Source: a virus
Taxonomy: Duplodnaviria; Heunggongvirae; Uroviricota; Caudoviricetes
Strand: one strand, 5' to 3'
Length of the DNA: 64,000 nucleotides
IMG/VR virus record: IMGVR_UViG_2645727901_000008
Part shown: positions 1 through 64,000 of the stretch, piece after piece
Layout: every line of letters starts with the position of its first letter
How positions within the stretch are numbered: the first letter of the stretch is position 1
The notes under the pieces: generated by a model
What the model was told of the DNA's origin: nothing
Databases searched by the model: none
What the model saw: only the letters and a program-made list of their open reading frames with translations
Made by a program: the position numbers and the translations under genes

Positions 1-3000
1 AAACAAAGAGCCAAGCACCCCCTTATCTTCACCATCAATTACCTTGTATCCATTGTCATAAACTGGAATCCCCCTTGAGTTTACAGAGATTTTTTCACTC
101 TCACTTGCCGAAGAAACACCGGAGAGAAGATCCACTGAAGGCATATCGCGTTCAGCTTTTGGTCTTTTTTGTAAAGCGTCTCTTATATCAGTTACCTGGC
201 TTGCTTTTTGAAATCCAAAAGATTTACCGGTTAAGCTGGATATCTTTTCAGTAAGAGCCTGATCCATTCCTTTCGCTTTTTCGGAAAGCGAAGATATGGA
301 ACCAAACGAAGTCGCCGACGCAAAATCCTTAATCAGGCCAAGGTTTGTACCAGCAAGGCTGGTAGCCGCACCTCCAAATAAATTACCTACCCCGCTGTCA
401 TTTATAGCGATTAATCTCTCAAGCAGACTTGATGGCGAGCCAGTATTAACATCAACAATCTCTGGATTAATCGGTTGCGATTGATTGCCTGTTTTTTGTG
501 GCTTTTTGACTGCCTGGGCATGTTGTGCAACCTCAATTGGCTGTTGTGTTGCTGTCGGAACGGCATTCAAAACTGGTTGAGCTGGAGATTTTCCATTAGC
601 ATATTTTACCTTGCGACCAACACTATATTGCGAATCGCGGGCAATTAGCTGACCACCATTTTCTTTCTGAATTTTATTAATCCGCGCCAATGTTTCGTCA
701 GAGAATTGTCCCTCCCATCGACCAGTGTTAGTGTTAAATGCTCCAAGTGCATTCTTAATGAACTCATTATTAACTGCCGGATTTCCGCCTTCTTTCGTCG
801 CAATTGCACGAACTAATTGCGTCATAACCTCTGGGTTGCTGACATCTATTTTTTCATTAGGCGATACACCAAGATATTTACTGACGTTATCAATATATTG
901 GTTAGTATTGTTCTCATTTGGCGGTGCCCATTTTGAAATGATGCTGGATACCGTCTGTAACTTCTGATATCCCGCTGCAGCACTGGTGCCGTTGTAATAG
1001 CTGGAAACCTGGTTTGCCAGTGCCCTGATCCCTTCTTCAGGTGTGTTAAATCGCGCAAAACGTTGTTCACCCTTTGCATTTGGCGATTCCAGCGTCGCCC
1101 CTTCCTGGTTGGCAAAAACAAGATTACCGAGATTATTATTTCGGTAATTGCGGTTTTTAGCGTTGCTGCCGCCAATATTCAGATCCGCTGCAATGGTGTT
1201 GTTGGCAGGTGCACTAAATTCAGTTGGAGAAGTATACCCGTGCTCACCAACTCCATCCTCGCCATTACGCCCACCTTGTAATTGTTCACCTAGAGAATGA
1301 ATCGCATCGACAGTTTTTTTGGTGCCGTCTTCAACAGCTTTTTTTACTTGTTTCGTGTTTTCGTCAGTGGATAAAAATGTATCCTTAAGGCTACCAAAAA
1401 CAGATTTGGTGATATCTACCGCGCCGTTAACACCACGAGCAATATCTCCGGTATCAAAATTCTGAAGTTTTTCACCTGCTCTTTCAAATCCTAGCGCAGA
1501 AATTCCTTTCCCTATCAAGTTCGTTGCGCCCGACACCAAGCCACCCATATCGAGCACATTAGCTGTTGCGTAAGCCGTTTTTTGCTGTTCGGATACAGCA
1601 TCATCGTCACTTAAACCAAAGGCTGCCTTTTGCGCCTCTGTATCTGTGTAACCATCTATGGCGTCATATCCAGCCATTGCCAGCGAACCGATGATAGGGA
1701 CCGCTCTTGCCGCTGTGGATGCTGCTGATTTAACACCTATTTTTGCTGCACTTTTGAGGGCTACAGATTCAGTTTTTTTCTTTGCAATGACTTCGCCGGT
1801 TTTAATGGTGGCATCTTCAGCCACAACACCAGCTGACTTCACGGCCTTAGCAGTATTTTTTGTTTCCTTTGCAATCCCCTTTGATGTATCGCTGATAGTG
1901 CTTACATCTTTGGGTTTGCTGATCTTATTTTTAACTACTTTTGCTGCTCCGACACCAGTGCCAGCCGCAGCGCTACCGGCAGCAACTTTTTCGCCAGCGG
2001 AGAGTGCTTTTTTCCCAAGATTGCGGCCTTTCCTTTTCGATTTGTTCCGTTTATTTTTTCCCGTCTGATCACCAATATTGATTTTATTTCTTCTGCTTGC
2101 TCGATTTTTCCAGAGATCACTTAAGCCGAACTTATTTCCAGAAGACACTGATTTCCGAAGCTTAACTATCTCGTCAGAAACATTTTCCAGACCATCAATT
2201 ATTTTGTTGTCATTGGTCTGAAGGATTTTGGTTTGCTCTTCTACTGCTTGTGCGGATTTTGTCTCAACAGCGTTATTGAATGCTTTTGCAGATGTTGCTT
2301 TTTGAGAATTCACCGCCGCCGGATAAGTAATTACTGGTGATATCGCTTTCGAGGTTGATGTTTCTTTTTTCCCCTTTTCTACCAATTCTTTAAGAGATTC
2401 TGCTTTACCTGTGATCTCTTTAGTTATGTCGTACATGCCACGAGCCGCCATCCATAACGGCCCACCAGCACCGACACCAGCTGCATTTGTTAAAGACTCT
2501 TCACTGGAAGACTGATTGCCATCTACCCCCATAATGGAACCTAGCTTTCTGAGAAAGCCAGCTTGTAATTTTGCGTCGGCTTTACGTGCGTTCTGCAATT
2601 CTTTTTTTCTGGCTACATCCTCATTGCTTTTTTGGGATACAAAACGTCCATTACTATCCCGCAGCGGGCCTTTTAGACTTTGGGGGGATTGTGGTTCAAG
2701 AGGGGCTGAATTAGCAGCTACCGGTATAAAACCGTCCGATTTTCGGATGGTCTGACGTGATTGCACGGAGCGAACACTTTCTTGTGTGTTCGTTGCAACG
2801 ATAGAGCGGTCCACGGTTTGGTTTATCGGTGCCCTTTCCTTTTTAGCAGGGAGACGTTTTTTATATGGGTTAGTTTGGACATCTCTAACGCTATCAGATG
2901 TACTTTGCTCGTAGTCTTTACGCCTGCGTGATAGTCTGTTGCTAACTCTGCCTTGCCTTTCGTCCTGTTGAGTTATGGTGCTTGCCCCAGAAAGAATGGC

Positions 3001-3222
3001 GTCTTTTACCTCAGCAAGAGCTTTAAGTTCGTTTGTGCTCGCCTCCTGAATAGCGTCAATTATTGCGATACGGTTTTTATTCTCTTTCAAAATAACCTCT
3101 CTTTTACCAGCGCGATCAACGTTTCCCGGCTTGAGCTTTGTATTTTTCTTCCAGGGCTTTTGACATATGGAGTGCTCGCCATTGCGGTAATTGTTCAACG
3201 TCGCTAACGGGCTGATATCCAT
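1..3222 (-). CDS. sit: Tape-measure-like protein (P1 Sit-like), C-terminal part lies outside the window
   Basis: Uninterrupted minus-strand frame from ATG at 3222 to the window edge (over 1070 codons), Gly/Ala/Lys-rich repetitive sequence; absent from the ORF track because the stop is outside the window. Confidence 0.6.
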   Translation of the reverse strand, partial: MDISPLATLNNYRNGEHSICQKPWKKNTKLKPGNVDRAGKREVILKENKNRIAIIDAIQEASTNELKALAEVKDAILSGASTITQQDERQGRVSNRLSRRRKDYEQSTSDSVRDVQTNPYKKRLPAKKERAPINQTVDRSIVATNTQESVRSVQSRQTIRKSDGFIPVAANSAPLEPQSPQSLKGPLRDSNGRFVSQKSNEDVARKKELQNARKADAKLQAGFLRKLGSIMGVDGNQSSSEESLTNAAGVGAGGPLWMAARGMYDITKEITGKAESLKELVEKGKKETSTSKAISPVITYPAAVNSQKATSAKAFNNAVETKSAQAVEEQTKILQTNDNKIIDGLENVSDEIVKLRKSVSSGNKFGLSDLWKNRASRRNKINIGDQTGKNKRNKSKRKGRNLGKKALSAGEKVAAGSAAAGTGVGAAKVVKNKISKPKDVSTISDTSKGIAKETKNTAKAVKSAGVVAEDATIKTGEVIAKKKTESVALKSAAKIGVKSAASTAARAVPIIGSLAMAGYDAIDGYTDTEAQKAAFGLSDDDAVSEQQKTAYATANVLDMGGLVSGATNLIGKGISALGFERAGEKLQNFDTGDIARGVNGAVDITKSVFGSLKDTFLSTDENTKQVKKAVEDGTKKTVDAIHSLGEQLQGGRNGEDGVGEHGYTSPTEFSAPANNTIAADLNIGGSNAKNRNYRNNNLGNLVFANQEGATLESPNAKGEQRFARFNTPEEGIRALANQVSSYYNGTSAAAGYQKLQTVSSIISKWAPPNENNTNQYIDNVSKYLGVSPNEKIDVSNPEVMTQLVRAIATKEGGNPAVNNEFIKNALGAFNTNTGRWEGQFSDETLARINKIQKENGGQLIARDSQYSVGRKVKYANGKSPAQPVLNAVPTATQQPIEVAQHAQAVKKPQKTGNQSQPINPEIVDVNTGSPSSLLERLIAINDSGVGNLFGGAATSLAGTNLGLIKDFASATSFGSISSLSEKAKGMDQALTEKISSLTGKSFGFQKASQVTDIRDALQKRPKAERDMPSVDLLSGVSSASESEKISVNSRGIPVYDNGYKVIDGEDKGVLGSLF

Positions 3223-3236
3223 ATAGAGTCAGGTTG

Positions 3237-4058
3237 TTAATAATGGTTAGCCATCCATTCAGATCTAATTGATGGGATAAACTCTCTATTGAGAAAGGGG
3301 ACGTACAGTGTGGTTGTCACATCTGCACCCTCCTTAGCGTTTTTGCAATGTTGCGGAGGCAGGATCAGTCGGCTTGTGCCTCTCTCAATAGACATTTTCA
3401 GGCCGTGGCGTAGGTCTTTTTGCATAAGCTGTATGCGAGCCACAAGCGGTGTAAACTCGGTTTCAAGCGCCATGCTTTCAATGATGTCGAAGCGTCGGTT
3501 AGCTGCTTGAGTGAAGTCTTCCGGATCGTCGTCCAGTGCTGTGCATAAAGCGAGTTCTGCAATGCGCATACGGGCCACGCCTGCACTGTATTCAGGGCTT
3601 TTCATATCAGGAAGTGACGCACGCATACGTTCAAGGAGTTCCGCGCCTTTCCCGGTTAATGGTTTAAGTATCCAGTCAGTTGGTACGCCGTTTACCGGTA
3701 CGTTGGTTTTTACGTAAGGCGGTACAGTGAGTATCTCTACTGTTTGAGCCAGATCGCTCAGGTTTATATCGGCGTGATGCGTATTACCGCAGTGACTGCA
3801 CTCATAGGAGTAGGTCATTACTGCATCGGGGCGCGAATTAACAAATATCCACCAAAGAGCAGTTCTGCGATCCTGAACTGTCCAGTTAGCACTGTCGTTA
3901 ATTTCACCATCCTGCATAGAGTTAAGGTACTCTGTAGTAGTTGCCTCATCTTCTGCCGGGTTCAGGTCAGAATATTTCAGCGCATCCTTCACGGTAGGGG
4001 CGTGGAACTGAATTTCTGTCTCAGGACGGGAAGGCAATGGGAATTTTGGAATGTTCAA
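3237..4058 (-). CDS. Hypothetical tail morphogenesis protein, Cys/His-containing
   Basis: 273-aa ORF directly upstream of sit; TTG start preceded by GGAGG; CSHCGNTHH motif. Confidence 0.45.
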   Translation of the reverse strand: MNIPKFPLPSRPETEIQFHAPTVKDALKYSDLNPAEDEATTTEYLNSMQDGEINDSANWTVQDRRTALWWIFVNSRPDAVMTYSYECSHCGNTHHADINLSDLAQTVEILTVPPYVKTNVPVNGVPTDWILKPLTGKGAELLERMRASLPDMKSPEYSAGVARMRIAELALCTALDDDPEDFTQAANRRFDIIESMALETEFTPLVARIQLMQKDLRHGLKMSIERGTSRLILPPQHCKNAKEGADVTTTLYVPFLNREFIPSIRSEWMANHY

Positions 4059-4162
4059 TTATTCCTCCGAAAAGCAGGTATCTGTTCATTTTCCAGAGGA
4101 TAGGGAGTGTGTGATTTGCGATGGGGATTGAATGAAGATCTTTGCTAGTCGAGAAGCGATTA

Positions 4163-4304
4163 TTGAGGGTGATTTTTACACCTTAAGTGACGCTACTCAC
4201 ATATCCACAGAGTATTTTTATAAACCTTTTTCCATTTTTAATCCTTTTTAGATCCTTTTTAGGCGTCGCTGGAGCCAGTAGTGGCGCGGGCTGTAGAGGA
4301 GGCT
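4163..4304. promoter_or_regulatory. Putative replication-origin flank: DnaA-box-like ATATCCACA, GATC sites, inverted iteron copy
   Basis: ATATCCACA near 4201, GATC at about 4137 and 4250, iteron-like ttgagggtgatttttacacc near 4163. Confidence 0.4.
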
Positions 4305-4432
4305 GGTGTAAGATTTGCCCTCAATTAAATACGATCGGTGTAAGATTCGCCCTCAAAAGGTGTAAGATTTGCCCTCAAAAGGTGTAGTAATTGCCCTCAA
4401 AGTGATGTAAAAATTGCCCTCACCATTCGAAG
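4305..4432 (+). repeat. Five direct ~20-bp iterons upstream of repA (incC-like)
   Basis: GGTGTAAGATTTGCCCTCAA and close variants at about 4305, 4337, 4359, 4381, 4402 with 21-22 bp spacing. Confidence 0.8.
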
Positions 4433-4446
4433 GAACACACAGGGTT

Positions 4447-5202
4447 ATGAACAGAGCGGAATTAACAGCAAAAGCCGTCAGCCTGATTGAGTCAGCGACA
4501 CCTATTAGTCGTAGTTTGGCACAAGCCAATGAGATCACGGAGGCTGCTTATCACCTGACTCGCGACCAAAAGCGACTGTTGTTTATTGTGGTGGGAAGAC
4601 TTCGCTATGCTTCTAAGGATGGCGTTCTTGGTTCAGGTGCCTGTGAGTTGACGGTCAACGAATATGCAGAGATGTATAATTTGCCCTCTGCTGAAGCCAG
4701 CAAGGATATTCGTAAGGCCATTTCAGGGCTTAGCGAGAAGAAAGTTACGATATATAACCCTGATGAATCGACCGAATCAGAAGACAGTTATGAGTCTTAT
4801 CCTTGGATGATTAAGGATGCCTATTCACCACGGCGCGGGACTTACATTATTCATCTTAATCCATATCTCATGCCGTTTTTTACTCTGCTTGATAAGAGAT
4901 TCACGAGGCTGAATTTTACCGAAGTATCTCGCCTTACAAATCCTTATTCTATGCGGCTTTATGAGTCCTTATGCCAGTACAGGAAGGATGATGGAAGCGG
5001 CTTTGCCATACTTGGCGTCGAATGGATGCGGGAGCGTTATGGGTTACCAAAAAGCTATCAGCGGTATGCCGAATTTAAGAGAAGTTTTTTAACGAAGGCT
5101 GTAGCAGAGATTGAAAAAAATACAAAAATGAAAATAGTCTTCTCAGAGGTGACGGAAGGCGGAAAAGTTACCAGGATAAAATTTACCTATCAGCAGTCTT
5201 AA
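4447..5202 (+). CDS. repA: Iteron-binding plasmid replication initiator RepA-like
   Basis: Flanked by iteron arrays on both sides; ATG at 4447 follows the last iteron (the track's TTG at 4414 lies inside an iteron). Confidence 0.75.
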   Translation: MNRAELTAKAVSLIESATPISRSLAQANEITEAAYHLTRDQKRLLFIVVGRLRYASKDGVLGSGACELTVNEYAEMYNLPSAEASKDIRKAISGLSEKKVTIYNPDESTESEDSYESYPWMIKDAYSPRRGTYIIHLNPYLMPFFTLLDKRFTRLNFTEVSRLTNPYSMRLYESLCQYRKDDGSGFAILGVEWMRERYGLPKSYQRYAEFKRSFLTKAVAEIEKNTKMKIVFSEVTEGGKVTRIKFTYQQS

Positions 5203-5537
5203 GGGCAATTTTTACACCCTTCTCAAGGTGTAGAATTTGCCCTTAACGATCGGCAATTGAGGGCAATTTTTACATCTTAATTGCATGTATCTTGTTATTA
5301 GCAAGTTGTGTTTTTATATAACGTATTGATATGTAAGGATTATGTAAAAATCACCCTCAACCAATATCGTGCGTATCGTGCATTCTTATTGCGCTTTTTT
5401 ATTATCATTCACTGTGTTAACTGATTGATATTATTGAAATGTGTAAAGAATGCCTTCATTACAGATGAATTGATGATGTAAAAAATGCCCTCAAAATTGC
5501 GCTACCTTCCCTACCCGCTATCGTTGAGGGCGTGGGT
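5201..5537. repeat. Downstream iteron cluster in both orientations (incA-like copy-control locus)
   Basis: At least six copies of the GTGTAAAAATTGCCCTCAA family in both orientations after the repA stop. Confidence 0.7.
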
Positions 5538-5583
5538 GCTGACGGGAAATGAGCAACCCTCCAGCACACATAATTAAAGCGCT

Positions 5584-6291
5584 TCAGAATTTAATCACTC
5601 CACTCACAGCTCCCTTTAACGCACTTGTAGCCATGCCTGCGGCACCGTTGACCAAAGCAGAAACACCTGAGCCTGCGGATGTGTATTTCTGGAAAGTGAT
5701 TGGGTATGACAAGAACTCTGACACCTGATCACGTGAGCGAGTGATTTCCCCAAGTTGTGTAGGAAATACGCGCATTTCTTCTTCCAGTTCTTTTCCGCCG
5801 TCCTGAGTCACCCGGTAGACACGGATTTTCATCAGATATTCAGGAGGAAGGTTTATTGTTCCATCAGGGTTTGTTACACGAGAACGACGCTCTTTGAACC
5901 AGTCCATGATCTTGCCATCTTCGGTATCCCTCACGGTCATAGTGACCGGTCCGGCGCTAACATAGGTTGGCTTGCTGAATTCTACGCTGCCGATCACCTT
6001 GCTTTCTGTCTCAATGTTTCCACTGCTGTAGGTGATATCCTTCACGAACATATCGAAGCCGTTCAGGCCATCCACTTCAACGGTCCACTGCCACCCCTGG
6101 GCGTAACGGATACGCATAGCGGCAGCAACAATATTTTTCCCGTAGGCAATATCGCTACTGTAATTCCCGCTTACCCCGCCGCCTGATATGGCTTTATCAA
6201 GAATGTCGCTAATGAGGTTGCTGGTGAATGATTTCGTGTTAAATGACAATGCGGTGGTCAACGTTCTACCAACGCTGCTGAAAATACTCAC
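5584..6291 (-). CDS. Putative tail structural protein
   Basis: 235-aa ORF, GTG start with GGAGG RBS, in the tail gene block. Confidence 0.4.
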   Translation of the reverse strand: MSIFSSVGRTLTTALSFNTKSFTSNLISDILDKAISGGGVSGNYSSDIAYGKNIVAAAMRIRYAQGWQWTVEVDGLNGFDMFVKDITYSSGNIETESKVIGSVEFSKPTYVSAGPVTMTVRDTEDGKIMDWFKERRSRVTNPDGTINLPPEYLMKIRVYRVTQDGGKELEEEMRVFPTQLGEITRSRDQVSEFLSYPITFQKYTSAGSGVSALVNGAAGMATSALKGAVSGVIKF

Positions 6292-6306
6292 TCTGCGCCT
6301 CCAGCG

Positions 6307-6858
6307 TTAAAAAATGGTAGCCCCCGGAATAATGGCCCGGTTTGAGGACATTTTTTCCTCTATCTCCTGCACTCGGGCATATAGCGTGGCTTCATCGGGC
6401 AGATCGGAGTAGTCAAATTTCCCGTCGATGGACGCTCTACGCTGCCGGGCGACATTTCTGACATTGATAAGCGCCTCCAGATATTCCTCCAGCATTCCAA
6501 TGATTGCAGGAGGCACTTGCCATTCATCCAGCTTTCTGTCGCGTAGATTAACCAGATAGAGCATCCGAAAAGGCCAGCGTTCTGAACCTGTTAGCTCTAA
6601 TTCAATAAAGCCGGATAATTCATCCGAATAGACCAACAGGCCATTGTTGTCGGTAACATGAACCAGAGAGAGATAATCTTCTGGCAATGGAATTGCAGTA
6701 CCACCAGCTTTTTCAAGTTTTAACGTTTTCACTACCCCTGCCCTGTCCTGATACGTGGTCAGAGCTTTGATCAGGAAGGCTTTCAGCGTTTCTTCTTCAC
6801 GCACAAGCAGTGGATTAAATCGTGCTTTAACGCTTTCTAATAATTCGGTTGGTGTCAT
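6307..6858 (-). CDS. Hypothetical tail-assembly protein
   Basis: First ATG (6858) with GGAG RBS; the track start at 6897 is TTG. Confidence 0.4.
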   Translation of the reverse strand: MTPTELLESVKARFNPLLVREEETLKAFLIKALTTYQDRAGVVKTLKLEKAGGTAIPLPEDYLSLVHVTDNNGLLVYSDELSGFIELELTGSERWPFRMLYLVNLRDRKLDEWQVPPAIIGMLEEYLEALINVRNVARQRRASIDGKFDYSDLPDEATLYARVQEIEEKMSSNRAIIPGATIF

Positions 6859-6912
6859 CGTGCCTACAACTCCAAAACAAAGATGTTCCCGCCACAAGGG
6901 CGGGAGCGGGGA

Positions 6913-7404
6913 TTATTCTGCCCAGTTGTAAACAATACGCAGAGAAGGTTTAACAACAGCCGTTACGTCTTCGGAAGAGAAGTCCACGGCGTCGGAATAC
7001 ACTTTGCAGTGAGAATATGTGCGGATCAGACCTTTATGGTTACCGCTATTCGATTCAGCCGCCGCCTGTAAGGTAATTTCCAGATATTCTTTTCCGTATA
7101 CCATCTGTTTTACAGCGGCGAGAACTGCGCCTTCGATAGTTTCCGCGCATGTGACCTGAAATTCACCAGAGTTGCGTAATGGTCCGTGCTGGTTGAATTT
7201 CATGCCACCAGGGGCGTAATCCTCCACATCTTCACGTGTCATTTCTGGTAACTGAGCTGTACGAACTAGTACAGACAGATGTTCGTAACCCTTAATGGTC
7301 ATCCAATATTCAGAACCAATAAGTTTTTCGCCTGCAGCCAGGTTTTTATTAAACCGGGATTTTAGAAAGGCCATATCGGCTTTTGTATTTGCAAAACCGG
7401 ACAT
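6913..7404 (-). CDS. Putative tail tube protein (T4 gp19-like size and C-terminus)
   Basis: 163 aa, downstream of the sheath-like gene, GGAG RBS. Confidence 0.45.
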   Translation of the reverse strand: MSGFANTKADMAFLKSRFNKNLAAGEKLIGSEYWMTIKGYEHLSVLVRTAQLPEMTREDVEDYAPGGMKFNQHGPLRNSGEFQVTCAETIEGAVLAAVKQMVYGKEYLEITLQAAAESNSGNHKGLIRTYSHCKVYSDAVDFSSEDVTAVVKPSLRIVYNWAE

Positions 7405-7412
7405 AAATACTC

Positions 7413-8003
7413 CTACACAAAAACAGATGAGATATTGCTACGGTTGATCGATGTGTTACCGCTGCATTGCAGGGTTACCGTGTTATGAGTGAAATAGCCT
7501 TCCGGTGTGCGCGGGGCGTCCAGTTGGTAACTCACGCTTTTGATAACAACGTCGGTAAGGGCTATGTTCCTACCTATGTTTAACGTTACTGTCTCCGGGC
7601 GACGACCGAATGGCGCTACATTGTTCAGTTCCGGCGATTCCATCTTCAGCAATGCTGTAATGGCTGCGTTCACTTCAAGTTGCGCATTCACTGTCGCCAT
7701 GAAATCAATTACCAGATTAAATTCAGGCGGTTGCTGACCTTCCCAAACAAGCATTGAGTTGAAGAGGGTTTTTGTTGTTACGCCGGTTGCGGTCTGAAGC
7801 GTATCTGCAAGAGAGCCAGCCGCAGCGCTAATACCGCCAAGCAAACCTCCTACTGACTGGTTTTCAAATGGTGATTGCCACATTGATGACAGTTCTGCGG
7901 TAGATCCTTCACCGATATAACCGACGACCATATCCTCTGAAGAGAGGATATAAACCTTCATTAACGGACTTATTCCGTCAGGCATTATCGCGCCGCAAAT
8001 CAA
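7413..8003 (-). CDS. Hypothetical tail protein
   Basis: 196-aa ORF in the tail block, TTG start with GGGAG RBS. Confidence 0.4.
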   Translation of the reverse strand: MICGAIMPDGISPLMKVYILSSEDMVVGYIGEGSTAELSSMWQSPFENQSVGGLLGGISAAAGSLADTLQTATGVTTKTLFNSMLVWEGQQPPEFNLVIDFMATVNAQLEVNAAITALLKMESPELNNVAPFGRRPETVTLNIGRNIALTDVVIKSVSYQLDAPRTPEGYFTHNTVTLQCSGNTSINRSNISSVFV

Positions 8004-8052
8004 ACGCTATTTCTCCCAGGTAGAGGCCACCTTTGCAGGCGGCCTGTGTCAC

Positions 8053-8787
8053 TTACAAACCGCGTTTTTTGCGAATGCGCATTGATTTTTTGCGGTTAAT
8101 ATTCGCTACGGATGTATGTGCTTTGCGGCGTGCTTTTTTCAGCGCCTGTTTTTGCAATGACGTCATGCGGCGAGGACGCGGGCGTTTACGGATGATGGTA
8201 ACCTTGCCATCACGAACCACTTTTTTACGTACCGCTTCCAGCATTGCGCTATCACCACCAGCAACGGTGTAAATGGCAATAGCTGTTTCCATCATGTCGG
8301 TGTCGCTTTCGGAAAGAGCGTCATAAACACGTTCGGCAGCTGAGTCATCTTCATCGTCGATCATTTCGGTTACATCGTCCTGATCAGCGCCAAGCGCAAC
8401 AGCTGCATCAGCAAGAGCTGCGAGAGCATCGTTATAAGCATCGATTTGCTCATCGGTGAAATCGGTGTCTTCATCGATATCAGCCAGGCCAGCCATAGTG
8501 ATTGCTAATGCATCAAATGAGTCAGCCTCCGGATCACCATCTTCAACCCAACCAGCAAGCATGGAAGCTGCCAGGCTACGCATATCACCTTGTGCACGGG
8601 ATTCAACCGCTTCCATCATCGCGGTTTCAATGTCGTCTTTGGGCTTTGGTTGAGTGTCCTTTCCTTTCTGTCCTGCGCTTTCCAGCATGGCGTTATCATT
8701 ATTGTCCTGCGTGGATTTATCACCGCTTTCAAAGCAGCCAGAACCGAAAATCGCACGCATAAAAGGATCAGCAGTATAATTTTTCAT
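8053..8787 (-). CDS. Highly acidic protein with basic C-terminal tail
   Basis: Asp/Glu-rich over about 200 aa then KKARRK...RKKRGL; ATG at 8787 with GAGAGG RBS. Confidence 0.45.
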   Translation of the reverse strand: MKNYTADPFMRAIFGSGCFESGDKSTQDNNDNAMLESAGQKGKDTQPKPKDDIETAMMEAVESRAQGDMRSLAASMLAGWVEDGDPEADSFDALAITMAGLADIDEDTDFTDEQIDAYNDALAALADAAVALGADQDDVTEMIDDEDDSAAERVYDALSESDTDMMETAIAIYTVAGGDSAMLEAVRKKVVRDGKVTIIRKRPRPRRMTSLQKQALKKARRKAHTSVANINRKKSMRIRKKRGL

Positions 8788-8832
8788 ATTCAAACCTCTC
8801 TCCCCCGCATCATTTAGCGGGGGGGTTATAAA

Positions 8833-10491
8833 TCAGCGCATCAGAATTGGCTTACCGACGATTCGGCGAGCTGTACCGGTCGGACAAACAGACCAGGACA
8901 CTTCCCACAGATCGATGTCCTTTTGGACAACCTGAACAACATATGGATCTTCGCCCTGGGACTTGTCACGTGGAGTAACCAGCGCACCGGCTGCAACGTA
9001 ACGGTCAAGCAATTCAGTCATTGCTTTCATTAGCGTTTCTTTAGTAATGCCATCTGGTTCATGCTTAATTGTCTGAGCAACTTCATAGAAATTGCGGGCA
9101 ATAGCATTCATCAGAGACGAAACGTGCTGGAATCGCAGGTAGTTGTTTTTACTGAAAGTAGTTAAAGAGTCGTCGATGTAGACAGAACCATCAGCAGCAA
9201 CAGAAACTGGATTAATGCGCGCAAGAACGAACGCTTCACGATCAACTGCACCGATATTTGGAATTCGGGCAATGTTCTGTCGATCAATAATCGCGCGTGA
9301 TATACCTGCCGGTGCGTAATGCCAACCACCAACATCCGGTACCAGCGCCACTCCTTTTGCCTTCGCTACGAATGCGTCGCAGCTAATGCCATAGACGACA
9401 TTCATTCCAGTGAAAGTATCTCGGCAGGAGAGTGGGAAGTAGTAACGGCTTGGTTGATGTGAGCCGCCAAAACTATGGCTTTTCGCTTCTGAAATAGCGT
9501 TTTCAGGTGTCTGGTTGCCCTTCAGGTCATAGAACATGTCTACGCGAACATCTTCAGCCAGCTTTTTGATTGCGGCTAAGGCGGATGCGTCATAACAGCC
9601 AAGTGACAGCAATGCGGTGTAATTAACCTCTGAAGCTTCGAGAACCTTTAATGCTTCCAGATAGTCTGCAGCGTTAATTTCGGACAGATTTCCATCAGTA
9701 CCACCTTCAAAAGCTACATCCTCAAAAATGAGTTGAGCAGCGGATGCTTCTGCATTATCTGCCAGTACGGCACCAATGCGAGAGGACTGGCTTTCAAGCA
9801 GTGTCGGAATCCATGCTGGTTGGCCCATGTCGTTGGTGCCTTCTGGATTGAAAGACACTTGGTGACTTTCCAGCACCTCAATGGACCCATCGGTTTGTTT
9901 TTCTTTCAGCGTCAGCGTAAAGAGTTCGCTTTCTTCATCATCGCGAGTTAGTGATAACGTGCGATTTTGAGATGCATCACCATCTTTGATGAAGAATAAT
10001 GCCTTCTCTCCACTTTTAATCTGGGGCGTCTCTTTGGGTGTGAAGGTCACTGATTGAGTCGTTGCAGTTGAAGCAACACCAACGCTTAATGTGTCACCTG
10101 GATTTACTGTGGTTTCAGTAGGTTCAACGGAAAGTTCTTTGCTCGCCTTTGCCGCTTTTGCTTTGCCCACAACGGAAACAGAAATACCCGGCACCTTCAT
10201 GTCTTTAGCGCAAACTCGAACGACATATCCAGAGCCGCCTTTTACTGCACGCTCCACGTGGCGATATGGTTCAAATGCCGCGCCCTGGCGAGGGTGAATC
10301 GGTGAACCTAATACGCTTTGATAAGTCGTATCGTCAACTTTCAGTACCTTACCCGGTGCGCCACGACGCGATATTACAAGCCCAGCAAAGACGGATGCGC
10401 CACCGCTGGTATTGGTGAGGGTAGCGTCAGCATTTACTGACATTACAGCAACGCCAGCTGCCTGCCCTACCGAAAAACTAATCTTATTCAT
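8833..10491 (-). CDS. Putative contractile tail sheath protein
   Basis: 552 aa, position next to tube-like and head-like genes (P1 gene 22-like by size and synteny). Confidence 0.5.
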   Translation of the reverse strand: MNKISFSVGQAAGVAVMSVNADATLTNTSGGASVFAGLVISRRGAPGKVLKVDDTTYQSVLGSPIHPRQGAAFEPYRHVERAVKGGSGYVVRVCAKDMKVPGISVSVVGKAKAAKASKELSVEPTETTVNPGDTLSVGVASTATTQSVTFTPKETPQIKSGEKALFFIKDGDASQNRTLSLTRDDEESELFTLTLKEKQTDGSIEVLESHQVSFNPEGTNDMGQPAWIPTLLESQSSRIGAVLADNAEASAAQLIFEDVAFEGGTDGNLSEINAADYLEALKVLEASEVNYTALLSLGCYDASALAAIKKLAEDVRVDMFYDLKGNQTPENAISEAKSHSFGGSHQPSRYYFPLSCRDTFTGMNVVYGISCDAFVAKAKGVALVPDVGGWHYAPAGISRAIIDRQNIARIPNIGAVDREAFVLARINPVSVAADGSVYIDDSLTTFSKNNYLRFQHVSSLMNAIARNFYEVAQTIKHEPDGITKETLMKAMTELLDRYVAAGALVTPRDKSQGEDPYVVQVVQKDIDLWEVSWSVCPTGTARRIVGKPILMR

Positions 10492-10558
10492 GCTGGTTCT
10501 TATCCTCTAAAGCGAGAGAACGAGGCAAGGCTACCCACGGTTAATGGGCAGCCTCTGA

Positions 10559-10837
10559 TCAGGATTGGCTTACCGTGAAGTTATCGCCTACGGTTACTTC
10601 TTTCGTAGTTGGTTCAACACTGACGGTGCTTACGCTTTTATGTGCCTCCCTAACAGTGACTGTGCACTGTGCGGTTTTATTGCCGTCATTTGTTTTGATT
10701 GTCAGCACTGCCTGCCCGGCCTTAAGAGCGGTACATGTAGTGCCATCAACCCGGACAATATCAGGGTGATCTGACTCAACAGTGAAAGATTTGTCTGTTG
10801 CGTCAGATGGCGTGATAGTTACTTGAATGTTTGCCAT
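10559..10837 (-). CDS. Bacterial Ig-like domain protein
   Basis: 92 aa beta-rich TVTV/TVSV repeats typical of Big_2-like domains; GGAG RBS. Confidence 0.5.
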   Translation of the reverse strand: MANIQVTITPSDATDKSFTVESDHPDIVRVDGTTCTALKAGQAVLTIKTNDGNKTAQCTVTVREAHKSVSTVSVEPTTKEVTVGDNFTVSQS

Positions 10838-10983
10838 TTTTTCTCCTGAACGCCCCTTAATCAGGGGCGTGTTTTTGCCTTACTTCTGCTTTGTTTTTTT
10901 CTGTGCCTTTGAAGTGTTCGCGGCGATAGTTTCACCTTCATCTACGTCAAGTGACGTTGGTGATACCGACACGTTCGCCACCA

Positions 10984-12681
10984 TCACTTTTTTTCGTTAA
11001 CCTTGCCTGTCAGCATGTCGATAGCACCTTCTTTGGCACGAGTCAGACGCAGGCGGGTGAAGTAGTTTTCACCGTTGCGAGGATGTACTTCGTTGATGGC
11101 ACTGCCCCAGAGAGTGGTACGGTTAACGAGAGACGGATTGGTTTCGTGAACGTAAGGGATTGCTGGGACTGCATCACCAGCAATCAGACCGGCTTTACCA
11201 ATGCCTTCGCCACGCCCATAGAAGAAGATGTCATCCAGCCCGAAGTCATATCCCTGTGCCTGGAATTGCTCACAGACAGGTTGCGGCACTTCGTAAATAC
11301 GAATCGTGCCAAACAGGGTGCCGATGTACTGTACATACGGCGACTGAACGTAACCTGGTGCGATCTGGAAGTGCTGTGGAGGCAGAGAGCGCAGGAAGTT
11401 CGCGGCGTCACCACCAGCAAAGCCGCCACGAATACCCGTTGTCAGGGTACGATTTGCCATTTCTTGAGACAGAGCGTTTACTACGTGACGCAGGAGGCCG
11501 ACCCAGGACTCATAGTTTTGAGCTTCCGGCAGAGCCACATCAAATTCACGACCATAAACGGTATGGAATACCAGGGTGCGCAGACGCATGATGTCGGTTT
11601 CATGGGAGATCCAGTTACGCATCGCGGAGAACTGAAGTGCCGCTAATTCAAGGCCGTGCTCACGGCTTAAATCGGATGCGGACATTACCGTGTGTTCGGA
11701 AGCAATTACGTACTGGGACGGACGAACTTCGTACTTACGCATAGCCTGGTTGATCACCGGAATCAGGCTTGGATTGCGCTCGATGTTAATTTCGACCTGA
11801 ACAGCAATTTCAGTCCCTTCTGCTGGCGCTTGAGTGAAGGTAATGTCGATGACACCAGTGTCATAGGCAACTTTGGCAGTCGCTGAGAAAGCATTACCTT
11901 TGCTGTCTTTAGCATTGAAATAAAGGTTGCCATCGCCGTCGTCAACTTTGGACGGTTTGCGGTTGATCAGCAGTTTGTTATAACCAGCGCGAAGCGGGCA
12001 GGATTGTCCCTCAAAATTTTGGATGTCGAACTGGAAGGTTTTGGTGCTGCCATCCCCTTTAGTGGAAAGGGTATACAGGCGCTTCATTTGAGAATAAACA
12101 CCAGCTGACTGCATATTCAGTTCGTCACCTTGTTTGAAGGTGCCGAATTTTGTGCCTGCTACGTTGACCAGTTCATAAATATTTGACTCGTCACGATCAC
12201 AAGGAACAAAAGTACAGGCATCACTGGTAGCAGCGCCCAGAGAGGCAGGCAGAATTAGAGCAGCATATTGAGCAACTTTCATTACGCCGTCAGAGCTACG
12301 CATTGATTGCGCGACAGACTCAAACATTGCCTTACCCGTGCCTTCATGGGTATCACTGGCACATTCAGTCATCAGGCGTTCAAGAGCCATGTGTGCGTTC
12401 GCCAGGATGTCACTTGCCGGGTAATGACCATGTTGACGTTTATACTCATGCAGAGACATAGCCCACCCACCAGTGATCTGACGAGCGACCTCTGGATTTA
12501 CGCCTTCAAACATAGGCACTTTCTGGATTGCTTTATCCAGGTTTTCCATCATTACTGCCTGGTCAGCAATCATGTTGCCTGCTGCATCGGTGGTCGGATC
12601 GACGGTCATAGCCATGACGCTTGCCGCCCGATTCATAATCTCGCGCTCGCGATCACGAGCTGGCTGAATGTTTTTATTCAC
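10984..12681 (-). CDS. Putative major head protein (P1 gene 23-like by size and position)
   Basis: 565-aa ORF, GTG start, upstream of the sheath gene; assignment by synteny only. Confidence 0.4.
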   Translation of the reverse strand: MNKNIQPARDREREIMNRAASVMAMTVDPTTDAAGNMIADQAVMMENLDKAIQKVPMFEGVNPEVARQITGGWAMSLHEYKRQHGHYPASDILANAHMALERLMTECASDTHEGTGKAMFESVAQSMRSSDGVMKVAQYAALILPASLGAATSDACTFVPCDRDESNIYELVNVAGTKFGTFKQGDELNMQSAGVYSQMKRLYTLSTKGDGSTKTFQFDIQNFEGQSCPLRAGYNKLLINRKPSKVDDGDGNLYFNAKDSKGNAFSATAKVAYDTGVIDITFTQAPAEGTEIAVQVEINIERNPSLIPVINQAMRKYEVRPSQYVIASEHTVMSASDLSREHGLELAALQFSAMRNWISHETDIMRLRTLVFHTVYGREFDVALPEAQNYESWVGLLRHVVNALSQEMANRTLTTGIRGGFAGGDAANFLRSLPPQHFQIAPGYVQSPYVQYIGTLFGTIRIYEVPQPVCEQFQAQGYDFGLDDIFFYGRGEGIGKAGLIAGDAVPAIPYVHETNPSLVNRTTLWGSAINEVHPRNGENYFTRLRLTRAKEGAIDMLTGKVNEKK

Positions 12682-12814
12682 GGTTAAGCCCTAAATTCGG
12701 GCGCGGCGTGAAGGTTCTTTTGACGGGCTAACAATACCTACTTTGTGATTTAGTCAATAGGTTTAGTAAAATAAAATCTATTAACACTCATGTTGTTATG
12801 TGGTTTAATTTTAG

Positions 12815-12828
12815 TTTTCTAACACAAA
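12815..12828. promoter_or_regulatory. C1-type operator-like site TTTTCTAACACAAA
   Basis: Member of a recurring TTTTCTAACA motif family; immediately upstream of ATG 12840. Confidence 0.5.
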
Positions 12829-12839
12829 TCATTAGAGTT

Positions 12840-13232
12840 ATGGCGTATCGAATCTTTGTTTCGTATAAAAATGGCGCTAAGAGCCACTCTCTGAACACAA
12901 CAAGTCGCTTTCTTGTTGAGGCGCAGTTGGCATCAATTCTTGCCGAAAGTGAGATACTCTCGCTCGCTGAACGGATCGTTATCCAGTTTTCTGGTAGAGA
13001 TATACTCAATGTCCCCGCCCTCACCCCGGCCTCCGAAGTTATGGAATCAATTAAATGGCCTGTATGCGGATGTCCTGCCAGGGTTGAAGAGCCGGTAACA
13101 GCAACGCTCTACATGCCGAAAGCAGTAAGAGATTGGCTTGCTATGGTTGGTAATGGGAAAGTCAGTGCTGGACTTCGCAAGTTAATTGAAATGGCAGATA
13201 TTCCTGAGTTAAAAAACGCATGGCGACAATGA
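12840..13232 (+). CDS. Hypothetical protein, operator-controlled
   Basis: ATG 12840 downstream of operator motif. Confidence 0.4.
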   Translation: MAYRIFVSYKNGAKSHSLNTTSRFLVEAQLASILAESEILSLAERIVIQFSGRDILNVPALTPASEVMESIKWPVCGCPARVEEPVTATLYMPKAVRDWLAMVGNGKVSAGLRKLIEMADIPELKNAWRQ

Positions 13233-13248
13233 GTAAACAAGGGACAAA

Positions 13249-13707
13249 ATGAGCCACGTTAACCCATCAAAAACACAATATCGCTTAATGCTGGCGATCG
13301 CGTCAGCTATACCAACCAGCCTGAATCCCCCGGCAGGCTATCCCGCTGTTGTTGATGATTGTTTTCAGTATTACGGAGAAGACATCCTGAGCCAGTCCAA
13401 AGCGCTCAAGCAGTTATGTAAGGCAGGTATTCTTCACTGTATCGGAGATCCGGACGATTTTGTTGTTATGCTGGCGGATCGTGACTCTTTTCTACTGTCC
13501 TGGAAAGCCGGTGCGCGCGAAGCACGTTTGGGGAATGGTATTGGTTACATAGACTATAGTGATTGTCCGCTGGCATTTGCTGGTGGATATATGCATTGGC
13601 ATGAGCGAAATAGAGGCCGTCAGCGTCAGTATCGCTTGAGTGACTTTAACGTCTGTCACGGTTTCGAAGAAGCTGACAGCCAGGACATCTGGCTTCAGGA
13701 GCCTTGA
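13249..13707 (+). CDS. Hypothetical protein
   Basis: 152-aa ORF with ATG start. Confidence 0.45.
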   Translation: MSHVNPSKTQYRLMLAIASAIPTSLNPPAGYPAVVDDCFQYYGEDILSQSKALKQLCKAGILHCIGDPDDFVVMLADRDSFLLSWKAGAREARLGNGIGYIDYSDCPLAFAGGYMHWHERNRGRQRQYRLSDFNVCHGFEEADSQDIWLQEP

Positions 13708-14027
13708 TCCCCCTTCCCTTCCCAAATCTCCCTGTTTCTTTGGTTATTCAGTGCGTTTCGTTGGTTGCATTCGTCGATCGTGCTGAATAACTGTTCAGCG
13801 TATGTCGGATACTTGTTTAACAGCACTGGCGTGTCCTCTGGCACTAAACAAGGGGAGTAATCAATCAGATTTGCCTGCGGCTTGCTGGTGGCTTCTACGG
13901 TAATTTTCACTGGCACGCTGGTTGATGGCTTTTGCCCGTTCCCGCTGCATCCTGATAACGTCATCAGGCACACGCACATCGTTAATCCCAGCACGGCGTA
14001 ACGCATTTTCAAGGCGAGTGATTTCAT
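13695..14027 (-). CDS. Outer-membrane spanin subunit (Rz1-like lipoprotein)
   Basis: Signal peptide with lipobox LSGC; overlaps the 3-prime end of the i-spanin gene in another frame. Confidence 0.6.
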   Translation of the reverse strand: MKSLALKMRYAVLGLTMCVCLMTLSGCSGNGQKPSTSVPVKITVEATSKPQANLIDYSPCLVPEDTPVLLNKYPTYAEQLFSTIDECNQRNALNNQRNREIWEGKGDQGS

Positions 14028-14334
14028 TCTGGCTTTCCTCTCGTTGTTTGATTAGGTTGGCATTCAGTTCTGCTGTTTTGCGCTGGTACTCCTTTTCCAG
14101 TGCTTTAATTCTTTCGTTTTCGGTCAGCATGGCTGAGCGAGCGTTCTCACTTAACTGTAATGCGGTAGAAAGCGTGTTGTTCGTGCTTTCCAGTTGTGAT
14201 TTTGAGTCTTCAAGCGATCGGACATACCTGATGTGTTCGATAACTGCCGTCGTTGTTCGGTAAATTCCAGAAATGGCTAAAAGCGCAATTACAATCAAAA
14301 TTATCTTTTTCAAAACCATCCTCTCCAGGTTCAT
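13861..14334 (-). CDS. Inner-membrane spanin subunit (Rz-like)
   Basis: N-terminal TM helix then long coiled-coil; overlapped by the o-spanin ORF. Confidence 0.6.
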   Translation of the reverse strand: MNLERMVLKKIILIVIALLAISGIYRTTTAVIEHIRYVRSLEDSKSQLESTNNTLSTALQLSENARSAMLTENERIKALEKEYQRKTAELNANLIKQREESQNEITRLENALRRAGINDVRVPDDVIRMQRERAKAINQRASENYRRSHQQAAGKSD

Positions 14335-14389
14335 TTTTGGTGTTAAACATGTACCAATTTACATCCTTTTGTGTGCCTAAGTGGTGTTT

Positions 14390-15196
14390 CTATGGTTCCT
14401 TTTTGGTGTTCTTTTGGAGCGCATCGATAACGCCTTGTGGCATGATTAAACTGATTGCCGGACTCATTACTGCATCATCCAGTAGAGAACCAGTTAACGT
14501 GATGGCGACAGCGTTCTCTAAACCTCTGGTTGCCTGAGTGGTTGACGTTTTAATGCGACCTGTAAGGGCTACGACACCCTCACTTGCTGAGTTAATTTCG
14601 GAGAGTAAAACTTCGGCGGCTGTCACTGCTTCCCGTAAAGCATCAATTTCATCCTGAGTAATGACTGGAGCCTGAGCGCCCCCAGCACCACCCTGTCCAC
14701 CATTGCTTTCACCACCACCAGCACTTCCGGTAGCTTCAATTTTTGCGTTAATGGCGTTCATGGCGGTTTTCAGAGCATCAAGTTTTAGCGCCGTCAATGC
14801 GTCCGTCAGAGATTGCGGAATGGAAACATTCCCCATTCCCTCAACAAGGGCGAAAGCAGGTATGGGGGTCAGCTCGTTACCTTTTGCGTAGCATTCCCAG
14901 CCAATCTTCATCTGTAACAGCTCTGATGGTTTGGTGTATGGGGAAAGAGAATCAGCCAGTAATGAAGACGCTTTGCTGGCCTCATTGAGCTGTTCAGAAA
15001 AGCCAAGCAATTGAGTAGTCCAGGCCGAAACAGAATCAGGATAGGTTTTATCGGCGTGAACTATTCCCTGTATGGCGCTGGCGAGCGATGAGGCTTTTAC
15101 AGAAGCTGCCCGGCTTATGGTTATAGATTCTGGTGTAGAGATACCGGCATCTGACAGAATTTTGAAGGCTTTAACTTCACCTATTGAATCAAGCAT
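14390..15196 (-). CDS. Hypothetical alpha-helical protein coupled to the PAAR gene
   Basis: ATG at 15196 overlaps the PAAR stop (TAATG). Confidence 0.45.
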   Translation of the reverse strand: MLDSIGEVKAFKILSDAGISTPESITISRAASVKASSLASAIQGIVHADKTYPDSVSAWTTQLLGFSEQLNEASKASSLLADSLSPYTKPSELLQMKIGWECYAKGNELTPIPAFALVEGMGNVSIPQSLTDALTALKLDALKTAMNAINAKIEATGSAGGGESNGGQGGAGGAQAPVITQDEIDALREAVTAAEVLLSEINSASEGVVALTGRIKTSTTQATRGLENAVAITLTGSLLDDAVMSPAISLIMPQGVIDALQKNTKKEP

Positions 15197-15480
15197 TATG
15201 CAACCTGAAAAATATCCTCGCCGTTGGCGATAACAGAACCACAAGAAAGCGGATCGCCTACACAGACAACTCCCTTTCCACCTATCGAAAACCATACTCG
15301 CGTCGATACAGCTGCCCCTGGATGTGCACTGTTACCGTCAGTGTGACTGGGAAACATGGCACCATCTACAACAACTGGCTTACCGTTAACGGTGAACCAG
15401 GGAACGGTTTCAGCTACCAGTCGCGGCGGAAATCCTCCGTGACCAGAACAAAGGGTGTCGCTGGTGGCTATTGCGCTCAT
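15196..15480 (-). CDS. PAAR-repeat spike-tip protein
   Basis: 94 aa with PAAR-like repeats (GHGG, SHTDG, HPGAAV); AGGAGG RBS. Confidence 0.7.
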   Translation of the reverse strand: MSAIATSDTLCSGHGGFPPRLVAETVPWFTVNGKPVVVDGAMFPSHTDGNSAHPGAAVSTRVWFSIGGKGVVCVGDPLSCGSVIANGEDIFQVA

Positions 15481-15565
15481 TCTTCACCTCCTGGTTATCC
15501 TCCTATTGTCATCACTTTGTTATTTCGTCATTCAAACGGAGAGTTAAATTTCGGAATATTTTTGT

Positions 15566-15724
15566 ATTCTCAATTCGTTCTCAAATAAATCTCACTGTCA
15601 GACCATCATTCGGTGGGTGATTAAGATATTCTCAAAATAAACTCAACAATCGCTCTTTTTATCTCGTTTGGTGTGGATTTTTGGGTGCTTCTCTTTTAAA
15701 ATTACATTTTGGTTCTCAAATGTG
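15566..15724. repeat. parC-like centromere: iterated TTCTCAA(A/T) repeats upstream of parM
   Basis: At least four TTCTCAA copies between 15566 and 15724. Confidence 0.5.
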
Positions 15725-15745
15725 TCTCAGAAGTGGAGCAAGAAG

Positions 15746-16702
15746 ATGCGCATTTTTATCGATGATGGTTCAACCAATATCAAAATGCTGTGGGAGCACG
15801 ACGGGGAAACTCGCACTCACATCAGCCCTAACAGCTTTAAGCGCGGATGGTCAGCAACATTTGGTGCTGGCAAGCCATTTAACTATGTCATTGACGACGA
15901 AAAGTATTCGTATGATTTGATCTCGCCAGATGTTCTGCCGACGAATAACGTGGAATGGCAATACAGCCCGCTTAACGTCCTGGCTGTTCACCATGCCCTG
16001 CTGACAAGTGGCATTGAGCCGCAGGAAGTAGAAATTGTGGTTACGCTGCCACTGGCGGAGTTTTACGACGACGACGCGCAATACAATCTCGATAACATCG
16101 AGCGCAAGAAAGCCAGCCTTATGCGCCCCGTCACGCTGAATAAAGGCAATGTATTCACGATTAAGAAAGTTACGGTACGCCCGGAGTCTATTCCGGCAGG
16201 AATTGGTCTGTGCGACAATCTGAACCCTGCCCACTCTGTTCTTATCGTCGATTTGGGTGGAACTACCCTTGATGTTTCAATGGTCGCCGGGCAAATGACG
16301 GCAGTTTCCCGTGTTTTTGGCGATTCGAATCTTGGTGTATCACTGGTCACCAGGGAAGTAAGGCAAGCACTTGCCAGAGCCAATACCGAAACGTCAAATT
16401 ACAATGTCGATCAGCTCATTATTAACCGCCACGATGAAGATTATCTGAACGACAATATCAATGACCCATCAGCGGTTGGTGATGTGAAAAAGGCCATTGC
16501 CGCAAGCATTGACCGTCTGCGTACCCGCGTTCTTGATGTGATTGGCGACTTTAAAGGATATACGCATGTCATGGTGATCGGTGGTGGCGCACCGCTGGTG
16601 GCAGATGCAATTCGCGAGCAAGTTAATATTCGTGATGACCGTTTCTTCGTGGCGGATGACCCGCAACTTGCTCTTGTTCATGGCCTGAAAGCAATCGGTT
16701 AA
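15746..16702 (+). CDS. parM: Actin-like plasmid segregation ATPase (ParM/StbA family)
   Basis: Actin-fold motifs IFIDDGSTNIK, IVDLGGTTLD, MVIGGGAP; GGAG RBS. Confidence 0.75.
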   Translation: MRIFIDDGSTNIKMLWEHDGETRTHISPNSFKRGWSATFGAGKPFNYVIDDEKYSYDLISPDVLPTNNVEWQYSPLNVLAVHHALLTSGIEPQEVEIVVTLPLAEFYDDDAQYNLDNIERKKASLMRPVTLNKGNVFTIKKVTVRPESIPAGIGLCDNLNPAHSVLIVDLGGTTLDVSMVAGQMTAVSRVFGDSNLGVSLVTREVRQALARANTETSNYNVDQLIINRHDEDYLNDNINDPSAVGDVKKAIAASIDRLRTRVLDVIGDFKGYTHVMVIGGGAPLVADAIREQVNIRDDRFFVADDPQLALVHGLKAIG

Positions 16703-16715
16703 CGAGGTAATGTCC

Positions 16716-17054
16716 ATGTCTCAGGAACGTAAGAAAGTGATGATTTATCTTCGCCCAGAGGCTTATGCCAATGAAAAGGCGGCGAGCGAGAAGATAAAAA
16801 AACATAGCGATATGGCAAGAACCGCATTGTTGGCAGGGCTTGCGCTGGGAGAAGTCGATAGCAGGCTTCCAGGATTACTGGCTTCCCTGCTGACCGAAGA
16901 CAATAACCCGGAGCTGATCCGAAAAATGCTGGCATCCTTCCTGGAACTACCAGCTGCGGTTGAGGAGCGCCCTGCCTCCATTGAGCCAGTGAAGGAGCAA
17001 GTTGTTGCCAAAAGCGCGTCGGCGCGTAATCTTGCTGATTCTCTACCTGATTGA
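16716..17054 (+). CDS. parR: ParR/StbB-like centromere-binding adaptor
   Basis: Small ORF immediately after parM, ATG 16716 with GAGG RBS. Confidence 0.5.
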   Translation: MSQERKKVMIYLRPEAYANEKAASEKIKKHSDMARTALLAGLALGEVDSRLPGLLASLLTEDNNPELIRKMLASFLELPAAVEERPASIEPVKEQVVAKSASARNLADSLPD

Positions 17055-17071
17055 TGGTCAAAACTCTATTT

Positions 17072-17097
17072 TAAGGCTGCAAATTGCAGCCTTTTTT
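17072..17097 (+). terminator. Rho-independent terminator after parR
   Basis: GGCTGCAA-ATTGCAGCC hairpin followed by TTTTTT. Confidence 0.6.
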
Positions 17098-17106
17098 GTT
17101 CCTTTT

Positions 17107-17300
17107 TGGTGTTAAAATGGCATCAAAGCGACACCAAATGGGAGTCGTTAATGTACTGGTGCATACTTGGTGCTAATTTAGTGCTATTCAGGCGCAAAAC
17201 GTGTACCAGTATCCATCGGATTTGATGTTATACTTCCGGCATTAAGAATGGTGCTATTGCTGTACCGTTGATGTGTAAATGTGGTGCTGTTTTAGTGTAA
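17107..17300. repeat. Centromere-like iterated GGTGCT(A)TT repeats upstream of parA
   Basis: At least five GGTGCT-containing repeats; similar GTGCCATAATG repeats and a CGTGTACCAGT box recur at 18270-18335. Confidence 0.45.
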
Positions 17301-17326
17301 AAATAGAGCCAAAATAAAGCCGAGGT

Positions 17327-17974
17327 ATGGACATGATTATCCTGGTAGCAAGTCAAAAGGGAGGCTGTGGCAAGTCAACCACCAGCGTCAATATTTGTGC
17401 CGAGCTGGCCCGAAAAAACAAAGATGTCGTCTTGATTGATGCTGATAAGCAGGGAACGGCAGCTCGATGGGCGTCAGACCGTAATTCGTCCGAAGTGACA
17501 CCAGTTATTCATTGCGTCCAGAAGTTTGGAAATATTCGAGAAACTCTGCTCGATCTTAACAATCGATATGAATACGTGGTTGTTGATACCGCAGGTCGTG
17601 ATAGTAAAGAGATGCGCACAGGTATAACGGCGGCGGATATTCTATTGGTTCCATTCAGGCCGTCTCAGCCAGATTTGGACACGCTGGCACACTTTGTTGA
17701 GGTGTTTGAAGAGGCTTTGGATCTGATGCCTAATCCCAATATTAAGGCGTGCGCAGTCTTAACTATGGCCCCGTCAAATCCGGTTGTGAATGAAGCAAAT
17801 GAGGCCAAAGAGTATCTGGCAGAATATCCGCAACTGAAATTGCTGAAAACCATTATTCGCGATCGCAAGGTTTACCGCGACTGCATGGCTGAAGGAAAGG
17901 GTGTTGTTGAGATGGATAACGGTAAGGCGAAAGGTGAAATTCAGATGTTAGTTAAGGAGTTGCTAAGTGATTAA
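17327..17974 (+). CDS. parA: ParA/ParF-type partition ATPase (small deviant Walker-A)
   Basis: KGGCGKST deviant Walker A motif, 215 aa. Confidence 0.8.
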   Translation: MDMIILVASQKGGCGKSTTSVNICAELARKNKDVVLIDADKQGTAARWASDRNSSEVTPVIHCVQKFGNIRETLLDLNNRYEYVVVDTAGRDSKEMRTGITAADILLVPFRPSQPDLDTLAHFVEVFEEALDLMPNPNIKACAVLTMAPSNPVVNEANEAKEYLAEYPQLKLLKTIIRDRKVYRDCMAEGKGVVEMDNGKAKGEIQMLVKELLSD

Positions 17975-18251
17975 ACGTCGAGAACCAGCTAAAGCGCCTA
18001 AGGCTACTGATCCGGAACTTGAGCGAAGAATTGAAGAGTTCGCCAGCAAAGCGGATTTAATCCCGGATGAAATTACAACGGGGAAGGTGCTTGATAAAGA
18101 TGCGCCGCGCGACTTTAAATCCATACGCGTGAGCTTTAATGAATATGAGTACGGGGTGCTCGATGCGTTAAGCAAAAAGCTTAACCGCAGCAAATTGAAC
18201 CTGATTCGACATGCCATCCTCATGCTTGCTGAGTCAGAGGATGCTAAATGA
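17967..18251 (+). CDS. ParG-like small partition DNA-binding protein
   Basis: 94 aa, overlaps the parA stop, C-terminal ribbon-helix-helix-like region. Confidence 0.5.
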   Translation: MIKRREPAKAPKATDPELERRIEEFASKADLIPDEITTGKVLDKDAPRDFKSIRVSFNEYEYGVLDALSKKLNRSKLNLIRHAILMLAESEDAK

Positions 18252-18370
18252 TACCGATTTGATGCCTTATTGGCGTCTATCGTGTACCAGTGCAATAATG
18301 TGTCAAAGTGGTGCCATAATGGTGTTAATATACAGCCATATTGATATCAAATTGACACTGTATCGGCATC

Positions 18371-18396
18371 AAAAAGCCCCAGGCGGGGCTTTTTCT
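18371..18396. terminator. Bidirectional rho-independent terminator
   Basis: A-run, GCCCC-AGGC-GGGGC hairpin, T-run between convergent parG and dam-like gene. Confidence 0.6.
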
Positions 18397-19300
18397 ATTT
18401 GAGCGTTGCAATGATATCGTTAGCGACTATTCGCGTGGATGCTTTGCATGACACGGACCGTCTGGCTGGCATGTGGTACAGCTTAAAACCGTTTCTTTCG
18501 TACAATTCGCGAATTTTTGGCGCGCCACTGTTTGTTATTACTATCTTTGCACCGCGCTGGTGGGCCGCCACCAACAGTGATACAAGCCGTTTTTGTTCAT
18601 CGAAAAGGAAGCTATTTCCTGAATAGCTGGTAAATCCCTCTGTATCTGGCAGCGGCTCATACGGCGGGTCACAAAAAATCACATCGTCTTTACCAGCCGC
18701 CTCGATGACACCAGCAAAGTCACCTGATACAAAGGAAGTGTTTTTGAGTACGTCATCAGCCAAAAATGCCTTCATCTCTGCATGTGGGAAGTAGGGCGCT
18801 TTGTATTTGCCATACCCCACGTTGAACTCGCCATTTTGGTTGTACCGCGTTACGCCATTAAAACAGTGACGATTAAGGTACAAAAATGCGGCAGCATGAT
18901 GTAGTTGGTCATACTTTCCTCTGTTAAATGCCTCACGCACTTCGAGGTAAGCGTCAGCGTTGTTGTAATTTTTGAAAAAACTATATGACAGCGTGACGAG
19001 CGAATGTCCTTCTCGCTGCAATGTCTGATAGAAGTTAATCAGGTCACCGTTAATATCATTAAGCAGGTTGTGGCGAAATCCTGCATTCGTAAATACGGAA
19101 CCGCCACCAACGAATGGTTCTATTAACCGCTTACCGTGTGGTAGATGCTCAAGCACTGTAGGCAATTCTGAGAATTTACCACCTACCCATTTGAATATCG
19201 GACGCTCATATTCATCCGGAGTCCGAATGGTGCGCATATAGCTAATTTCAGCCATCGTATCCTGTTTTTCTATGGCTATGCTTGCTATAGATTTACTCAT
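18395..19300 (-). CDS. dmt: Dam-type N6-adenine DNA methyltransferase
   Basis: FKWVGGK motif I and DPPY catalytic motif; ATG 19300 overlaps the upstream stop by 8 nt. Confidence 0.75.
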   Translation of the reverse strand: MSKSIASIAIEKQDTMAEISYMRTIRTPDEYERPIFKWVGGKFSELPTVLEHLPHGKRLIEPFVGGGSVFTNAGFRHNLLNDINGDLINFYQTLQREGHSLVTLSYSFFKNYNNADAYLEVREAFNRGKYDQLHHAAAFLYLNRHCFNGVTRYNQNGEFNVGYGKYKAPYFPHAEMKAFLADDVLKNTSFVSGDFAGVIEAAGKDDVIFCDPPYEPLPDTEGFTSYSGNSFLFDEQKRLVSLLVAAHQRGAKIVITNSGAPKIRELYERNGFKLYHMPARRSVSCKASTRIVANDIIATLK

Positions 19301-20045
19301 AGAGCACCCCCTTATTCGCTTCGAAAACTGCCTTTGCGAATCCATGTGGAGTAGCACTTCGAAAATTAGCCCTGTCAGGCCCTGGTGGCGCGGCATGGAT
19401 TCTGTTATCTGGCTTGCCTAATGATTCGTCCATTAGGGCATCAGGCATGACAAAGCCCTGGCCGCTCCAGAGGCATGTTTTTTTTGTGTAGTTATCTTCC
19501 TGACAATATGCAGTGAAGAAGTAAGGGTGAAAGATGTGATCTGGCTTACGCCAGAATGTCGATATTTTGCTGACCGGATTTTCAATCATGTACGGACAAC
19601 CGATCATCTTTGCAATGTCATAACACTGCCAGACAACCTGCATTGCTTTGAACTGGAAAACCGGATCTTTATTAGCCTTGTCCGAAAACCAGCGCGCGCC
19701 GGAAACAGCCAGGTCAGTACACGGTGGGAACCCGGCCAGAAACACGATGCGCTGCAAATTCTTACGGAGAAAAGCGTATACTTCATCGCTATCGATGATC
19801 GCACTAATACGCGTCAGAACGGCACCTGATTGCATCCGCTCGTCACTGGTCGATAAGTGCTGTGGATCGACGATAGCGGCATCGACACCGTATTCCAGCC
19901 AGGGGGCAACCATTGCCCCCGTAAAATCACAAAGACTCACAACAAGCTGTCGGTTATTATCGTTCTGCTTCACCGCCAATGGCCTCCACCAGCGCGTTAA
20001 ACAGTGCAGATAATTCGCCCGTAAAGAGCACGAAATCAGCATCAA
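19293..20045 (-). CDS. C5-cytosine methyltransferase-like protein (catalytic-domain motifs only)
   Basis: Motif I-like [10 protein letters not shown] motif FAGFPPC, ENP motif; overlaps hrdC 3-prime end and the dam-like start. Confidence 0.5.
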
Positions 20046-20862
20046 ATCGTTGTGCTACATCCTCCCGGTCGATATCGTCGTTCTGGTCATAGAGATCATC
20101 ACAGAATGTCAGGGCTTTGATACTCATATCATCGTTGACTCTGAACGACGCACGGTCCATCCAGTTAATTGCAACGGTCGTAGCTACTTTCCCCGCCTCA
20201 ATGTGAGACATAATCTCGTCGGACTGTAGATCAACTTTGTTGCAGCGAACGGCACCACCATTATCGAGCAGACCCTTTAATGTGGCGTCTTCACCTGCTG
20301 TAAATCCGGCAGGGAAGCCGCTTTTAAACCACTCGGTCATTGTAATTTCCAGCGGTTCGCGTGGTGTGAATGGAATGACAGGCAGGCTGCCGAGCGACTT
20401 TCGCAATAAAGCCAGCTGGTCCTCTGCCTTTTTGGCGCTGCTTGCCTCAACGAATACCAGATGGTTGCTGCGGTCGATCAGGATTTTGGCGAGTGATTTT
20501 CTCGTGAACGCGCGAGGCAAAAGTGAATGCAGGACTTCATCTTTAAGACTGTCTCTTTCCGTTTTCTTCAGCTTGCGGGCTTGCTCTTCTTCGAGTTTCA
20601 GGACTTTTTTCTGCAACTCTTCCTTGAGCACCTGCGAGGGGAGAATTTTTTCTTCTCGCTTATGCTGTATTAGCAGAAAACCCTGGTATTCATGGGTGAG
20701 GTTGTCACCAAGAACAGGTGTCCAACCGACTTTAGCTGTGTCCTGAGAACCGCAAGGAGTAAACACGAATTTGCTAAGAGCATCGGATACTTCTGCGGCA
20801 CTCCAGTTAACTTCACGTGAAAGACGATAGATGAAGATGTTTTTGAAAGCGACTGATCTCAT
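19957..20862 (-). CDS. hrdC: RdgC-like recombination-associated protein (P1 HrdC-like)
   Basis: Translation aligns along its length with E. coli RdgC as recalled ([32 protein letters not shown], [15 protein letters not shown]). Confidence 0.85.
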
Positions 20863-20868
20863 GTTTCA

Positions 20869-20912
20869 CCAATTGTGTTAGAAAATTCTATTCAATTATC
20901 TAACACAATTGG
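20869..20912. promoter_or_regulatory. Palindromic pair of C1-type operator-like sites upstream of hrdC
   Basis: CCAATTGTGTTAGAAAATT / AATTATCTAACACAATTGG near-perfect palindrome. Confidence 0.55.
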
Positions 20913-20921
20913 ATGTGTTTT

Positions 20922-21575
20922 CTATCCCTTCTTGAAATCAAAGTTGCTTGCGATGGCCTGGAAGGTGCCTCCAGCCTTGAAATCAATATTTTCGTCGGCT
21001 GTCACAGTAATGTTTTTGCCATTAACGCTGATGTTATCGGCTGATTTGACGTTAACACTCCCTCCCGCATTCACTACTACATCAGCCGGACCAATGATGT
21101 ATATCTGCCCTGATTCATTCATTCCAATCCTTGAGCCTGCTGCCGTATTCGCTATTTCATATCCACCGCCAGCCGTTCGCACTTCGAGCACATTGTTGCG
21201 GTGAATCACGAAATCTTTTGTCGCCGAAAATTGCGGGCGGGGAGGCGCTCCGTCTACTTCTGGTGGCGTCCAGCCGCTACCATTGCCTGACGCCTCCGGC
21301 GCGACGTTTGGTACTCCTCCAGGCGCATCCTGAGCTGCGCCAACTATCATTGGGCGTCTGGTATCAATTCGACCATTAACATCCAGATAAGGAAACTCTA
21401 CCCATACCAGGTCGCCTTTTACTGTAGGTACAAACGCGTTACCTATGGGTAACAGGTATTCTGCCCAGGGTAGATCGTCATCAGGAACGCCATTCCAGTC
21501 TGGTAAAACACGGACCTGAGCACGCATAAGCCCTGCCGGGTGCACAGTTCCAACAATTTGCGCTCTACGCTTCAT
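20922..21575 (-). CDS. Baseplate central spike protein (gpV-like)
   Basis: N-terminal OB-fold-like region then Gly-rich beta-helix-like C-terminus. Confidence 0.55.
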   Translation of the reverse strand: MKRRAQIVGTVHPAGLMRAQVRVLPDWNGVPDDDLPWAEYLLPIGNAFVPTVKGDLVWVEFPYLDVNGRIDTRRPMIVGAAQDAPGGVPNVAPEASGNGSGWTPPEVDGAPPRPQFSATKDFVIHRNNVLEVRTAGGGYEIANTAAGSRIGMNESGQIYIIGPADVVVNAGGSVNVKSADNISVNGKNITVTADENIDFKAGGTFQAIASNFDFKKG

Positions 21576-22552
21576 TTGTTCGGCACTCCTAATATCATTC
21601 GTGTTGTGTAGCCTACGCGGTCTTCAAAGTGCGCAACATTTTTTACTATCAGCTTGCGGGGCATTGATTCATCAATGCGGTTTTCCTGGTCATAGCGGTA
21701 TACGATAATCTCTATTACCATTCCCGGTTTTATATCCGGATTGCCTGCGACTTCTATATCCATTTTGGGGACGAGAGACAGCTGCATATTGCGAAGAGTT
21801 TCCATATCAGAATCGGATATATAACGCACTGGGAGTGAGCTATCGCCATATTCGACGTAGCCATCGGTCATGGAATACCCAACAAAACGATATTGATTCT
21901 TTGCTGTTGTCGCATGTTCCTGTTGGAGTAGGCGCATTTTGGACAAAGTGTATTCTGCTTTAGGGTTATTCCCCTCGTAGGTAAATGATGGCGTTTGCTT
22001 CATCAGATCAGCCAGGGTGTAAAAGTTAAATTCCCCACGGCATACCCAACATAATGCACCTTTGTCTCGCGCTATCTGCGAGAGCATTTTTGACGGTTTG
22101 TCACCGGCATTCAGATGATATGTAACTGCGCGTTTTAGCACGCTGCTGGTAATTTTAAGCTTGCCGGAATATGCCTTGAATATAGCGTCTGGTGTTTTGT
22201 TGGTATGTAAATTTGTGCGCGGGGAGGGGATCTTAAACCTGCGCACGTCTTCACTGACAGCAATAACGGTAACAACATCACCAGCCAGCATTGCAGACGT
22301 AACAAAGAAGTCTGTTTTAAAAGTGCCTGCATTACCGTTTGGATCGCCCATTTCAGCCACCAGCGATGCACCGTATTTGGCTTTCCAGTCATCAATTACG
22401 GTGCCGGTAGCGTCATGAATTTCCAGTTTTAGCAAAGGGGCTTTGAGGCTGGTTTTTTCTACATATACTGCGGTAAAAATCCAGTCTCGTGGCACTTTGT
22501 TATCGTTAATGAGCACTGACTGTAGAAAATATTGTTGTAACTCCTGGGCCAC
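21572..22552 (-). CDS. Putative baseplate protein
   Basis: 326-aa ORF coupled to flanking baseplate genes. Confidence 0.4.
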   Translation of the reverse strand: MAQELQQYFLQSVLINDNKVPRDWIFTAVYVEKTSLKAPLLKLEIHDATGTVIDDWKAKYGASLVAEMGDPNGNAGTFKTDFFVTSAMLAGDVVTVIAVSEDVRRFKIPSPRTNLHTNKTPDAIFKAYSGKLKITSSVLKRAVTYHLNAGDKPSKMLSQIARDKGALCWVCRGEFNFYTLADLMKQTPSFTYEGNNPKAEYTLSKMRLLQQEHATTAKNQYRFVGYSMTDGYVEYGDSSLPVRYISDSDMETLRNMQLSLVPKMDIEVAGNPDIKPGMVIEIIVYRYDQENRIDESMPRKLIVKNVAHFEDRVGYTTRMILGVPNK

Positions 22553-22555
22553 TTA

Positions 22556-23323
22556 TCACCCCATAGATATCGAGGTTTCGGTAATAATACGTTTTGCGTC
22601 CAACTCCCATGCTGTGATCACGTCTGCAATCACACTTATCGGCGCTTGTGTGGCATAAATACGCTCTTCTCCAATTGGTGCCGAAACATCCGTAAATCCG
22701 ACTTCTTTGGCATCCTGTATCGAGCAAATCAGCGGGACCGGGACACGAACAAGGTGAGTGGTTGCTTCAAATTGTGTACCTGTCATCAGGCGAAGCCGTG
22801 CGCCCAGCGAATTACACATCAGACTCATGGTCGCTTTATCAGTTGACATTAACGTAACGTCATACGTCAGAATGGCCTGGGTGTATTCCAGTTCTGCTAA
22901 AGGCATTCCGGTATCCGGTTCGCAAAAACTGGCTACTTTTTTGCGGTCAATCTGCTGATCATCGTTGATATAATTGATATCCATAGTGCGTGAGATATTG
23001 ACCAGGGGGAGAGCATCCCGGTTAATGTTCTGGTTTTCAGGTTTTCTCCCTTGCCCGGCATTTGCGCGACGAACTGCTTTAAGAAACTCGATCGCATTGT
23101 CGAAACGGGCCACATAGACACGCTCTGCTGGTGGACGATTCAGGAATGACGCAAAGCGTTTTTCTTCCGGCGCGGGGGCCACCAGTAAGATATCAGAAAA
23201 GATATTGCTGATTAGCGTAGCAAACGCGTTATCCACGTTTTCAAAGCCCGTGGTCTGGAATTTCCCTGTGCGTGAGGTTTGCCATTCACCTGTTCGCGCC
23301 AGGAGGGTTTTATTTGAAGTCAT
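22556..23323 (-). CDS. Putative baseplate/tail protein
   Basis: 255-aa ORF in the same operon. Confidence 0.4.
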   Translation of the reverse strand: MTSNKTLLARTGEWQTSRTGKFQTTGFENVDNAFATLISNIFSDILLVAPAPEEKRFASFLNRPPAERVYVARFDNAIEFLKAVRRANAGQGRKPENQNINRDALPLVNISRTMDINYINDDQQIDRKKVASFCEPDTGMPLAELEYTQAILTYDVTLMSTDKATMSLMCNSLGARLRLMTGTQFEATTHLVRVPVPLICSIQDAKEVGFTDVSAPIGEERIYATQAPISVIADVITAWELDAKRIITETSISMG

Positions 23324-24121
23324 TCGATCACTCCGTTTTGAGTCGTATCAAAATTCCTGGCAGGTATGCAGTAGTAAAGCGAACCAACATGCTGTGTGCC
23401 GTAGCTAAAAATACGGTGCACGTACCACCAGCGGCGGGCTACGCCGTTTACCATCTCTTCATTCCATTCAAGAATTGATCCGACGGGGACGTTATTTGCT
23501 GCAATACGCAGAATCAGAACATCATCGGTTAAGCCATCCTGCTCACCGTCTGCGTCAATCGCATGGAAAGAGTCACGCCCGTCCGGGTTATCCAGCACAT
23601 AAACGATTTCAGGTTCCTGGTAAGTCAGTTCGCGCTGGTTGTTATCCAGTTCAGTGAATGACTCTTCTCCTGTTTCGTCGCTGACTACCCCATATGTGCC
23701 AACATCTGGTCGATATAAGAGAGCCTGAAACGCGTCTGGGCTGGATTCAATAATCAGCATCCAGTCTGCGCGGATTTGGTCGTTAAAGGCTTTATGCCCG
23801 TTATAGCGTGCTTTTAGCTGTGGAGTTGGTTCTCTGCCAGCCAGGGAAGGTGGAAGTATGGCTATATCTGATTCGGCAGCATCCGGAGTAAGGCCAGCGT
23901 TGCTATCAGCAAAATTATCATGGCTATCAGCTTTGGCGGCGGGTTGCTCTTCCAGAATGCTGAATGAATCCGAACCGGTATTGCCATGTTCCGGCGCGCC
24001 TCCTGCATTCGCTTCAATCGGCGCTGGCGTTTCTCTCTGCGTGCTGTCATGTTCTGACTCATTACTTGCCAGGTTTGCATCGTCAGCAAACCATTCGTCA
24101 AAACGGCCCATAAGCATCCTC
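23320..24121 (-). CDS. Hypothetical acidic tail-associated protein
   Basis: ATG 24121 with GAGGA RBS (track start 24153 is further upstream). Confidence 0.4.
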
Positions 24122-24181
24122 AAAGGTCGATTTATCAGGTATCGAGGGTGCATTGTCTGGAGATTGTGATTTCAATTCATA

Positions 24182-24226
24182 TCCCAACATGGGACTAAAG
24201 TGCTTTACATTGTCCCATATTGGGAC
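24182..24226. promoter_or_regulatory. Two short palindromes upstream of higB (putative HigA operator)
   Basis: TCCCA-ACA-TGGGA and GTCCCA-TAT-TGGGAC inverted repeats. Confidence 0.45.
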
Positions 24227-24256
24227 TACTATACTTTCAGAGAGAAGGAATCTGTG

Positions 24257-24559
24257 ATGAAAATAATTTCGGTAAAAACACTAAGGGATTTCTGGGCGAA
24301 GAATCCCGATGCAGAACAGCCATTAAAGGCATGGGTTGATGAAGCAACAAAGGCTGACTGGAAAAATCCGGCTGAGATCAAAGAACAGTACCGGACAGCC
24401 AGCATCCTTAAAAACAGGCGCGTGGTGTTCAATATTAAGGGAAATGATTACAGGTTAATTGTCGCAATTGCTTATCAGCGAGGATGGATGTTCGTTAAGT
24501 TTATTGGAACACATAAGGAATACGATGCCATTGAAGCGGATACAATAGAACTGGAGTAA
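24257..24559 (+). CDS. higB: HigB-family mRNA interferase toxin
   Basis: 100-aa RelE/HigB-like sequence; toxin-first order with downstream HTH antitoxin. Confidence 0.75.
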   Translation: MKIISVKTLRDFWAKNPDAEQPLKAWVDEATKADWKNPAEIKEQYRTASILKNRRVVFNIKGNDYRLIVAIAYQRGWMFVKFIGTHKEYDAIEADTIELE

Positions 24560-24562
24560 ATC

Positions 24563-24922
24563 ATGAACATTAAACCTATCCGTACAGAACAAGATTATGA
24601 GGCCGCACTGCGTGCGGTCGAACCGATGTTCGATAACGAACCGGAAATGAACACACCGGAAGGCGATTTCTTTGAAGTAATGTGCCTGCTCATTGAAGAG
24701 TACGAGAAAAAGCATTACCCAATTGAGCCACCATCACCTATTGAAGCCATTAAATTCCGTATGGAACAGCAAGGGCTGACCGTGAAGGATCTGGAACCGG
24801 CGATTGGTAAGTCAAATCGAGTTTACGAAGTGCTTAATGGGACACGAAATTTGACGTTACCTATGATTCGTCGTTTACATGCCCAGTTTGGTATTCCACT
24901 GGAAAGTCTGGTTGGTGTTTAA
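24563..24922 (+). CDS. higA: HigA-family HTH antitoxin
   Basis: 119 aa with XRE-type HTH in C-terminal half, 3 nt after the higB stop. Confidence 0.75.
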   Translation: MNIKPIRTEQDYEAALRAVEPMFDNEPEMNTPEGDFFEVMCLLIEEYEKKHYPIEPPSPIEAIKFRMEQQGLTVKDLEPAIGKSNRVYEVLNGTRNLTLPMIRRLHAQFGIPLESLVGV

Positions 24923-24972
24923 GTTTGGCGGTCTGGAGGACCGCTTTTTATCTAAAATAAAAATTAGAAGGT

Positions 24973-25722
24973 TTGATAGCTTGTATGGGCAAAAATTCAT
25001 CAACAGAAAACACATCTACAATTGACTCAATCAAGGGCACAATGGATGAAGCCATAAAAGATAAATTATTTAATAAATTATTTGCATATGTGGTGGTTTC
25101 ATTTTTTGTCGTTAATTGGCAAGAAATACTAATTTTGTTTAAATCTAAATATGATATATACACAACACTGTCTATAGTATGGGTAGGGGATAAATATCAA
25201 ATCCCTTATTTTGGAACCTTCATTGTATCTCCGTTTTTAGCTCACTTTGTGATGCCGTTTATATATGGCACTATTGCGTCCATAGTGATGCCTTATATTA
25301 CTATGCGTATATCAAAACTCACTGGTAGAAATTATGCGCAAATAAGATACATTGACCATGAATTTGACTCAGAAGAGAAAGCAAGAGTAAAGGCGTTGCT
25401 GAGAAACCTAAAGAAAAAAGAGGAAGAGCTTTTAAAATTAGAGGAACAAATAGAAGGTCAACAAAAAATACTGAATACAATCGAAGAAAAGAAGAGAGAG
25501 ATTGAGAGTGCCAGAGTGGCTCTGTATCACGGTATAAAAGTAATTGTTGATATATATAAAGCAAAAGATAAAAGGATTTCCACCAAAGAAGATTTTGCCG
25601 ATTTATTAAAAGCAATTGAAGAAAGTGATTTTTATAAAGACACTGGGTTGTGGGGTATTAATAAATTAATAGATGACGTGGAGACAATATATGAGTCTCA
25701 ATCGACATCAAAGGACAAGTAA
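24973..25722 (+). CDS. AT-rich membrane protein with cytoplasmic coiled-coil
   Basis: Two or three predicted TM helices then Lys/Glu-rich coiled-coil; low GC; start may be ATG 24985. Confidence 0.5.
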   Translation: MIACMGKNSSTENTSTIDSIKGTMDEAIKDKLFNKLFAYVVVSFFVVNWQEILILFKSKYDIYTTLSIVWVGDKYQIPYFGTFIVSPFLAHFVMPFIYGTIASIVMPYITMRISKLTGRNYAQIRYIDHEFDSEEKARVKALLRNLKKKEEELLKLEEQIEGQQKILNTIEEKKREIESARVALYHGIKVIVDIYKAKDKRISTKEDFADLLKAIEESDFYKDTGLWGINKLIDDVETIYESQSTSKDK

Positions 25723-25755
25723 TATAAAAGGCGGGATAACCGCCTTTGTTGTAAA

Positions 25756-26952
25756 TTAAGAACCTTTCTTCACATACTCCATGAACATTTTTTCAGCTTG
25801 TGCAGGTGGTGTTCCTGCCATGACCAGCGCATCAATGAACGCCTGCTTCTTCAGTGCGAACTGATCGGCCAGGCGTTGCTGAAGCTCCTTGTTTTTCTGT
25901 TTCTCACGTTGCAACGCCGCTTCTTTTGCTGCCGCCCGTTTTTTCTGTGCGTCTGACAACTTTCTGGCCTTGGTCAGTTGGTCACGTAGCTTGTCAATCT
26001 TGCCGTTGTCCTTTGCCAGTTTTGTGCTTAAAGCGGCCTGGCGCTTCTGATAGAGCCTCCATTCGCGCTTGGCAGCGTCAACGTTTGTTTTACTGTTGCG
26101 ATTGCGATTAAACTCCCTCTCGTCTTCTTTTGAGAAGTGTTTGGTTGTACGGCGGCGATCGTCACCAAATGCAATTTGCGTTGCGGCCTTTTGTAACGCA
26201 CGAGCAATACTCATTTGCCAACTAGCGGACTGTAACCGCGTCATTGAGTGGATCACGTGTTTACAGGCGACGCCTTGTAGCTTAGGGTTACGAACTTTTG
26301 GATAGGCGTATTCTTTTGGCGGGGCCAGGGCAAAGTTACCCGCAGTAGCGATGTAACGATACCAGTATTGATGACGACCACAGTCACAATCGAAAGACAC
26401 CCGCCCGGCGCACAGTGATTTAGTGATTTTCAGAGCTGATTTATCGTCTTCTGCGATGTCATCGACCATCTGATCCCATTCTTCAAAGCGTATCCGGACG
26501 ATATGGTGCTGGTGGACGGATATATCCGATGCTTCTACGCGGATATGAATCACGTTGTGGCGAAGAGATACGGGTGTAGCTCTTTTGATACCAGATCCGT
26601 CATCCACGGCGTTATTTGCACGCTTAATATCGATTGCCTGGCTGGATGCCACCAGCTGGGCGTATGTGATGCCAGCCGTCTTGCTGTCATATTTTTCGCG
26701 TGTTTTACTCCGTAGCTTTTCGAAACCTTTCAGGTCGTCTCGCGTGAAGAACGTGCCGCCTTTTTTCTTCCCTAACTTGAGAATATCTTCGGCGGATTTG
26801 TTCCTCAGTCTACCTGGCGTCAGCGTCCGGTGAGCTTGTCGGCGCTTACGGGTTTGTTCTTTCCTGATAAGGTCGAATAAACGCGTGAAGTCCTTAGAGG
26901 ACAGGCCGTCAGTGATATAGCGCCCGTCCTGGTTTTTCAGGAAATCAGGCAT
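25756..26952 (-). CDS. SWIM-type zinc-finger protein with basic coiled-coil C-terminus
   Basis: CxCx(n)CxH pattern FDCDCGRH...ACKHVIH; 398 aa. Confidence 0.5.
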   Translation of the reverse strand: MPDFLKNQDGRYITDGLSSKDFTRLFDLIRKEQTRKRRQAHRTLTPGRLRNKSAEDILKLGKKKGGTFFTRDDLKGFEKLRSKTREKYDSKTAGITYAQLVASSQAIDIKRANNAVDDGSGIKRATPVSLRHNVIHIRVEASDISVHQHHIVRIRFEEWDQMVDDIAEDDKSALKITKSLCAGRVSFDCDCGRHQYWYRYIATAGNFALAPPKEYAYPKVRNPKLQGVACKHVIHSMTRLQSASWQMSIARALQKAATQIAFGDDRRRTTKHFSKEDEREFNRNRNSKTNVDAAKREWRLYQKRQAALSTKLAKDNGKIDKLRDQLTKARKLSDAQKKRAAAKEAALQREKQKNKELQQRLADQFALKKQAFIDALVMAGTPPAQAEKMFMEYVKKGS

Positions 26953-27274
26953 TTTCTATCTCCGGTTCCGCGCTCGCGTAATCACGGATCTTGTTCCTCA
27001 GCCATGCCACATCAGGAAGAGTTAACGTGGTCCCGGCGGGCATTTCTTCCATTTCTGACTCATGGCCCACCAGCACCCGGAATACCCAGCGCAAATCTGC
27101 ATTGCCATACGCCCTGTAGGCTGCAAGGTCTGAACGATATACTTCATCAATCTTTATCGTGTACTGGAAATTATCAGAGTGATACTCCGATACCCGCTTA
27201 ATCATTTCCTGGTGAAACAGCGCACGAAAAATATCGTCTTCAATGTACCTATCGTCGAGTCTGCTATAGCCCAT
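26945..27274 (-). CDS. Hypothetical protein
   Basis: 109-aa ORF coupled to the SWIM gene. Confidence 0.4.
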   Translation of the reverse strand: MGYSRLDDRYIEDDIFRALFHQEMIKRVSEYHSDNFQYTIKIDEVYRSDLAAYRAYGNADLRWVFRVLVGHESEMEEMPAGTTLTLPDVAWLRNKIRDYASAEPEIENA

Positions 27275-27467
27275 AACAAAGCCTCTCAGTCATAACATGG
27301 GGGAAACTGTATGCAGGGTGTGAAATGCGAGAAACAGACAGGCCACCAGTTCAGGGGGATGTGGTTCATAAATCCCCTCACTGGTGACAAGTGACTTTCA
27401 TTAATCTTTATGCGGGGGCCAGCTTCATTTGCTGGCATTAGATTAAAAATTAAACGGAGTGAATGAC

Positions 27468-27611
27468 ATGGATGTTATTCTAGAATTGTTAAAGCTTATT
27501 GATCTGTTTATGAACGCCTCATTGACCACTCAAATACTGGCGTCAATATTTTTGTTACTCTTCTACCTGGTATTGAGGGAGTTAACAAAGCTACTAATGT
27601 GATCAAAGTAT
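27468..27611 (+). CDS. Small hydrophobic peptide (47 aa), not in the ORF track
   Basis: ATG preceded by GGAG; hydrophobic core ILASIFLLLFYLVL; 3-prime end overlaps the convergent gene. Confidence 0.3.
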
Positions 27612-28256
27612 CACGGTATCTTCATCAACTTCTTTCCCAGCCAGTGACTTTGGCTGGGAGGTGCCTGCTTTAACTTTTTCATGCCCAATAATGGAAAGGA
27701 ACGAAGCGAGTATGCCTGTTTTTTGCTCTTTCTCGACTGTACCGGTCATCTGCTCTACATAATCTGCACTGGCAACGTTGTGGTATACGGTCGCGTAGCA
27801 ACACAGGATCATCAGAATATGCTCCGGCCTGATATCCTGCCAGTTCACCCTGTAGACTTCTTCTCCGTTACCGTTGTATTCGGTATCAACGATAGAGTCG
27901 GGGATTTCGAAAGCACCTTTGTTATTTTGCGGCAGGGATAATAGTTTCTGGAGTTTTAACTCTCTGTATCTTTCCATCCCGACGATGATTGCTGCTCTTC
28001 CATCGGCATGACGGGTCTTGAGAGTCACCTGACTTGCTCCGGTGCCAGCGGAGATCGTTGGCGTAATTTCGTCTACCAGTACCTTAAATTTGCTTTTCCG
28101 CAGGGCTGCTATAGCTGGAGGAATTTTTTGCTTTTGCTCCAATGCTGACGCGGGAAGGGGTTTTACTTCGTTAATAATGAGAGCACCGTCTTTCAGTATT
28201 GCAGTGAGCATTTGAGGCTTGCTGGTGGTCAGGCTGAATATTGCGATCTTTTCCAT
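27603..28256 (-). CDS. Hypothetical protein
   Basis: ATG 28256 with GGAGGAAGG RBS. Confidence 0.45.
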   Translation of the reverse strand: MEKIAIFSLTTSKPQMLTAILKDGALIINEVKPLPASALEQKQKIPPAIAALRKSKFKVLVDEITPTISAGTGASQVTLKTRHADGRAAIIVGMERYRELKLQKLLSLPQNNKGAFEIPDSIVDTEYNGNGEEVYRVNWQDIRPEHILMILCCYATVYHNVASADYVEQMTGTVEKEQKTGILASFLSIIGHEKVKAGTSQPKSLAGKEVDEDTVIL

Positions 28257-28524
28257 TGTCCTTCCTCCACGGATGACGGATACAAAAAAAGGCCGCACAT
28301 GGCGGCCTGCTTTGGCGTTATGACTCCCTACCGCGCTTCGGCTGAAAGTTAATCGTCAAAAGAACCTTCAACGGGAGCCGTTAGCGCGATGGATTATGTG
28401 CAGTTTGTGATTTCCAAAATAGTGTCAACCACTTTTTGTGGATTTTATTTTTTGACCGAAATTTGGCCTAAATCATGTTGATGTAGTTAATTGTTTTTAT
28501 AACATAAAACTTCATTTTGTTTAC

Positions 28525-29148
28525 ATGAAGGATGGTGTAGTGAAGTTAAGGGTTTTAGGGGCCGCGCTCGCGGCTATGTTGGGATGCGTATCTGCTAATA
28601 CTGCCAATGCAACTGCGTTACCTGCACAATTCAGGGCAGGGCAGCAGGTTATGAATAATGCTGGTGGGGATCATTCACAAGCGGCCATTATGGACTTTTG
28701 CAAGAGGGAGGGCATTCCATTACGGCCTGTTGGAACTCAGTTTATTGGTAAAACTGACTTTTGCGTTTTTGCATATACAGCATATCTGACGGACAAAGCT
28801 ATAACAAAAACAGGTTATTCAACCAAAGATACTCTTTCCAGATTAAGTCAGGGATGGCAGCAATTCGAAGTGTATCGCCAGCAAGGATTAGGTGAGTTAT
28901 TGCAACCACTTTTTATGCTTGCGTTGGTGCCCGAGGGGCAGCAATTTTTGGTTAAAAAGGGAATGCTTCGCCAAAGTGATATTGCCGGGTTCGATAGCAT
29001 GATGGCTTATGAGCGCAAACTAACCGAGCAGCGAAATAAAAAACCATCTGCTTCATGTGTGCAAAGTAAAACAGCAGAATACAGTGCAGTAGCCGGGCCT
29101 TTAGCCAAACAAATGGCAGAGCAATGGTGTAAAAAATACGGGCAATAA
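28525..29148 (+). CDS. Secreted protein with cleavable signal peptide
   Basis: N-terminal signal peptide ending ANA. Confidence 0.5.
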   Translation: MKDGVVKLRVLGAALAAMLGCVSANTANATALPAQFRAGQQVMNNAGGDHSQAAIMDFCKREGIPLRPVGTQFIGKTDFCVFAYTAYLTDKAITKTGYSTKDTLSRLSQGWQQFEVYRQQGLGELLQPLFMLALVPEGQQFLVKKGMLRQSDIAGFDSMMAYERKLTEQRNKKPSASCVQSKTAEYSAVAGPLAKQMAEQWCKKYGQ

Positions 29149-29168
29149 GTTACGCAGCGGAGGCAGAA

Positions 29169-29561
29169 TTGAAAAGATTGACTATTGCTTTACTGGCGTC
29201 TTTCCCTTTGATCGCGAGCGCCGGAAATTTACAAGTTAAGTGCGGTCGGTTTGATATAAAAATCTATCCAGATGCCATATTTCTGAATGGGAATAAGGTT
29301 GATAACGTACACCGAAAAACTAAATCTGACGTAATGAGCTATGTGTTCCAGGAGTATGCGGAGATGGGGGGAACTTACACGCTGTACTCGCTGGATGTTC
29401 CTTCTCGCGGTGATATGACATTATCCCATCAATGGCAGAACGCCGATGGCGAAGCTCTGCGCGAAGTTAAAACAGAAAAATGCGGCACTTTCCATTCTTT
29501 TAAAGGGAAAGTGCCAAATGTTAAATCTGTGCTTGAAAAACAGCGCGCAGGTGATTTTTAA
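29169..29561 (+). CDS. Small secreted protein
   Basis: Signal peptide MKRLTIALLASFPLIASAG. Confidence 0.5.
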   Translation: MKRLTIALLASFPLIASAGNLQVKCGRFDIKIYPDAIFLNGNKVDNVHRKTKSDVMSYVFQEYAEMGGTYTLYSLDVPSRGDMTLSHQWQNADGEALREVKTEKCGTFHSFKGKVPNVKSVLEKQRAGDF

Positions 29562-29584
29562 ACTGCGTTAGCACTTTGAACATG

Positions 29585-29627
29585 GCGACAACACATCTTG
29601 GTGGCTGCGTTGTCGCTGTATGTTTTT
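29585..29627 (+). terminator. Rho-independent terminator after the secreted-protein genes
   Basis: GCGACAAC / GTTGTCGC stem then T-run. Confidence 0.5.
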
Positions 29628-29649
29628 ATAATATAAAGCATTAAAGTTT

Positions 29650-30267
29650 TCATTTTTGTCGGATCTTTTCCAGCATATTTAATTCATTATCACTTTCTGC
29701 TGCTGAGACGGTTGGCCTCACATTTCCGAAATATTTCCTGTGAGACTCATGACTTATGTATTCACCGACAGTTTCATTCTTGAATATACGAATTTGACAT
29801 ATGCGAGATCCAACAATAAGTTCTACAGGGCTATTCCCATGATTAAATAACTCTAAAGATATACAGCCTCTGTACCCTGGTTGTATCATGGTATTTAATG
29901 AAAGACCAAGCCTTGTATAGCTGCTTCTGGACAATACATCAGCGTAGCAATCTGGTGGCAAACAAACATATTCTAATGTTGTTGCCAGTACCACTTGATT
30001 CGGGTAAACAATGAATCTATCCCCAAGATCTCTCCTTGTTTCCTGGAAAAATGTTCTGATTGGTTGATGAGTATCATTGTTTTTTGATGGAATTAACTCT
30101 ATTGACGGCTTCCTTGTCATAATAGACACTAAAAAATCGTAACCAAGTCTAAGGTCTATGGTGAAGTTCCCAATTTGGTTTTTATTTAGAAGAGGTTCAA
30201 TGAACAACGACTCAGGTTCTTCTGATTCATAATATTGCAGCAATTCAGCTTTGCTTAGGAGATTCAT
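29650..30267 (-). CDS. Standalone dCTP deaminase-like enzyme (dUTPase fold)
   Basis: VLATTLEYVCLP, RSSYTRLGL and IQPGYRGCISLELFN align with E. coli Dcd motifs as recalled; ATG 30267 overlaps the upstream stop (ATGA), GGAG RBS. Confidence 0.7.
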   Translation of the reverse strand: MNLLSKAELLQYYESEEPESLFIEPLLNKNQIGNFTIDLRLGYDFLVSIMTRKPSIELIPSKNNDTHQPIRTFFQETRRDLGDRFIVYPNQVVLATTLEYVCLPPDCYADVLSRSSYTRLGLSLNTMIQPGYRGCISLELFNHGNSPVELIVGSRICQIRIFKNETVGEYISHESHRKYFGNVRPTVSAAESDNELNMLEKIRQK

Positions 30268-31337
30268 TGTGCACTCCATTTTTCAAGAATCATTACGTTT
30301 CGAATCGATTTTTCAACCAAATCATTTATAGTTTTTTCTATGGCTTCTTGTGACAACCCAGACCATATACCCGTAGGTTTTTCCCATTCAGAGCATAAGT
30401 ACTGCCAGCTGCTGTTAATAAAAGCATGCATTTCATTGTGGTCGCGAATAACAAAAGGACGCACATTATCAAAAGCTGATTTCACATCAAGCAAAGGTGT
30501 CGGCAATGTCAAACAAGGAGAAATAATCTGCCCACCATTATGTAAGGCTGATATCACAGCATTGAACATGCCAACAACTGGATTTTCCACTTTGTTCAAA
30601 AAGTCGCTTACAATTTTAACTCTATCTTCTGTGGATGGGTGAGTATAGCTTGCAGGATGAGAGCCAGCTAATTTGTATAAGAAATCTACCCCACTTTTTC
30701 CAATAAATTGGGCACTAAATAGATCTGCAAAATATTCTCTGCAATGATTTATCCAAATAACATCAGGTAGATTACTCCATTCTGGTCCAGGAAGTGTGCC
30801 TTTGTCCTTGGAACGATAGTTAAGACAGGCAAGCTCAGAAATACCTTTGCTAATATCAACGAAATGTCCCAATTCGTGATATAAAGGTATAGAGCATAAT
30901 GGTCGTCTTCTGTACATTTCAGGTAATGAAATCTGAATTAATTCGACATCGAATTTGACATTTAAAACTTCGTCAAATAAAGAATACAAATTCTTGTTTA
31001 CAGACTTAAAATAAAACCCATGCATATCTGGAGATAGGGCTGTGGTTATAAGTGTTTTTTCACTTATCCATTTTTTACAGGCATCATTTAAGCAATAGAC
31101 AATCTCGTAGGGAATTTTCTTTGTAGTACTGCCAGTGAAAAAATTAACTGCATCGGTGATAAAAAAAGTACAATCCGCAATTATTTTATCAGCAACATTC
31201 ACATGGTTTTCATAGAGCTTATCCACCGCTTCTTGTAGAACAGCAAGATATTCATGCATGTCTTTAGAAAAATAGGGAGATTCTGATATCTCCCTTAGCT
31301 TATTTCGAACTAATGTAAGTTGTGTAAATGCAAGCAT
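30264..31337 (-). CDS. HExxH metallopeptidase-like protein (ImmA/IrrE-like HELGH motif)
   Basis: PLYHELGHFVD motif in a 357-aa protein; start overlaps the upstream stop (TAATG). Confidence 0.55.
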   Translation of the reverse strand: MLAFTQLTLVRNKLREISESPYFSKDMHEYLAVLQEAVDKLYENHVNVADKIIADCTFFITDAVNFFTGSTTKKIPYEIVYCLNDACKKWISEKTLITTALSPDMHGFYFKSVNKNLYSLFDEVLNVKFDVELIQISLPEMYRRRPLCSIPLYHELGHFVDISKGISELACLNYRSKDKGTLPGPEWSNLPDVIWINHCREYFADLFSAQFIGKSGVDFLYKLAGSHPASYTHPSTEDRVKIVSDFLNKVENPVVGMFNAVISALHNGGQIISPCLTLPTPLLDVKSAFDNVRPFVIRDHNEMHAFINSSWQYLCSEWEKPTGIWSGLSQEAIEKTINDLVEKSIRNVMILEKWSAQ

Positions 31338-31642
31338 TAAATGTACTCTAATACATTCCGGGCCATTACGGGTTCTAACATATCTTCGCTAGTTACTTTG
31401 GTTAGCACCTGGGCGAGCGCCTTAGTGTGGCGTATCTCTACCGCGAGCGAGATGGACTCTCTGTGAGAAGGAATCTGTAATTGATCACCTTTATCTACAC
31501 TTAAGTTTGAGGCTTCTCTGATCACCTCATAAACCCGTAACTTTAACTGCTGTGACACTTCTTGTTGAGATGCTATAAGCTGAAGTACAGTCTTGATCAA
31601 CTTCAAAGAATCAGAAGCTTGCTGAGGAACCGCATAGAGCAT
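31337..31642 (-). CDS. Small protein, first gene of the three-gene cassette
   Basis: 101-aa ORF translationally coupled to the HExxH gene. Confidence 0.45.
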   Translation of the reverse strand: MLYAVPQQASDSLKLIKTVLQLIASQQEVSQQLKLRVYEVIREASNLSVDKGDQLQIPSHRESISLAVEIRHTKALAQVLTKVTSEDMLEPVMARNVLEYI

Positions 31643-31779
31643 AACCCCTCCTTTCCCTTATCTATAACCGCTTTCTTTTTTCTGTGTATGTTAAAAGTAG
31701 AAGCGGTTTTTACCTTTTGTAATATATATAGTGTCTAAAACTAACTTTGGCACTATATATGGCATGATATCTATGTTTT

Positions 31780-31821
31780 AAAGACACAAAAGCTCTGTTA
31801 AAACAGAGCTTTTGTGTCTTT
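31780..31821. repeat. Perfect 20-bp inverted repeat with 2-nt spacer
   Basis: AAAGACACAAAAGCTCTGTT-AA-AACAGAGCTTTTGTGTCTTT. Confidence 0.8.
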
Positions 31822-31967
31822 AACTTGATCATTTTCTCGCTGAAGTGTATGTCAGGCTTAGCTCATAATCAAGTTGCTTCCAAGCTAAAAATGAGCTAGC
31901 TCCCTGAAACACTAAGAGCGGGGTGTTTCATTTATTAGCGTTGGGCCTGACGGTGTGTAGGTGAATT

Positions 31968-32255
31968 TTAGCTCATTACTCGATAACGACGGGGAATGGA
32001 ATTCTCCATCAGGCCACGAATTACTCCCGCCTCACGTAGTTCCTCTGTCTCCCAGTATCTGTTTGTCACCAGATCGAGGCTGGCTATGACCTTGTGCCGG
32101 TCATTCGGCATAGCTAATTTTTCTGCTATAACCATCAGTGAAAACTCTTCATCCAGTAGAATTTGATAGCAGTTTTTTGATAGTTCCACTTCCCTTATGA
32201 GACTGAAACGTCGCTGGATTGTGGCAGTAGAGTAAGTGAAATCTATTTTCTTCAT
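31968..32255 (-). CDS. Hypothetical small protein downstream of ant
   Basis: 95-aa ORF. Confidence 0.4.
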   Translation of the reverse strand: MKKIDFTYSTATIQRRFSLIREVELSKNCYQILLDEEFSLMVIAEKLAMPNDRHKVIASLDLVTNRYWETEELREAGVIRGLMENSIPRRYRVMS

Positions 32256-32314
32256 CGTGCGGAGAATCCGATTATTTAGCAGTTAAAGCCCCGGACAGGC
32301 CGGGGCAACAGTAA

Positions 32315-33241
32315 TTAACTAACAATCCAGTCCATAGCAACCATATCCTCTGGCGCTAAATCAATAGCATGGATTTTCCCATCCCGGATAGTGCGCCAGT
32401 GCTTCCTTGATCCGCCTTCGGGCCATACCCATACACCTTCAGACCATGAGGCGCGACGGCATACCGTTGCATATCCACTTCTGATCTTCTCTCTGGCGGT
32501 ATGCAGTGACAGATTATCTTTTGGGATTTCCGGTAAAGGATGATGGATTGCCTGAAACAGCCCCATCTTGGGATGATACCAGCGTTTGTTGCGTGGTTCT
32601 GCCTCCGACATAACCTGCTTGAAGGCTTTCTGGAAGGGGGCCAGGGCCACAATGGAGCGTCGCGCAAGCAAACCATCTGGAGTTAAAAACTCATGCGTAT
32701 CGGTGGGAATCCGGAAAGCGTTAACCAGGTTGCGACATTTGGCTTCGGTCAGGCCACATTTCGCCGCCAGCTGGCGGTAGCCAATGTAGCCTTCCGGAAT
32801 ATTGCCTTTCTTTATTTGCTCGAGTGTTTCAGCGACCATCGATACTTGTGCTGATACCTCGGCTACCTGGGCATTTACGGCGTTGATCCGGCGTTCATGC
32901 TCAAGATGCATTTGCGCCATTTCAGCCAGGATTTCGGCTTTTGATTTTAACTGTACCCGGGCATTCTCCAGTTCGCGCCAGCGGTCCACCAGCCGGGCGG
33001 TGAATTCGGGAGAGAGCTGCGCGACGACGACAATACTATCGCGCTTGCCTTGCTCGCCTTCGAAGACGTAATAGCTCGCCGGGCGGCCTGCGGTGGGCTT
33101 TTCCTCAATTTGAGGAAAAGATATTACGCCCCGTTCCGCCAGGTGTTCAATGGTGCGTTTAACGTTATCAGGGCGCTTACCTACCAGTTCCGCGATCTCA
33201 ATGCTGGTCATTGTCGCTTTTTGAGAGATGGACAGATTCAT
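32315..33241 (-). CDS. ant: Antirepressor-like protein (Rha-like N-terminal region)
   Basis: N-terminal TSIEIAELVGKRPDNVKRTIEHL; start overlaps the upstream small ORF stop (ATGA); GGAGG RBS. Confidence 0.55.
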   Translation of the reverse strand: MNLSISQKATMTSIEIAELVGKRPDNVKRTIEHLAERGVISFPQIEEKPTAGRPASYYVFEGEQGKRDSIVVVAQLSPEFTARLVDRWRELENARVQLKSKAEILAEMAQMHLEHERRINAVNAQVAEVSAQVSMVAETLEQIKKGNIPEGYIGYRQLAAKCGLTEAKCRNLVNAFRIPTDTHEFLTPDGLLARRSIVALAPFQKAFKQVMSEAEPRNKRWYHPKMGLFQAIHHPLPEIPKDNLSLHTAREKIRSGYATVCRRASWSEGVWVWPEGGSRKHWRTIRDGKIHAIDLAPEDMVAMDWIVS

Positions 33242-33456
33242 CAGTGCGCCTCCACGCAGTTCATCGGCAGATTCCAGTAATTGAGGATCTCCATCGCATC
33301 AAGAGTGAAGCGAGCAGCAAAAATGCAGGGTTCTTCGGGAAGGTATGAGCGCGCCTCTGCTTCGGTAGCAGCCATGACGCAGATATACAGGTGTTTTTGG
33401 CAGGAATAGAAACGCCAGATAAATTCAGAATGAGTTGGGGTAGGGATAGTAGCCAT
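33241..33456 (-). CDS. icd: Icd-like small protein upstream of ant
   Basis: 71-aa ORF with AGGAGG RBS, positioned like P1 icd. Confidence 0.4.
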   Translation of the reverse strand: MATIPTPTHSEFIWRFYSCQKHLYICVMAATEAEARSYLPEEPCIFAARFTLDAMEILNYWNLPMNCVEAH

Positions 33457-33631
33457 ATTGGCAGCCTCCTTTGACTAAGTTAAGGAGCTACCGCGTGAGG
33501 TTCCAATCTCAATGGCGGTAGCACTGACTGGGTTGGAACTACCGGCGTCAAAGGGAACCGGCCTGCCTTTCGGCAGCCCAGCCAGCACTACCATTGATCT
33601 CTGAGCTAAACGCTACGTATGGCTGTGCGAT

Positions 33632-33720
33632 GGCATGACACAAAAAAAGACGCTTTCGGCGTCTGTGTCGCCTTTGACATTATCCGGGGTTCCAATCCCG
33701 GCACCCGTTTTTCTAAGGTG
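33632..33720 (-). ncRNA. Candidate c4-like antisense RNA
   Basis: Promoter-like region with operator-like GTAGAAATATA, then on the minus strand a hairpin (AGACGC-CGAAA-GCGTCT) plus U-run about 80 nt downstream; GGTTCCAATC-type elements recur in the icd leader. Confidence 0.35.
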
Positions 33721-33772
33721 CCGTAGAAATATACCCCACGATAATGCCAGGGCGCAACAGTCAGTATTTTAT

Positions 33773-33937
33773 GCTTTGGCGGATTTCTTCCGGGCTTGCT
33801 TGCAGGCGTAGGCCATTGCTTTAGCTTTCACTTCATCCAGCTTCCCGGTGATCGCTTCTTTTCCGAGAGTGACAAACCAGTCATAGCAACCGCCAGTGAT
33901 GTTCTGGATTTGAAAGTTGAGGTAGCGAACGGTCATT
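33773..33937 (-). CDS. Small hypothetical protein (54 aa), not in the ORF track
   Basis: ATG with GGGGGTG RBS-like upstream. Confidence 0.3.
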
Positions 33938-34256
33938 TTGACACCCCCAGCGCGAGTAAAGAATGCAGATTATCGCGTGAGTGGCGGACAACGAGTGATG
34001 GGAAAAGACAGTAGCTGTTCATAGTGTAGTGACTCCTTGCTTTCGGAGCCGCCATCGACTGTTCCACGGTCTGGTGGCGGCGCAATAAAGGCTGGAACAC
34101 CGTGAGTCAACGGGGGCTTTTCAGCCACCTATATTGCACCGCCATAGGTATAGCGGCGGCAATAATACGAAAAACTAAACAGTTTGTCTCAAAAAGTTGA
34201 CCGGTGTGCCAATCGGTAGTGAATGTACATCGGAGAAATTTACAATTCAACTTAAA

Positions 34257-34271
34257 ATGTTAGAAAACTAA
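34257..34271. promoter_or_regulatory. C1-type operator-like site ATGTTAGAAAACTAA
   Basis: Nearly identical to the site upstream of the c1-like gene; faces the sim-like/c4/icd/ant region. Confidence 0.45.
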
Positions 34272-34846
34272 TTTATCAATTCAATCGCCATCTGATACAA
34301 CGTCATTTCATCGGCATTGTGCCGCATGAAATCTGCTTTTCCGCCTATTTTTCCGTCAGCATGAACAGGGACCAGCCAGGGATATTGTTCTCGGACCTCG
34401 GCTGGCGCTGCGTACTGGTGGTGCCATTTACACAAAGGGAGGACATATTTATGCGCGTTCTCTGCCGTTCTCCCGAAGATATGGTGCAGGGATACTACTG
34501 GGCTATGTTGTCCGTGAATATGGCAGGCAATGCAGGGGAGAGTACCGATAGCGGTCTGTATCCGGCGTTCATCAGCTGTGAGTGATCTGCCCTTCAGGCC
34601 GCGTGACGTGCGTGTTTTTTTGGGCGGAGCGGATACAGCTTTATCTTTTCTCCGCTGTTCATATTGCTTTGCTTTTTCAATTTTCTTTTGCCGATATTCA
34701 GGCGATGCGGCTTTTTCTCTCGCTCGCTGCTGCTGGCGTTGAGCTTGTTGAAGGCGCTTTGCCCTTTGTTCCTCTCGCCAGGCCGGGTCAGCCAATTTTT
34801 GCATGGCTTTTTGTCTCTGTTTCTCCCAATAGCTCTGTTTCTGCAT
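34268..34846 (-). CDS. ref: Ref-like HNH endonuclease
   Basis: Lys/Arg/Gln-rich N-terminus then HNH-like core CIACHIHG...HHIFGR...CKWHH. Confidence 0.7.
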   Translation of the reverse strand: MQKQSYWEKQRQKAMQKLADPAWREEQRAKRLQQAQRQQQRAREKAASPEYRQKKIEKAKQYEQRRKDKAVSAPPKKTRTSRGLKGRSLTADERRIQTAIGTLPCIACHIHGQHSPVVSLHHIFGRTAENAHKYVLPLCKWHHQYAAPAEVREQYPWLVPVHADGKIGGKADFMRHNADEMTLYQMAIELIN

Positions 34847-34893
34847 GATGGCAGTCTCTTACTTTTCAATGATTTTTCTATGATTGATCAAAA

Positions 34894-34929
34894 CTGTTAG
34901 ATATTCAAAATTGATTTTCTAACACAAAA
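34894..34929. promoter_or_regulatory. Pair of C1-type operator-like sites in the divergent ref region
   Basis: CTGTTAGATAT and TTTTCTAACACAAAA. Confidence 0.5.
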
Positions 34930-35118
34930 CATTAATATCATTCCTGATAACTGTTTGGAGGACATGATGCTTATAGCTTTAAGTGCGATCCACCAGCCAT
35001 CTGTGAATGAAATTGGCCTGTTCTATGTGTTGTTTTTCGGGGCGTTGGCGCTACTTGAGCTTGGTATTGAGCTTTTCGCAGTGCTTATGTTTTGCGTCAC
35101 GATTTTGGGGAAATTTTG

Positions 35119-35742
35119 ATGGTGAAACGAGTTTTGAAAATTTACATCGCGGGGCCGATGACTGGTTATCCAGATTACAACCGTGCTGCGTTTAATGCGA
35201 AAGCGAGCGAGCTGATGGCTGAAGGGCATATCGTTCTGAATCCAGCTGTGTTACCTGGTGGCCTTTGTCAGAGTGAATACATGGATATTTGCCTGGCAAT
35301 GGTGCGTTCTGCTGATGCGATCTACTTGCTCAATCGATGGGAGGAATCGATTGGTGCTCGTGCAGAGCACGCGCTGGCTGAAAAGCTGGGGCTGACTGTA
35401 ATTTATGAATCACCAACCAACATTGAATGCCAGGTTGCTCCGCATATTTACCGGGAACTGGTCAATGCGTTACGTGATGTTGCTATTGAATGTCACGGCA
35501 CGGATCAGCTTCGCGCTCGCTTAAGCCAAACCCTTTCCAGTTACCTGTCTTTGGCTGAAGGATACAACCTCCGACAGCGAAGAATGGTCAAATTAATCAC
35601 TCTTTTATCGCAATCCCTTGCAAATGCTGAACCAACCAATCCGCTACCTGGTGACGCAATGAATTATCTGAAGTCATGCGGTGTTGTTTCTGAAGATGCA
35701 GTTCGTTTTGTGGAGTTTATGTCTCGGAGGATGTCGGCGTGA
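35119..35742 (+). CDS. Nucleoside 2-deoxyribosyltransferase-like (DUF4406-like) protein with distinct C-terminal module
   Basis: N-terminal KIYIAGPMTG...NP motif; C-terminal about 35 aa paralogous to the 43835 protein. Confidence 0.45.
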   Translation: MVKRVLKIYIAGPMTGYPDYNRAAFNAKASELMAEGHIVLNPAVLPGGLCQSEYMDICLAMVRSADAIYLLNRWEESIGARAEHALAEKLGLTVIYESPTNIECQVAPHIYRELVNALRDVAIECHGTDQLRARLSQTLSSYLSLAEGYNLRQRRMVKLITLLSQSLANAEPTNPLPGDAMNYLKSCGVVSEDAVRFVEFMSRRMSA

Positions 35743-36056
35743 GCTGGCGGGGATGGGGAAGGGCAGAAATCATGATACTCCGCCAGTGCGCCGGAACTAT
35801 GACGGTAGAGAGTATTGGGAAGCTGATCGGTCGTACCGGTGATGCCGTCAGGACTAAAGCGCGGGAGCTGGGGATCAGCATGATTCTGAAAGGAGACTTT
35901 CATCCGTCAGCCAAATACCGGCAGAGCGATATAGAACTGGCACGGCAGCTTCATCAGTGTGGTGTTCCCCGCCGTGAGATCGCGGAAAAACTCGAAATGC
36001 CCCTGGGCATGATTAATCAGTACGTTTATTTCGAAAGGAGAGTACATGAAGTCTGA
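35739..36056 (+). CDS. Small HTH-like protein
   Basis: 105 aa, overlaps the upstream stop. Confidence 0.4.
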   Translation: MSWRGWGRAEIMILRQCAGTMTVESIGKLIGRTGDAVRTKARELGISMILKGDFHPSAKYRQSDIELARQLHQCGVPRREIAEKLEMPLGMINQYVYFERRVHEV

Positions 36057-36471
36057 AGGTTTAACGCCAGAGCAACTGGCGGAGCGTAACGCTCAGTATG
36101 TGACGGAAATTTCCCGTCTTGAGAAAGAGCGCGCGGCGCTGGCGGCGGAGAATGCAGGGCTAAAGGCGATATGTGATGACTGTCGCAGGTTCATCATGAA
36201 TGGTGTGCAGATGGGTTATATCAAGGTGCCAACAGCGGAAACAGATCCAGACCTTGAGACAATACGTATTGCTATATCACCACAAAAGCCCATTCCAGCC
36301 ACCGATGCTTTTCTGGCTGAAGTCCGGGCACAGGGATTGGAGATGTTTGCTCAGAAATGTAACTCAAAATCAGAACAGTCGATTGCATCTGATATACGCG
36401 ATAACTGGAAACTACTCGGTGAACATGCCACTGACTTTGCCGCAGAGCTTCGCAAGGGAGGGAAACAGTGA
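36046..36471 (+). CDS. Hypothetical protein
   Basis: 141-aa coupled ORF. Confidence 0.4.
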   Translation: MKSEGLTPEQLAERNAQYVTEISRLEKERAALAAENAGLKAICDDCRRFIMNGVQMGYIKVPTAETDPDLETIRIAISPQKPIPATDAFLAEVRAQGLEMFAQKCNSKSEQSIASDIRDNWKLLGEHATDFAAELRKGGKQ

Positions 36472-36716
36472 GTAATTCAGCACGACTACAGCTTGGTTTT
36501 TCACCGCTATCAAAAACCATCGTGTTGGCAAAAATGCGTGACTTAGGGGATGGAACAAAACGTCGTGTTGGCAATGATCGCGGTCGTGATGTAACCAACG
36601 AGGCCGCTCAACTCGTCTGGCATCTGGTCATGGCAGAAGGCGGTGAAATTAATTGGGAGCTGGATGATGGTTCGCGCATGGTATTGAAGGCAGAAAAGCA
36701 GGAGCCACCACAGTGA
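36468..36716 (+). CDS. Hypothetical protein
   Basis: 82-aa coupled ORF. Confidence 0.4.
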   Translation: MSNSARLQLGFSPLSKTIVLAKMRDLGDGTKRRVGNDRGRDVTNEAAQLVWHLVMAEGGEINWELDDGSRMVLKAEKQEPPQ

Positions 36717-37006
36717 ATATCGACACCACGATAACGATCGATACGGCCCTCAACACAGGTTTGGCCCTGCTCGGTTGGTTTTACATCATGTTCAGTGCGG
36801 GGAAGTGGGCGGCCTCTGTTTTTCTAAAGCAGTGGGGAAAGCGCCGCAAACAGGAGATACGCCAGAAAGCGTTAGAGGCGTTCTATGACGCCTTTGAACT
36901 TAGCCGCATTGAGCCTGGCACAACAGCCAGGGTAGCAACAAAAGATGACCTGATGATCGTGATGTTCCGACAGGAGAAAGCAAATGGCAGCAAAGCGAAT
37001 GACTAA
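36713..37006 (+). CDS. Small membrane protein
   Basis: 97 aa with N-terminal TM helix. Confidence 0.4.
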   Translation: MNIDTTITIDTALNTGLALLGWFYIMFSAGKWAASVFLKQWGKRRKQEIRQKALEAFYDAFELSRIEPGTTARVATKDDLMIVMFRQEKANGSKAND

Positions 37007-37208
37007 TCGCGAACTTGTTGATGCCGCGATTGAACTTGCTGGCGATTTTTATTCCATGATGGGGTACACGCATCGCCCAGGCTTCAAATATTGGGAGTCT
37101 CCGCACCCGCAAGAGCAACGGGTATTTCAAATGGCCTGTCGCGCTTTTGAAGTTATTCGCGGTTCTGATGTGATGGACGCGATTGCTGATTTGGAGGATG
37201 AAGAGTGA
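36984..37208 (+). CDS. Hypothetical protein
   Basis: 74-aa coupled ORF. Confidence 0.35.
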   Translation: MAAKRMTNRELVDAAIELAGDFYSMMGYTHRPGFKYWESPHPQEQRVFQMACRAFEVIRGSDVMDAIADLEDEE

Positions 37209-37516
37209 ACACAATTAAAGAAATGCCGGTAGAACGTGATGAATATGGCTGCTGGACACATCCGGAGTATGAGAAGTTTTGCGCAGGTCGTGAATATATT
37301 TCCACTGAGGAATTTGACGCCTGGATGAAGGAAAATAATCTTCAGTGGACTATTCGCAGTATGGATGAAGATGATTTTGATCTGGACGCAGCTGGTCCCG
37401 ATATTGCCGCCTGGGAACCGGAGCGACCAGAAGGTGAAGGCTGGTTTGTTGGCTCTATTCATGACACTGAAGATGGTCCAGTTTGTATCTGGCTGCGGGA
37501 GAAGGTTGCCGCATGA
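37205..37516 (+). CDS. Hypothetical acidic protein
   Basis: 103-aa coupled ORF. Confidence 0.4.
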
Positions 37517-38205
37517 TCCAAGCTATGCATGAAGTGAATTTATATAGCCGTATTGATGGTTCTGGCTACAGAAACATATGGGTAGTTGGTGATCTGCATG
37601 GTTGCTACACCAGACTGATGTCCGAACTCCATCGTGTGGATTTTGACCCGGCGCAGGATTTACTGATATCGGTTGGCGACCTTATCGATCGCGGTACTGA
37701 AAATGTCGAATGTCTGGAACTATTACAGATGCCCTGGTTCAGGGCAGTAATGGGGAACCATGAGCGGTTGATGCTTGATGCGTTAAGTCCTGATGGCAAC
37801 GTGAATAACTGGCTAATGAATGGCGGACAATGGTTCTTCATGCTGGACACTGATCAGGAAATATTAGCCAAGGCGCTGGTGGAGCTGGTAAAGCGTCTGC
37901 CATATATCATTGAGTTGAACACCGGACATGAAACTATCGTTATAGCCCATGCCGACTATCCAGGTGGAGAGTACCAGTTCGGTAAGGATGTATCGCTTTT
38001 TGATGTTGTCTGGTCGCGCAGTCGCGTCGGTGATTCGATAGATGGCATTGGTGGAGAAATCACAGGCGCAGATCGCTTTATCTTTGGGCACACACCGGTA
38101 CGAAGACCAAAAGCATACTGGAATCAGCACTACATAGACACGGGCGCGGTTTTTTGTGGAAATCTGACGCTAATGCAGGTGAAGGGAGGGCAGCTTAAAG
38201 TCTGA
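37513..38205 (+). CDS. ppp: Lambda-type Ser/Thr protein phosphatase
   Basis: Metallophosphatase motifs GDLHG, GDLIDRG, GNHE; ATG 37513 overlaps the upstream stop. Confidence 0.8.
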
Positions 38206-38228
38206 TCAAATCATTTACGCACTCAAAA

Positions 38229-38263
38229 TGCGTTAGAACATTGATTTTAGTTTTCTAACATAT
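38229..38263. promoter_or_regulatory. Inverted pair of C1-type operator-like sites
   Basis: CGTTAGAACA ... TTTTCTAACATAT upstream of ATG 38303. Confidence 0.5.
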
Positions 38264-38302
38264 TATTTTACCACTCGGAACAAAACAGAGTCGGTATGCA
38301 TT

Positions 38303-39298
38303 ATGAGTGCAATAATCACCCCATATGTCGTAAATGAAACTGGTGTGGCTGTCTTTCCGGTAGACAAGCCCACCAGCAACTACATCGGCGCAGGTCGCCG
38401 TTTCATTATCTCACCACTTCCGCGAGAACAGGCTGAAAACACTCCAGATGGCGTAGTGGATCTGAATTATTCGCTGGTTGCCAACCAGTCGCTGAAACCA
38501 TTTTTTCAAAGCGAGCGCGTATTTAACGCGTTAGGCGGTGAAGATTCGCTTGTTCATTGGGTAAGTTCCAATATCCACGATTGCCAGGCGCACGATAAGC
38601 GCGATTGCAGCCACCAGCTAACCACTCATTTCTATAACGGCTCTGCCGTTCGCCTGTGCTGGAAGCATGATGCGGAATACATGATGAAGGGGTACAGCAA
38701 GCTGGACGACCAGTTATCCCTGAATCGCGCCAACTGGGTTATGAACTGGGCTGCGAGCGAGTTAAAACTACCGCCAGAACGCGATCTGAGCATGGTTGAA
38801 CTCACTTTTTGGGCCATTCGCCGGAATCTGAAAGATGAGCTGCCAGATGAAGCCGGGCGCATTGCATTTTGTCAGCCAAAAACTGAAATCCCTACCGGTA
38901 CGCTGAAAGAATCAGATATCACCTGGGAGCACAGTACCCGCGAGCTGGTGGACATAACCGCAGAGCAGATCGTCAACCTGTCTGTAGATGAGGATTCCGG
39001 CCTGCTTTATATGCGCCGACCAAAAGCGGTCCTCGGTAAAAGCCCAGCTTATCTCCGGTTTGTGGTTTCTCGTCCGTGCATCGGATGCGGTGGCAAAGTT
39101 AACCACCCGTTCATGTACCGCGCCCGCTCGTTAAACGAACACGACCGCTGGGCTGTTCCTCTTTGTGATGACTGCGCCAGAAGCGCAGAACACGATGTCC
39201 GGGCATGGGAAAAAGCACATGGCATACGCCTTTATGTAGCCGCTAACCAGCTTTTCGACTTCGCCATCGAGCGCGGAGTGATCACGTTCAATAACTGA
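38303..39298 (+). CDS. Hypothetical operator-controlled protein with C-terminal Cys cluster
   Basis: 331 aa; CIGCGG...CDDC. Confidence 0.45.
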   Translation: MSAIITPYVVNETGVAVFPVDKPTSNYIGAGRRFIISPLPREQAENTPDGVVDLNYSLVANQSLKPFFQSERVFNALGGEDSLVHWVSSNIHDCQAHDKRDCSHQLTTHFYNGSAVRLCWKHDAEYMMKGYSKLDDQLSLNRANWVMNWAASELKLPPERDLSMVELTFWAIRRNLKDELPDEAGRIAFCQPKTEIPTGTLKESDITWEHSTRELVDITAEQIVNLSVDEDSGLLYMRRPKAVLGKSPAYLRFVVSRPCIGCGGKVNHPFMYRARSLNEHDRWAVPLCDDCARSAEHDVRAWEKAHGIRLYVAANQLFDFAIERGVITFNN

Positions 39299-39311
39299 TG
39301 GGAACAACGCA

Positions 39312-39611
39312 ATGAGTCAAGGTAACGGTGGTGGAGCTGCAAAGTGCAGAATCTCCACTTGTTTGATTAATGGCAGAAAAATAGAACCGTGCGCGGCGCT
39401 GGCACAATCTCTGGAGCAGGATGCTGAATACACGACGCGAAAAGGCCTGCTGAAATACAAAGTCTATAACCATGAATTAATTCATTCACAGGACCTGATC
39501 ATGCTGCGGTCTGGTGAATTTTCTAAATCGCCTATTCGAGTTTCATTTTGCCCATTCTGTGGTGAAAGTCTGAAAACGTGGGAAGCGGAGGCAACCAGTG
39601 AGCAAAATTAA
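39312..39611 (+). CDS. Small Cys-containing protein, paralog of 41104-41367
   Basis: Shared KCRI..G..IEPCA and FCPFCGESLKTW motifs. Confidence 0.4.
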   Translation: MSQGNGGGAAKCRISTCLINGRKIEPCAALAQSLEQDAEYTTRKGLLKYKVYNHELIHSQDLIMLRSGEFSKSPIRVSFCPFCGESLKTWEAEATSEQN

Positions 39612-40056
39612 CTATCAAGAACTGCGCGAGGCGGCGGAACAGGCAACGCAAGATGAATGGGTAGCATATATTTTGCCGGGTCATAACGGCATTTATCCTG
39701 CGCGCACGTCTGAAGGTAGGCATTGCGGATACTTTATTGACTGGCCTGGCATTGATGGACAAAGGAATGCTGGTGCTAATGCCCGTTATATCGCGGCTAT
39801 CCCACCAAAAGTTGCACTGTCACTCCTAGGCGAAATTAAGCGCCTGGAGGACAAAAATATTGATGCCATGTGCCAAATTGCAGAGCTGGAGAGCAATCGC
39901 GCGGCGCTGGCGGCGGAGCATGGTATTCAGATTGCAATAAATGAACTGCTTGCTCTGGCCCCGCGTCTGGATAAACGAGCGATGGATGCACTCTCTGTGG
40001 CTGTGGAGCACCTGTGTAAACTGATTAAGAAGGAGGCAGTCAGTGAGCAAAATTAA
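39598..40056 (+). CDS. Ead/Ea22-like protein (MSKINYQ family, copy 1)
   Basis: GTG start with GGAGG RBS; N-terminus shared with two downstream paralogs. Confidence 0.45.
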   Translation: MSKINYQELREAAEQATQDEWVAYILPGHNGIYPARTSEGRHCGYFIDWPGIDGQRNAGANARYIAAIPPKVALSLLGEIKRLEDKNIDAMCQIAELESNRAALAAEHGIQIAINELLALAPRLDKRAMDALSVAVEHLCKLIKKEAVSEQN

Positions 40057-40723
40057 TTACCAGGCACTGCGTGAGGCGGCAGAAAAAGCACTACATGGTG
40101 AATGGGGTTACGAGGCAGGGGCAATCTGGAATACCTGTGATAGCGGCTATGTTCAGCACATGGCAGCGGTCGAGACTGGCGATGATGTTAGCGATGAAGA
40201 GCATATGAGCAATATGCGTTTTATCACGCTCGCCACGCCAACTGTTGTTCTTGGATTGCTTGATGAGCTTTCTGAAGCTAAAGCTGCCGAAGAGAATGAG
40301 TCCAGTTGTGCTAACAGCGTTATCGACATCGCTATCAACTGGCAGATGCGAGCCAAAGATGCAGAAGCCAAGCTGGAAGCCGCAGAGAAGCGCATTGCGG
40401 AACTGGAAACAAAAGCGAACCAGCAAACCAGAATAAGCGATAAGAATCTGACCAGGCTGATTGCCGATGCTGACAAAATGCTGGGTATGCGTTCGCCGGT
40501 TATAGACAGCGAGTGGTGGACGCTTTTACGGCAGTTCCTGATTGAACTTCAGGATCGCCGCAGAAACAGCATTTCTGAATCTGGAATCCGTGCTGAAACC
40601 CTGAATGATTTAATCCGACATATTGACAGAAACCTGGATATTGACGCGATGAAATCGCCGTTTGAACTGTCATCTGAAATTGTGGATTACGTTAATAGGC
40701 AACTGCACAAGGAGAATTCGTAA
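40043..40723 (+). CDS. Ead/Ea22-like protein (copy 2)
   Basis: Same N-terminal module; coiled-coil centre. Confidence 0.45.
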   Translation: MSKINYQALREAAEKALHGEWGYEAGAIWNTCDSGYVQHMAAVETGDDVSDEEHMSNMRFITLATPTVVLGLLDELSEAKAAEENESSCANSVIDIAINWQMRAKDAEAKLEAAEKRIAELETKANQQTRISDKNLTRLIADADKMLGMRSPVIDSEWWTLLRQFLIELQDRRRNSISESGIRAETLNDLIRHIDRNLDIDAMKSPFELSSEIVDYVNRQLHKENS

Positions 40724-40942
40724 TGCAGGTGGCATTTGTTGGCCTGTTACCGCATCCGATCCGCCTTTGGGCGGATATGTCACTCATAAAAACGCATTTT
40801 TTTACTACTGATGGCGGCATTCCGGCACCAAAGCGCCGTCATACCGGTATTGCAGCGGCACGACGAGCAGCAAAGAGACGCAGGAGAGCAAAGCGATGAA
40901 AAACCGTAAAGCAAATAAAGTGGCAAAACAGGAGGCGGCGCA

Positions 40943-41119
40943 GTGAACCAGCAAACCAGAATAAGCGATAAGAGCCTGACCAGACTGATTGCCGATGCGG
41001 ACAAGGTGCTGGAGCGGAACACACCCGTTGCCGATGAGGAATGGTGGCAGGATTTCCGGGCTGCAATGCTGGAACTTCAGGAACGTCGTCGGGAGGAGTT
41101 GAAGTGAGTGAATTAAAGT
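40943..41119 (+). CDS. Short ORF duplicating the C-terminal part of copy 2 (possible gene fragment)
   Basis: About 60-bp direct repeat of 40425-40490; GTG start with AGGAGG RBS. Confidence 0.3.
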
Positions 41120-41367
41120 GTCGAATTAATGGCAATCAGATAGAACCGTGTGCGGTACTGGCAAAAGCACTCGAATATGGAAATCCAGCCTTTAAGAGTA
41201 AAGGCATATTTATCCCGGAACGCGTGAATATAAATACCGGCGAGCCAGGCTTAGACATTGCTCAAATTCACTCCGGCCAATATGTCGGTCGTGGTGTTGC
41301 CATGTGTTTTTGCCCGTTCTGTGGTGAAAGTCTGAAAACATGGAAAAAGGAGGCAACCAGTGAGTGA
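41104..41367 (+). CDS. Small Cys-containing protein, paralog of 39312-39611
   Basis: GTG 41104; same FCPFCGESLKTW C-terminus. Confidence 0.4.
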   Translation: MSELKCRINGNQIEPCAVLAKALEYGNPAFKSKGIFIPERVNINTGEPGLDIAQIHSGQYVGRGVAMCFCPFCGESLKTWKKEATSE

Positions 41368-41914
41368 AGTTAACTATCAGGCACTGCGTGAGGTGGCAGA
41401 GGCCGCGAAGGGGGATACGACGTGGCAGAACCTACAGGCTTTTCATGCTGCGGCAACGCTGGAGGTTGTGCAGGCGTTGCTGGATGAAAACGAAAGACTG
41501 TGTCGCGATCTGATAGCTCGTAATGGTGAGATTGAAGGGCTTCGGGAGTGGGCAGAAGAACTGGAGGCACGGGAAGTGGCTTTGCCAGTAGCGTCATGCA
41601 TTGTTGAAGATGGATGCATGTGTGTTGATGGGTTCAGTGAGTATGTAGGTCACTCGCTACCTGATGGAATGCATGAGCTTTATGCTGCCCCACCAGCGTC
41701 GGTAGTGCCGGAAGGACTAGTTAAAGCAGTGCGTTTCTATGAACAGGTAAAGTGTGAGAATCCGCCAGTCGAAACCGGAGCATGGAAAGACGCTATTGAC
41801 TGGGTGCTCAAAGAGGCTTGCCAGGCTGTAAACATTGGCATCAAAGGAGAGAGATATGGCAACTTTAACAAAAAAAGAACAAGCATGGTTGAACGAATTA
41901 CAGGACGTTCTTGA
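41360..41914 (+). CDS. Ead/Ea22-like protein (copy 3)
   Basis: N-terminus MSEVNYQALREVAE. Confidence 0.45.
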   Translation: MSEVNYQALREVAEAAKGDTTWQNLQAFHAAATLEVVQALLDENERLCRDLIARNGEIEGLREWAEELEAREVALPVASCIVEDGCMCVDGFSEYVGHSLPDGMHELYAAPPASVVPEGLVKAVRFYEQVKCENPPVETGAWKDAIDWVLKEACQAVNIGIKGERYGNFNKKRTSMVERITGRS

Positions 41915-42119
41915 TCGCTGTCCGTCACCGAAAAAAATAGGCTTTTACACCATTGGCGATAAAAACATTTACCTGTATGACCTACGCCGCATGGATGTAA
42001 TCATGGAGGCTCTTGATAATCGTTCGTCGATGGATTGGTGTGCTGCTGTCCATGATATGAATGCCGGATTTGATGAAACGATTTTGTTCCCCTCATCAGT
42101 TGAAAGCACTGCGGGTTAA
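41856..42119 (+). CDS. Hypothetical protein
   Basis: ORF overlapping the previous gene end. Confidence 0.35.
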   Translation: MATLTKKEQAWLNELQDVLDRCPSPKKIGFYTIGDKNIYLYDLRRMDVIMEALDNRSSMDWCAAVHDMNAGFDETILFPSSVESTAG

Positions 42120-42129
42120 GGAGTAACAC

Positions 42130-42513
42130 ATGACCACTATTACCAAAGAACGTATTGAATTGTTCATTAAAAATCCGCTTGAAAACGGACTTACCCGTGG
42201 CGAACAAATGGAACTGGCACGAATTGCACTGGCCTCGCTTGAGGCAGAGCCAGTTGGTGCATTCCACATTGCTGAACAGCAAGTTGACGGCACAAGTGAC
42301 TACATCAAGGATGGGGAGTGGCCTATTGATAATGGGACAATTGAAGTCTACGCCGCCCCGCCAGTACCGGTAGTACCTGCTGCATTACCTGAGAACGACG
42401 ATGAGGACGGGCAGGACATTGATTATCTTGAGCCATCTGAAGTTTACGCGCTTGGGCGAACAGCTGGCTGGAACGCCTGCCGTGCTGCCATGCTTAAGGG
42501 AGATAAATCATGA
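42130..42513 (+). CDS. Hypothetical protein
   Basis: 127-aa ORF with GGAG RBS. Confidence 0.4.
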   Translation: MTTITKERIELFIKNPLENGLTRGEQMELARIALASLEAEPVGAFHIAEQQVDGTSDYIKDGEWPIDNGTIEVYAAPPVPVVPAALPENDDEDGQDIDYLEPSEVYALGRTAGWNACRAAMLKGDKS

Positions 42514-42881
42514 TTAATCGTACCAAGCTGGAGCACATCCTCGAATATGCCAGACAGCAGAAGCGCTTTGGTCAGCATTGCAAAATTCCGCCAGGAGATA
42601 TGGTTGAAATCGTGGAGATTGCCATGCGTAAGGCTGGCAACTATCCGGTAACTCCGGATAGTTGGATAAGCTGTAGTGATCGAATGCCTGAAAAGGGCCA
42701 GAACGTGCTTATTTCGGTGAATTTCGATAGCTCTCTGGTTGAACCGCTAATATGCTCCGCACGCTATACCGGAAGCACCTTTCGGCGCGGAGATGCAACG
42801 ATTAAGCCGGGTAATGGTATTGAGCAAGCAACTCACTGGATTCCGCTACCGGAACCGCCGCAGGAGGTTAACCGTGGCTAA
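42510..42881 (+). CDS. Hypothetical protein
   Basis: 123-aa coupled ORF. Confidence 0.4.
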   Translation: MINRTKLEHILEYARQQKRFGQHCKIPPGDMVEIVEIAMRKAGNYPVTPDSWISCSDRMPEKGQNVLISVNFDSSLVEPLICSARYTGSTFRRGDATIKPGNGIEQATHWIPLPEPPQEVNRG

Positions 42882-43155
42882 CCTGCAACTTGCCGTCAAA
42901 GGTGAATACTTCGATGCCATGATTCGCGGGGAGAAAACAGAAGAATATCGCCTGTGTAATGACTACTGGAATAAGCGAATTATGTTCCGGGAATATGACC
43001 GCCTGATTATCACAAAGGGATATCCGAAGCGCGACGATTCCAGTCGCAGAATAGACGTCCCGTATAACGGATATGAAATCAAGACAATCACACATCCGCA
43101 CTTCGGTGATAAACCGGTAAAGGTGTTCGCGATAAAAGTGAAGATTAATAGCTAA
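42874..43155 (+). CDS. ASCH-like small protein
   Basis: GTG 42874 overlapping the upstream stop. Confidence 0.35.
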   Translation: MANLQLAVKGEYFDAMIRGEKTEEYRLCNDYWNKRIMFREYDRLIITKGYPKRDDSSRRIDVPYNGYEIKTITHPHFGDKPVKVFAIKVKINS

Positions 43156-43178
43156 ATTTCAATTAACACGGAGTAATT

Positions 43179-43472
43179 ATGTGGCGCGGTAATAATCATG
43201 GCGGAAGCCAGATGATACTTACCGAATATACGTTCGACCCCAAAACCTATAAATCACGTTCAGTATATTTGCTTCGGCACAATAGCCGCGTAAGGAATAC
43301 CGTGCTGGAGCAAAATCTGACCGTTGAAATGGATAATTTTGGGAACTTCAAGCCAACAATTGCGCTTGATGATTTTCCGCGTGGTTTAAGCGAAAGAGAA
43401 GCAATGCTGAAATTAGCAGAATGGCTACAAAGATTAAGCATTGCTATTGAAGATAACTGGTCTGAACCTTAA
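43179..43472 (+). CDS. Hypothetical protein
   Basis: 97-aa ORF. Confidence 0.35.
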   Translation: MWRGNNHGGSQMILTEYTFDPKTYKSRSVYLLRHNSRVRNTVLEQNLTVEMDNFGNFKPTIALDDFPRGLSEREAMLKLAEWLQRLSIAIEDNWSEP

Positions 43473-43478
43473 ATTTAT

Positions 43479-43853
43479 ATGATGACACTAAAACATTTTC
43501 TTGACCGCCCATTATGGGCGGCAGCCGCAGGCTATGATTTTAATTATATGGATTGCATGTCTTATACTGCCAATGCATACGACCATTCGTTCAGCCTGCT
43601 GTTTAATTCTTTAAGAATATTGCCGGAAACAGAAGTTGGAGAGCTTCATTTATGGCTATTGGGTTTTATCGCGGCTGTCGTTGGTATTGCTGTATGGCCT
43701 TTTATTTTCTGGCTGGTGGCTGTTGTAGTGTGGTTTAAGTGCAAGACATACCGGAAAAAGTATTTCTTAGGTGATGGAATGACTGATATTGCCAAAATGA
43801 ACATTGAAAAATGGACTAAGGAATGTGAAAAGAAATGGCGCAAAAAGAAATGA
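43479..43853 (+). CDS. Membrane protein
   Basis: TM segment LWLLGFIAAVVGIAVWPFIFWLVAVVVWF. Confidence 0.4.
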   Translation: MMTLKHFLDRPLWAAAAGYDFNYMDCMSYTANAYDHSFSLLFNSLRILPETEVGELHLWLLGFIAAVVGIAVWPFIFWLVAVVVWFKCKTYRKKYFLGDGMTDIAKMNIEKWTKECEKKWRKKK

Positions 43854-44458
43854 CCAGAATCACTGAAGAGCGTATATCAGAGATTATTTCCCGTATCGAA
43901 ATGTATGGTCACGGAGCTGGATATACGGCAGATGAAGTATTGGAAATAGCCCAGCAGATGCTGGCCTTGAGACAAAAAGAGCAACATGAAAGTAATACGT
44001 GTAGATTGAATTTTGAGCAGTGGCTGGAACAGCAACGCGGGAAAATCGATGTGGACTGTGGTTGTGTGTCCACTGAAACATTCATGCACTGGCTGCGGGT
44101 AGCTTACGAGGCTGGCAACTATCCGGATATTCCGGATAGTTCGGCGCAAGCACCAGGGAAGGGGGGGTTCCCCGGAGAGCGGATCCGAATTAAGCCGCAT
44201 GTTTACCGTGAACTGGTTAACCGCCTCCACGATACAGCGATCAAGTGTGCTGGCACCCAGCAATTACGGGAAAGAATTAGCCGCGTTTTGGGCGAAGTTA
44301 TTACACCAGATCGTCATAAACAAGCCGAGAAAAGCGGCCTGGAAAGGAGTCATCTTGAGGCGGCATTAAACATTAAACCGGGGCATACGCTAGGTGTCAT
44401 TGATGCCATGTTGGTTCATGAAATGGCTAAGGCGTTATTGCCACTGGAGGCTGATTAA
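43835..44458 (+). CDS. Hypothetical protein sharing a C-terminal module with the 35119 protein
   Basis: PHVYRELVNRLHDTAIKCAGTQQLRERISRVL vs PHIYRELVNALRDVAIECHGTDQLRARLSQTL. Confidence 0.4.
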   Translation: MAQKEMTRITEERISEIISRIEMYGHGAGYTADEVLEIAQQMLALRQKEQHESNTCRLNFEQWLEQQRGKIDVDCGCVSTETFMHWLRVAYEAGNYPDIPDSSAQAPGKGGFPGERIRIKPHVYRELVNRLHDTAIKCAGTQQLRERISRVLGEVITPDRHKQAEKSGLERSHLEAALNIKPGHTLGVIDAMLVHEMAKALLPLEAD

Positions 44459-44521
44459 ATTCCGGATAAAGCTGATATCTGATCACCATGCTAAAATCCC
44501 CTCAATTCACAGAGGGGATTT

Positions 44522-44794
44522 TTGTATATGTTGCGTAGATTTTTAGGTAAAAGCGTTATTGTCGGTGCGATGTTGGCTATGTCTGGGTGTGCTATGGTGC
44601 AATACAATGACGGAGAAAAGGTTAGCATCCAGTCAGATGGTTGGTATGGCCTGGATAGCCTGCAAAAAACAGCGGATAAAGCCTGCCAGCAATACGGAAA
44701 GTCTAAAGCCGTATATCAGCATAGCGCGAACGCTAACCCTCATCTTGCGCCCGGTTCGGGTGTTCAGAATACCATCTGGAAATGTGAGCCTTAA
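44522..44794 (+). CDS. Small lipoprotein
   Basis: Signal peptide with lipobox LAMSGC. Confidence 0.5.
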
Positions 44795-44796
44795 AC

Positions 44797-45045
44797 ATGA
44801 GCGACTGGAATATTGCAGCCAAAAGTCAGGAAGAACGGGATAAGGTTAACGTAGATCTGGCTGCCAGCGGTGTGGCGTACAAAGAGCGATTGAACATACC
44901 AGTCATAGCGGAACAGGTGGCCAGGGAACAACCTGAGCACTTGCGTGCATATTTCATGGAAAGACTACGTTATTACCGCGAGCAGAGCGTGAAACTACCA
45001 AAAGGAAGTGATCCGGTATATCAAAAGGCAGATCCACAAAAATAA
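44797..45045 (+). CDS. hot: Pol III theta-subunit homologue (P1 Hot-like)
   Basis: [39 protein letters not shown] matches HolE as recalled. Confidence 0.75.
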
Positions 45046-45120
45046 GCCTTTTCAATAAGCTATATCACCACCAGCTAAAAAATACATTCTGACTTGCATG
45101 AAATGCGCCCTTTAGCGATA

Positions 45121-45140
45121 TACTGTATATAAACACAGTA
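45121..45140. promoter_or_regulatory. LexA (SOS) box overlapping the humD promoter
   Basis: TACTGTATATAAACACAGTA fits CTGT-N8-ACAG; TTGCAT and TATACT promoter-like hexamers nearby. Confidence 0.65.
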
Positions 45141-45156
45141 TTTAGGAGGGCGTATA

Positions 45157-45549
45157 ATGGGATTCCCATCACCAGCAGCCGATTTTGCTGAAAGCAGAAT
45201 TTCGCTTGACGCACAATTCATCAAACGACCAACCGCAACATATTTCATGCGGGCCGCCTGCTCACATCTCCGTGAGGGGATTTTGCAAGGTGCAATGCTG
45301 GTGGTTGATTCATCTCTTCCACCACTGGATGGTTCTCTACTCATATGTGCCGTAGAGGGAGAATTTCGCGTAAAGCGATACCGCAAGCATCCTCGCCCAC
45401 ACCTTGAGGATCTGGAAAGCGGAAGACGTGAGTCACTGCCAGATGATGATGACAGCAGCTATTCCGGGAGTCAGGCCATATTCGGGGTAATCACATACAT
45501 CATTAACGATGCCAGGAGTGGGGAATTTGATGATTGCCCGGTGATTTAA
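45157..45549 (+). CDS. humD: UmuD-prime homologue HumD
   Basis: 130 aa S24-peptidase-like core lacking the N-terminal arm; AGGAGGG RBS; LexA box upstream. Confidence 0.8.
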   Translation: MGFPSPAADFAESRISLDAQFIKRPTATYFMRAACSHLREGILQGAMLVVDSSLPPLDGSLLICAVEGEFRVKRYRKHPRPHLEDLESGRRESLPDDDDSSYSGSQAIFGVITYIINDARSGEFDDCPVI

Positions 45550-45621
45550 GCTGCAAAGAGCTGGTGCTTTATGCTTGTGAAGTTTATACTTGTGTACACA
45601 TAACGAGTACACGAGGTGTTT

Positions 45622-45843
45622 ATGCAATCCATTAACTTCCGTACCGCGCGTGGCAACCTTTCTGAAGTGCTCAACAATGTTGAAGCCGGGGAAGAGGTTG
45701 AAATCACCCGCAGAGGCCGTGAGCCAGCAGTAATTGTCAGCAAGGCTACTTTCGAAGCCTACAAAAAAGCGGCGCTGGATGCTGAATTTGCATCCCTGTT
45801 TGACACCCTGGACTCCACCAACAAGGAACTGGTTAACCGATAA
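45622..45843 (+). CDS. phd: Phd antitoxin
   Basis: [49 protein letters not shown] matches P1 Phd as recalled. Confidence 0.95.
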
Positions 45844-46223
45844 TGAGGCATATATCACCGGAAGAACTTATTGCGCTTCATGATGCGAATATAAGCCGCT
45901 ACGGCGGCCTGCCGGGAATGTCAGATCCGGGTAGGGCAGAGGCCATTATCGGGAGAGTTCAGGCCAGAGTTGCCTACGACGAGATCACCGACCTTTTCGA
46001 AGTCTCCGCCACCTACCTGGTGGCTACGGCGAGAGGGCATATATTCAATGATGCCAATAAGCGTACCGCGCTAAACAGTGCGCTGCTATTTCTACGCCGT
46101 AACGGTATACAGGTATATGATTCTCCCGTGCTGGTGGAACTTGCGGTGGGGGCCGCAACTGGTGAAATCCCCGTATCTTCAGTAGCGGAAAAACTACGTG
46201 AATTATTTGGTTCCAATATTTGA
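45843..46223 (+). CDS. doc: Doc toxin (Fic-fold)
   Basis: 126 aa, start overlaps the phd stop; [11 protein letters not shown] Fic-type motif. Confidence 0.95.
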
Positions 46224-46306
46224 AAAGAAGCCCGCTCAACCAGGCGGGCTTCCTACTATCACTCAATGATTTTTTCTGCTGTCAGCCAGCTAATTCGGTG
46301 ATGTTT

Positions 46307-47113
46307 TTAGGCGTCAGCATCAGCATCCTCCGCTACCTCTGCTTCCACATCAGCCACGGCTTCATCGGACGGTTCTTCTTTGGCCTGATCTGCAATCGCC
46401 GCACGGCATTTCGCCCTGGCTGTAGCGATTGCTTCAGCTCGCACATCATCAGGAATCGTTGACGTGATATACATATCCACTTCTTCGGCGCGGAACACTG
46501 TTTGGTCCAGATATTCGCGTAGCATCCAGGTAAATTCGAAATCACACGCGATAATCTCTGCGCTACCTTCTGCACCATTTGAGAAATGAATAAATGCCTG
46601 TTTAGCCAAACCGATAACACGACATGCGGTTGCCAAAACAGCGACAACTAGGTTTACATTTTCACACGCTACGGGCTGATTAACGCCGGAGATTACTCCA
46701 TTTAACTGTCGGTTATATGGAAGGTAGTTTGAGATGCGTTCTACGCGCCATGTGCCAGTCAGGCTGCCATTTTTAAATATAATTGGTGTAACGGATAGCC
46801 CAAGCTCGCGTATAAGTCGTTGCGCTATAGCAGGATCATTAAACAGGTCTAATGCTATACATTCGAAAGACTGCGCAAGGGCAAACAGTTCTTCCAGAGA
46901 GTAGTCTTTGCCCCTGGCGGTGATGTAACGACGAACGCCGCTGTCTGCATCACTCCATATAGCTACGCCATGCTCTTCATTCAGCACTTCATTAAAGCCG
47001 AGATACGTCATGATAGTGCGTTCAATCGTGTCAAACGGCAGTGACATGTCGGCGTTAACAGCCACCAGCAGGCCATTACGCAAGCGGTATTGAATTGTTT
47101 TGGTGCTTTCCAT
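46307..47113 (-). CDS. Hypothetical protein with acidic C-terminus
   Basis: 268-aa ORF. Confidence 0.4.
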   Translation of the reverse strand: MESTKTIQYRLRNGLLVAVNADMSLPFDTIERTIMTYLGFNEVLNEEHGVAIWSDADSGVRRYITARGKDYSLEELFALAQSFECIALDLFNDPAIAQRLIRELGLSVTPIIFKNGSLTGTWRVERISNYLPYNRQLNGVISGVNQPVACENVNLVVAVLATACRVIGLAKQAFIHFSNGAEGSAEIIACDFEFTWMLREYLDQTVFRAEEVDMYITSTIPDDVRAEAIATARAKCRAAIADQAKEEPSDEAVADVEAEVAEDADADA

Positions 47114-47119
47114 GTCAAA

Positions 47120-47797
47120 TCACTCCACTACAAACCAGTCACATGCCAGTAAGTCGCCTACAGAAGGAACCCACGGAACAACTACACCTTGTGCATTTTT
47201 TAAGGCGAAATAAGCACCATACGGAACGAGGTCGCCGGGGAAATATCCCTTAATGGGTTCCATTCGTGCCGGGTACTGTCCTTCAGGAACCAGCCAGCAG
47301 AATTGGTTTTCGCCGTTCCACCCGCGTCGAGCAACTTTCTTGCCATCCTTCAGCCACATCAGCGCGTCAGAAAAGTCGGCTGCTTCAAGGTCGATTTCTT
47401 CTTGCTGGGTGGTGATGCCACCAGCAGAAATAGTTACGCTCCCGGTAAGATTAATCATCACGCCGTTGTCATCCGTAATGATGACCGTGGTTCCATTTTT
47501 GGCGGCGTCGTTAACCAGGCCATAGCGTTCCTCAAATGGTTTCTCCGGGGCATAGAACAAATAACCGTTTTCATAAACGATCAGATACCCGCCAGTTTTT
47601 GGTCGGTGTTTTTGTAAAAACATTGCGTCAACACAAACTGTTGCCCCTTTTGGCTCAACGAGTTCGATGCAGCCCCAAAGTGGGGCATCAGTTACTCCGA
47701 AAATAACAACATTTTTGATTTTCGATGCACTAACGTTTTTGTGAGCTTTGTATTTGGGAAGGAACTTAAAAAGCTCTTTCGTTGCCATGTTATTCAT
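47120..47797 (-). CDS. Hypothetical protein
   Basis: 225-aa ORF. Confidence 0.4.
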   Translation of the reverse strand: MNNMATKELFKFLPKYKAHKNVSASKIKNVVIFGVTDAPLWGCIELVEPKGATVCVDAMFLQKHRPKTGGYLIVYENGYLFYAPEKPFEERYGLVNDAAKNGTTVIITDDNGVMINLTGSVTISAGGITTQQEEIDLEAADFSDALMWLKDGKKVARRGWNGENQFCWLVPEGQYPARMEPIKGYFPGDLVPYGAYFALKNAQGVVVPWVPSVGDLLACDWFVVE

Positions 47798-47811
47798 AGT
47801 CTTTTCTCTGC

Positions 47812-48306
47812 TTATAACTTTTCGTACTGAAGCGGTGAACGCTTAATTTCAAAGTGGCCTTCCGATGTGCTACCAAAGCCACCAGCACCACGTTCCGTTT
47901 CGTTGAGTTCCTCAACCTCGACTAGTGAGACTTGTTCAACACGCTCAAAAATGCCTTGCATGACAGCCATTCCTGGCTTGAGACAAACGCCTTCCCCGCC
48001 GGGATCAGTAATCAGTTTTGCCATGATTTCACCGCGATAATCGGAGTCGATAATTCCTACGCAGTTAGCCAGGCGAGTATGTTTTTTGCAGCCCAATCCG
48101 GATCGCGGATAGAGTTTCAGACACCAGCCGGGCGGGATCTCCATAGCCAGTCCGGTATACACCCACCAGCTTGAGGAAATTGCACCATTGCTATCGACGC
48201 ATGTTTTTATTTCAACAGCCTCAAAATCCATCGCCGCCGATCCGGAGGTGGCATAAGCTGGAAGTTTTGCTGCCGGATGTAGGCGTTTCACTTTTACGTA
48301 AATCAT
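47812..48306 (-). CDS. dut: dUTPase
   Basis: Motifs YPRSGL, GIIDSDYRGE, RGAGGFGSTS. Confidence 0.75.
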   Translation of the reverse strand: MIYVKVKRLHPAAKLPAYATSGSAAMDFEAVEIKTCVDSNGAISSSWWVYTGLAMEIPPGWCLKLYPRSGLGCKKHTRLANCVGIIDSDYRGEIMAKLITDPGGEGVCLKPGMAVMQGIFERVEQVSLVEVEELNETERGAGGFGSTSEGHFEIKRSPLQYEKL

Positions 48307-48779
48307 TGTTTTTTAGCTCTCTGCGTGAAGGTGTAAACCCGACGTTTGATATGTGGAACGGTAGGAACAGGAAGACAGGAACTTTCAATAACCCCTTGCT
48401 CCTCCAGCGATCGCACCGCCCGCAAGAACTGCGACGTGTCGCCGCCAAACTGGCGGGCATAGGTGCTGCCGTTAAGAAGTATTTGAGCTATTACCCGAGC
48501 TTTTGTCTGGCTGTCACGATATGCGAATAGCCGCACGGCCTCTTCTGGCGCAATCGCTAACTGATAGCCTTTACCGGCACGGTGTCGAATGAATCCATGC
48601 GCCAGTAGGTTTTTGAGTTCGTTACGAGTGCGAACAGATCCGTAATCCAGGAAGTGCGGATTAATAACGACTGGCTTAAACCATTCCGTAGGTGCTTTAG
48701 CTAATAGAGCTAACAGCTTTCCGGACAATTCTGGATAGGAAGACGGGTAACAATTCAGAGATGGGTAATAAGTTTTCAC
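48303..48779 (-). CDS. Hypothetical protein
   Basis: 158-aa coupled ORF. Confidence 0.4.
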   Translation of the reverse strand: MKTYYPSLNCYPSSYPELSGKLLALLAKAPTEWFKPVVINPHFLDYGSVRTRNELKNLLAHGFIRHRAGKGYQLAIAPEEAVRLFAYRDSQTKARVIAQILLNGSTYARQFGGDTSQFLRAVRSLEEQGVIESSCLPVPTVPHIKRRVYTFTQRAKKQ

Positions 48780-49120
48780 CGACGCCCCCTTGCAGGATAT
48801 CGACCTGCATCAGTATCCGGTGCGATAAAGCCGGTAGTGGGGCGAGTGAAAGCGAGATTAATCTTCTCGACCATAGTGCGATAATTTTCCTGATAGTGGG
48901 CCAGGAGTTTTTCGGCGGCAATGATGGTTACTTTCCGGACGTAGCTTTCTGCTTCCTCCAGATTTCGCCAGTTTTTTTCGAGGGTAAACACAGGGACGGC
49001 CTCAAGCCCGGTCATGATGCCGAATACAACGACAGCATGACTGTTCTTAACACCAGCAGCGAAGGTTACGGTGTAACCATCCACCTTAAAGCGTCTTGAT
49101 TCCGTGATTTGACTCTGCAA
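48776..49120 (-). CDS. Hypothetical protein downstream of operator
   Basis: 114-aa ORF. Confidence 0.4.
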   Translation of the reverse strand: MQSQITESRRFKVDGYTVTFAAGVKNSHAVVVFGIMTGLEAVPVFTLEKNWRNLEEAESYVRKVTIIAAEKLLAHYQENYRTMVEKINLAFTRPTTGFIAPDTDAGRYPARGRR

Positions 49121-49174
49121 AGCACCCTCCGAAATAGGCGAGGGTACTTTACAGCAAAGATAACAATCTAAAAA

Positions 49175-49190
49175 GATGTGTTAGAAATTT
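49175..49190. promoter_or_regulatory. C1-type operator-like site
   Basis: GATGTGTTAGAAATTT between the cre stop and the next gene start. Confidence 0.45.
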
Positions 49191-49193
49191 AAT

Positions 49194-50222
49194 TTATGAA
49201 TCCATCAGGCGGCTATTAGCCCCCACAGACACGCCGCCACGGCGCAGATACCGCATAAGTGTTTCCGGTTTCTTCCAGGTTCCTTCCTGCATGATCTCCA
49301 CCATAGACACCTGCTTTTCAGCCATATCGATAGCGGCCCCGACACGAGCACTATGCCCGGTCCACGTCCGGTATCTCCCTTTGTTTGGCGTGGCATCTCT
49401 TTTATTCAGCAACACCCAGGCGTCGCTGAATATTTTCTCCATTGCAGGTGCAGTAAGGGGAGTTGTCGTAATCCTGGCCTTATTGCTACGGTGTATCGGC
49501 GGGAACAGCACCGCGTCAGGATGTTCACGAAGCCCGGAAACATCCAGCCAGTCATTCAGCACTGCGGTAGTGCGACGGGAAAGCACCTTATCAAGCCCGG
49601 CGGCGGTCGTTATTGTCTTCGTGTGTGAAATATGTAGCGTGACAGTGTCACCTGTTTGGTCCAGATCTCCTACACGAATACGCGAGATTTCAGACATTCG
49701 CATCAGCGTATTGTATGCAACGAAGAGGAAAGCCCGGTTACGCAGGTCCACCAGCCGTTCTGACCTGGACAACAGGACGTCGAGCAGTTTCAGATCGTCC
49801 CACCGCAGCGGTATAGCCTGGCCTGTTCGTTCGCCTTTTTCCGTTGCCGCTTCGCGCCGGATGCGCCGCATAGCCAGAGAAACACTTTTATCATCCGAAA
49901 GTGGCGGAAGGCCACAATGCGAAAGCAGCATGTTAAGCATGGCGTAGTGCTTATCAATGGTGGTCGAAGCCAGATCAGCATCATGCAGCTGAAGAAAATA
50001 CTCGCGGGCCATCTCTGGTGAGATCGGGAACCAAGCGAGCTGGCGAGCGTGGCACCATCGCGCCCAGGAGTGAAACACTAACCGGAGATCGCGCAAAGTA
50101 TTCGGCGCGTAAGCCCCCTGGTCATTCATGAACCGCATAAAGTTTTCTGCGGCCTCCTGGTACTCTTTGCCAATGTTGCGCAGAAAACCACCGGAGCTGC
50201 CAGAGATAATTAATTCACTCAT
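49194..50222 (-). CDS. cre: Cre-like tyrosine site-specific recombinase
   Basis: Extended similarity to P1 Cre as recalled (HSWARWC, WFPISPE, SVSLAMRRIRRE, WTGHSARVGAA, LMRYLRR). Confidence 0.9.
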   Translation of the reverse strand: MSELIISGSSGGFLRNIGKEYQEAAENFMRFMNDQGAYAPNTLRDLRLVFHSWARWCHARQLAWFPISPEMAREYFLQLHDADLASTTIDKHYAMLNMLLSHCGLPPLSDDKSVSLAMRRIRREAATEKGERTGQAIPLRWDDLKLLDVLLSRSERLVDLRNRAFLFVAYNTLMRMSEISRIRVGDLDQTGDTVTLHISHTKTITTAAGLDKVLSRRTTAVLNDWLDVSGLREHPDAVLFPPIHRSNKARITTTPLTAPAMEKIFSDAWVLLNKRDATPNKGRYRTWTGHSARVGAAIDMAEKQVSMVEIMQEGTWKKPETLMRYLRRGGVSVGANSRLMDS

Positions 50223-50371
50223 GAAACTATTTAACCTCTATATACAGATGACGCTACGCAAAAATATAAAAATGACAGGGTAGCTATAAGTTAATTTTCA
50301 AAATTCAAGCCTTTGATTCGAGGCACGTATTTTTAGTGATGTCAACACTGATCATCTACCCATGATTATAG

Positions 50372-50407
50372 TCTAACTTTAAATAATGCCAATTATCTAA
50401 AGTTAGA
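50372..50407. other. lox-like recombination site
   Basis: TCTAACTTTAAATA-ATGCCAAT-TATCTAAAGTTAGA: 14-bp inverted arms (1 mismatch) around an 8-bp asymmetric spacer, about 150 bp upstream of the cre start. Confidence 0.7.
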
Positions 50408-50493
50408 AACTTAGGAATTTTTTTCCTTTCCCCGTAGATGGGCAATGCATTGCTGGCGTGGGCTTTAAGTTATGCCTGGCAGTTTTTAAGCAG

Positions 50494-50594
50494 AATTTTC
50501 TAAATTGGATGACAAAAAAATGCATCTTGATCCTTTACTCACCCTGTTATTCGGCATAGATTTGTCATAGTAATTTTATGTTAGAAAACTAAAT
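50494..50594. promoter_or_regulatory. Operator-like sites upstream of the c1-like gene
   Basis: ATTTTCTAAAT (about 50494) and ATGTTAGAAAAC (50578-50589). Confidence 0.45.
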
Positions 50595-50606
50595 CGAGTA
50601 GGAATA

Positions 50607-51644
50607 ATGAGTAAGAAGTCGATCGAGAAAGAGTACAAACGGTTCCTGCAAACCGCTGAACGGTGGAAAGAGCTGGTGGTCGCAAACTCTGTTTTCCATG
50701 ATACCAGTTATGCCGGCGAGGAATTCCGCCACGTTGCACTAACACATGATCAGAATGTACTAGAAGAAGCTGAAAAGTGCCTCACAGAATGGAAAGCCTT
50801 TGTTGACTTGTGCCGTAACGCTGACGGCAAAGCGTCCAACATTGTTGAGTCTGTATATTCTCCGATCCCATTCATTATTGAGGACACAAATCAAAGCACG
50901 CATATTGTTGTGCAAAGCGCGACCACCACCCGCTCATTTACGCGCGAAAATCTGCTCAAAAAATATGATGCAATTATAAAGAAAAGCCTGAAAAACAAGA
51001 TATTTTCGCAGATTGTTGGTGCACTTGAAGAAGAGCGCCGTTTTTTCGCATCAGAACCTGAAGGGGAAGTTTACCGGGCGCGCAAAGATGGATACACAGA
51101 TGTAGTGCTTACAACAAACATTGAAGGCAGCAATGCTCTGTCACGATTCAGGGTAGGCGCACACGGAGCCTTAGTGTTCGCAAAACTTCCGAACACCACA
51201 GTGCCCGTTGTTAATAATGTCGGCGAACGTCGCAGCATTACTATTTATTCTGGGGTTGAGTCGATACCTTGCGGCCTGCTTGGTGACTTTAGCCTCTATC
51301 GCGTTCGCGATCTGGAGAAACACCAACCAAGCTATGTTGCGAAGTCATATATCTTGCGAAACATCGACATCCGCAATGAGAGCTTAAAGAACAAATCAGC
51401 CAAAATGCTTGAGGAAGCCGATCCGGCTATTCGCCATATCATTGAGCGTAAAATACAGACAGCACGCGAAGCGATGGCGAGACTGAATAAAATGGATCTG
51501 GAGTTGTTAGACGTAATGATGACATCCGGAGATGACCTGACAGGCATAAAACTGACAGACGCGCGGAAAAGATACGGTAAAACCATAGAAGAACGTTACG
51601 GGTTCACTTTCTCCCAAACACAGCACGCCGCTAAACTCTGGTAA
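50607..51644 (+). CDS. Putative C1-like master repressor (assignment by position)
   Basis: 345-aa ORF between lox/cre and pacB, preceded by clustered operator-like sites; no recognisable motif. Confidence 0.4.
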   Translation: MSKKSIEKEYKRFLQTAERWKELVVANSVFHDTSYAGEEFRHVALTHDQNVLEEAEKCLTEWKAFVDLCRNADGKASNIVESVYSPIPFIIEDTNQSTHIVVQSATTTRSFTRENLLKKYDAIIKKSLKNKIFSQIVGALEEERRFFASEPEGEVYRARKDGYTDVVLTTNIEGSNALSRFRVGAHGALVFAKLPNTTVPVVNNVGERRSITIYSGVESIPCGLLGDFSLYRVRDLEKHQPSYVAKSYILRNIDIRNESLKNKSAKMLEEADPAIRHIIERKIQTAREAMARLNKMDLELLDVMMTSGDDLTGIKLTDARKRYGKTIEERYGFTFSQTQHAAKLW

Positions 51645-51649
51645 TCACA

Positions 51650-51672
51650 AGCCCCGCATTGCCGGGGCTTTA
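51650..51672. terminator. Bidirectional rho-independent terminator
   Basis: GCCCCG-CATTGC-CGGGGC hairpin with flanking A/T runs. Confidence 0.6.
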
Positions 51673-53178
51673 TATATCCAGATCTGGCATTTCCACATCT
51701 GCAAGAACCTGATCGCGGAAGGTAGCCATTTCAGCGCCGATATCTTCATTAGCAGGAACATAGTCCACCAGCATTGTAAAGCAGTAGGTATCCCATCGGT
51801 CAGGTGATTTGATGTTCAGCTTTTGCCGCATGTGCTCCTTGCGCATCATCGCCATCTTCCCTTCTTCATTAAGTAAAAAGGGGATTTTTGACGCTTGCTC
51901 TGCCGTTTTAGGGTCACTGTCTATTCGCATACGACCTGACTTTATGGCATCACGAGCCATAATATTTGCGTAGGCACGTTGGTTAACAAAACGCTCCTTG
52001 TCTTTGTTCGAAAACATGGGTTTCCCCCACCGAATACGTACCGGATTAGCCCCACGGCGCACCAGCTGCGCACAGGTATCTGAACCAAAACCGTCTGCGT
52101 CAACCGCGATTGTAATATTCGGGTATTTATCCGGCGTGCATTCGTTGTATATAAAGTCAGCAAAAGCCAGCGGGTCCATAGTCCCTGGCATTTCCATTAT
52201 CTTAAAGTTAACAACGCGCCGCTTATTCCTGTGACCTGACACCTTGCAGATGTTAAGGACCGACTTGTCTCGCCCGTTCCCAACGTCAGCTGTCGCTACC
52301 CACCCCCAATTTTTCTCCAACAACACCTTGCGCCGCGCAGCGCGATCGCATTCATCACGACCAAGCAAATAGCCGTTAATCTCCCGAGGGAACTGACCAA
52401 GCACCTTAACCATATACTCAATAGAATCGCGCCCGCCATATTCCAGGAGTTTCTGCCTGATGAATTGTGGTGTGACGAACGGTGATTCTTCTGAGTTAAG
52501 AACAATTGCTGTCCAGATCCCTTTCGGGTTGTCTGGGGTTTTAGCTTGAGAATGGTGCGAATCGTAGAAATAACCACTTGGCCTTGTTGGCTGGGATAGC
52601 ATCAACATTCGGTTATCTTCTTCAGTAAGAGCACCGGTCATTACGCCGATCGCCTTATCAGATATACCAGATGCTTCATCCAGAATTAGAAGCAAATGTG
52701 CCGCGTGTTCCCCCGCCAGCGCTTCTTCGTTGCCGAGTCGATAACCTTTGCAGAGAACTTCCCAAATCCCCTTACGGGAGCGCTCATAAAACATGGTGTC
52801 AGAGAGGACAAAATAGGTCTGCAACCACCCATGACGCTTAACTGCATTCGCCCAATACTGTTTAACGTATTTGAATACGCCTGTTTTTACCTGGCCTATC
52901 TTGTTAGCAACAATGATGACACGGGCATCGGGGAACAGGATCATAAAAATCAACAGCAACATCGCGGTAAGGGACGACTTCCCCGTTCCGTGTCCGGACG
53001 TGACGGTAGTCCTACTCCCCGTTTCCTGCACTGACTGAATGATCTGCTGCTGCTGGTGGGAGGGGAACATCCCAAAAATATCGACAACAGCCTGGGTAAA
53101 GTTGTAGCGGTATTTGATTACCATATCGCGCCAGCGTGGATCGCTGGTGACGCATTTAATCTTGCGCCCGCCAGCCAT
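51670..53178 (-). CDS. pacB: Terminase large subunit (PacB-like)
   Basis: Walker A GHGTGKSS; 502 aa; GGAGGATG RBS. Confidence 0.8.
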   Translation of the reverse strand: MAGGRKIKCVTSDPRWRDMVIKYRYNFTQAVVDIFGMFPSHQQQQIIQSVQETGSRTTVTSGHGTGKSSLTAMLLLIFMILFPDARVIIVANKIGQVKTGVFKYVKQYWANAVKRHGWLQTYFVLSDTMFYERSRKGIWEVLCKGYRLGNEEALAGEHAAHLLLILDEASGISDKAIGVMTGALTEEDNRMLMLSQPTRPSGYFYDSHHSQAKTPDNPKGIWTAIVLNSEESPFVTPQFIRQKLLEYGGRDSIEYMVKVLGQFPREINGYLLGRDECDRAARRKVLLEKNWGWVATADVGNGRDKSVLNICKVSGHRNKRRVVNFKIMEMPGTMDPLAFADFIYNECTPDKYPNITIAVDADGFGSDTCAQLVRRGANPVRIRWGKPMFSNKDKERFVNQRAYANIMARDAIKSGRMRIDSDPKTAEQASKIPFLLNEEGKMAMMRKEHMRQKLNIKSPDRWDTYCFTMLVDYVPANEDIGAEMATFRDQVLADVEMPDLDI

Positions 53179-54542
53179 TAATCATCCTCCGGCGGTTCTA
53201 TCGCGATATCATCATCTCCGGCGTCATACCCTGCATCAGATACATCATAATCACCGTAAATTTCAGCCGTTGCCGAAGGGTCAATATCCAGCTCTTCGTC
53301 GTTGGCCTCGAATTCTCCAGCTTTACGCTCGCCATTGCGGTCGTAATCTCCGCACCCCAATTCTTCAACAATGGTTGCCACATCCGCCCGGCGCTCTGCC
53401 AGCCATTGCGGATGGTTAGCCTGAAGCGTTGCAAACTCCCTTGCCTCTTTGTCCAGCTGTTCATCATCAACATCATTGACGTCAGAAACAGGTGGTTCGA
53501 GAAGAGTGATAGCTTTCGCCGCGCGCGCCGCGAGGATAGCCGGGACGCTGACCCCCTGGCGCTCGATGTATTCAGCAACACCGATATCATCCAGTTCCTC
53601 GCGCTCACGCATACGTATAGCGGCGGCGATAACTCTGGCTGCGCGTGCGTCAGCGCCAATGCGATATTCAATCTCTTTGCCACGCTGTTCGGCCTGTAGG
53701 CGTGCTAATTCGAGTTTTTCTCTGGCCTCAGCCTCTTTGAATGCTTGCTGGCGAGCGCTCTGACGAAGCTTTTCATCCCCCTGTCGCAGCTTTTGTTCGG
53801 ACTGATATATAGCTGCCAACCTACTGATAAAATCATTCATGTAGTAGGCCGCGTCACTGATTAGACCGAGAAGACGCTGCCCAGGGTGCATTCCTTCTGG
53901 CTCTTTATCGCCCAAGGCGTCTATTTCCGCCTGTAGGCGTTCGGCCTCCTGATCAACAATGCTTTGATACTGAAGTGCGCGCTCTTGCGCCATTTGAATT
54001 GCTAACCGCAGGTGTTCTTCTGCGCCGTTCTTCATCATATCGCGAGCCACATTCGTAGTGGGCAATGTGGCACGCTGCACAGCACCGTCAGGGATCATTG
54101 CAGAAGATCCCTCAATTTTTGGGGCGCTTTTATCTTCTTCGGGGATCATTTTCGCCATTTTTTCGCGCAATGATCTCCTGACAGATTCTTTTATCTCATT
54201 GTTATTATTTGCATTATTTTCATGATCCGAAGTTTTCTTTCTCGGCATACTTCGGAAAGAACCTGCGCCCTGCGAATTGTCAATTTCTGTAAATTTTGTT
54301 TTTTCTGCACCCTCTTCCAGCTTTTTTGTTGCTCTTCCCGCCCGTTTTTTTTCAGGTGATTTGGTGCTTTTTTTTGTTGTCTTTACCTGCGACCGCACCT
54401 CATTTTTTTTCATATTGAGATGCTTTCTGGCTGTATTGAAGCTAAGGCCATGCTCCTCACAGTATTCCTTTACAGTGATCCCTTTTTCTTCACGCAACGC
54501 TATAAAGCGGGCGCGGTGCTCCTCCCAATTAACCAGACTCAT
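53178..54542 (-). CDS. pacA: Terminase small subunit (PacA-like)
   Basis: Upstream of and coupled to pacB; contains a GATC-rich pac-like region. Confidence 0.7.
   Translation of the reverse strand: MSLVNWEEHRARFIALREEKGITVKEYCEEHGLSFNTARKHLNMKKNEVRSQVKTTKKSTKSPEKKRAGRATKKLEEGAEKTKFTEIDNSQGAGSFRSMPRKKTSDHENNANNNNEIKESVRRSLREKMAKMIPEEDKSAPKIEGSSAMIPDGAVQRATLPTTNVARDMMKNGAEEHLRLAIQMAQERALQYQSIVDQEAERLQAEIDALGDKEPEGMHPGQRLLGLISDAAYYMNDFISRLAAIYQSEQKLRQGDEKLRQSARQQAFKEAEAREKLELARLQAEQRGKEIEYRIGADARAARVIAAAIRMREREELDDIGVAEYIERQGVSVPAILAARAAKAITLLEPPVSDVNDVDDEQLDKEAREFATLQANHPQWLAERRADVATIVEELGCGDYDRNGERKAGEFEANDEELDIDPSATAEIYGDYDVSDAGYDAGDDDIAIEPPEDD
54090..54230. other. pac-like cluster of GATC hexamers inside pacA
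   Basis: Five GATC sites in about 135 bp. Confidence 0.4.
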
Positions 54543-54931
54543 AAAGCAACACCACGCTTTTTAACGGCGGCATTCCACAGCTTATTCGCCATGTCCACCA
54601 GCTCTCGTTGCTCTTTTCGCGCCTGTTCGACTGATTTCCTGCTACAGTTTTTAACCAGTAAGCTACCGTATTCAGGCGTGCGCCCGCGCACCTTGAACTG
54701 ATATCCGTTCAGACCATGTAGCCAATATTTTCGTGGATACACACGATCATCCAGCTCACAGATTGCCCTGCTTGAACGAACAAAATGACGAATGATGTTA
54801 GTTACACTTACTCGTGAAACATGGAGATGAGGGTATTTTTCTTTGGCGAGAGTGGTAATTTCAGTGACTGTCAGATAGCAGTCAGCCCTGATCATGATAT
54901 CCGCAATTTCTGCGCTGCTGATTTGTTCCAT
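54539..54931 (-). CDS. lpa: Putative late-promoter activator (Lpa-like, by position)
   Basis: 130-aa ORF directly upstream of pacA with an operator-like site upstream. Confidence 0.45.
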   Translation of the reverse strand: MEQISSAEIADIMIRADCYLTVTEITTLAKEKYPHLHVSRVSVTNIIRHFVRSSRAICELDDRVYPRKYWLHGLNGYQFKVRGRTPEYGSLLVKNCSRKSVEQARKEQRELVDMANKLWNAAVKKRGVAL

Positions 54932-55005
54932 TAATCCCCCGGGCAGGAAATGACCGAGGGGATGATAATGAGAATGTTAAAACTGTATAGACTGGTAAAA
55001 AGATG

Positions 55006-55026
55006 ATTATATTAGAAAATTAATAT
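55006..55026. promoter_or_regulatory. C1-type operator-like site upstream of lpa
   Basis: ATTATATTAGAAAATTAATAT. Confidence 0.4.
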
Positions 55027-55039
55027 TAAATACCTAACG

Positions 55040-55432
55040 CTACCAGCGAGACAAACGAACAACATGTTTCACTTTTGCGATCCACTTTCCGCGATAACTA
55101 TTGATTACGGCCTGTGCCAGCTTCAAATTGGCTTCAAAATCAGCCTTACTACCATCAGACTCCACCAGCATTCCTCCATCTATTTCTGGTAAACATAGAT
55201 AATCCTGCTCAACCTGCAGCGGCATTGATGGCTCTCTGAATGGCGTTACTTGCTCTGCTTTCCAGCGAAATCTAACCCTCATCCCCCTGGTGGTCATTAC
55301 TAGATAGCCTGTTATAGTGCTTTTATGGCCCACATCAGTACGCGTGGCATTGCATGACACGATCTTACAGTTAGCGATAGACCACTCCATATTGGTGGCC
55401 TGTTGAGTGCTTAATTTGGTAGTCCCGTACAT
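55040..55432 (-). CDS. Hypothetical protein
   Basis: 130-aa ORF. Confidence 0.4.
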   Translation of the reverse strand: MYGTTKLSTQQATNMEWSIANCKIVSCNATRTDVGHKSTITGYLVMTTRGMRVRFRWKAEQVTPFREPSMPLQVEQDYLCLPEIDGGMLVESDGSKADFEANLKLAQAVINSYRGKWIAKVKHVVRLSRW

Positions 55433-56007
55433 CAGAAAGCCTCCCAGTCAGTCGCGATAATATCCACACCAGTTGCAAACCAGTCTGTCTGCGCCTGTAA
55501 ATCACCATTCATCATTACCAGGCGAGGCATCACCATCACATCGCACCCTTCCACAATATCGAATGCCTCTTCCGGCAAGAATTCGAAGAGCTTTTCTTTG
55601 CTGCCAATGCTGCCACGGAACATCGATATATAGCTCCCTTTAGGCCATGATGTCCGCCGGGCATCAAGCCCTTTCATCATCCAGTAAAAAGCCGAGGAAA
55701 AAGGGATATTCTTTTTGCCAATGATTACATTATTCGCTTCTGTGTACTTCAGGAACTTAACTAACCTTACCATTGACTCGGATAACGCAACGTATGGCTC
55801 ATGATTGATTGCTGACACGCTTACACCGTGCAATCCAACGCTTACCACTGTCATATCGCCGCTTTGTGCGGTTTCGATATTGACGCCTTTGCGAACTAAT
55901 GAGGCGTAAAGTTCCTCTCGCTTTTGGGTCCAGCGTTCACGCTTCCCTATGAAGTCACTCAAAATGAGATCTTCTTCTGCATATGCGTTATCGTTCGCCA
56001 TTAACAT
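55432..56007 (-). CDS. Hypothetical protein
   Basis: 191-aa coupled ORF. Confidence 0.4.
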   Translation of the reverse strand: MLMANDNAYAEEDLILSDFIGKRERWTQKREELYASLVRKGVNIETAQSGDMTVVSVGLHGVSVSAINHEPYVALSESMVRLVKFLKYTEANNVIIGKKNIPFSSAFYWMMKGLDARRTSWPKGSYISMFRGSIGSKEKLFEFLPEEAFDIVEGCDVMVMPRLVMMNGDLQAQTDWFATGVDIIATDWEAF

Positions 56008-56461
56008 AACGTCTCCTTTTTTACACGCGCGACTATCCCCCGGAAGTACCGGTAGTGATGTCGTAACTTCGTATTAATTAAGGGGTACAGCCTGAGCGGC
56101 TATATGATGAATTGAAAGGAGTTGTGGCGGTGGTGCCTCCACCTGCCAGGTTAGCCACTCCCGGCGACGTCACTTATCAGAACGTAGTGAATGAAAATGG
56201 CTTCGTCACGAGCGCATAGCCGCAATTACCACAACGGAAACGGCGCTCACGCTAATTAAACGCCTTTTCCTGTTGTGCGCCGTACTCTTCCGGCTGTCAC
56301 ACCGAATCGCCAGGATGGTGAGTCCTCGGTCCGACGATATGAACGGGGCTTGCACATTCCGGCTACCTGGTTTGTTGCCTGAGCTAGGGGAAAAGGTAAC
56401 CCCTTTAACGTCACCAGACCGCTAACGACGCATGTGCCATACGCCGTGTTACAACCAAATA

Positions 56462-56537
56462 TGGTGGCCCCTACCGGACTTGAACCGGTGACCGTGCGAT
56501 TATGAGTCGCCAGCTCTAACCACTGAGCTAAAGGGCC
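56462..56537 (-). tRNA. tRNA-Ile2-like, anticodon CAT (could be Met)
   Basis: Cloverleaf traced by hand; close to E. coli ileX as recalled; CCA encoded. Confidence 0.8.
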
Positions 56538-56547
56538 AATTAGTGTT

Positions 56548-56661
56548 TTATTTTCGACGCCTGAGATTCTTCGCGACTTGTTCTACGCCGTATACGATCA
56601 CAAGTAGAAACAGCAAAAACCATCCAGGGTTCTTATCGATATACGTCCAAAAATCCATCAT
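56548..56661 (-). CDS. Tiny membrane peptide (37 aa)
   Basis: Hydrophobic core; start overlaps the upstream stop. Confidence 0.3.
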   Translation of the reverse strand: MMDFWTYIDKNPGWFLLFLLVIVYGVEQVAKNLRRRK

Positions 56662-56822
56662 GAGTTCCTGAACGCACCTTCAATAATCGGCAATAGCAAT
56701 ACCACAGCTACTGAAACTAATGCCCCATCAGCCAACACCGACATCACTTTGCTGGTGAAATCCACCAGTACGGACAAAACGAGAAAGCCAATGGCGCCCG
56801 CAATACGCGCCTTGCCAATCAT
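56658..56822 (-). CDS. Small membrane protein (54 aa)
   Basis: ATG overlaps the TerB-like stop (TAATG); two hydrophobic segments. Confidence 0.35.
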   Translation of the reverse strand: MIGKARIAGAIGFLVLSVLVDFTSKVMSVLADGALVSVAVVLLLPIIEGAFRNS

Positions 56823-57256
56823 TACAGATAATCTTCCACACGAAGGCCAAGACGGCGACCAACCTCTTCCAGAACCTTATGCTCCGCAGGTTCGATTTCA
56901 CCATCTGCTTCAGCGATCGTGAGCATGTTCACGAAGACTTCTTCCGCTTCTTTGGGATCGTTTTTGATATCTTCAATTTCGCGGAGGATATTCATGCGAC
57001 CAACACGGAAACCAGCTTCCAGTTGCTCAGTAAAACGGGTGATTGTTGCGGTAATTTCGTTGCCAAAATGACTTAAGCGAGGATTAGAGCGGACAAGCTG
57101 ATCAAGTTTCGCTGTTTCTTCCTTTTCGATTTCACCATCTGCGGCAGACACCAGCAAACAGCCACCGATGATGGCCTCCATCAGATCGCGATTCTCAACC
57201 CTTTTCAGCTCTACTTTTGCTGAAGCGACTTTCTTACCGAAAAATTTACCGAACAT
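56822..57256 (-). CDS. TerB-like tellurite-resistance family protein (P1 TciA-like)
   Basis: TerB-like acidic repeats ADGEIEKEE and ADGEIEPAE; ATG 57256 with GAGGG RBS. Confidence 0.7.
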   Translation of the reverse strand: MFGKFFGKKVASAKVELKRVENRDLMEAIIGGCLLVSAADGEIEKEETAKLDQLVRSNPRLSHFGNEITATITRFTEQLEAGFRVGRMNILREIEDIKNDPKEAEEVFVNMLTIAEADGEIEPAEHKVLEEVGRRLGLRVEDYL

Positions 57257-57523
57257 TGGTTTTCCCTCAATAAACATGACGTATTTATTAGGTTGCGGTG
57301 CCTGGTGCCTCCAGGTGACGTTAACCAGTTAACAATTAACGCCGGGATTTTTGTCTTCACAATTAAGGAGGATTGTTTTAACTGTTCCGCGTGCGCTTAG
57401 CCGCATTCACCGCAATGGTAAGAGCACTTGGCTGGCTGGGCGGCGATGACGCCTGTACGCATTTGGTGAACCGGTTCTGCTTCCGGCATTCGCTTAATTA
57501 GCCAAATACTCTTAACGTTGCAC

Positions 57524-57610
57524 TGGCGGAGAGTAATGGAATCGAACCATCATCGCTTGCGCAATGGGACGGTTTTCAAGACCGCTTGAGCACCATGCTC
57601 CCTACTCTCC
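57524..57610 (-). tRNA. Long-arm tRNA-like gene, anticodon loop CUUGAAA (Ser-TGA-like), atypical D/variable arms
   Basis: 7-bp acceptor stem, TTCGATT T-loop, CCA encoded; anticodon stem-loop resembles tRNA-Ser(UGA) but other arms are non-canonical. Confidence 0.5.
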
Positions 57611-57746
57611 CGTTATTGTGGCGACCGGTGCTGATCTCCGGCTTGCGGTTATTTCAGACTCTCACGGGCGTTTAATTGCCCCGCCGAACAGCTCTTTTCC
57701 GCAATAGCTGCAATGTCTTTCGCGCATCAGCCTGCGCATTCACCAC

Positions 57747-57834
57747 AATGTTGAGAACACTGGTTGTCACGCTGCAACGCAACATTTATTCGTAGATTGG
57801 GATATGACCCCGTTACGCCAGTGTTCTCAACGTT
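57747..57834. repeat. 17-bp inverted repeat (16/17) separated by 54 bp
   Basis: AATGTTGAGAACACTGG ... CCAGTGTTCTCAACGTT. Confidence 0.5.
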
Positions 57835-57983
57835 GTAGTGCCGGTTACGGTTCCGGCCAGGCCTCTTCCTCAACGGGTTGTTCTCCATACGGACTACCGT
57901 TTATTGGTCGTTCCTGCGGTTTATGTTGTGAAGCCAGATGCTTATCTTCTGGTTGCTTCAAAGAGCTGCACTTCATCACAACG

Positions 57984-58056
57984 GTAAGGGTACTTCGTAG
58001 GGATTCGAACCCTCTGCCAAGCACGGCGATCTCCGACGTCGCAAAATACCCTTACC
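57984..58056 (-). pseudogene. Degenerate tRNA-like element
   Basis: GGTTCGAATCCC T-loop and 7-bp acceptor pairing, but no canonical anticodon arm and no CCA. Confidence 0.3.
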
Positions 58057-58064
58057 TGTTGCGT

Positions 58065-58140
58065 TGGTGCCGATTAACGGGATCGAACCGCTGACCATTC
58101 GCTTACAAAGCGACTGCTCTACCAACTGAGCTAAACCGGC
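58065..58140 (-). tRNA. tRNA-Thr (TGT)
   Basis: Canonical cloverleaf, anticodon loop TTTGTAA, CCA encoded. Confidence 0.85.
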
Positions 58141-58144
58141 AATT

Positions 58145-58231
58145 TGGTGGGGAGTGATGGAGTCGAACCACCCGAGTCGCAATGACAGTAGATTTACAGT
58201 CTACCCCGCTACCCCTACGGACTAACTCCCC
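58145..58231 (-). tRNA. tRNA-Tyr (GTA), long variable arm
   Basis: Anticodon stem-loop GTAGA-CTGTAAA-TCTAC as in E. coli tRNA-Tyr; CCA encoded. Confidence 0.75.
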
Positions 58232-58236
58232 TAAAG

Positions 58237-58313
58237 TGGCGATGGTGGGTGGATTCGAACCACCGACCGACAGCTTAGAAGGCTGCTGCTCTATCCTACT
58301 GAGCTACACCATC
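58237..58313 (-). tRNA. tRNA-Arg (TCT)
   Basis: Canonical cloverleaf, anticodon loop CTTCTAA, CCA encoded. Confidence 0.85.
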
Positions 58314-58816
58314 ACTTGCCGGGTACGTCTCCGGCGAGGGCTTCCACCTCCGTATGCTTTTCGGCGCACCGCGCCCTGGCTGCAATTCAGTAACAGGGGA
58401 TGCATAACCCTGGCTTCCAGCGTGATTAGCGCCTTCAGCATGACGGGATATACCCGTAACCAACAAACTTTCCCATATACCATCAAACAATGGCTGTTAC
58501 GCGGGAGGGACGTAACAGGTAAGGGCGCTGACCAGAAAGACCTGACCCTTCTCATTCATCTGGTTAATCACACCAGCGCCCTTGCCTGTTATGTCTCCCC
58601 GTTCCCTAATACACAGACGGGGACACTCTGCGGTCGATTTTTTGACGGGGGACGACTCATACCCCGTGGCGTCTGGCTTCTTAGGCCGCTACCATCATCA
58701 GATCATCGTTTGCATTTACTTTAATGGTCGGTTTCTAAACCGCCGCAAAGCCGCTAACCATGACGAAAACCCTAAAAAAGCCCACCCGAAGATGGGCAAA
58801 TACGCTACATCTCACA

Positions 58817-58895
58817 CAAGAAAGAAGCCGACTGCCTGAGCTGGATTCACTTTCAAATGCCCGCAGAAAGGGAACACAAGTCGGCTTCTTTCTTG
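58817..58895. repeat. Perfect 17-bp inverted repeat separated by 45 bp
   Basis: CAAGAAAGAAGCCGACT ... AGTCGGCTTCTTTCTTG in an ORF-poor stretch. Confidence 0.6.
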
Positions 58896-59383
58896 ATGCG
58901 GCACTCTCTCCGCCCGTCACCGTTCTGTCTCGGTTGTCGCGTTTGCCACGCCAGCCGTAACGAGGTTTAAAGTCTTTGCACGTTTCCATCACTCGACTGC
59001 CGTCTGTGGCTGTTCGTTGCAGCGGGGGTGCCTCCCCCTGGGGATATCCCCGGCCTTACCCCATTCTTTCAAGACACAATGCAAGGCCGCATCCGCATAG
59101 GTGCATTACCGCAACATTAAGGAGACTTAGGGCAAAAGGTAATCGCCACAAAAAAAATCCCTATGCCTCCTTAATGTTGAGGATGTGCATTGATGATGAT
59201 TCGATGCGGCGAGTCCCGTTACTCTCTGCCGGACCATCATCAATGAACATCTTAAAAAGACCTTCCGTGGCTCAACATGTCTTGTCGTTTACTCCGTAAA
59301 GTGCTCTCTCTGAAACCACTTTACGCACTAAACCTGCTGAACTTTGGCTTGCTCGGTGCCAAAGCGAGTCCCTGTATGTATGT

Positions 59384-59398
59384 AATTTTCTAACACTT
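59384..59398. promoter_or_regulatory. C1-type operator-like site
   Basis: AATTTTCTAACACTT. Confidence 0.45.
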
Positions 59399-59540
59399 TA
59401 ATTTGTTATTTGCTGGTGGGCGAACAACAACCAATAAGTGACTATCAAGCCCAGCAAGCGAAATGTGGCAACGCTCCACCAGCAAGGAAAATTCTAAGTT
59501 AAGTTACTCTCACAATCAATACGTTCGTTTAGTGAAATTA

Positions 59541-59555
59541 GATTTCTAACATTTT
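59541..59555. promoter_or_regulatory. C1-type operator-like site
   Basis: GATTTCTAACATTTT at the 3-prime end of the 406-aa gene. Confidence 0.45.
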
Positions 59556-60774
59556 ATTTCCCATAAAGATCTTCTACGCCCCCATTCTTCTTGTCCCATT
59601 CGTTAGCCCACACCCGGCAGGCATCAATAATTTCTTGACGACGGTCGCCCTGCATAAAGGGGATGCTTTCATGAAAACTACTTGGGATACAGGCCACGCT
59701 GAATACGGTATCAAACGCAGTCTGTTTGATAGCTTCCAACGTCTCTGGGCGCATTTTCAATTCATCGATCGGCGCATCCTTAGAGTCCATAATCCGGCGA
59801 TGCAGGCGCGGGAAATCAGTCTCCAGGTACGCCATAATTTTATCTGCCAGGCATTCGTCTATATCGGTATTCCAGTCCGTTTCGAAGCCGGGCAGGCGAT
59901 AGTAAAGCGGCGTTCCCCATACTGATGGGATCACATCCATCGTCAGCAGGCGGTTGGTTCTAATTTGTTGATGGTAATTAGCCGTCAACAGAGCTTCACC
60001 ACGCTGACCAGTCTCCGCAACCAGACCATGCGGGTACTCATGGATATAGGCAATAGCATCCACCCCGTCATACATGAGCGGGAATGTCTCTGGCCTTTGT
60101 CCCATACCACAAGCGCGGTTCAGATCATGACCAAGCTGTGAGCACTCTCGTTTCAGCGTTTCAATAATGTTCTGCGCTGTTGCTAACTTTTTACGCAGTG
60201 TGACGCCTTCGCCTTGATACTTAATGCATTGCTGATTCAGCTCTGTTAAACGCTCTTTTAGTTCCCGACGCTCTCTTTTCAGCGCACGGTTATCCTTCTC
60301 CGCAACATCCAGTCGTTTTGACAGACTGGCTGGATAGTCTTTTTTGTAACGACTCAAATCGGCTTCTGCGGATTTGCGCAGTGTGTTTGCCTGTTCAAGA
60401 CGCGCTTCCAGATTACCGATCTCACTACGCATATTCGCGGCAAATTGATTAACAGCATTGCCAAGACTTTCAACTGTCGCTGATACGCCTGTGACTTGTG
60501 AAAAACGGATCAAGCCATCATTAACGGCTTGTTGATATCCCTCAAACTGATCCACCAGCTTGTTGTAATCAACCGTCCCTTCCTCAAGTAGCTGGTTGAT
60601 CTCCGCGACCAGGTTATCAGTAGTGGCAATGACGCTCTCATGTAACCGTCTGGACAGGTCATCCCCCGGATTCCGCTTTTGAATAAGGGCGATCTGTGTC
60701 CGCAGCGTTTCAATCGCGGCTGAGATGATTTCCAGATTAGAAGTATCAGTTTGTTGACTCATTGCAGTTCCCAT
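59554..60774 (-). CDS. Operator-controlled coiled-coil protein
   Basis: ATG 60774 (or 60762) just downstream of the operator; long N-terminal coiled-coil. Confidence 0.5.
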   Translation of the reverse strand: MGTAMSQQTDTSNLEIISAAIETLRTQIALIQKRNPGDDLSRRLHESVIATTDNLVAEINQLLEEGTVDYNKLVDQFEGYQQAVNDGLIRFSQVTGVSATVESLGNAVNQFAANMRSEIGNLEARLEQANTLRKSAEADLSRYKKDYPASLSKRLDVAEKDNRALKRERRELKERLTELNQQCIKYQGEGVTLRKKLATAQNIIETLKRECSQLGHDLNRACGMGQRPETFPLMYDGVDAIAYIHEYPHGLVAETGQRGEALLTANYHQQIRTNRLLTMDVIPSVWGTPLYYRLPGFETDWNTDIDECLADKIMAYLETDFPRLHRRIMDSKDAPIDELKMRPETLEAIKQTAFDTVFSVACIPSSFHESIPFMQGDRRQEIIDACRVWANEWDKKNGGVEDLYGK

Positions 60775-60790
60775 TGTTTTTTGCAAGATT

Positions 60791-60806
60791 AGTTTTCTAA
60801 CATATT
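60791..60806. promoter_or_regulatory. C1-type operator-like site
   Basis: AGTTTTCTAACATATT. Confidence 0.5.
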
Positions 60807-60844
60807 TTATTAGTATGAGAACAAGAGCGAAAGATGTGATAAAC

Positions 60845-60871
60845 AAAAAACCCGCTAATCGGCGGGTTTTT
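60845..60871. terminator. Bidirectional rho-independent terminator
   Basis: A-run, CCCGC-TAATCG-GCGGG hairpin, T-run. Confidence 0.55.
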
Positions 60872-60877
60872 GAGCGG

Positions 60878-61192
60878 TTATTGTGTCATTGCCTGGTAGA
60901 TAAAATACACGATGCATACCGGTACGATAGCCCATTGCAGCAATGAAAGCAGCCTCATGGCTGTCATGGGAGTAACTCCATCTACGTATTCCTTCTCTGA
61001 CATTTTCCCTAACCAACTAACCGACAAAAGGGTCGAGTTCTCCCCCATTTCCAGCTCCCTGAGGGCTTCCCGGATTAAAGGCGCTGTTACCACCTTGCGG
61101 GCAGTGTTGAGCGTAATGCTCCGCGTCCTCCCGGCGTCATCGGCAAACGCCAGGTTCACATGATATTTTTTGCTCAATGTACAAACTCCCAA
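60878..61192 (-). CDS. Small protein with C-terminal TM helix
   Basis: 104 aa; LLSLLQWAIVPVCIVYFIY. Confidence 0.35.
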   Translation of the reverse strand: MGVCTLSKKYHVNLAFADDAGRTRSITLNTARKVVTAPLIREALRELEMGENSTLLSVSWLGKMSEKEYVDGVTPMTAMRLLSLLQWAIVPVCIVYFIYQAMTQ

Positions 61193-61374
61193 TCATTGGC
61201 TTTCGCGCTTTCCGGGGTAATGCATACCTTGTCGCCGGTAACTATGTTTCGGGCTTCTAATGCCCCATCATCCATCTTTTTAAGCTCTATACAGAAAGAA
61301 TGAGGCCATGAGCAGCGACGAGCAACAACGTTAGCACCAGCAGGGATAAGTTCAGCCACGTTAAGTAAACGCAA
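61174..61374 (-). CDS. Small hypothetical protein
   Basis: 66-aa coupled ORF. Confidence 0.3.
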   Translation of the reverse strand: MRLLNVAELIPAGANVVARRCSWPHSFCIELKKMDDGALEARNIVTGDKVCITPESAKANDWEFVH

Positions 61375-61388
61375 AACGATTTCTCCGT

Positions 61389-61832
61389 TTAATCAAGACA
61401 AACATATTCCGTGATAGCTTTTATGGCTTCATCGGCACTGCGCGCCTCAAAGCAGTAATAGCCTGCTTCCGTGAGGCGAGTCATCCAGACGAGCTGTTCG
61501 GGAGTCAGACGGTTTCTCCCGTGCTTCATCTCAATGCGCATTCCGTGATACCCACCACGAGCAAGGTCAATAGAAAGGTCCGGATAGCCCTTCTTCTGAC
61601 CTTCTGCCACCATCTTAATGGCTGTCCTTTTGCCTCTCAGGCCGCCGTTCGGTGTTGAGTGTGTGTGCTCATACACGTATCGCATGTTGCGATACAGCCA
61701 ATCCAGAACGCGAACCTGTTCGTAATGTTCGTAATTCCGTTTTAATAAGTCAGGATTTCTTTCTAACTCTCTCAGTGCAGCAGCGTGCGGGGATATTTCA
61801 GAATACGCACTATGATGCCTGCGTCTTCGCAT
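61389..61832 (-). CDS. VRR-NUC-type (PD-(D/E)xK) nuclease
   Basis: GYPDLSIDL...HGMRIEMK core; ATG 61832 abuts the operator. Confidence 0.65.
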   Translation of the reverse strand: MRRRRHHSAYSEISPHAAALRELERNPDLLKRNYEHYEQVRVLDWLYRNMRYVYEHTHSTPNGGLRGKRTAIKMVAEGQKKGYPDLSIDLARGGYHGMRIEMKHGRNRLTPEQLVWMTRLTEAGYYCFEARSADEAIKAITEYVCLD

Positions 61833-61834
61833 CA

Positions 61835-61849
61835 AATTTCTAACACAAA
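61835..61849. promoter_or_regulatory. C1-type operator-like site
   Basis: AATTTCTAACACAAA immediately upstream of the VRR-NUC start. Confidence 0.5.
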
Positions 61850-62020
61850 CTTACTGAATTCATGAACACGATAATAACAAGAGCGTTAGTTTTATCAAAC
61901 CGAGGGGAATACTACTGAAGAGATAGGCGGATGCAACAGGTCGGACTTGTTTTTAGAGTAAATGGTGATGCGGGTCAACAAGCCGGGTAAATTGTATGTC
62001 ATTTACCCAACTTGTTATTT

Positions 62021-62281
62021 TTAATGGTTTATTTTATCAGGTTCGTTAATTTCCGTAACCGCCTTGTCGATAGCAATCATCCATCCTTCATAGGATAAAT
62101 CATCAACAAGTCCCACCAGCTTATCGTCAGTGTGCGGAAAATAAATCCATCCCCATTTCGAAGGGTTTCCTATATGCCGCAGGGTAAATACCCGCTTATA
62201 ACGGTGGTATTCAAGGGCGTATCCCTTCCCTTGTGAGTACGCTTTTAAGTCGTCGATCGTAAACCTACGATTCTTCCGCAT
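62021..62281 (-). CDS. Hypothetical protein
   Basis: 86-aa ORF. Confidence 0.4.
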   Translation of the reverse strand: MRKNRRFTIDDLKAYSQGKGYALEYHRYKRVFTLRHIGNPSKWGWIYFPHTDDKLVGLVDDLSYEGWMIAIDKAVTEINEPDKINH

Positions 62282-62283
62282 GG

Positions 62284-62718
62284 CTACCCCACGATTCGAT
62301 ATTTCTCTATAGACTCGTCGTAACTTGTGTATACGTATGGCTCTGTATCATCAGCATAAGGCGCGACTTCCAGAGCATGAACGGGATTGTATACCGCGTC
62401 ATTTTCCAGGCGATCGCTCGAATACAGATGCCCGGCTAAAACCGTAAGCGCCGGGCGACTCATTTTGTAGATTTCTGCCACATCACTATCTACAACTTGT
62501 CCAAATGATATGTCGCCACGCTCCAGCAATAACGTTTTAAGCGCAGGCCACCACGGCCCATAAAGATGATAAAGCTGTGGATCTCTTTTCAGCCTTTCCG
62601 CCATGCCATCCAGATATGCATCCAGAAACGCCTCTTCACTCCTGCCATTGAGCGCCTGCGGCAAAATGTCCTCAAGGTAGGATTCCGTCGGTTTTACAGT
62701 GTCAATTAATGTCGTCAT
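62284..62718 (-). CDS. Hypothetical protein
   Basis: 144-aa coupled ORF. Confidence 0.4.
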   Translation of the reverse strand: MTTLIDTVKPTESYLEDILPQALNGRSEEAFLDAYLDGMAERLKRDPQLYHLYGPWWPALKTLLLERGDISFGQVVDSDVAEIYKMSRPALTVLAGHLYSSDRLENDAVYNPVHALEVAPYADDTEPYVYTSYDESIEKYRIVG

Positions 62719-62754
62719 TCAAATTCGGCCCCGGTTGGGGCCGCTCCTTATCTG

Positions 62755-63894
62755 TTAGGCCGCATCGGCGATTATTTTACGCAATTCATCTACCGAGTAA
62801 CGCGTAGATACCATCCATGCAGGACGGTCAAAGTTCACATCAGCAACCGGGTTTGCTTCAAAATTCCAGAAACGCCCGCCAATCTTCTTAATCGCGTCTT
62901 TGGCGTTCCGTATTGTCGAGGAACCAGGTTGGTCGGCAATGAGATAAACCGCACCGACGTCCTCGCTGACACTCCACCAGCGCCCGCGAACACGCGCCTT
63001 AGCGCGAATCGGCTTATCATTAACCACAATGATATAGTCATCATTCGCCGCTTCATCAGCTCTGGCTTCAGCCACTGCCGCCTGCTCTTCTCTTTTGCTT
63101 TCAGCCTGTTCAAGCCTTTCCGCGATCTCTGATTCGGTGGCCCCGCCGTTTTTCAGCGATACATAGTCTTGCCACGTTGCTGATTTGAGCGCATCCGGCA
63201 ACTCATTCACATAGTCACCGTCTTTCAACTCACGGGCGCGGCGGGTAGCCATTTCTACCAGGCGATTAACAGAAACAGCATCAGCAAAATCGTCCTTACT
63301 AATGTGTTTTTCATCAAATGCATTGATGACAGCCCCCACCTTAATCCACTGCGCTGCTGGCGAATCCAGAGGATTATCGGCCTGAACAATGGCTAATTTC
63401 GCTCCATCGACACCATTATTAGCCAGCTGCTCCAATGCCGACCAGCCATCGGCATCGCTGAGTGATTTATATTGCTCAAACAATGCATCGCGCCAGGCCA
63501 CCAGCGCAGCTCGTGTTTTCTCAATTTTCGCCGTAATTTTCGCGGCCTTCACCTGATTAAACATCCGTTCAATGTCATCAGTGTTGCTAAAGGCTTTCAT
63601 CCTGCCCTGGAATAAACGGTATGCCACCACGGTCTTCCAGAAAGATTCCAGCCCTTCTCCGGACGGTTTACGGAACAGGCTAAGAATATCTTCAGAAGTA
63701 ACTTTATTAAGTGAGCGACCGGACAAACCACGCCCTGCCATCCAGTTTTCAAACTCCTGGGAAACATCATCCATCGTGGCCTGTGACCCCCATGCCTGCA
63801 TTCCCTGGATGTAATCATATCCATACAATGCCTGGAGGAATCCCTCGCCGTCCACGACATTCAGCGGGTTATCACTGGCTTGTATTTTTGCCAC
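62755..63894 (-). CDS. Hypothetical protein
   Basis: 379-aa ORF with GTG start. Confidence 0.4.
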   Translation of the reverse strand: MAKIQASDNPLNVVDGEGFLQALYGYDYIQGMQAWGSQATMDDVSQEFENWMAGRGLSGRSLNKVTSEDILSLFRKPSGEGLESFWKTVVAYRLFQGRMKAFSNTDDIERMFNQVKAAKITAKIEKTRAALVAWRDALFEQYKSLSDADGWSALEQLANNGVDGAKLAIVQADNPLDSPAAQWIKVGAVINAFDEKHISKDDFADAVSVNRLVEMATRRARELKDGDYVNELPDALKSATWQDYVSLKNGGATESEIAERLEQAESKREEQAAVAEARADEAANDDYIIVVNDKPIRAKARVRGRWWSVSEDVGAVYLIADQPGSSTIRNAKDAIKKIGGRFWNFEANPVADVNFDRPAWMVSTRYSVDELRKIIADAA

Positions 63895-63897
63895 TTC

Positions 63898-64000
63898 ACG
63901 CTTCAGCGCCTCATCGTTGCCATCAGGGTAAATCCACCGCTCAGGCGCTATATCCGATGCTCGCCCGATTTTTTGACCTATTACGCCATCATAAGCCGAT
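63898..64000 (-). CDS. 3-prime end of a minus-strand gene starting outside the window
   Basis: Open frame running off the window edge, stop overlapping the downstream GTG start. Confidence 0.25.

What the first reader, a model, noticed from the sequence alone, without database searches (positions are those of the whole stretch)
57747..58895. Two long inverted repeats (17-bp arms, about 50-bp spacers) in the tRNA island
A perfect 17-bp inverted repeat (58817-58833 / 58879-58895) and a 16/17 one (57747-57763 / 57818-57834) share the same architecture but not sequence; neither is followed by a U-run. They could be RNA processing stems, regulator sites or recombination scars.
Basis: seen in the sequence. 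Interest (0 to 1): 0.45.

Follow-up and report, generated by a model that had tools for sequence, protein, structure and literature searches.

The report
Conserved RNA hairpins punctuating a phage tRNA island
The two inverted repeats are real, evolutionarily maintained RNA hairpins in the long untranslated leader and tRNA island of a P1/D6-like phage-plasmid; one belongs to a hairpin family also present in phage lambda's late leader, and they most likely act as double-stranded RNA processing or stability signals.

Summary
Both repeats exist as described (58817-58833/58879-58895 is 17/17; the other extends to 23 bp, 57741-57763/57818-57840). The window is a phage D6/P1-like phage-plasmid. The repeats lie in the untranslated, minus-strand leader and tRNA island of the operon equivalent to P1's ban operon.

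The 57.7-kb hairpin is 100% identical in P1. It belongs to a family with a conserved stem base (CAACGTTGAG.../...CTCAACGTTG or CAACAGGTAAG.../...CTTACCGTTG) and a variable upper stem and loop. At least five members occur in this island, often abutting tRNA 3' ends. Others occur in many IMG/VR contigs, a Vequintavirus tRNA cluster, and lambda just after tR'. Upper stems covary (14 of 23 pairs change on both sides; 91% paired against about 35% when slid). G.U pairs far outnumber A.C on the tRNA-sense strand, so the structure works as RNA.

The 58.8-kb hairpin is specific to D6-like leaders, shows three compensatory pair changes, and sits 19 nt upstream of an intrinsic terminator.

Function is inferred, not shown: probably RNase III-type processing or stability stems separating tRNA, sRNA-like and mRNA modules. 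I rate this a new member of a known kind, of moderate interest.

The parts
57741..57840 (-). Hairpin I4 (the finding's 16/17 repeat). It is a type-B member of the CAAC-stem family, with a 23-bp stem and a 54-nt loop that folds into two small stem-loops.
   Evidence: 100% identical in phage P1. One-sided substitutions in orthologs are kept as G.U or C-G. Family covariation is shown.
58813..58900 (-). Hairpin I6 (the finding's perfect 17-bp repeat). It is an extended rod of about 32 pairs including an inner CUUUC/GAAAG helix, and is specific to D6-like leaders.
   Evidence: Three double compensatory pair changes occur in L093, and a C.A to C-G or U-A repair occurs in the inner helix.
58774..58797 (-). 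Intrinsic terminator 19 nt downstream of I6. This segment is homologous to the 3' end of P1's annotated 'dicF-like region'.
59491..59519 (-). Sigma-70-like promoter of the leader (TTGATT-17-TAGAAT). It is flanked by two copies of the over-represented motif TGTTAGAAAWNTA at 59539-59551 and 59383-59395, which are candidate repressor operators.
   Evidence: It corresponds by position to the C1-controlled Pban/Op72 of P1.
59109..59182 (-). Hairpin I1, a type-B family member (CAACATTAAGGAG.../...CTCCTTAATGTTG).
   Evidence: 30.7 bits, E 6e-6 with model R1.
58504..58600 (-). Hairpin I2, a type-A family member (AACAGGCAAGGGCGCTGG.../...CAGCGCCCTTACCTGTT), upstream of the tRNA cluster.
   Evidence: A covarying homolog is in L096 at 1716-1806.
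58065..58313 (-). Tandem tRNA-Arg(UCU), tRNA-Tyr(GUA) and tRNA-Thr(UGU).
57978..58062 (-). Hairpin I7, a type-A family member starting 3 nt after the CCA end of tRNA-Thr. Its loop carries a T-arm-like GGGTTCGAATCCC.
57615..57749 (-). Diverged STnc100/PasD-like module directly following I4 (GGTGAATGCG...GTCGCCACAAT).
   Evidence: (repeat I10). It is not detected by Rfam.
57524..57610 (-). tRNA-Ser(UGA).
57411..57522 (-). Hairpin HB, a family member starting 1-2 nt after tRNA-Ser. Its 66-nt loop is homologous to lambda 44,868-44,930.
57294..57414 (-). STnc100-like module (RF02076, 38.9 bits, below the gathering score of 47) forming the 5' UTR of tciA.
56822..57277 (-). tciA (TerB-family) ORF, the first protein-coding gene downstream of the island.

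Best explanation
SHOWN. Both inverted repeats are structured RNA elements on the minus strand. They lie in a roughly 2.2-kb untranslated stretch of a P1/D6-like phage-plasmid that contains five tRNA genes, between a repressor-type promoter (about 59.5 kb) and tciA (57.28 kb). This is the counterpart of the P1 ban-operon leader.

Hairpin I4 belongs to a family of long hairpins with a conserved stem base (CAAC...GTTG plus GTTGAG/CTCAAC or AGGTAAG/CTTACC) and a freely covarying upper stem and loop. Family members sit at module boundaries: directly after the last tRNA of a cluster, directly after lambda's tR', and directly before STnc100/PasD-like modules. Hairpin I6 is a separate, lineage-specific, covarying rod 19 nt upstream of the leader's intrinsic terminator.

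INFERRED. Stems of 20-27 bp are substrates for a double-strand-specific host factor, most likely RNase III. Staggered cleavage within the stem would cut the polycistronic precursor into tRNA clusters, sRNA-like modules and the tciA-ban mRNA.

This would leave short duplex stubs that delimit tRNA 3' trailers. It would also free the 3' strand (GUUGUGGUG) to pair with the downstream CACCACAAC that closes the next module. For I6, cleavage or simple stability would shape the 3' part of the terminated leader RNA.
For: Identity of the replicon and operon.

Stability: both hairpins fold with z about -6, and both are retained in larger folds.

I4 conservation: it is 100% conserved in P1 and present in more than 550 plasmids. 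Nineteen one-sided changes among orthologs all keep pairing through G.U or C-G.

Family covariation: 30 distinct type-B members were oriented independently, by the strand of neighbouring tRNAs.
- 91.4% of cells are paired, against 34-52% with slid partners.
- 14 of 23 pairs change on both sides (69 cells).
- 0 of 500 shuffles reach the observed score.

Chance matches to the anchor pattern show no upper-stem pairing.

Strand asymmetry: G.U against A.C is 42:12 cells for type B and 34:1 for type A on the tRNA-sense strand.

Position: 30 of 90 distinct tRNA 3' ends are followed within 15 nt by a family hairpin (Thr 18/19, Ser 12/16), and another 30 by the next tRNA.

Distribution: the family occurs in lambda at 44,788-44,863 just after tR', in a Vequintavirus tRNA cluster and in an unrelated E. 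marmotae plasmid.

I6: three double compensatory pairs plus an inner-helix repair.

RNase III link, not verified here: Daniels et al. 1988 (Virology 167:568, cited as ref 49 in PMC7547250) reports RNase III processing sites in the lambda late transcript in vivo. I know only the title; the positions could not be checked.
Against: No RNA ends, no cleavage data and no expression data were available for any of these phages.

The RNase III assignment rests on stem length, position and an unverified literature lead.

Much of the covariation is between paralogous or horizontally shuffled copies. Part of the complementarity could therefore come from how palindromes arise (inverted duplication or arm-to-arm conversion) rather than from selection on RNA. 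Orthologs of I4 are too close to show double changes.

A conserved stem-base sequence is not a known requirement of RNase III. It hints at an additional, unidentified recognition factor or at recent horizontal spread.

All of I6's compensatory changes come from one divergent sequence (L093).
Confidence: 0.45

Rival explanations
1. The hairpins are passive RNA structures and are not cleaved. They would act as barriers to 3'-to-5' exonucleases and as 5' protective stems that stabilise neighbouring tRNA precursors, sRNA-like modules and the downstream mRNA. Alternatively, they keep a long untranslated RNA folded so that Rho cannot load.
For: The evidence for RNA-level structure is the same as for the best explanation. 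The hairpins abut the 3' ends of stable RNAs. About 2.2 kb of untranslated RNA precedes the first ORF. This reading needs no specific nuclease.
Against: It does not explain the strongly conserved stem-base sequence shared by unrelated phages. A hairpin abutting the CCA end would hinder exonucleolytic tRNA 3' trimming unless an endonuclease removes it.
Confidence: 0.2
2. The repeats are DNA-level elements. The conserved CAAC...GTTG arms would be recombination linkers, or the ends of small palindromic mobile units. Through them, tRNA and sRNA cassettes are exchanged between P1-like, lambda-like, SSU5-like and rV5-like phages. In this reading the RNA hairpin is a by-product.
For: Modules are clearly shuffled at the arms. 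The loop of hairpin HB is a segment that lies outside the hairpin in lambda and inside a different stem in a Vequintavirus. tRNA content differs between close relatives while the hairpins stay. The same 20-nt arm sequence occurs in unrelated phage backbones.
Against: The G.U over A.C asymmetry on the transcribed strand is not expected for double-stranded DNA sites. Upper stems covary beyond the conserved linker. No transposase or recombinase is associated with them. The lambda-type copy occurs only 1-3 times per genome, in 163 of 5426 E. coli genomes, so it is not a dispersed repeat.
Confidence: 0.12
3. I6 plus the adjacent terminator is the body of a small regulatory RNA. It would be released from the prematurely terminated leader, as StxS is from PR'-tR' in Stx phages or DicF from its operon. 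It would then act in trans by base pairing.
For: A promoter-like site and an intrinsic terminator bracket a roughly 710-nt leader. The terminator is shared with P1's annotated 'dicF-like region' while the upstream body differs. This pattern of a conserved 3' end with a variable body is typical of prophage sRNAs (bioRxiv 10.64898/2026.05.13.724894; PMC7547250).
Against: There is no Rfam match: DicF is not found at E<=5, and STnc240 scores only E 1.3 on the opposite strand. No target was identified. Almost all of I6 is locked in a duplex, leaving little single-stranded seed. This reading is compatible with the main explanation rather than exclusive of it.
Confidence: 0.15
4. I4 is simply part of a protein-coding gene (P1 'plp', a putative lipoprotein on the plus strand), and its symmetry is incidental. 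Alternatively, both repeats are chance palindromes.
For: P1 annotates plp over this sequence. The 125-codon frame is open in the window.
Against: The frame overlaps tRNA-Thr in antisense. NCBI's automated PGAP annotation and the D6 annotation do not call it. It is broken into separately located pieces in L096 and L053, where only the hairpin modules persist. Substitutions preserve RNA pairing. Chance is excluded.
Confidence: 0.03

Closest known systems
RNase III processing stems of polycistronic precursors (E. coli rRNA operon 16S/23S stems; phage T7 early R1-R5 sites; lambda N-leader, sib and late-leader sites)
   Same: These are also long (about 20-27 bp), imperfect intramolecular duplexes without U-runs. 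They lie between functional RNAs in one transcript and flank stable RNAs. A sequence homolog sits in the lambda late leader, for which RNase III processing in vivo has been reported (Daniels et al. 1988, title only).
   Different: Cleavage has not been shown for any member. Known RNase III sites do not share a conserved stem-base sequence as these hairpins do. The loops here are large (27-78 nt) and partly structured.
Lambda late-leader hairpin at 44,788-44,863 (between tR' and S), unannotated in J02459 and NC_001416
   Same: It has the same family stem (CACAACAGGTAAGAGCATTG.../...CAGTGCTCTTTCCGTTGTG). It has the same position at the 3' boundary of a stable RNA, and is followed by a module homologous to the loop of window hairpin HB.
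   Different: I4 is the type-B variant (GTTGAG/CTCAAC, no bulged A) and sits in a tRNA island of a P1-like phage. I6 has no detectable homolog in lambda.
STnc100 (RF02076) and PasD prophage sRNAs
   Same: Modules of this kind directly follow the hairpins three times in the window. They share the GGUGAAUGCG start and the CACCACAAC end, and the hairpin's 3' strand overlaps the module's closing helix.
   Different: The hairpins themselves are not part of the Rfam model. The window copies score below the gathering threshold or are not detected.
tRNA-linked repeats and RtT RNA of the E. coli tyrT operon; phage T4 stable 'species 1 and 2' RNAs in its tRNA cluster (recalled from general knowledge, not tested)
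   Same: These are also non-tRNA structured RNAs embedded in tRNA operons, some carrying fragments of tRNA 3' halves. T-arm-like GGTTCGAATCC and GAGTTCGACTCTC occur in several loops here.
   Different: There is no Rfam hit to RtT or to tRNA for the hairpins. No sequence similarity was established, and the T4 RNAs could not be compared.

Membership tests
CAAC-stem hairpin family (defined here) | Conserved stem base: CAAC + GTTGAG ... CTCAAC + GTTG (type B), or CAAC-A-GGTAAG ... CTTACC + GTTG (type A). | tested here: met
   I4 reads CACTACAACGTTGAG...CTCAACATTGTGGTG. For I6 (CAAGAAAGAAG.../...CTTCTTTCTTGTG) the resemblance is only loose, so I6 is not counted as a member.
CAAC-stem hairpin family (defined here) | At least 6-8 further base pairs above the conserved base that covary between members. 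| tested here: met
   columns 16-23 are paired in about 100% of cells. Pair types include AU/GC/CG, and upper stems include AACACTGG/CCAGTGTT, ACCACTGG/CCAGTGGT, GCCATTAC/GTAGTGGC and CGGTTTGG/CCAGACCG.
CAAC-stem hairpin family (defined here) | Located on the sense strand at the 3' boundary of a tRNA cluster or a terminated RNA. | tested here: met
   One search gives the family statistics. The I4 ortholog in L096 starts at the CCA end of tRNA-Thr. In the window, I4 lies 140 nt downstream of I7, which itself abuts tRNA-Thr.
RNase III substrates | About two helical turns (20 bp or more) of largely uninterrupted intramolecular duplex. | tested here: met
   I4 forms 22-25 pairs, I6 forms 17 perfect pairs plus 4-5 flanking pairs, I2 forms 24-27 and HB about 24.
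RNase III substrates | rnc-dependent staggered cleavage leaving 2-nt 3' overhangs. | not testable with these tools
   No RNA end data were available. The only lead is the title of Daniels et al. 1988 for lambda. The paper is not held.
Intrinsic (Rho-independent) terminators | A short GC-rich stem followed directly by a U-run. | tested here: not met
   neither hairpin qualifies. The only terminator nearby (58797-58774) is a separate element 19 nt downstream of I6.
Described RNA families (Rfam 15: tRNA, DicF, RtT, Y RNA-like, STnc100 and others) | Covariance-model match at or near the gathering score. | tested here: not met
   (E<=5 over 56000-60000) give only chance-level miRNA and STnc240 hits over the hairpins. 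STnc100 matches the module next to HB, not the hairpins.
Dispersed palindromic repeats (REP/BIME, ERIC, MITE-like) | Many copies scattered in intergenic regions of host chromosomes. | tested here: not met
   the lambda-type copy is present in 163 of 5426 E. coli genomes, with a median of 1 and a maximum of 3 per genome. An 86-nt BLAST query would miss copies that share only the arms.
Integron attC sites | R''/R' core sites (RYYYAAC ... GTTRRRY) at the ends of an imperfect palindrome, in cassette arrays next to an integron integrase. | tested here: not met
   Direct reading: the arms contain AAC|GTT, but CTACAAC and GTTGTGG do not fit RYYYAAC and GTTRRRY. The units follow tRNAs rather than ORF cassettes. 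The window was not screened for an integrase.
Protein-coding gene plp (P1 annotation) | An open reading frame conserved as a unit in diverged relatives. | tested here: not met
   in L096 only codons 1-38 (the hairpin) are retained. In L053 the frame is split into separate pieces. The frame overlaps tRNA-Thr in antisense.

The most novel reading that the evidence does not exclude
The CAAC-stem hairpins would be a shared 'punctuation' system of enterobacterial phages with two roles. As RNA, they are recognised through their conserved base by a host factor (RNase III plus an unknown specificity partner, or another enzyme) that excises tRNA and sRNA cassettes from leader transcripts. As DNA, the same conserved arms are the joints at which such cassettes are swapped between unrelated phages (P1-like, lambda-like, SSU5-like, rV5-like). 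This would be an integron-like cassette economy without an integrase.
Probability: 0.15. Interest if true: 0.7.

Novelty: new member of a known kind. Interest (0 to 1): 0.4.

Why it matters
Phage tRNA islands and late or early leaders are usually treated as unannotated filler or given dubious small ORFs, such as P1 plp and upl. This analysis shows that they contain a recurrent, covarying RNA hairpin family. The family is shared by model phages P1 and lambda and by lytic Vequintaviruses, always at the boundaries of tRNA or sRNA modules.

This gives a concrete, testable handle on two questions:
- how phage-encoded tRNAs and prophage sRNAs (STnc100/PasD-like) are matured from long precursors;
- why these regions are hot spots for cassette exchange.

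It also argues for removing spurious ORF annotations in P1-like genomes. It is not a new principle, because long processing stems in polycistronic RNAs are well known.

Tried and rejected
1. TciA-based retrieval of distant relatives. Loci with TciA at 90% identity or less have no tRNAs or hairpins, so they gave no deep orthologs.

2. An arms-only covariance model, R1. It found only the short-loop member I1 and could not span 45-78-nt loops, so it was not used for membership.

3. A check of the K-12 DLP12 late region for a family copy, in order to use published RNase III maps. No copy is present.

4. Literature. The P1 genome paper, Daniels et al. 1988 and the Casjens and Hendrix lambda review are not held. 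Searches for P1 ban, dicF-like or transcriptome data returned nothing useful.

5. Curated annotations of lambda (J02459, NC_001416) and P22 show no feature over the hairpin region. P22 has no family copy.

6. Coding explanations. The plp frame was rejected. The small ORFs across I6 were rejected because the ATG is lost in L055 and indels occur in the loop.

7. tRNA-like, Y RNA-like, DicF and RtT identities: no Rfam support.

8. Operator-type DNA sites. This was rejected because of the 45-54-bp spacing and inner-helix covariation.

9. Whether I6 belongs to the CAAC family: only a loose resemblance, so the question is left open.

Full report
**Context**

The window is a P1-family phage-plasmid closest to phage D6. 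The region 56400-59600 matches D6 at 94% identity over 96% of its length, and many roughly 90-kb E. coli and Salmonella plasmids at 95-96%. C4 antisense RNA and isrK hits at 33.5-33.7 kb fit a P1-type immunity region.

All five tRNA genes lie on the minus strand:
- Met, 56462-56537
- Ser(UGA), 57524-57610
- Thr, 58065-58140
- Tyr, 58145-58231
- Arg, 58237-58313

In P1 the homologous stretch is the leader of the C1-controlled ban operon: Pban/Op72, then the 'dicF-like region', tRNA-Asn, tRNA-Thr, tciABC, trnI and ban.

In the window a sigma-70-like promoter lies at 59519-59491 (minus strand) and an intrinsic terminator at 58797-58774 (minus strand). The first ORF, tciA, starts at 57277. A 13-nt motif, TGTTAGAAAWNTA, occurs 12 times in the window against 0.87 expected. 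Two copies flank the leader promoter, consistent with a D6-type repressor operator.

The finding therefore lies in about 2.2 kb of untranslated, minus-strand, probably repressor-controlled RNA.

**The observation**

Both repeats are present. I6 is 17/17 with a 45-nt spacer. I4 extends beyond the stated core to 23 nt (57741-57763/57818-57840) with a 54-nt spacer.

As minus-strand RNA they fold at -49.2 and -40.5 kcal/mol (z about -6). As plus-strand RNA they fold less well, at -43.1 and -35.9 kcal/mol. They survive folding in 246-nt and 171-nt contexts.

Hairpins of this size are concentrated here. Five or six of the 7-9 in the window lie in 57.7-59.3 kb, against 1.8 expected per 64 kb.

**I4 is a member of a hairpin family**

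I4 is 100% identical in P1, where it lies inside the annotated plus-strand ORF plp. It is present in more than 550 plasmids.

The arms of I4, HB, I1, I7 and I2 share a stem-base sequence.
- Type B reads cACAACGTTGAG[upper stem]...[upper stem]CTCAACrTTGTG.
- Type A reads cACAACAGGTAAGrG...CyCTTAyCGTTGTG, with a bulged A.

Further members with other upper stems and loops occur in several places:
- P1 and P1-like IMG/VR contigs;
- seven times in the tRNA island of an E. marmotae 166-kb plasmid with a different backbone;
- a Vequintavirus tRNA cluster;

The family also occurs in phage lambda itself at 44,788-44,863, immediately downstream of the 6S RNA terminator tR' and upstream of S.

**Evidence that the structure is selected, and acts as RNA**

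Pattern anchors constrained only the lowest 9-10 bp. In true family members the next 8-10 positions are nevertheless paired, with different sequences: AACACTGG/CCAGTGTT, ACCACTGG/CCAGTGGT, GCCATTAC/GTAGTGGC and CGGTTTGG/CCAGACCG. The base also varies as CAAC/GTTG to CAGC/GCTG. Chance matches to the anchors show no such pairing.

I tested 30 distinct type-B arm sets, oriented by the strand of neighbouring tRNAs.
- 91.4% of cells pair, against 34-52% when the partners are slid.
- 14 of 23 pairs change on both sides (69 cells).
- No shuffle of 500 reaches the observed covariation score.

G.U outnumbers A.C by 42:12 cells in type B and 34:1 in type A on the tRNA-sense strand. Among close I4 orthologs, 19 one-sided substitutions are all absorbed as G.U or C-G. 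This asymmetry points to a sense-strand RNA rather than a duplex-DNA site.

One caveat applies. Many comparisons are between paralogous or horizontally moved copies, so part of the complementarity may reflect how such palindromes arise.

**Position and neighbours**

Family hairpins abut stable-RNA 3' ends. I7 starts 3 nt after tRNA-Thr, and HB starts 1-2 nt after tRNA-Ser. Across the fetched loci, 30 of 90 distinct tRNA 3' contexts are followed within 15 nt by a family hairpin (Thr 18/19, Ser 12/16). Another 30 are followed by the next tRNA.

Three times in the window a hairpin is followed by a module that starts GGTGAATGCG and ends CACCACAAC-like. The copy upstream of tciA matches Rfam STnc100 at 38.9 bits, below the gathering score of 47. 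STnc100 is a prophage sRNA related to PasD and found next to Q antiterminators (bioRxiv 10.64898/2026.05.13.724894).

The hairpin's 3' strand (GUUGUGGUG) can pair either with its own 5' strand or with the CACCACAAC that closes the next module. In lambda the longer fold takes the second alternative.

Modules are shuffled between phages. The loop of HB is a lambda segment (44,868-44,930) that in lambda lies just outside the hairpin. In the Vequintavirus it lies inside a different, covarying stem.

**I6**

This hairpin occurs only in D6-like leaders: 112 plasmids plus D6. P1 has a different sequence at this position but shares the downstream terminator, which is the part annotated 'dicF-like region'.

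Alignment of ten distinct variants gives 32 predicted pairs.
- Three pairs show double compensatory changes (A-U to U-A twice, G-C to A-U), all in the divergent L093.
- One C-to-U change is kept as U.G.
- An inner-helix position varies among C.A, C-G and U-A.

No ORF across I6 is conserved, since the ATG is lost in L055 and indels occur in the loop. No Rfam family matches. Its resemblance to the CAAC family is loose, so membership is left open.

**Coding rival for I4**

The 125-codon plp frame is open in the window. However, it overlaps tRNA-Thr in antisense, and NCBI's automated PGAP annotation and the D6 annotation do not call it. It is fragmented in L096 and L053, where only the hairpin modules persist. 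I regard plp, and probably upl, as spurious.

**Mechanism (inferred)**

Three features fit double-strand-specific processing of a polycistronic precursor, as in rRNA operons and in T7 and lambda transcripts:
- stems of 20-27 bp without U-runs;
- placement exactly at boundaries between tRNAs, sRNA-like modules and mRNA;
- a position abutting CCA ends, where an endonuclease would be needed before exonucleolytic trimming.

RNase III processing sites have been reported in the lambda late transcript in vivo (Daniels et al. 1988, cited in PMC7547250). I could not read that paper. Assigning those sites to the lambda family member is therefore a lead, not a result.

The main alternatives are listed with their tests in the rivals section:
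- passive stabilising or anti-Rho structures;
- DNA-level recombination linkers;
- for I6, an sRNA derived from the terminated leader.

**Comparison and verdict**

The elements work like known processing stems and include a homolog of an unannotated lambda leader hairpin. No Rfam family covers them. They are not terminators, not dispersed host repeats, not attC sites by their core sequences, and not coding.

I classify the finding as a new member of a known kind. The structural claim is strong, at about 0.85. The specific RNase III mechanism is moderate, at about 0.4.

Interest is moderate. The family's breadth (P1, lambda, rV5-like phages) and its link to tRNA and sRNA cassette boundaries are worth an experiment, but no new principle is demonstrated.

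Noticed in passing
window 12812, 20876, 34258, 34912, 38248, 49179, 50579, 55010, 59383, 59539, 60790, 61833: The 13-nt motif TGTTAGAAAWNTA occurs 12 times (up to 1 mismatch) against 0.87 expected. Two copies bracket the leader promoter. It is probably the operator of the D6-type C1 repressor, analogous to the scattered C1 operators of P1.
   Followed up: partly
window 57294-57414(-), 57615-57749(-), about 59015-59112(-): Three STnc100/PasD-like modules each directly follow a CAAC-stem hairpin. Only the first is seen by Rfam (38.9 bits, gathering score 47). Each starts GGTGAATGCG-like and ends CACCACAAC-like.
   Followed up: partly
L002 (P1 AF234172) 5031-5600; window 57717-58092(+): The P1 genes upl and plp lie antisense to the tRNA and hairpin island. 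plp overlaps tRNA-Thr, and its frame is not conserved as a unit in L096 and L053. Both look like spurious annotations.
   Followed up: yes
L311 (lambda NC_001416) 389-545, i.e. lambda 44,788-44,944: In lambda, GTTGTGCTG at the 3' end of the hairpin can pair alternatively with CAGCACAAC 70 nt downstream. This encloses a module homologous to the loop of window hairpin HB, and the minimum-energy fold of the longer segment uses this alternative.
   Followed up: partly
window 57524-57610(-): tRNA-Ser(UGA) scores best against Rfam tRNA-Sec (43.5 bits, below the gathering score of 47) and is not reported as tRNA by the gathering-threshold scan. The same gene is unannotated in Vequintavirus EmilHeitz between tRNA-Tyr and tRNA-Lys.
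   Followed up: no
window 58065-58313 compared with D6 (L001) and P1 (L002): tRNA content differs between close relatives. The window has Arg-Tyr-Thr where D6 and P1 have Asn-Thr. The Tyr-Arg pair is about 83% identical to that of Vequintaviruses, which suggests cassette exchange between temperate and lytic phages.
   Followed up: partly
window 5254-5363(-): Another long hairpin lies far from the tRNA island. It has a 22-bp stem and a 66-nt loop (TGGTTGAGGGTGATTTTTACAT.../...ATGTAAAAATTGCCCTCAATTG). Its base is reminiscent of the type-B GTTGAG/CTCAA motif.
   Followed up: no
window 57983-58056(-); L054 3437-3510; L002 about 4995-5060: Several hairpin loops contain tRNA T-arm-like motifs: GGGTTCGAATCCC, AGAGTTCGACTCTCT and GGGkTCATATCCC. 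These are possibly remnants of tRNA 3' halves. ARAGORN and Rfam call none of them as tRNA.
   Followed up: partly
window 33511-33598(-), 33643-33721(-): C4 antisense RNA (77 bits) and isrK (62.7 bits) lie next to each other, which is the P1-type immI immunity region.
   Followed up: no
window 59177-59333(-) and 59406-59489(-): The 5' part of the leader carries three more strong hairpins outside the CAAC family. I3 has 24-27-bp arms rich in TGATGATGA, I5 is a 22-bp near-palindrome, and the third is a 14-bp stem (TTCCTTGCTGGTGG/CCACCAGCAAATAA) starting about 5 nt downstream of the predicted -10 hexamer. All are conserved with variation in D6-like relatives.
   Followed up: no
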